Virus record (IMG/VR): IMGVR_UViG_3300045988_140174
Coordinates: 98,574 to 162,573 of that record
Length of the DNA: 64,000 nt
Source: a virus
Reading direction: 5' to 3' (one strand)
Position numbers and translations under genes: made by a program. Each line of letters begins with the position of its first letter. The first letter of the stretch is position 1. Below are positions 1-64,000 of this stretch, piece by piece. The notes under the pieces are model-generated. The model was not told where the DNA came from and made no database searches. It saw nothing but the letters and a program-made list of their open reading frames with translations.

Positions 1-93
1 TGTTATAGTTGTTATGGTTGTTATGGTTGTTATCGCAGATATAGTTCAAGGTATGGTAAATATGCTGCAAAAAATGTTCAAATTAGATGTTAA
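1..93 (+). CDS. Cys/Tyr-rich repeat peptide, C-terminal fragment (5' end outside window); candidate RiPP precursor core
   Basis: Frame 1 reads CYSCYGCYGCYRRYSSRYGKYAAKNVQIRC then TAA at 91-93. A radical SAM gene starts 12 nt downstream. Confidence 0.35.
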   Translation, partial: CYSCYGCYGCYRRYSSRYGKYAAKNVQIRC

Positions 94-104
94 AGGTGAA
101 TTAA

Positions 105-1541
105 ATGTTAATAAATAAATTAGATTTAATGGGATCCAGCAGCTGTGATTTAAAATGTTCTTATTGTTATATTACAAAAAATTGTTCATTTTATAATTAT
201 GATTCCGCTGTTCAAGAAGCTTGGGAAACTGGATCTTATTTAACTACTATTAAACAAGTTTTTTCGAAATTGGATGCAGACCCTACTCAAATAAAAGATT
301 TAGAATTTTGGGGAGGAGAACCTACATTACATATTAAAGAAATGGCTTCTCAAGGAAAAGCATTAGGATAGTTATTTCCAGAAGTTGATTTTGTATTAAT
401 CCCAACTAATTGGTATTAGATTAATATGCAAGCCTTAGTAGATTTTATTTACAATTTTAATGATGGTATCTCTCCTCGTGGAAGTAAATCAAAAAATGTT
501 AATTTTCATTTACAATTATCCATTGATGGGCCTCCTGGAGATTTTAATACTTATGGTCATAAAGTACCTTGGGATACTTATAAAAAACAATTTGATGATT
601 TTTGTTTTTATTTAAAAGAAAAAGAAAATTCTGGAAGAGAATTAAAAAATATTAATATTATTTTCGCTATTAGTGGAACCTCTTAGCAAAAATATATTTT
701 AAAAAATTTAAATACTTTAGATAAAATAAAAGAATTTCAAGAATATATTAAAAAAGTTTGTAAATATGTAAATGATGAACTAAAACAATTTAAAACTATA
801 GATATATTTTTAGGAACTCCAATTTGGACTCCTACGGTAGCTATTCCAGATTCGACAACCACTGAAGAAGCATTAGAATTAAATAAAATTGCACTAATGT
901 TAGAATATAGCGATTATGTTAATGGAATAAAACCTTATAGTATTGATGCTAATGAGATTCAAGGGTTTCATGCAACTTATGGAGAATTAAATGTATTGGA
1001 TAGAAATCACGAATGTCCAGAGTCTAATGAACATGCAATTACATTAATGCCTGATGGAACTATTGCTGAATGTCCCTGTACCTTTTTATAGAATTTAGAT
1101 TCTTATAAACAAGAATTATTAAATAATAAATAGTATTGGGAATATAAATCTTGTTTAATTAGAGATGGTAGTTTTTATAATCCATTATTAGGTGATGAAA
1201 AACTTGATAATTACCATAGTTGGTATGTTTATGGTGGTGGATTTATTGGGACTAATTCTACTTATGCTAATTTAAATTTAAATATGGCTTATGAAATGGC
1301 TTTATCAAGATAGATTGATTATAACTATGCATTAAATCCAGAGTTATTAATGAGACATTATATGGCTATTTTTACAACTGCTGAATGCTATCGTGAAAAT
1401 GTTAATGTGACTCATAATCATTTTTTAACAGATCATAACATGTTTAGGCGTTGGTATAATGGTTATGCCGAATTAGGATATAAAGATCATCGAGAGAAGA
1501 TTAAAAAAATTATGGAAAATGTATTAAAAGGAGAAAATTAA
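105..1541 (+). CDS. radical SAM / SPASM-domain enzyme (TAG codons read through)
   Basis: Frame 0 is continuous from ATG 105 to TAA 1539 if TAG is sense; ORF pieces 105-371, 426-686, 897-1091 and 1350-1541 share the frame. CDLKCSYC (Cx3Cx2C), GGEPTLH and a C-terminal CPESN...AECPC cluster. RBS aaaggtga. Confidence 0.7.
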
Positions 1542-2758
1542 TGTTAGTACAAGAACAAGATAATCTCTTACTGCGAGATATAATAGAACGTAATTATTAT
1601 ACATTTTTTCGTAAGGATGAGTATGTAAATAAAAATTTAAATATTTCTTTTTTCTATGATAATGATTATACTGATTATAAAATTATTCCTAATTATGAGT
1701 CATTAGAAGATAAAAATGCTAACTTTGAATAGATTTATAATAATTTTAAATTATTTTTAAATTATTATAAAAGCCAAGGGTTTAATGCTAATATTAACAT
1801 TCATGATGATAAATTTTTTGATAATTTTGAATTAAATTTATCACTATTTAATTTAATTTATGAACAAGAAATTAAATTTAAATCATTAAATTTTTATATT
1901 AGTTTATATAAATTTGAAGATTTAAATTCTCTATTTAATAAAATTAATATATTAAATAATAAATTTCATATAAATTTTGTTTTTAGCTTATTAATTTCTC
2001 AAATTGATTTATTTAAAAATCAAGATATTAATAATTTAAATTATAAATTAAATATTTTAATTCCTCCACAAATGCCGTCAGAAGAATTAATATTTAATTA
2101 GAAAATAATTGATAGTAATAATTTTAATATTGATTAGTATATTGAAGTTGATTCTGATTTATGGACTATCGAAGCGATAGAGGATTATTTAAAATATTTA
2201 AATTATTTAATGGATAATTTAAATGATTTAAATGAAATTTTCTTTACAAATTTACCTATTGCTTTACAAGATTAGCATGTATTAGATAATACAAATTGTA
2301 AAAAAAATTGTGATTTCCAAAATTCATTAAATGTTTTGATAGTAGATTTAAGCATTAATTTATGCCACAAATTTCAATTTAAAGATTTAATTATTGGTAA
2401 TTATATATATAATGAAGAAAATAATAAATTAGAAATTGTAAGTAAAAATCTTCCAACGATAATATTAGGGGCGCATTTAAAACGTTCTAGCACTCCTCAT
2501 TGTGAAACTTGTTCTTATGTTAATATATGTCAAGGTTTTTGCTTTATGCGCTCTTATTTAAAATGCTATAATCCTATTATACCTATTCAGGAAAGTTGTT
2601 TATTAAAAAAAATAAAATATAATTTTATTTTTAATAAATTAAAAAATCAAAATTTTAATATTGATAATAATTTAATTATTTCAGATTTATATAAGCAATA
2701 TTTACATCAAATCTTAAAACATTAGGGAGGGAAAAATAATGTATTTATCAATACATAA
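1541..2758 (+). CDS. SPASM/twitch Cys-cluster protein (TAG read through)
   Basis: Frame 2 from ATG 1541 (overlaps the preceding TAA) to TAA 2756, with 5 TAGs. C-terminal CHKF...CETCSYVNICQGFCFMR...C resembles a SPASM auxiliary cluster. Confidence 0.5.
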
Positions 2759-3107
2759 TAATTATTATTATTTATTAATTAATACTCCTCTTACTTATCC
2801 AATTTGTTTAGATGAAGAAGAAGCTCTAGCTTATTTAAAATATATTAATCGAGATGACTATCAATATAATAATATTGCTAATTATGATGTTCTTGATTAT
2901 GAGAAAATAATATATATTGAAGTTTCTTTCCCAAATAATGAAGAAATTCAAAAATTACTTACTAAAATTAAAGATAATATTGCAACCGGTTATGCATTAA
3001 GGAATTAGTATAAAAATCGTCTTTTTGATTTTAGCAATTATAAAGAGGAGCGGCTTTATGAACCTTCAAGCGCCAAATATTGTGGATTGCCAAGAGATAA
3101 CTTGTGA
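2739..3107 (+). CDS. small acidic protein, paralog of 25273-25539 (possible PqqD/RRE-like partner of radical SAM enzymes)
   Basis: ORF 2739-3008 continues through one TAG to TGA 3105. RBS gggaggg. Shares NYD.LDYEK.IYI.V.F..NEEI with 25273 ORF. Confidence 0.45.
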
Positions 3108-4461
3108 TATGATAGAAGATTATCTTGCTAAACGATATCAATAGCAAGTATTAAAAACAAAATTTCCTTTTGATGTAGAAATACAATTAATTTTAGCTAG
3201 AAATTGTAATTTAAACTGTACTAATTGTTAGGCTGGTTGTAATATTAATGATAAAAATGAATTAATGACATTAGATGAAATTAAATACGCTATCCCTAAA
3301 TTAAAAAAATTTTTTCAAGATAAAATTTTATAGATAGTTTTATTTGGTGGAGAACCATTATTAAATCCAGAGTATGAAGAAATTTGCTATTATGTACGAA
3401 GTGAATTACCAGAAGCCTCAATAGATATTTATACCAATGGTATTCTTAAATAGAATTGGACTGAAAAAGACTATGAATTTGCAGTAAAAAATGAAGTACA
3501 TTTTACACAAAGTTTATATCCATTAGGAGAATCGTATTTTAATAATACTTAGAAACAAGAAGAATTAATGACTAAATTAGACATTAAACATGAAATATGT
3601 GGAAATCGTCCTTTTTTTATTAAAGGAGGTTATAATAAAACAGGAAGTTCAAATCCGAATCGTTTTTTTTAGTGTTGTCATTCAATGTTTCCTCCTCATT
3701 TTTATTTATTTAAAAAATAGCTATGGCGATGCGCACCAACATTAAGTTGGGATAAAATTAATATTCCTTGTTTCCCAGAAGATTATTTAAATATTGATAA
3801 TTTGACAGAAGAACGTTTTATCGAATATTGTAGCAAACCATTAAAAATATGTAAATATTGTGGAAACTCAGATGAATTAGGATTTGGAAGTGATGAAATA
3901 ATAACTTGGCATCATTAGAAAGATTTGCCCAGTAATTATGATTAGACTTTATATGATTTATATATAAATAATTATAAATTATATTATAAGTATGTCCATG
4001 ATTGCAAAACTATTCTTCCTTGTTTTGATAATTAGTATTTTATAGATAATATTAAAGCAGAGGATTTGCCTTCTCATCCAAGTATAATGTTTTTAAAAAA
4101 ATTTAAAACAGGATTAGGAGATGTATGTATCCCATTTGATAAAGAATCTTGTTAGGATATAAAAAATTTATTAAAATTTAAAAAATTAATTTTAAATTAG
4201 AATAATTATTTAAATATAAATTTTTATTTTATTTCATTAGATGGAAATAAGCCAGCGAAATCTATTATTTATCGAATGTTTCCTCCCGCTTCTTGCGATT
4301 TAGAAGGGAATATTTATTTATTAGAATCAGACAATCCCAATAATTTTTATCAAATATTTTTACAAAATAGTTATTTAAAAAAGAAAATCTGTATTTTAAA
4401 CTATAAAGATTTATTAGATAAGAATTATTTATCAAATAAATTTAATGAAATGGATGGTTAA
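3058..4461 (+). CDS. radical SAM / SPASM-domain enzyme (about 14 TAG codons)
   Basis: Frame 1 from ATG 3058 to TAA 4459, reconstructed by hand. CNLNCTNC (Cx3Cx2C), FGGEPLLNPE and a later C-rich CCHSMF...CFPEDY...CKYCGNSDE region. ORF 4276-4461 is its 3' piece. Confidence 0.6.
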
Positions 4462-4464
4462 TAA

Positions 4465-6003
4465 ATGAGACAATTTGAATTTCCTTATAATTTTGATAAA
4501 AAATTGTTATATATTTTACAAACATTTACATCTGGTAATGATATTAATTGTATTTATTTACCTCCATATCTTAAAGATTATTAGACAATTTTACGAACTG
4601 CTGAATAGGCAGAACAATTAGATAAAATGTCTCGACAAGAATACGAAGATCATCTAAATTTTATTAATTCATTATTCCCAAATAAAATTTAGATTTTATT
4701 ATAGAAAACTAATATTTTTTTAAACGCTGAACTCGTAAAATATTATATTAATTTAGGTGTTAAAAATTTTTGTGTAGCATCTATTGAACAAGCTAAAATT
4801 ATTAAATAGATTGATTCAACAATTAATATTGTTGGATCAATTGCTATGCAAATTACATAGGAAAAAATAATAAATAATTTACAAGAATTTTCTCTTTATT
4901 TTGATAGTTTTGTTTTACCATTTTCTGCATCTCGTCAATTATCAGAATTAAAAAAATTACCAAAAAATTTTAATTATATTTTATTAATCAATTCTTTGTG
5001 TAGTATTAAATGTAATGGAAAAAATCATTGGAATTTTGATTATAAAGAAGATAAAGAGATATTTTGCCCAGGAAAATTAGGAGAAATTCCTTGGAATGAA
5101 TCTGCCAAAATTCGTCCAATGGATTTAGGATTTTTTGATCCTTATATTTCAGTATATAAAATTCAAGACCGTGGTTGGCCAACAGAAGATATATTGCGTG
5201 ATTATATTTTATATACTAGTGAGTATGATAATCTGCCTGGTATTATATACAATACAAATTATTATACCTCAAAAACTAATTGTTATATGACGTTTACTGA
5301 TGAATAGTATTTGCCTTGTGTAATTCGTCAAGCCCAAAGAATTAAATATTTAAATTCTAAATATGAATATATTGTAATGGTAGATGAAAATGATTTAGTT
5401 TCTTAGGAAGTATTAAAAGAAAATAATATCCATTATATTTTAATTCAATAGGAAATATATAAAACTCAATTCGACCGTTTTCAAAAAACGTTCAATAAAT
5501 TTAAAATAATTGATTATTTAGATAAGTATGAAAAAATTTGTTGGTTAGATGCAGATACTATTTTAATTAAGAATATTGATTATCTATTTGATAAAATGTC
5601 TACGGATTGTTAGTTTTTAGGATCTATTGATAATAATTTAAATAGAATTGAAGGCGGAATTTTTATTATTTCAGATAAAATTGATTTAGATAATTTTAAA
5701 ATACAATTATACAAAAATTAGTTTATTTGCCCTCATGATGAAGCTTTTTTAACCATATATTTTTAGACACAATATAATGTTAATCTTTCTTATATGGCTC
5801 CTTTTCATTTACATTTTTCAGGATATATTAAATTATTTAATTATAAAAATTTTCCCTTAATTAAAAAAATATTTTATGATTTATCTCCATTAGATTTTAA
5901 TAAATATATAGACACTCATTTAAATGAAATAACTAATACTATTGATTATTGGAATAAATTTAGTAATACTTTAAATAATTTAGAGGAACAAATAAATGAA
6001 TAA
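4465..6003 (+). CDS. two-domain protein: N-terminal Cys-containing domain + glycosyltransferase family 8 (TAG read through)
   Basis: Frame 1 from ATG 4465 to TAA 6001; ORFs 4996-5307 and 5794-6003 share it. GT8 hallmarks NCYMTFTDE.YLP and WLDADTI. Confidence 0.5.
5278..5610 (+). repeat. direct repeat copy 1 (GT8 segment duplication)
   Basis: About 93% identical to 7149-7490 at nucleotide level, with a short indel in the middle. Confidence 0.8.
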
Positions 6004-6010
6004 TTGTTAT

Positions 6011-7135
6011 ATGACATTAATGACTAATGAAAAATTTTTACCAGCAGTAATAAGATGCAATTAGTCATTAAAATATTATAAATCAAAATATCCATTTATA
6101 GTACTAATTCCAGAACCGGACCAATATTTACAAGAACAATTAATAAAACATGATATATTATATAAAGTTATCCATGTAGATAAATTTCAAGAAGGTAATA
6201 TTTTATTTACTTATAATGATACAATTAATAAATTTTAGATATTTAATTATGTAGAATATGATTATATATGTTTTATTGATGCTGATGTTATTTTTTTTGG
6301 AGGTAATATAGATACTGAATTTGATTTGGCTGAAAAAGAAAATTCTAAATTTTACGGATATTTTGAACAAGATCATTGGGATAATCAATTGGTAGAATTC
6401 GAAAGATTAATGGGCGGTTTATTTATTATTTAGCCAGATATAAATTTTTATCCTCAGCTTAAAAATTTAGTTTATAATAATCAATAGATGTTTAGTGATG
6501 ATGAAGAAATTTTAAAACTATTATTTTCATCTTTAACAAAAAAACATTCTGTCCCAGAGCCTTACACTCATTTTGGAGGTTTTATTAAACCTTGGGAATT
6601 AAAAAAAACCAATTTATTTATTGAATACTTTTTTTATGAAAATTTATCAATTGATGAAGTTGGATATTGGTTAGATCATATAGCAATTTTTTTAGGAGAA
6701 TTTCGAACTTTAAGTAATTGTTATGATAGATATAATTTTAATTCAAATAATGGATTTTTTGTAATTCCATAGACAGAAAAAGATATAGAACAATGTATTA
6801 ATTATTAGATTTTATTTTCAAATTATGGTCATGATTATCCATTAATTATTTGCATTGATCCAATATTATTAACCCCAGAAAATGATTTATTAAATAAATT
6901 AGATAAGGCTACTTGTAGTTTTAAATTAATTCACAATATAAAAAATAAAAATTTATACTAGCAATTTAAATTTTTAGAATAGGAATTTAAAGGAGAATAT
7001 AATAGAATATGTTTTATCTCTAACTTAAATTTTCAATTAGAAGAAAATTTAGATTTATTATTATCTCCTTTTACTTCTTCAGAAATTAGATTAAAAAAAT
7101 TAAAAAAATATAAGGATTCATTAATATACATTTAA
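6011..7135 (+). CDS. glycosyltransferase family 8 (TAG read through)
   Basis: Frame 2 from ATG 6011 to TAA 7133; contains ORF 6488-6772. MTLMTNEKFLPAV...FIDADVIFFG (DxD). Confidence 0.55.
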
Positions 7136-7136
7136 T

Positions 7137-7862
7137 ATGAAAAAAATTAATTGTTATATGACATTTACTGATGAATAGTATTTGCCTTGTGTAATTCGTC
7201 AAGCCCAAAGAATTAAATATTTAAATTCTAAATATGAATATATTGTAATGGTAGATGAAAATGATTTAGTTTCTTAGAAAGTATTAAAAGAAAATAATAT
7301 CCATTATATTTCTATTAGGCAAAAATTATTTTCTTAGGCAGCTTCTGGACGCTTTCAAAAAACATTCAATAAATTTAAAATAATTGATTATTTAGATAAA
7401 TATGAAAAAATTTGTTGGTTAGATGCAGATACTATTTTAACTGAAAATATTGATTATTTATTTGATAAAATGTCTATAAATTGTCAATTTTTAGGATTTT
7501 TTAATAAATTAATTAATCAAATGGAAGGAATTATTTTTATTTGTAGTAATCAAATTGATTTAAATAATTTTAAATATTTTTTAAGTCAATCATAGATAAA
7601 TAAAATTAATGACGAAGAAATATTAAATGATTATTTTTTACGACAAAAAAATAGCATTTTTTTTGAAAAAAATATGTCAATAATTCATTTTAGTGGATTT
7701 ATAAAATTATTTAATATTTCAGAGGGGTTTCCATTAATTCATAAATTATTTTTTACTATGTCTAATAGAGAGTTTAATAATTTTATTGACAAATATTTTA
7801 CTCAACTTAATGATATAGCAATATAGTGGACTGATTTAGTAAATACTTTAGAAAAAATCTAA
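7137..7862 (+). CDS. glycosyltransferase family 8 paralog (TAG read through)
   Basis: Frame 0 from ATG 7137 to TAA 7860. N-terminal ~60 codons are near-identical to 5283-5450. WLDADTILTENIDYLFD. Confidence 0.5.
7149..7490 (+). repeat. direct repeat copy 2 (GT8 segment duplication)
   Basis: Near-identical to 5278-5610. Confidence 0.8.
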
Positions 7863-7865
7863 AAT

Positions 7866-7894
7866 TTGATTTTTTTTAAAAAATATAATATAAT
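7866..7894 (+). promoter_or_regulatory. sigma70-type phage promoter (class A consensus)
   Basis: TTGATT - 17 nt - TATAAT, followed by atatatagaaagttaag leader. Confidence 0.6.
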
Positions 7895-7905
7895 ATATAT
7901 AGAAA

Positions 7906-7937
7906 GTTAAGGAAGAGAAAAAATTTCTTCCTTAACA
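7906..7937 (+). promoter_or_regulatory. 5' leader hairpin preceding tRNA (gttaaggaag...cttccttaac) followed by atatata|G junction
   Basis: Perfect 10-bp inverted repeat. Analogous hairpin at 17330-17353. Confidence 0.5.
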
Positions 7938-7942
7938 TATAT

Positions 7943-8017
7943 AGGTCATTGGTGTAGCGGCTAGCATAGCGGTCTCCAAAACCGCGGACCTAGGTTCGAG
8001 TCCTAGATGGCCTGCCA
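7943..8017 (+). tRNA. tRNA-Trp (CCA)
   Basis: Acceptor aggtcat/atggcct, anticodon arm gcggt-CUCCAAA-accgc, T-arm ctagg-ttcgagt-cctag, CCA encoded. Confidence 0.7.
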
Positions 8018-8035
8018 TAGATTTTATACACAGGA

Positions 8036-8533
8036 GTGATTTGTATAAAATTTTATATTTCGTATTTTTATGCAGTTCGTTTTATGAAGCCGAATACTGT
8101 GGCTTTATCAACAGCCAAGAGCGACCCACAATGGTTTCATCATGGCTGGGATAGAAGTATAGTATATGAAGATAAAAATGGCGTTTTAAACGGATTGCGT
8201 GCTGAACCATTTGTTCCTCAAACATTTGAAAATGCTGAGGGATATTGCGGTCATTGTGATAAAGACCCTGTTCATTGTAAATTCATTAAAGCATATCGTG
8301 AACAATTAAGCAATCTTGATTTTGACGATATGATGCGTCGATTCAAAAGTATCGCTGAACGAGTGGTTAAAAATGGTGAAGAGCCTGAAATTGTTTTGCT
8401 CGTCCATGAAGCACCGAATAATCCTTGTTCTGAACGCTGGCCCTTGTTTGAGTGGTTTAAAAAGCATGGGATTGATGCCGAAGAGTATCCAATTATAAAG
8501 ACACAAAAACCCAATCAAATATTTAATTTTTGA
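8036..8533 (+). CDS. hypothetical protein (Cys/His-containing)
   Basis: 165-aa ORF, TGA stop. Start ambiguous: GTG 8036 or ATG 8084. Confidence 0.5.
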   Translation: MICIKFYISYFYAVRFMKPNTVALSTAKSDPQWFHHGWDRSIVYEDKNGVLNGLRAEPFVPQTFENAEGYCGHCDKDPVHCKFIKAYREQLSNLDFDDMMRRFKSIAERVVKNGEEPEIVLLVHEAPNNPCSERWPLFEWFKKHGIDAEEYPIIKTQKPNQIFNF

Positions 8534-8558
8534 TTTTTATAAAAAAATATATTATAAT
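8530..8558 (+). promoter_or_regulatory. sigma70-type phage promoter (class A)
   Basis: TTGATT - 17 - TATAAT. Confidence 0.55.
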
Positions 8559-8624
8559 ATATTTAGAAAGTTAAAGAAAGAGAAATTTAAAAAATCTTTA
8601 ATTTTCTGGGACAAAAAATCTTAA

Positions 8625-8653
8625 TTGATTTTTTATAAAAAATATATTATAAT
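8625..8653 (+). promoter_or_regulatory. sigma70-type phage promoter (class A)
   Basis: TTGATT - 17 - TATAAT. Confidence 0.55.
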
Positions 8654-8678
8654 ATATTTAGAAAGTTAAAAAAGAAAT

Positions 8679-8754
8679 GCTTGGATAGCTCAACTGGTAG
8701 AGCGTTGGCCTGAAGAGCCAAGCGTAGATGGTTCGACCCCATCTCCAAGCACCA
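8679..8754 (+). tRNA. tRNA-Phe (GAA)
   Basis: gcttgga..tccaagc acceptor, anticodon loop cuGAAga, T-arm gatgg-ttcgacc-ccatc, CCA. Confidence 0.85.
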
Positions 8755-8755
8755 A

Positions 8756-8823
8756 AAGGCGTAAACAGCAAATTTATTTATATAAACATTTAATTTAGGA
8801 TTAAAAGAGTTGTATACGCGCCT
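8756..8823 (+). ncRNA. CAGCAA-motif stem element copy 1 (Y-RNA-like family)
   Basis: Closing helix aaggcg(8756-61)/cgcctt(8818-23), CAGCAA at 8766-71, interior about 55 nt. Followed by gtattt|G and tRNA-Asn. Confidence 0.55.
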
Positions 8824-8830
8824 TGTATTT

Positions 8831-8905
8831 GGGACATTAGCTCAATGGTAGAGCATTCGGCTGTTAACCGAAGGGTTACAGGTTCGAGTCCTGTATGTCC
8901 CGCCA
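8831..8905 (+). tRNA. tRNA-Asn (GTT)
   Basis: gggacat/atgtccc acceptor, anticodon loop cuGUUaa, CCA. Confidence 0.85.
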
Positions 8906-8986
8906 GAGTGGCAACTACTCAAAGAAAATGTTGCGGGTGGTTTTGGAGTGCTTTCCATCAGTACATAAATAAAAGTGCTCTTGTAT

Positions 8987-9071
8987 GCGGGTGTGGTGGA
9001 ATTGGTAGACTCGGAGGATTTAGGTTCCTCTGCCAAATGGTGTGTGGGTTCGAGTCCCACTACCCGCACCA
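8987..9071 (+). tRNA. tRNA-Leu (TAG), type II
   Basis: gcgggtg/tacccgc acceptor, anticodon loop uuUAGgu, long variable arm, CCA. Confidence 0.75.
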
Positions 9072-9236
9072 TTGTTGATTTTACTATTTTATCAATGTTA
9101 GAATGAAAGGGCTTCATTCAAATCGCTCAAATCGGGTTGGCCAAGAGGAGAGATAGATGAAAATAGCTTGGGGTGGAGAGTTAGAAAACCTAATAGCTAT
9201 ATTAGGTATACATAATGTAGCTATCTCATAAAATTT

Positions 9237-9310
9237 GGGTCTGTATTTCAATGGGAGAAAGCGTCCCTTGCAAGGACGAGGTTGTGCGTTCGAATCGCAT
9301 CAGATCCACC
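9237..9310 (+). tRNA. tRNA-Ala (TGC)
   Basis: Acceptor gggtctg/cagatcc with G3:U70; anticodon loop cuUGCaa; CCA. Confidence 0.75.
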
Positions 9311-9312
9311 AT

Positions 9313-9384
9313 ACCGGATTAGCTTAGGTGGTAGAGCACGTGGATGGTAACCACGAGGTCAACGGTTCAAATCCGTTATCTGGG
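9313..9384 (+). tRNA. tRNA-Thr (GGT), 1:72 mismatch
   Basis: Anticodon arm cgtgg-auGGUaa-ccacg, var aggtc, T-arm aacgg-ttcaaat-ccgtt. Acceptor accggat/atctggg has an A1.G72 mismatch. Confidence 0.5.
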
Positions 9385-9676
9385 AAATTATAGTTATGCT
9401 AGGTGAGGCCGCCAACAGCAACAATTTAATAATAAACCCTTGGTATAATATTAGACTTGAATAATAATATTACTAATAGTTAAATGAAATCGAAAGTAAT
9501 ACTATATATATACATTATACCAACAAAAAGAAATAATAAAGTAGATTAAACAAAATAAGTTAAATTGTTGCGATAAGTGCCATTATTTATAATTGGTTAG
9601 ATTTAGATGAGAGGTAGAGTTTCTTTTAATGGATTCTTCTCGTAAACACCTGGAAGATTAAAAAGAATCCTTGTTA

Positions 9677-9762
9677 TGCTCGAATGGCGGAATTGGCAGA
9701 CGCGCTTGGCTCAAACCCAAGTATTGGAAGATGTGTGGGTTCAAATCCCACTTTGAGCACCA
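9677..9762 (+). tRNA. tRNA-Leu (CAA), type II
   Basis: gctcgaa/tttgagc acceptor, anticodon loop cuCAAac, long variable arm, CCA. Confidence 0.8.
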
Positions 9763-10100
9763 TTAAATAAATACTGAAACGGCTCAGGTCCTATCGGCTG
9801 ATTGGGCAGGCGAGGAAAAGTGAGGTAGGTTGCGGTGGAAATCCCTTGAATTAGCGTAAAAAAACCTTCGCCTGAGAAACTGGAAGTGGTTTCTTACGAA
9901 TTGGAGTAGTGTAAGCGTGTGGCTGAAACATGACCACCCGCCCAATCTTTAGTATTTATTTAAAAAAACATAGGAACTATCTGATGTGAAAGGCATCTAG
10001 TGCAGTTAGAGCACAATAAAAATCTAACTCGTGGTGAGTGGCGTTAAAACGCATGAGCGCAGATAGAGGTATTTTCATCGCATACCTGCTTTATTCCTAT
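9763..10100 (+). ncRNA. unassigned GC-richer structured non-coding region (candidate ncRNA)
   Basis: No ORF. Long-range complementarity gattgggc(9800s)/gcccaatc(9940s) and several local hairpins. Sits between a tRNA and a promoter. Confidence 0.3.
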
Positions 10101-10102
10101 AT

Positions 10103-10131
10103 TTGATTTTTTATAAAAAATATATTATAAT
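10103..10131 (+). promoter_or_regulatory. sigma70-type phage promoter (class A)
   Basis: TTGATT - 17 - TATAAT, then leader agaaagttaagaaagga. Confidence 0.55.
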
Positions 10132-10410
10132 ATATATAGAAAGTTAAGAAAGGAATGAAAGTAATGTTCGACCGCTACAGCGATTATGATACTGAAATTC
10201 AGGTTGATGAATTTGTTGAGCATGAATATCTGACCGGTTGGGAGGAAGAATATTATGAACAGGAAAGCTGACTTAAAGAAAACTGGTGATGAACTCCAAG
10301 CGTATCTTCAGTTTCGACGTCGTGGTTCTAAGGTTGAAAACCGTAAAGGTAAAGGCGCTTATACACGAAAACAGAAGCACAAAAATCAAGAAAAATATTG
10401 TGCTTAATAT

Positions 10411-10488
10411 GGCCCCATCTGACTAAATGGCTTAGGTGGCAATCCTCTCAAGGTTGAGATGTCAGTTCGAATCTGGCTGGGGTCACCA
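10411..10488 (+). tRNA. tRNA-like, anticodon CUC (Glu-like) with atypical D-arm
   Basis: Acceptor ggcccca/tggggtc, anticodon arm caatc-cuCUCaa-ggttg, T-arm gtcag-ttcgaat-ctggc, CCA. No regular D-stem could be drawn. Confidence 0.35.
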
Positions 10489-10584
10489 ATGAATTCGGGG
10501 TGGTGGCCGAATTCATGAGTTATGACTAAAAAGTCAAGCACAGTTGCACAAAACAAAAATGGTGGGTTTGATCTCCCACCGCCT

Positions 10585-10661
10585 GGTCCTGTGGACGAAT
10601 TGGTAGAGTTACCACCCTTTCAAGGTGGGGTTTGCGGGTTCAATCCCCGCCAGGATCACCA
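10585..10661 (+). tRNA. tRNA-Glu (TTC)
   Basis: ggtcctg/caggatc acceptor, anticodon arm ccacc-cuUUCaa-ggtgg, T-arm gcggg-ttcaatc-cccgc, CCA. Confidence 0.7.
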
Positions 10662-47906: not shown

Positions 47907-49158
47907 ATAAAAACAAGACAATTCTATGATACCTGTAGCCTGCTTCTGAGAGCGGGGAATTTGTTTGATGAACCAGAAGATTTTATTATTTCTTCAATTA
48001 CATTACAAGAATTGGAAAATATAAAAACATCAACTAATAAAGATGATAATGTAAAATTTTCAGCTCGTCAACTTCTCCACGATTTAGATGAGCATTTTGG
48101 TCAATATTTAATTATTAATTACCAAAATACATATGCTCAAAATATAACACAAAGAGATTTTGAATTAACTAATGATACAAAAATTCTAAGTTGTTATTTG
48201 GAATGTGTGCGATTATTTCCAGAAGAAAAAATAGTATTTATTACTAATGACTTAGCCTTAAAAAGTATCGCACGAGTATTTACTTCTAATGTCCAATCAT
48301 TAGAAGAAGATAAACCCGATAACTATACTGGATATAAAGAAATTACCATGTCTGATGACTGTATGGGTGATTTTTATACAAATCCAAGTGAAAATGAATG
48401 GAATCTTCAAATTGGTGAATATATCCTTGTTAAAAACACAGAAGGAGAAATTGTTGACCGTTTATGTTGGAATGGCGAATATTATCGACATTTAGATTAT
48501 AAATCATTTAATTCACGATGGTTCGGCGAAGTCAAACCAATTAAAGGAGACGCTTATCAATAGCTCGCTTGTGATAGTTTAGTAAACAATAGAATTACTA
48601 TGTTAAAAGGTCCAGCAGGAACAGGTAAAACTTATCTTGCTCTTGGATTTTTACTTCATATGCTTGACCGTGGTCAAATTGATAAAGTTATTATTTTCTG
48701 TAATACTGTAGCAACTAAAAATTCTGCTAAATTAGGTTTTTATCCCGGTAGTCGAGATGAAAAACTTCTTGATTCTCAAATCGGCAATCTATTAATTAGT
48801 AAATTAGGAGATAGAATTGCTGTTGAAGAATTGATGAATCGTGAAAAATTAATTCTATTACCCATGTCAGATATTAGAGGTTATGATACTACTGGTATGA
48901 ATGCTGGCATTTATATTTCAGAAGCTCAAAATCTTGACATTACTCTAATGAAATTAGCTTTACAGCGTATTGGTGAAGACAGCATTTGTATCATTGATGG
49001 CGATGCTTAGACCTAGGTTGATGACGTGCATTTTGCTGGCGCAAATAATGGTATGCGTAGAGCATCTAAGATATTTAGAGGTAGCGATGTATATGGTGAA
49101 GTAGAATTAAAAACAATTCATCGTAGTAAAATTGCAGAAATTGCTCAAAAAATGTAAT
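47904..49158 (+). CDS. phoH: PIN-domain + PhoH-like ATPase (YlaK/PhoH2-like), 3 TAG codons
   Basis: ORFs 47904-48563 and 48600-49010 and the tail to TAA 49156 share frame 0. Walker A GPAGTGKT. C-terminal IIDGDA-TAG-T-TAG-VDD aligns to the PhoH GDxTQxDL motif, with the second TAG at the conserved Q. Confidence 0.75.
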
Positions 49159-49173
49159 AAGCCAATTTAGAGG

Positions 49174-49200
49174 CGCTCTTCGGAGCGTCTCTTTTTATAT
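49174..49200 (+). terminator. rho-independent terminator
   Basis: agaggcgctc-ttcg-gagcgtctct then ttttat. Confidence 0.7.
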
Positions 49201-49228
49201 ATAATTTTTTAAAGAGAGGAATGATTAA

Positions 49229-51067
49229 ATGACTGCTATTGAAAAAGCTTGGCGTGAATACGTCGTTTATTTAGCACAGTCATATATTGGATGCAAAGAA
49301 TCTGATGGTAGTCATAAAAAAATTGTAGATTTATACAATTCTCATAAACCATTAGCTCGTAGTTATACATTAAAATATACTGACTCTTGGTGTTCTGGAT
49401 TTGCGTCTGCTATAGCGATTAAAGCTGGATTAACAGATATTATTCCAACAGAAGTAGGATGCGAAAAACATGTTCAATTATTCAAAAATCATCCTATTAG
49501 TAAATGGGAAGAAGATGGAACTAAGGCTCCTGAACCTGGTGATTATATTTTTTATAATTGGGATAAGTCTAGTCAACCTAATGATGGTTCTGCCGACCAT
49601 GTTGGTATTGTAGAACGAGTAAATAATAATGTAATTACTACTATTGAAGGAAATTATAGTGATAGTGTTAAACGTAGAACTTTAATCGTTGGCGCTGGAA
49701 ACATTCGTGGTTATGGACGTCCAGCATATTGGACTTTAAAAACTATGCCACCATCATATGAACGTGATACTTCTGCAACTTCTACAACCGCTTTACTTAA
49801 ACGCGGAGATAGAAATGACGCTGTGCGTGCTTTACAAAATAATTTAATTTCTCTGGGTTATTCTTGCGGTTCTGCGGGAGCTGATGGAGATTTTGGTTCT
49901 GGGACTGAAGCAGCAGTTCGCTCTTTTTAGTCTAAAAATGGCTTAACTGTTGATGGAATCGCTGGACCAGCCACTCTAACAGCAATTCGAACCGCATTGA
50001 AAAAAGCTTCACAACCTACAATGACAAGTAAATTAAAATATACAGATAGCAACTCTCCATTTGTTTGTATGTAGAAAAATAGCACTTGTTATAAAGGCAC
50101 AAGTAAAATGCAGATTAAAGGAGTTTTATGGCATAGCACCGGTGCTAATAACACTTGGTTAAAACGTTATGTTTAGCCTTATGAAGGCGATTCTGGTTAT
50201 AATGAAGCAATAGCAAAATTAGGTAAAAATGTAAATAAAAATGACTGGAATCATATTACCCGTCAAGCTGGATTAAATGCTTGGGTAGGTAGAATGAGTG
50301 ATGGTATTGTTGGATGTGTTCAAACAATGCCTTGGGATTATCGTCCTTGGGGCTGTGGTAGTGGACCAAAAGGCTCTTGTAATGATGGCTGGATTCAATT
50401 CGAAATTTGTGAAGATGGTCTAGCTAATGAAACTTATTTAAAGCAAGTGTATGAGGAAGCTTGCCAATTAACAGCCTACTTGTGTAAAAAATATAATATT
50501 GACCCAAATGGCACAGTTAATTTTAGAGGTATAAATGTTCCTACAATTCTTTGCCATGCTGATAGTAATGCTTTAGGCTTAGGTTCAAATCATGGCGATA
50601 TTAACCATTGGCTCCCCAAATTTGGTAAATCAATGGCAACAGTTCGTGCTGATGTGGCTAAATTAATGAATACTACTTCTTCATCTACTCCATCAAATAC
50701 TCCTAATTCATCTACCACTAAAGTTCAATTATATCGTATCCGTAAAACTTGGGCTGATAGTAAAACTCAAATGGGAGCATATAGTTCATTAGAAAATGCT
50801 AAAAATGCTTGCGATAAATTAGGGGGAGATTATAAAGTATTTGATGCTGAAGGTAAAATAGTTTATACTCCAGCCAAACCATTTACCCCATATATAGTTC
50901 GTGTTAATGTTGAAAAATTAAATGTCCGCGCTCAACCAAATAATACTAGTAAAGTAGTAATGGTTTTAAATAAGGGTGCTTATACTATAGTTGAAGAGAA
51001 AAATGGATTCGGTAAGCTAAAAAGTGGCGCCGGATGGATTAATCTTGCCTATACAACTAAGAAATAA
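49229..51067 (+). CDS. multidomain endolysin: CHAP peptidase + PG_binding_1 + amidase-like + C-terminal binding domain (3 TAG codons)
   Basis: ORFs 49229-49930 and 50294-51067 share frame 2; the intervening stretch is open except for TAGs. CHAP Cys/His (GCKESDGSH..SWCSGF..DHVGIV); PG-binding repeat LGYSCGSAGADGDFGSGTEAAVRSF. Confidence 0.7.
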
Positions 51068-51069
51068 TT

Positions 51070-51441
51070 ATGATTAAAAAAGATATGCGTTAGAAGAAAA
51101 AAGAATTTTCAAAATCCTTATTAATACAAGAATCTATATTAATATGGATAACTACTATATGTTTTATTGTATTGGCGTTTTATTGTGTAATAAAATAGTA
51201 TTTTGGAGAATTACCTTGGCTTACTGCTATGGCAGCGTTCCCTTGGAGCGCATATGGTGTAAGTCAAGTATTTTATTATAAAAAAGCCGCATTAGAAAAT
51301 ACAAAGGATGGTGTTAAATTTGAAAGTATTATACGAAGTATCGATAATGCTTATGCTAATACAACCTATCCTCACCAAGATGTTTCAACCGATGATATAA
51401 TTAATGAGTTTTCTGGAAACTCACAAGATCCAGTTGGATAA
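51070..51441 (+). CDS. small membrane protein downstream of the endolysin (holin/spanin candidate), 2 TAG
   Basis: ATG 51070; one TM helix (ILIWITTICFIVLAFYCVI); frame continues into ORF 51229-51441. Confidence 0.4.
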
Positions 51442-51449
51442 TCTGTTTA

Positions 51450-51490
51450 TAGGGTTAGCGAATTAATTCGCTAACCCTTATTTTTTTTTA
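51450..51490 (+). terminator. rho-independent terminator
   Basis: gggttagcgaattaattcgctaaccc then ttattttttttt. Confidence 0.75.
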
Positions 51491-51491
51491 T

Positions 51492-51520
51492 TTGCTATTT
51501 TTTAATTTATTTGTTATAAT
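51492..51520 (+). promoter_or_regulatory. sigma70-type promoter, class B (extended -10)
   Basis: TTGCTA - 17 - TGtTATAAT. Confidence 0.5.
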
Positions 51521-51551
51521 ATAATTAAATTAATAAAGGAGTATGATTTTT

Positions 51552-52601
51552 ATGAGTTATACAGCTTCTGAGATTGATTTTATTATTAAAAATAAAATAG
51601 AACATGGTGAAACTGTTTATAATTTAGCTACTGGAGACCCTAATTACCCAGTTCCTCCTCGAATTATAGGTGGACTATCATATGCTATGAATAAGGGTAT
51701 TCATAATTATAGTCCAGTAGCAGGATATCAAAGTCTACGTCAAAAAATTTATCCAAGCTATCCAACTCGTGTTATTATTGGGAATGGTGCTAAAGAACTT
51801 ATCAATCTTGCTATTCAAGCAACTAAAAAAGATACTGAAAAAAATGAATATATTGTATGTGGCCCCACTTGGTCATGTTATACAGATATGATTCGTAATT
51901 CTGGTAGTATGGTTAGATATATTGATTTATCTGACTTCACTAAAATTTTACAAAAAATTTCTAATTTTGTCAATCCGAATACGCGAGCGATTGTGCTAAA
52001 TAATCCGAATAATCCAACAGGAAAAATTTATGGCCCGTCTATCATTCGACGTCTTGCAGATATGGCTGAAGAAAATAATTTTTATCTTATTGTAGATGAA
52101 GTTTATGAAGATTTTATTTATGATAAAGAAAAAACTAGTTATATGTCAGCCCAAATGTGGCCTAACACTATTGTAATTAAAAGTTTTTCTAAAAAGTATT
52201 CTCTAACCGGTTGGCGTTTTGGATACGCAATTTGTGGTAATAGTATGATTGCATCTAAAATGATTTATATTAAATCTAATATTATTGGGCCTCCTAATTC
52301 TCTTATCCAAAAGGCAGTTGAATATAATTGGGATAATATTATTGATAATAGAATTGTTGATTATAAAGCGCGCAGAGATTATTTGGCGGAATCATGCGGT
52401 TGGAAAGCTCCTGATGCGGGGCTGTATTTTTGTGTCCCTGTAAAGGATTTTGATAAAACATTTAAAGAATTGGCAAAACAAGATATTTATATTCTCTCTG
52501 GAGAGAATTATAATATGCCTGGTTATGCGCGGATTTCATTCGCGAATACCTCGCTCGATGACTTAAAGAAAATTCAACCAATTTTAGCCACGATTTCTTG
52601 A
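51552..52601 (+). CDS. class I/II PLP-dependent aminotransferase
   Basis: NNPNNPTG, SFSKKYSLTGWRFGY (PLP-Lys motif), GLYFCVP. ATG 51552 preferred over 51543 on RBS spacing. Confidence 0.65.
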   Translation: MSYTASEIDFIIKNKIEHGETVYNLATGDPNYPVPPRIIGGLSYAMNKGIHNYSPVAGYQSLRQKIYPSYPTRVIIGNGAKELINLAIQATKKDTEKNEYIVCGPTWSCYTDMIRNSGSMVRYIDLSDFTKILQKISNFVNPNTRAIVLNNPNNPTGKIYGPSIIRRLADMAEENNFYLIVDEVYEDFIYDKEKTSYMSAQMWPNTIVIKSFSKKYSLTGWRFGYAICGNSMIASKMIYIKSNIIGPPNSLIQKAVEYNWDNIIDNRIVDYKARRDYLAESCGWKAPDAGLYFCVPVKDFDKTFKELAKQDIYILSGENYNMPGYARISFANTSLDDLKKIQPILATIS

Positions 52602-52626
52602 CAATTCTAAAAATTTTTGATATAAT
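52598..52626 (+). promoter_or_regulatory. sigma70-type promoter, class B (extended -10)
   Basis: TTGACA - 17 - TGaTATAAT. Confidence 0.55.
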
Positions 52627-52681
52627 ATAAATATATAAAGAAAAAGTATAAAAAAGAAATAATTGGAAGGAGATTTAATAA

Positions 52682-54577
52682 ATGTCTGATTATGGCGTAA
52701 AAGACATAAAAACGCTTGAAGGTATTGAAGCTATCCGACTTAGACCAGGTATGTATATTGGTTCAGTCGGGCCTGATGGTGTAAGACATATTACCCTTGA
52801 AATTATTTCCAATGCTGTCGATGAATACTTAAATGGTCATTGTACTGAATGTAATATTACTGTTAATAAAGATGGTGATATTGAAGTTAAAGATAATGGT
52901 CGTGGTGTTCCATTCGGTAAAGCAAAAGATGGTAGTGAAACATTAGTAAATGTTTATACGAAACTACACACTGGTGCTAAATTCGATAGTAATGGAAAAA
53001 CTGGATATAATACATCTGGTGGTATGAATGGCGTCGGTGCAAAGGCAACTAACGCATTATCTGAACAATTTCAAGTTGTTTCATTTAGAGATGAAAAAAA
53101 GGCTACTGCTTCATTTAAATGCGGTAAATTAATTAACTATAAAGAAGAAAAATATAATGATAAAAATACAGGAACTTGGGTAAAATTCCGTCCAGATGCA
53201 ACCATCTTCAAGGAAGGTATTAAGCTTGATTATGATGCTTTGAAAAAGCAAATTCAAGAATTAGCCTATTTGTCTCCTGGGATGCTCTTCACATTAAAAT
53301 TTGAAGATAAGCCAGAAGAAATTATTAGTTCCAAGAATGGTATTTTAGATTATATTAAAGATTTAAATAATAAAAAAACTACTCTTACTTCTGTATTTTA
53401 TACTGAGAATACAGAAAATAGAATTGGTGTAAAAATCGCACTTCAATATAATGATACTTATAGCGATACTTATAAACTCTATACCAATTCTATTCCTAAT
53501 AGTGGCGGAACTCATTTGACTGGGTTTAGAACAGCATTAACAACATCAATCAATGATTATGCCCGTGAAAAAGGGCTCTTAAAAGATAAAGATGCTAATA
53601 TTACTGGCGAAGAATTGAAAGAGGGATTAACTTTAGTTCTCTCATTCATTATGCCAGACCCAGTATTTTCAGGCCAGACTAAAGATGTTCTATCAAGTAG
53701 CGAAGCACGCACAATGGTTCAACGTCTTGTTTCTAAAGATTTAAAAGTTTGGCTAATGTCAAATGAAAAAGATGCTAAAGCTATTGTTGATAAAGCACTA
53801 TTGGCACGAGCCGCGAGAGAAAAAGCAAAGAAAGCTAAAGAGACAGTCCGTAAAGCTGACACAAAAAAGCGTGCTATGCTTCCTGGTATCCTAAGTGATG
53901 CCAATAGTAAAGATAGAAAAAATTGTGAAGTGTTTATCGTTGAGGGTAAATCTGCTGAAGGACCAGCAAAAAATGCTCGAAATCGTAATACACAGGCGGT
54001 TTTACCCCTAAAAGGTAAGATTATTAACACCTTAAAAGCGGATTTACATAAAGCATTAAGTAATAATGAAATCAGTGCTATGATTGATGCATTTGGATTG
54101 GAAGTTCAAAATGGCAAAGTTATTGTCGATGAATCTAAATTGCGTTATGGCAAAATTATTATTACCGCAGATGCTGATGTTGATGGTAGCCATATTCGTG
54201 TCTTATTTTTGACATTTATTTGGAAATTTGCACCTGAGCTTCTGGAAAAAGGTTATATTTATACTGCCGTGCCTCCATTGTTTAAAGCTACTTGGGGCAC
54301 TAATATTAAGTATTTAAAAGATGAACGAGCATTAACAGAATTTCGCAGTTCAATGAATCGTCAATTTGAGTTAGGACGAATGAAAGGTCTTGGTGAAATG
54401 GACGTTCATGAGATGGAAGAAACTGTTATGAATCCAGAAACTCGCACTTTAAAACAAATTACTATGGAAGATGCAGAACAAGTAGCAACTACATTTATTA
54501 GTTTAATGGGTGAAGCAGTCGGTCCTCGTAAGGCATTTATTGAGAAATATGCAGAAAGGGCTAATGTCGATGTGTGA
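52682..54577 (+). CDS. type II DNA topoisomerase ATPase subunit (GyrB/ParE; T4 gp39-like)
   Basis: LEGIEAIRLRPGMYIGS, GHKL ATPase motifs, TOPRIM EGKSA...DADVDG. TGA stop; no TAG. Confidence 0.8.
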   Translation: MSDYGVKDIKTLEGIEAIRLRPGMYIGSVGPDGVRHITLEIISNAVDEYLNGHCTECNITVNKDGDIEVKDNGRGVPFGKAKDGSETLVNVYTKLHTGAKFDSNGKTGYNTSGGMNGVGAKATNALSEQFQVVSFRDEKKATASFKCGKLINYKEEKYNDKNTGTWVKFRPDATIFKEGIKLDYDALKKQIQELAYLSPGMLFTLKFEDKPEEIISSKNGILDYIKDLNNKKTTLTSVFYTENTENRIGVKIALQYNDTYSDTYKLYTNSIPNSGGTHLTGFRTALTTSINDYAREKGLLKDKDANITGEELKEGLTLVLSFIMPDPVFSGQTKDVLSSSEARTMVQRLVSKDLKVWLMSNEKDAKAIVDKALLARAAREKAKKAKETVRKADTKKRAMLPGILSDANSKDRKNCEVFIVEGKSAEGPAKNARNRNTQAVLPLKGKIINTLKADLHKALSNNEISAMIDAFGLEVQNGKVIVDESKLRYGKIIITADADVDGSHIRVLFLTFIWKFAPELLEKGYIYTAVPPLFKATWGTNIKYLKDERALTEFRSSMNRQFELGRMKGLGEMDVHEMEETVMNPETRTLKQITMEDAEQVATTFISLMGEAVGPRKAFIEKYAERANVDV

Positions 54578-54794
54578 GAATATTAAAGTTAATGTAGTTA
54601 ATTTATATCCTGGTGATATTATTGTTGTTCATTTAGGTGAAGATGTTAGTGTAGATGAAGCACGTGAAATTCATTAGGCGTTAAATAAACTATTCCCAAA
54701 TAATACAGTAAATGTAATTAATAATTATTTTGTTAAAGAGTTCACAATATTCTCTGATCACGACCAAAATCCATTTTTAAGAGGTGTTCTATGA
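54570..54794 (+). CDS. small protein between topoisomerase subunits (gp60-like position), 1 TAG
   Basis: ATG overlaps the gyrB-like 3' end; 74 codons to a TGA that overlaps the RNase H ATG. Confidence 0.3.
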
Positions 54795-55246
54795 GTTATA
54801 TTATTTATACTGATGGTTCTTGTCGAGGGAATGGTACAAAAAATAGCTCAGGAGGATTTGGCGTTGTAATTACTAAAGATAATGAATTGATAGCCACATA
54901 TCGTAAAGATTGTGAAACTACTACAACAAATAATCGTGAAGAGTTAAAAGCAATTTTATATGCATTTTCTGAATATGGTAAATATAATCCAATTGTATAT
55001 AGTGATTCTGCTTATTGTGTTAATGCGATTAATACTTGGATGTGGAATTGGAAAACATTTAATTGGATAAAGAAAACAGATAACAAAGCTCCAGAAAATG
55101 TTGATTTATTTAAAGCATTTGACAGTTTATATAATATTGGATTAAAAATGGATTTAAGAAAAATTTCAGGACATTCAGGACATAAGTGGAATGAATTAGC
55201 TGATAGATTGGCTACTGGAGAGGAGGAAACTACAATTGGAAAATAA
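54791..55246 (+). CDS. rnhA: ribonuclease H (RNase HI)
   Basis: YTDGSCRGNG...GGFGVV...NNREELKA...D motifs of RNase H1. Confidence 0.8.
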   Translation: MSYIIYTDGSCRGNGTKNSSGGFGVVITKDNELIATYRKDCETTTTNNREELKAILYAFSEYGKYNPIVYSDSAYCVNAINTWMWNWKTFNWIKKTDNKAPENVDLFKAFDSLYNIGLKMDLRKISGHSGHKWNELADRLATGEEETTIGK

Positions 55247-57617
55247 TATTATTCAAACACCGATTATCCATGAAGTTGAACAATCATTTTTAGATTATAG
55301 TGTTAGTGTAATTACAGACCGTGCAATTCCTTCTGCTGAGGATGGATTAAAACCAGTAGCAAGACGAATTTTATATGATATGTTCGATAAAGGATACGCA
55401 TATAATAAAAAATTCGTTAAGTGCGCGCAACCAGTAGGTGATACGATGGGTCGTTTTCATCCTCATGGTGATAGTTCTATTTATGGAGCATTGTGTATTT
55501 TAAGCCAACCTTGGACAATGCGCTATCCTCCTATTGCATTTCATGGAAATAATGGTTCTCGTGATGGCGCACAAGAAGCAGCTTATCGTTATACAGAATG
55601 TAAACTATCTCCTATTGGGGAGGAAATGCTAGCAGATATTAAAAAAAATACAGTTGATTGGCAACTTGCTTATACCGATGTAGAAGACGAACCAGTATAT
55701 TTACCTGGCCGCATCCCTCATTTGATGGTAAATGGCACTACTGGTATTGCAGTTGCTATGGCTTGTTCATTTGCTCCTCATAATTTAACTGAAATTATGG
55801 ATGCTATTATTTGCGACTTAGATAAGCCTGATTGTTCTATTGATGATTTGCTCCAATACGTTAAAGGGCCAGATTTCCCTACTGGAGCAACGTTAATTAA
55901 TAAAGACGAATTACGTAGTGCCTATATGACCGGTAAAGGTCGTGCTCGCGTAAGAGCTGATTATACTATTGAAAGTAAAAATGGTTATGATACTATTGTA
56001 TTTACTTCAATGCCATATAAAGTATCAAAAGATGATTTAATTATTGAAGTTGATAAATTATGTGAAGCAGGTAAACTTGATGGTATTGTAGCAGTTCGAG
56101 ATGAAAGTAATAAGGATGGCGTCCGTTTTGTTATTGAATTATCGAAAGGGATTGCAATCAATCCTATTATTAATAAATTATATAAATTAACTCGACTTGA
56201 AGATACATATAGTTTTAATCAAGTGGCTCTGGTTAATAAAAAACCTAAATTATTAAATCTTAAAGAATTAATTGAGATTTATATTGACCATCAAAAAGAT
56301 GTTTTACTTCGTAAAACCAAATATGATTCTGATAAAATTGCTTCTAAAATTCATATTTTAGAAGGATTGTTAATCGCATTAGAAGATATTGATAATGTAA
56401 TTAAATTAATTAAACAATCTGAATCTTCTGCGGCAGCTAAAACTTCATTAATGGAAAAGTATAATCTCTCTGACGCCCAAGCTAAAGCTATTCTTGATAT
56501 GAAGTTAGCGCGTTTGGCAAAATTAGAGAAAGTACAAATTAATACCGATAAAGAAGAATTAGTAGCAGAATTTAATAGATTAGCGTTAATTCTCAAAGAC
56601 CCAACAGATGAATTGAGAAAAATTTTCACAGAAATTAAAAATAAATATGGTGATGAGCGCAGAACTGTTATTACTCAGATTGAAGCAACTCCAAAAGAAG
56701 AAGAAGAAATCGCGGAAGTCGAACCTGAAAAGTGCGTTGTAGTAATGACAGAAGGTGGAACTATTAAGCGCATTCCTACTACATCATTCCGCACTCAAAA
56801 GAAAAATGGTAAAGGTGTAAAATCACAAGATGATATTACTTCTTGTGTATTGCGAACCAATACTATTGACTCTCTTATGATTTTTTCTAATAAAGGTTTA
56901 ATGTACCGTCTATTGGTTAATGACATTCCAGTAGGAACAAATACATCACAGGGTCTGTCAATTCGCGCATTGGTGAACATGATGCCTAATGAAGAGCCTG
57001 CTACAATGTATTCAATCTATAGGGATACTGATGCCAAATTTGTATTATTTGTAAGTAAAAACGGTCTAGTTAAGAAGACTCCTTTGGAAGAATATGTAAA
57101 AACTAAAAAGAAAACTGGTATTGCCGCTGTTTCAATTAAAGAGGGAGATAAACTCGCTTTAGTTTCTCTGATTAAAGATGAAGAGCTTCTATTAATTACT
57201 AAAAAGGGTAATGTTATTAGATTTAATTCTAGTGAAATTGGGCCTACTTCTCGTGCGTCTTACGGCGTAAAAGGTATTGGTCTCAATGAAGGCGATGAAA
57301 TTGTTAGTGCATTGCCGATTCGTCATAACACGGATACTCTAGCCATTTTCACCGAAAGTGGTAGCGGTAAAAAAGTTAGTTTGACTGAATTTCCCGCCCA
57401 AAAACGTGCTGGTAAGGGTATTGCAGGGTATAAGGCTAGCAATATAAGTGGTGATATTGTTGGAGCAACATTAGTTGCTGATGAAGATAATGTATTGATT
57501 GTTGGAGATAAATCAACAATTTGTGTATCTGCAAAGGATATTCCTCTACAAAGTCGTTTATCTGTTGGTAATCAATTAATTCGTAATAGTCGCATTAAAT
57601 CAATCACTAAAGTATAA
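55236..57617 (+). CDS. type II DNA topoisomerase DNA-cleavage subunit (GyrA/ParC; T4 gp52-like)
   Basis: VARRILYDM, HPHGD, active-site AAYRYTE, C-terminal beta-pinwheel repeats. TAA stop; no TAG. Confidence 0.8.
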   Translation: MENNIIQTPIIHEVEQSFLDYSVSVITDRAIPSAEDGLKPVARRILYDMFDKGYAYNKKFVKCAQPVGDTMGRFHPHGDSSIYGALCILSQPWTMRYPPIAFHGNNGSRDGAQEAAYRYTECKLSPIGEEMLADIKKNTVDWQLAYTDVEDEPVYLPGRIPHLMVNGTTGIAVAMACSFAPHNLTEIMDAIICDLDKPDCSIDDLLQYVKGPDFPTGATLINKDELRSAYMTGKGRARVRADYTIESKNGYDTIVFTSMPYKVSKDDLIIEVDKLCEAGKLDGIVAVRDESNKDGVRFVIELSKGIAINPIINKLYKLTRLEDTYSFNQVALVNKKPKLLNLKELIEIYIDHQKDVLLRKTKYDSDKIASKIHILEGLLIALEDIDNVIKLIKQSESSAAAKTSLMEKYNLSDAQAKAILDMKLARLAKLEKVQINTDKEELVAEFNRLALILKDPTDELRKIFTEIKNKYGDERRTVITQIEATPKEEEEIAEVEPEKCVVVMTEGGTIKRIPTTSFRTQKKNGKGVKSQDDITSCVLRTNTIDSLMIFSNKGLMYRLLVNDIPVGTNTSQGLSIRALVNMMPNEEPATMYSIYRDTDAKFVLFVSKNGLVKKTPLEEYVKTKKKTGIAAVSIKEGDKLALVSLIKDEELLLITKKGNVIRFNSSEIGPTSRASYGVKGIGLNEGDEIVSALPIRHNTDTLAIFTESGSGKKVSLTEFPAQKRAGKGIAGYKASNISGDIVGATLVADEDNVLIVGDKSTICVSAKDIPLQSRLSVGNQLIRNSRIKSITKV

Positions 57618-57621
57618 TTAA

Positions 57622-57656
57622 GTTGAGGAGTTTAGGCTCCTCAACTTGTTTTTTTA
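57622..57656 (+). terminator. rho-independent terminator
   Basis: agttgaggag-tttagg-ctcctcaact then tgttttttt. Confidence 0.75.
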
Positions 57657-57674
57657 GAAAAAAAATTATATAAT
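57646..57674 (+). promoter_or_regulatory. sigma70-type promoter (weak -35)
   Basis: TATAAT at 57669-74 with a cttgtt -35-like hexamer. Confidence 0.35.
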
Positions 57675-57704
57675 ATGTATATAAGATAAAAGAAGGAGAA
57701 AATA

Positions 57705-58916
57705 ATGAGTTTTTCACAAGAATTAATTGATAAATTTGCTCCTGAAGCGCAATGTATTCAGGCGATGAAAATCTGGAAACTTCCAGACGGGAAAGAAAAT
57801 ATGTTCCCGCAAGTTTGTAATAGTGGCAATTATTTTGCAGAATTAAAGAAAGATGGTTATTGGTATCAATTTGAAAAAACTGAACATCATAGCTATTTAT
57901 TTAGTCGTAATGTAAGTGCAAATACTGGTATTCTAACTGAAAAACTTGATAATGTTCCTCATATTGCAGTAGCATTAGATTGTCTTCCTTCTGGAACTAT
58001 CTTAATCGGAGAAATCTATTATCCAGGTAAAACGTCTAAAGATGTGACTAAAATTATGGGATGTTTAGCTCCTGAAGCGATTACACGTCAGCAGTCGTCC
58101 GGTCTAATTCATTATTATCTCCATGATGTAATTAGATATAATGGAGTCGATTTACAAGACAAGGGTGCTTGGACACGCTATCAGGTTCTTAAAGCAATCT
58201 GGGATAAATTTAATTTATCTCAATACCATTTTTTAGAATTGGCTGAAGCACAAACTTCCAATATCCAAGAATTTACAGCCTCCGCATTGGATAAAGGTGA
58301 AGAAGGGGTCGTTCTTAAGAAGAAAGACGCTGTTTATGTGCCAGATAAACGTCCGGCTTGGTCTTCAGTTAAAATTAAAAAAATGGATTTTATTGATTGC
58401 ATTTGTATTGGGTTTGAGGATGCAACTAAATATTATGACGGCAAAGAAATCCAGAGTTGGCAATATTGGGAAGTAAAAGAACCAAGTTTTTATGATTGTT
58501 TCGAAGAAGACCATTGTTTTGCTGGCTGGGTTAATCCTCAATTATTAAATGGTAATTATTATTATAAATACACTCAAAATCGTAGTAATGCAAATTAGGG
58601 ACTTCAACTAATAGATGATAATGAGAGATATTATATGCCAGTTACCAAACCCTATTTTTATGGATGGAAGACATCTATGCGACTTGGAGCCTTGGATAAT
58701 GAGGGTAAAATTGTAGAAATTGGAACGGTATCATCTGGATTAACTGATGATTTAAAGGCTGATTTCGCAAAAAATCCTGATAAGTATCTCAATCGTGTTG
58801 TTTCAATTCAATGTATGGAAAAAAATAATATTGACCATACATTACGACATGGGTTCTTTAAATGTTTCAGGGATGATAAAAATTTTGAAGACTGCCTAAT
58901 AGATACTATATTTTGA
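57705..58916 (+). CDS. ATP-dependent DNA ligase (1 TAG)
   Basis: ORFs 57705-58598 and 58635-58916 share frame 0 across TAG 58596. Motif I AELKKDGYWYQ (KxDG), EGVVLKKKDAVY, and an OB domain in the second piece. Confidence 0.75.
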
Positions 58917-58941
58917 CTTTCCGAAAAAAATTGTATATAAT
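58914..58941 (+). promoter_or_regulatory. sigma70-type promoter, class B-like
   Basis: TTGACT - 16 - TATAAT with an upstream TG. Confidence 0.45.
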
Positions 58942-58974
58942 ATGATTGTAAAAATTAAGGATGAAAATTTTTAA

Positions 58975-59169
58975 ATGAAGCGTAAAGAACTAAAAAATCT
59001 CGCAAAAAAAATTGCTCAAGCGGAGCATATTGTTTAGACAAGTGATAATCAAGATGAAATCCAACGGGCTCAAATGGAAATTATGACTCTATCGAGCCAT
59101 GTTGATAGTCTTGATAATATTACAATCATCGACGAGATGGTTCAGGAACTTCTTGCGACGTATTCTTGA
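58975..59169 (+). CDS. small hypothetical protein (1 TAG)
   Basis: ATG 58975; 64 codons to TGA. Confidence 0.35.
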
Positions 59170-59194
59170 CAAAGAAAAAATTTTTTGATATAAT
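59165..59194 (+). promoter_or_regulatory. sigma70-type promoter, class B (extended -10)
   Basis: TTGACA - 18 - TGaTATAAT. Confidence 0.5.
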
Positions 59195-59247
59195 ATTTAC
59201 ACAAACTAAAAAAAATAATTATTTAATTTTAAGGAGAATTTATTATT

Positions 59248-59517
59248 ATGGCTATGAAAGAGAATTCTAAGAAGGTTCTAAATTATTTAAAGGAGATCAA
59301 TGGTCAGAACGTGACTGCTGCTGATGTGGCTGACGCTCTGGGTTTTGAGAAGCGTTCTGTTGATGGTATTTTCACTTCCGCTATTCAGCGCAAGGGTTTG
59401 GGTATCCGTACTCCCGCTGAGATTGAGTTGGAGGATGGTACTCATAAGCAGGTTAAGTTCCTGTCTCTAACTCCTGCTGGCATGAGCTTCGACCCCGATG
59501 CTCCTGACGCTGAGTAA
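59248..59517 (+). CDS. small highly expressed protein (GC-rich codon usage)
   Basis: RBS aaggagaatt. 89 aa with optimal-codon bias like the MVP/TROVE genes. A strong terminator follows. Confidence 0.55.
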   Translation: MAMKENSKKVLNYLKEINGQNVTAADVADALGFEKRSVDGIFTSAIQRKGLGIRTPAEIELEDGTHKQVKFLSLTPAGMSFDPDAPDAE

Positions 59518-59530
59518 TTAATAATATAAA

Positions 59531-59565
59531 ATAAGGGGTAGATTTTTCTACCCCTTTTAATTTTA
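59531..59565 (+). terminator. rho-independent terminator
   Basis: aaggggtagatttttctacccctt then ttaatttt. Confidence 0.7.
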
Positions 59566-59566
59566 T

Positions 59567-64000: not shown

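Follow-up and report, generated by a model that had tools for sequence, protein, structure and literature searches.

A duplicated radical SAM gene module beside a repeat-tailed protein in a TAG-recoded phage: a putative protein maturation system

Gene content and TAG recoding of the locus

The window analysed here is a 64,000-nucleotide stretch of a virus record (IMG/VR IMGVR_UViG_3300045988_140174, positions 98,574 to 162,573), whose first 7,862 bases carry the end of one gene followed by seven genes, g1 to g7, all on the + strand. The genes of the original prediction are confirmed at its coordinates, on the + strand. The features of the window referred to below are the following:

1-93, + strand: last 30 codons and TAA of the substrate gene, with its 5' part outside the window (completed from positions 9369-9989 of contig L001)
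105-1541, + strand: g1, radical SAM protein, 478 aa, 6 in-frame TAG, CxxxCxxC at residue 14
1541-2758, + strand: g2, partner of g1, 405 aa, 5 TAG, all seven SPASM cysteines including CxxCx5Cx3C
2739-3107, + strand: g3, small acidic helical conserved protein, 122 aa, 1 TAG
3058-4461, + strand: g4, radical SAM protein, 467 aa, 12 TAG, PF04055 at E=1e-11, CxxxCxxC at residue 50
4465-6003, + strand: g5, fusion protein, 512 aa, 12 TAG, residues 1-265 a domain of no known family and residues ~270-512 GT8
5996-7135, + strand: g6, divergent GT8-like glycosyltransferase, 379 aa, 8 TAG, D-A-D motif, C-terminal extension of ~130 aa
7137-7862, + strand: g7, GT8 glycosyltransferase, 241 aa, 5 TAG, PF01501 at 27.8 bits (cutoff 24.3)
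15495-16760, + strand: g4 paralogue in a third low-GC island, 421 aa, 9 TAG, 25% identity to g4 over its full length (E=7e-20)
20053-20126, + strand: tRNA with anticodon CTA (amber suppressor), found by ARAGORN, Rfam tRNA 55 bits
21664-22491, + strand: putative substrate of module 2, 275 aa, directly upstream of the g1 paralogue, with a low-complexity tail rich in Cys, Gly, Ser and Asn
22508-23908, + strand: g1 paralogue of module 2, 466 aa, 30% identity to g1 over its full length (E=5e-65)
23889-25265, + strand: g2 paralogue of module 2, 458 aa, 26% identity to g2 (E=6e-22), CxxxCxxC and SPASM motif intact
25249-25539, + strand: g3 paralogue of module 2, 96 aa, 45% identity to g3

The long ORFs of g1 to g7 are open only when TAG is read as a sense codon; each holds 1 to 12 in-frame TAG codons and terminates in TAA or TGA. 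On the minus strand of 1-7862 there is no ORF of at least 80 aa, and an Rfam search of the same bases gave zero family matches. TAG recoding in the phage is supported by the CTA-anticodon tRNA, which is required for translating every module gene. In the island genes TAG makes up 39% of the inferred Gln codons, versus 6.6% elsewhere, and the endolysin gene of the phage is likewise TAG-bearing. The host of the cluster is a large TAG-recoded phage.

In L001, a contig 98% identical to the window, the low-GC island starts ~3.9 kb farther upstream than the window edge, which therefore cuts the cluster; the gene island, low in GC and rich in TAG, spans ~11.8 kb, and bases 1-7862 make up its downstream two-thirds. 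The genes upstream of the cluster in L001 encode zinc-ribbon proteins and an M20/M28-like peptidase, with no tail genes among them. The low-GC islands are interleaved with an array of 28 tRNA genes, and a papain-like peptidase gene lies near the cluster, at 14834-15478 of the window. The g1-g2-g3 triad occurs twice within the window, each time with an ORF bearing a repeat or low-complexity tail upstream. The protein of 21664-22491 is likely the substrate of module 2; its N-domain and that of the module-1 substrate align with an hhalign probability of 0.6%.

Radical SAM and accessory enzymes

Besides CxxxCxxC, g1 holds only three family-conserved cysteines (C304, C323 and C428), which differ from the canonical SPASM signature and from which we infer one auxiliary cluster, while g4 has about seven further conserved cysteines and lacks the CxxCx5Cx3C motif. 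The two proteins had been described as radical SAM/SPASM enzymes; the radical SAM assignment stands for both, and neither shows the canonical SPASM motif. The SPASM-type Cys-cluster protein predicted at 1541-2758 is indeed there, as g2 has the full seven-cysteine signature and has lost the radical SAM motif CxxxCxxC. The g2 paralogues of module 2, L004 and L005 keep both motifs, and the motif content of the window's g2 marks it as a degenerate copy of a complete radical SAM/SPASM enzyme, probably a non-catalytic Fe-S partner.

In comparisons with PDB entries, g1 is nearest to TigE (4e-7), ChlB (1e-3) and CteB (7e-3) and the g2 profile to TigE (9e-8) and CteB (3e-3), so that the nearest solved relatives of the pair, by profile similarity, are repeat-motif peptide maturases. 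The alignments of g1 and g2 to characterised maturases cover only the N-terminal radical SAM core (~90-200 residues, E 1e-3 to 1e-8), and every NCBIfam match of the cluster proteins falls far under its cutoff. Anaerobic sulfatase maturases, which the original prediction had named as an identity that would refute its reading, are ruled out, as TIGR03942 scores the window's radical SAM proteins at 21-29 bits against a cutoff of 349.

The g4 profile matches PDB entry 7wzv (5e-10), then GDGT-MAS, NifB, MoaA, viperin and BtrN. We take g4 to be a clade-specific tailoring enzyme, which by these matches is nearer to the radical SAM enzymes of small molecules, sugars and cofactors than to peptide maturases; some of the cluster's enzymes may accordingly have sugars or small molecules as substrates. 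The small protein g3 had been proposed to be PqqD/RRE-like; it shows no such likeness, and a search for an RRE among the proteins of the system found none. By analogy with HxsD of the bacterial HXS system, g3 may be a partner of one radical SAM enzyme.

The three GT8 glycosyltransferases originally predicted are all present, in different forms. The fusion protein g5 joins its GT8 domain to an N-domain with conserved C103, C179, C183, H188 and W189, which is found in 10 loci, is free-standing in relatives and gave no relative in searches of PDB and Pfam. The divergent g6 is 34-35% identical to the g5 GT8 domain and to g7, and g7 is 61% identical in amino acids to the g5 GT8 domain. Over its initial ~430 nt, g7 repeats the beginning of the g5 GT8 domain, with 97% DNA identity over 175 nt (5271-5445 and 7142-7316) and 84% thereafter, a pattern indicating that g7 is a recent partial duplicate of that domain. 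A joint profile of the g5 GT8 domain, g6 and g7 matches glycogenin-1 over ~190 residues (E=1e-11), with an invariant D-A-D. The window's clade adds to the core an FkbM methyltransferase, two more radical SAM proteins, a Cys-containing domain and these glycogenin-like GT8 enzymes. GT8 is confined to the closest relatives and missing from most sister clusters, which makes glycosylation an add-on.

The repeat-tailed substrate and its relatives in other phages

Bases 1-93, read in frame 1, encode CYSCYGCYGCYRRYSSRYGKYAAKNVQIRC, followed by TAA. Completed from L001, the substrate is a protein of ~198-206 aa ending in ...KNVQIRC, with a helical N-domain of ~128 aa followed by ~75 aa of Y-[S/G]-x-[C/R/D/Q] repeats; the same C-terminus recurs in P0079 and P0080. 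AF2 models the N-domain as structured and the tail as disordered. The completed tail is periodic in Tyr beyond chance, its periodicity being reached by 0 of 20,000 shuffles. The tail units of the substrate candidate are three or four residues long with Tyr at a fixed position, and a conserved Pro stands just before the first repeat (…AEQIIP|TYS…). Variants of 198, 202 and 206 aa from near-identical phages have N-domains 87-100% identical and hypervariable tails, and the tails of the window's group hold 7-11 Cys in ~75-110 aa. The Cys/Tyr repeat first noticed at the window edge is real; it does not form a peptide, however, but ends a protein of ~200 aa whose N-domain is folded. The possibility that the upstream sequence would assign the repeat to a large structural protein is borne out in part: L001 places it on a protein with a folded N-domain, and the substrates of relatives often lie beside tail-fibre genes, yet the protein is small.

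The g1/g2 pair, the invariant core of the system, is widespread in phages and uncharacterised. It is represented at 58 loci in IMG/VR, with the g2-type gene directly downstream of the g1-type gene in 55; clustering divides the g1 family into 71 groups at 90% identity and 485 at 50%, none of them named and none sourced from NCBI or UniRef in a word-indexed protein search. What had been called unusual in a phage is, with 58 loci and 485 clusters, phage-typical. Synteny is conserved across divergent contigs of 179-247 kb, and an ORF with a low-complexity tail lies just upstream of g1 in 24 of 38 loci (63%), versus 3.9% of 760 control anchors; none was detected within 700 nt in the other 14.

The tails of related phages are built of (YSN)n, (YxQ)n or [Y/V/H]-D-S-[G/S], with Cys mostly absent, and Cys-free tails stand beside orthologous g1/g2 in L002, L003, L004, L025 and most standard-code loci. 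A Cys-thioether is therefore unlikely as the shared reaction, and the sactipeptide/ranthipeptide part of the original reading is not upheld. The putative substrates of relatives have 120-400 aa and heterogeneous N-domains, and one of these substrates carries Laminin_G_3 (E=3e-16). Sister clusters include YcaO and ThiF, typical peptide-modifying partners, and hold no conserved protease or exporter; their peptidases are unrelated singletons, and a Peptidase_C39_2 gene lies near the cluster in L006. Genes for tape-measure, distal-tail and LamG-rich giant proteins (Laminin_G_3 at 7.6e-54, DUF2793, phage tail repeat) immediately precede the system in standard-code phages, and the L004 cluster has giant fibre-like proteins and a Gp10_C baseplate protein (E=6e-25) at its flanks.

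A maturation model and its comparison with known systems

Taken together, these features are best explained, with a probability of about 0.6, by a pathway of post-translational maturation dedicated to one phage protein, the repeat-tailed product of ~200 aa encoded alongside it. From sequence, the radical SAM and sugar-adding enzymes most likely modify the Tyr-repeat tail of this small protein. The original reading thus holds for radical SAM-centred maturation of a repeat-tailed ribosomal product, with GT8 enzymes, in a TAG-recoded phage.

In the model we propose, the N-domain of the substrate, or its N-terminal helix motif, would dock the protein to the enzymes, and g1 would work iteratively along the tail, placing one radical modification per repeat unit. 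Assistance would come from g2, here contributing only its Fe-S/SPASM part, and perhaps from g3. Our leading guess for the modification is a triceptide (cyclophane)-type side-chain cross-link from the aromatic residue to the last residue of the unit. The GT8 enzymes would next glycosylate the tail, Tyr-O-glycosylation as in glycogenin being an attractive option by analogy, and FkbM would methylate it. We expect the product to be an appendage of protein size, with dense modification and probable resistance to proteases, and not a small peptide free to diffuse. Judged by TAG content, it would be made late in infection alongside other TAG-bearing genes such as that of the endolysin, and could be destined for the virion tail or serve as an effector within the cell, be it infected or already lysed.

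A narrower form of this reading, which we regard as possible though doubtful, makes the substrate a virion component, a tail or tail-fibre appendage in which cross-links and glycans would stiffen or protect the structure or let it adhere to mucus or the host surface, and in which the hypervariable tail would determine host range or adhesion. The position of the standard-code systems behind tail genes, the flanks of the L004 cluster, the substrate with Laminin_G_3, the tail hypervariability among near-identical phages and a weak PHROG 'tail protein' match of the substrate (E=0.002) speak for it. However, both modules of the window lie in a tRNA and auxiliary-gene region, the upstream genes in L001 are not tail genes, and the substrate N-domain has no fold match among virion proteins; moreover, cargo genes too are classically found between the tail-fibre and lysis genes.

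We consider a small RiPP of the classical type, an antibiotic or bacteriocin, unlikely as the product; the N-domain would then be a long leader and the tail, Cys-thioether-linked as in sacti- or ranthipeptides and glycosylated, would be cut after the conserved Pro and freed at lysis against competing bacteria. Long leaders are known in other RiPP classes (NHLP, Nif11), the window's tail is rich in Cys, the weak matches include maturases of the CteB and PapB type, and peptidase genes lie near some clusters (the papain-like gene of the window and that of L006). The Pro before the first repeat is also found in triceptide precursors (PMC12912966). Against this stand the Cys-free sister tails beside orthologous g1/g2, the negative RRE search, the lack of a conserved protease or exporter, and substrates as large as 120-400 aa, one with Laminin_G_3. 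We regard it as very improbable that the radical SAM, GT8 and FkbM enzymes bypass the neighbouring protein to modify nucleic acid (DNA or tRNA), a nucleotide sugar or a glycan of the host surface, with the tail ORF an unrelated neighbour. In favour of this, glycans are common targets of GT8 and FkbM, the islands interleave with the tRNA array, and the cores of g4 and the short radical SAM protein are like MoaA, viperin, BtrN, QueE and NrdG-type enzymes. Against it, tail ORFs are strongly and specifically enriched directly upstream of g1 in very divergent phages, the window holds two copies of the substrate-g1-g2-g3 unit, peptide maturases are the nearest match of g1 and g2, and sister clusters hold YcaO and ThiF.

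Among known systems, the sacti- and ranthipeptide maturases CteB, PapB and SkfB, which act with SCIFF-type Cys-rich precursors, share with the phage system radical SAM proteins with auxiliary clusters, weak sequence matches and, in the window's particular phage, a Cys-rich tail. They differ in that Cys is not conserved among the orthologous systems, in that no RRE was found, and in that here the precursor is protein-sized and the radical SAM-family proteins are paired, one being degenerate in the window. Glycogenin, a self-glucosylating eukaryotic GT8 enzyme, resembles the window's GT8 proteins in the profile match and the D-A-D (DxD) motif, and the putative acceptor here is extremely rich in Tyr. 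The acceptor Tyr of glycogenin lies within the enzyme itself, whereas here it would lie in a neighbouring tail, a Tyr link drawn by analogy, and GT8 is missing from most sister clusters; we know of no way to read GT8 acceptor specificity from sequence.

TvgB and TigE are repeat-motif rSAM-SPASM maturases of poly-cyclopropylglycine peptides, and a GYW motif is the hallmark of cyclopropyl synthases (PMC10878394). TigE is the best solved-structure match for both g1 and g2, and these enzymes work iteratively on short tandem motifs (TVGG, TIGSVS); the alignment is limited, however, to ~90-110 residues of the N-terminal radical SAM core, and the tails here show no conservation of Val and Ile, the residues that these enzymes target. 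Triceptides are three-residue cyclophane RiPPs made by 3-CyFE rSAM/SPASM enzymes such as XyeB, YhhB, ChlB and MicB (PMC12912966). Their repeated aromatic-X-X motifs include the Tyr-based YSK, and the pattern Ω1-X2-X3 is also that of the sister tails (YSN)n and (YxQ)n; a Pro precedes the first motif in both, and g1 has ChlB among its nearest solved relatives. In contrast, the window's units are mostly of four residues with position 3 often Gly, unable to take a Cβ cross-link, the aromatic position is often filled by Val or Asp in standard-code relatives, the XyeB and YhhB HMMs score 12-32 bits against cutoffs of 445-450, and the phage systems have 120-400 aa protein substrates and two radical SAM-family proteins instead of one.

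The HXS anti-phage system, 99.7% of it in Pseudomonadota, comprises the effector HxsA with His-Xaa-Ser repeats, the radical SAM enzymes HxsB and HxsC and the small HxsD, and sets a precedent for a protein effector matured by paired radical SAM enzymes; HxsA is sent out into the periplasm after N-terminal processing (PMC13128918). The g1 paralogue matches HxsB (E=5e-6) and the g4 paralogue HxsC (E=2e-6), both weakly, and scores of 15-27 bits against cutoffs of 268-370 set the window's proteins outside the HXS families. HXS is bacterial, lacks glycosyltransferases and has the gene order D-B-C-A, whereas the window's system is phage-encoded and ordered substrate-g1-g2-g3; HxsA carries five HxS repeats and a peptidoglycan-binding domain, while in the substrate here the Tyr-based units number ~15-30 and no domain for anchoring is recognisable. 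The two nevertheless share a ~200-aa protein (214 aa in HxsA) that joins a folded domain to short periodic repeats, two adjacent radical SAM enzymes, one of which binds a small accessory protein in HXS, and a product that is a modified protein, not a small peptide, with HXS acting in phage-host conflict. Together, our findings describe an uncharacterised, phage-typical, RiPP-like system of protein maturation whose closest analogue is the bacterial HXS defence.

Gene models and stop-codon recoding

Translation of positions 1-8100 with stops marked by type gave long plus-strand frames in which TAG is the sole interruption and TAA or TGA the terminator, and reading TAG as sense reproduced exactly the gene models of the original prediction, namely the end of an ORF followed by seven genes, g1 to g7. 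These are listed here with a g4 paralogue and a tRNA found elsewhere in the window:

1-93, + strand, tail of an ORF (TAG-sense translation)
105-1541, + strand, g1 (TAG-sense ORF)
1541-2758, + strand, g2 (TAG-sense ORF)
2739-3107, + strand, g3 (TAG-sense ORF)
3058-4461, + strand, g4 (TAG-sense ORF)
4465-6003, + strand, g5 (TAG-sense ORF)
5996-7135, + strand, g6 (TAG-sense ORF)
7137-7862, + strand, g7 (TAG-sense ORF)
15495-16760, g4 paralogue, in the third low-GC island
20053-20126, tRNA with anticodon CTA (Rfam, 55 bits)

The minus strand of the cluster region carries no ORF of 80 aa or more, and an Rfam scan of the same region returned zero family matches. The features that define a stop-codon-recoded ("code 15") phage were found together: conserved genes contain in-frame TAG, a suppressor tRNA is encoded, and hallmark phage genes are present; glutamine as the residue inserted at TAG is an assumption taken from the literature (PMC9523058). 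The window is clearly phage DNA: it carries 28 tRNAs together with genes for an endolysin, PhoH, Sak4, a GIY-YIG endonuclease and both RNA and DNA ligases, and one of its proteins (830 aa) shares 41% identity with proteins of 462-735-kb "huge phages". Among GenBank phages we found no close relative: megablast with 25 kb gave no match, tblastn with the substrate protein none, and tblastn with the g1 paralogue a single weak partial match. The phAss-1 group (PMC10607447), weighed as a relative, found no support, there being no DNA match.

The system occurs twice in the window. Module 1 comprises the putative substrate protein and g1-g7, and a second copy of the unit (module 2, 21664-25539) encodes a 275-aa protein whose tail is rich in Cys, Gly, Ser and Asn and, after it, paralogues of g1 (30% identity), g2 (26%) and g3 (45%). 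The module genes are spread over three islands (1-8000, 14000-18000 and 22000-26000) of 21-25% GC that are interleaved with the tRNA array, the genome being otherwise at 32-44% GC and the window outside the islands at 36.8%. Of the inferred glutamine codons in island genes, 39% are TAG (75 TAG, 116 CAA and 3 CAG, CAG thus being 3/194), as against 6.6% outside the islands. At such a frequency, translation of the islands requires an active suppressor tRNA, and standard annotation and RiPP-mining pipelines would miss the pathway; a whole biosynthetic pathway can thus be locked behind stop-codon recoding. The TAG-rich islands, together with an endolysin bearing three in-frame TAGs, fit but do not prove late expression, as earlier suggested for phages with recoding (bioRxiv 10.1101/2021.08.26.457843). 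In sister phages GC falls likewise across the cluster; uptake from a lower-GC recoded phage and a distinct mutational or expression regime are candidate causes of the island GC and TAG bias.

Additional features were noted around the islands. The third island (14834-17310) encodes a papain-like peptidase (PF00112, E=2e-7), the g4-type radical-SAM protein and a formate/nitrite-transporter-like membrane protein (E=9e-10), and a DctA/GltP-type dicarboxylate/amino-acid transporter (E=1e-46) lies just upstream at 13211-14386; transporters are uncommon phage cargo. Directly 3' of module 2, a 98-aa basic Cys/His-rich protein (…CSCPWCSEKTRNKGHRR…; 25610-25906) has no in-frame TAG and only weak matches to zinc-binding families. 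Near the large tRNA array, a Ro/TROVE-like RNA-binding protein (29057-30586; phrog_850, E=2e-136) and an RNA ligase (40030-41400; phrog_968, E=3e-62) could form an RNA or tRNA repair module. A tRNA-Glu(CTC) at 10411-10488 was called by ARAGORN and not by Rfam, and a tRNA-like match at 11152-11221 (35.8 bits) by Rfam and not by ARAGORN. The GIY-YIG homing-endonuclease-like protein (59567-60535), with an N-terminal coiled-coil/TM region, carries five in-frame TAGs, the most outside the islands.

The putative substrate protein and the enzymes encoded beside it

The Cys/Tyr-rich sequence at the start of the window had been taken for a peptide. A 98%-identical contig (L001, IMG/VR, 128 kb; identity over window positions 1-7978) supplied the upstream sequence, in which it forms the C-terminus of a 206-aa protein and not a free peptide; the protein is small and may be tail-associated. 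The exact C-terminal sequence of the window recurs in variants of 198 and 202 aa (P0079 and P0080), and across dozens of database variants (198, 202 and 206 aa) the N-domain is 87-100% identical, the tail varying in the number and composition of its units. Residues ~1-128 are predicted to fold into three helices and a hairpin (pLDDT 70-86), and the last ~75 residues are predicted to be disordered. The protein has no Pfam domain, and Foldseek searches of PDB and BFVD with the N-domain had no match with E under 0.2, which leaves this domain unclassified. The tail itself is an array of Y-[S/G]-x-[C/R/D/Q/H] units with some Y-x-C, ending in K(N/S)VQIRC; in the window it is mainly of period 4, with a period-3 stretch (CYGCYGCY), and its aromatic spacing was matched by 0 of 20,000 shuffles.

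An N-terminal helix motif, [FL]-[ND]-x-[LIF]-[FY]-x-R-L-x-x-[LI]-[KR]-x-x-H, is visible in several substrate subfamilies. Homology of the module 1 N-domain with that of the module 2 substrate (hhalign probability 0.6%) or with the "MxFSWT" proteins of standard-code phages (7.6%) was not supported; matches in a MAFFT alignment (A2) and a profile (A3) were discounted as evidence of such homology because those sequences were already in the query. A conserved leader peptidase was likewise dropped, the papain-like peptidases of the window and of the related locus L056 being unrelated singletons. Upstream of the substrate, the low-GC island of L001 encodes an HNH/zinc-like protein, an FkbM methyltransferase (PF05050, E=9e-10), a short radical-SAM protein (PF04055, E=4e-11) and a 145-aa protein.

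Concerning the enzymes, g1 and g4 had been described as radical SAM/SPASM proteins, of which the radical-SAM part stands and the SPASM part does not. The g1 protein has a CxxxCxxC motif, the signature of the SAM-cleaving [4Fe-4S] cluster, at residue 14 and only three further family-conserved cysteines; it scores 17.5 bits against PF04055, below the 29.5 cutoff, and many members of its family bear a precomputed PF04055 match, with C14, C18 and C21 invariant. The g4 protein is a clear radical-SAM member (45.8 bits, same cutoff) with no SPASM-type motif; its family profile lies nearest non-peptide radical-SAM proteins, and the identity of its best PDB match, 7wzv, was not found in the searchable literature. 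The SPASM feature is seen in g2 only, for which a SPASM-type Cys cluster had been correctly foreseen: all seven SPASM cysteine columns, a signature for two auxiliary clusters, are conserved, including CxxCx5Cx3C from residue 321, with a score of 23.6 bits against TIGR04085 that is slightly under its cutoff of 27. The window g2 itself lacks the CxxxCxxC radical-SAM motif. Both motifs are kept in its module 2 paralogue and in its orthologues at two related loci (L004 and L005), so that the window g2 is, judging from these motifs, a degenerate radical-SAM protein in which the auxiliary-cluster domain survives. Among solved structures, g1 and g2 are nearest to TigE, ChlB and CteB, in alignments covering the radical-SAM core only. 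As for g3, the suggestion of a PqqD/RRE-like protein was rejected on tests against PqqD and RRE, and an RRE/PqqD-like leader-binding domain was found neither within a maturase nor as a separate protein.

The three GT8 glycosyltransferases of the original prediction are real. Against PF01501 (cutoff 24.3 bits) g7 scores 27.8, g5 reaches 18, below the cutoff, and g6 has no single-sequence match; a joint profile of the g5 C-terminal part, g6, g7 and the homologue in the related locus L002 matches glycogenin-1 (E=1e-11) with D96-A97-D98 invariant, in line with the DxD motif of the GT-A fold. The N-terminal ~265-aa domain of g5, which has conserved Cys and His, is a free-standing protein in relatives; its Cys pattern led us to consider a U32-peptidase-like Fe-S hydroxylase, for which the PDB profile search and Pfam scans of all five homologues came back empty. 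A direct DNA repeat between 5271-5700 and 7142-7574 (identity being 97% over the first 175 nt and 84% over the next 225 nt) joins the start of the g5 GT8 domain to the 5' end of g7, which indicates recent duplication or gene conversion between glycosyltransferase genes.

Distribution and genomic setting of the g1/g2 pair

The cluster had been regarded as unusual in a phage, a view that its distribution contradicts. Clustering at 90% identity yields 71 clusters of g1 homologues, every one of them unnamed and from a metagenome assembly, several on contigs of 170-247 kb, and an exhaustive HMMER search (E <=1e-30, full-length matches) extended the family to 485 representatives at 50% identity. A scan of IMG/VR gave 58 loci, and a g2-type gene lies directly downstream of a g1-type gene in 55 loci, counted over IMG/VR, genome and metagenome contigs and module 2 of the window. 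Divergent contigs share the gene order (YcaO) - HNH-like - FkbM - short radical SAM - ~130-aa protein - substrate - g1 - g2 - g3 - (ThiF) - g4 - tailoring genes; the genes beyond g1/g2 are limited to the recoded large-phage clade, and GT8 to the nearest relatives.

The ORF that directly precedes g1 has a periodic low-complexity C-terminal tail in phages of standard code as well as in TAG- and TGA-recoded ones (22-49% GC), with types such as (YSN)n, (YxQ)n, YSSQ/YNGQ, FNSG/YGFN and [Y/V/H/F]-[D/N]-S-[G/S/T]. A lag test requiring exact self-identity of >=0.30 at lag 3 or 4 was passed by 4 of 38 loci; it was judged too strict and was replaced by a composition test with matched control anchors, in which an ORF ending <=700 nt upstream of g1 must have >=60% S/G/T/N/D/Y/Q in its last 60 residues. 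Such an ORF is present in 24 of 38 loci as against 3.9% of 760 control anchors drawn from the same loci, and at 70% composition in 17/38 as against 1.3% of controls.

Several observations concern individual members of this family. In L028 (IMGVR_UViG_3300028048_000052) the g1 homologue (6001-7341) has four in-frame TGA and zero in-frame TAG codons, which places the system also in a TGA-recoded phage, and a Phe-periodic tail (…NFTANFTSNKSSNFTNNFSSYF…) lies upstream of it. Sister clusters contain YcaO (PF02624), and L002 and L003 a ThiF/E1-like protein (L002/L003 4250-5980 and 13090-13851; L004 4945-6741), both being absent from the window phage; since the sister-cluster tails have no Cys, YcaO would need Ser, Thr or the backbone as its target. 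A Cys-rich family of ~300-360 aa with no Pfam match also recurs inside sister clusters (L004 7754-8827 and 15565-16512; L005 14076-14963) and is absent from the window.

With regard to setting, the system of standard-code phages lies directly downstream of genes for tape-measure and distal-tail proteins and for giant proteins rich in LamG; a Laminin_G_3 domain (E=3e-16) is part of one substrate itself, and a 1415-aa neighbour upstream has DUF2793 and a phage tail repeat. A Gp10_C baseplate protein (E=6e-25) and giant fibre-like proteins border the cluster in L004. In the window phage both modules sit in the tRNA region, with zinc-ribbon proteins and an M20/M28-like peptidase upstream of the island. 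A standard-code prophage (L008, Peptococcaceae MAG DIVP01000049.1, 594-9400) bears a distant g1-g2-g3-like triad near holin, amidase and tail-sheath genes, with no repeat-tail substrate adjoining the triad. This triad is interrupted and flanked by three secreted opposite-strand proteins, two of them near-identical paralogues of 681 and 682 aa whose N-terminal domains resemble, by eye, copper-amine-oxidase (stalk) domains. Related recoded contigs were binned with Clostridium and other Bacillota MAGs, which is only a weak hint as to the host.

Proposed maturation and comparison with known systems

The RiPP-like interpretation of the cluster was right in kind, as a radical-SAM-based maturation with glycosylation; its Cys chemistry, its RRE and its supposed rarity in phages did not hold. 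In the pathway that we propose, the substrate N-domain, or its short N-terminal helix motif, would serve as the docking element for the enzymes; together with g2, and perhaps g3, g1 would modify each tail repeat unit by radical chemistry, after which the GT8 enzymes and FkbM would decorate the product. Each tail unit opens with an aromatic residue, continues with small ones and closes with a functional residue (N, Q, C, R, D, K or H), a layout that speaks for cross-linked side chains, inside a unit or from one unit to the next, in the manner of triceptides (PMC12912966). By analogy only, O-glycosylation of Tyr may be suggested for the glycogenin-like GT8s.

A bolder idea, to which we give a probability of about one in four, is that g1/g2 represent a large phage-specific maturase class making cross-linked, and here Tyr-glycosylated, virion appendages from the periodic tails of small tail-fibre-associated proteins, or else a phage-side mirror of the bacterial anti-phage system HXS, in which a matured repeat-protein effector would control DNA entry or superinfection. 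In bacteria, peptides with repeat motifs are known to be matured by radical-SAM enzymes. For a protein-sized short-repeat effector, that of HXS, maturation by paired radical-SAM enzymes was not shown until 2026, in phage defence (PMC13128918). The same logic would operate here on the phage side, in hundreds of sequence clusters covered by no curated model, with hypervariable substrate tails and frequent linkage to tail-fibre genes, the present clade adding glycogenin-like glycosyltransferases. If the virion-appendage reading is true, this would be the first radical-SAM chemistry used in building a virus particle; a limited search of the searchable literature returned no description of this phage system. 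For enzymology it offers a defined testable set (a substrate, two enzymes and a small partner), including a natural pseudo-enzyme variant, and for phage biology what may be a new layer of chemistry in virions or effectors.

Judged by defining features, the cluster is placed outside the anSME, sactipeptide/ranthipeptide, triceptide and HXS families. Anaerobic sulfatase-maturating enzymes are set aside (TIGR03942 cutoff 349 bits, with g1 at 21.2 and its paralogue at 29.5; PDB anSME, E=0.02), and PADLOC matches to known defence systems correspond to the viperin radical-SAM core only. The Cys-based sactipeptide or ranthipeptide chemistry first envisaged is not supported: the tails of the orthologous systems in L002, L003, L004 and L025 and in most standard-code loci have no Cys, which makes Cys-thioether formation unlikely as the reaction conserved by g1/g2. 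Triceptide-type aromatic-X-X repeats are present in the sister tails (YSN)n and (YxQ)n, whereas the period-4 units and Val/Asp variants of the phage tails fit that class imperfectly, and the aromatic residue is often missing from standard-code tails. ChlB is a multi-cyclophane triceptide synthase. It was matched at E=1e-3 over the radical-SAM core only, and the XyeB/YhhB/ChlB models (TIGR04496 and NF041707) gave 12-32 bits against cutoffs of 445-450. TigE, for its part, has TIGSVS repeats as its target (PMC10878394).

The HxsB and HxsC models (TIGR03978 and TIGR03977) were similarly low (15-27 bits, where the cutoffs are 370 and 268), and HxsA carries His-Xaa-Ser repeats and a peptidoglycan-binding domain, whereas the window substrate has Tyr-based repeats and no Pfam domain. 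In HXS, a 214-aa effector with five HxS repeats is accompanied by two radical-SAM enzymes, one of which binds a small partner protein, and the product is a modified protein that blocks phage DNA entry (PMC13128918). Bacterial HXS defence is the best functional analogue of the phage cluster, by a likeness that is architectural.
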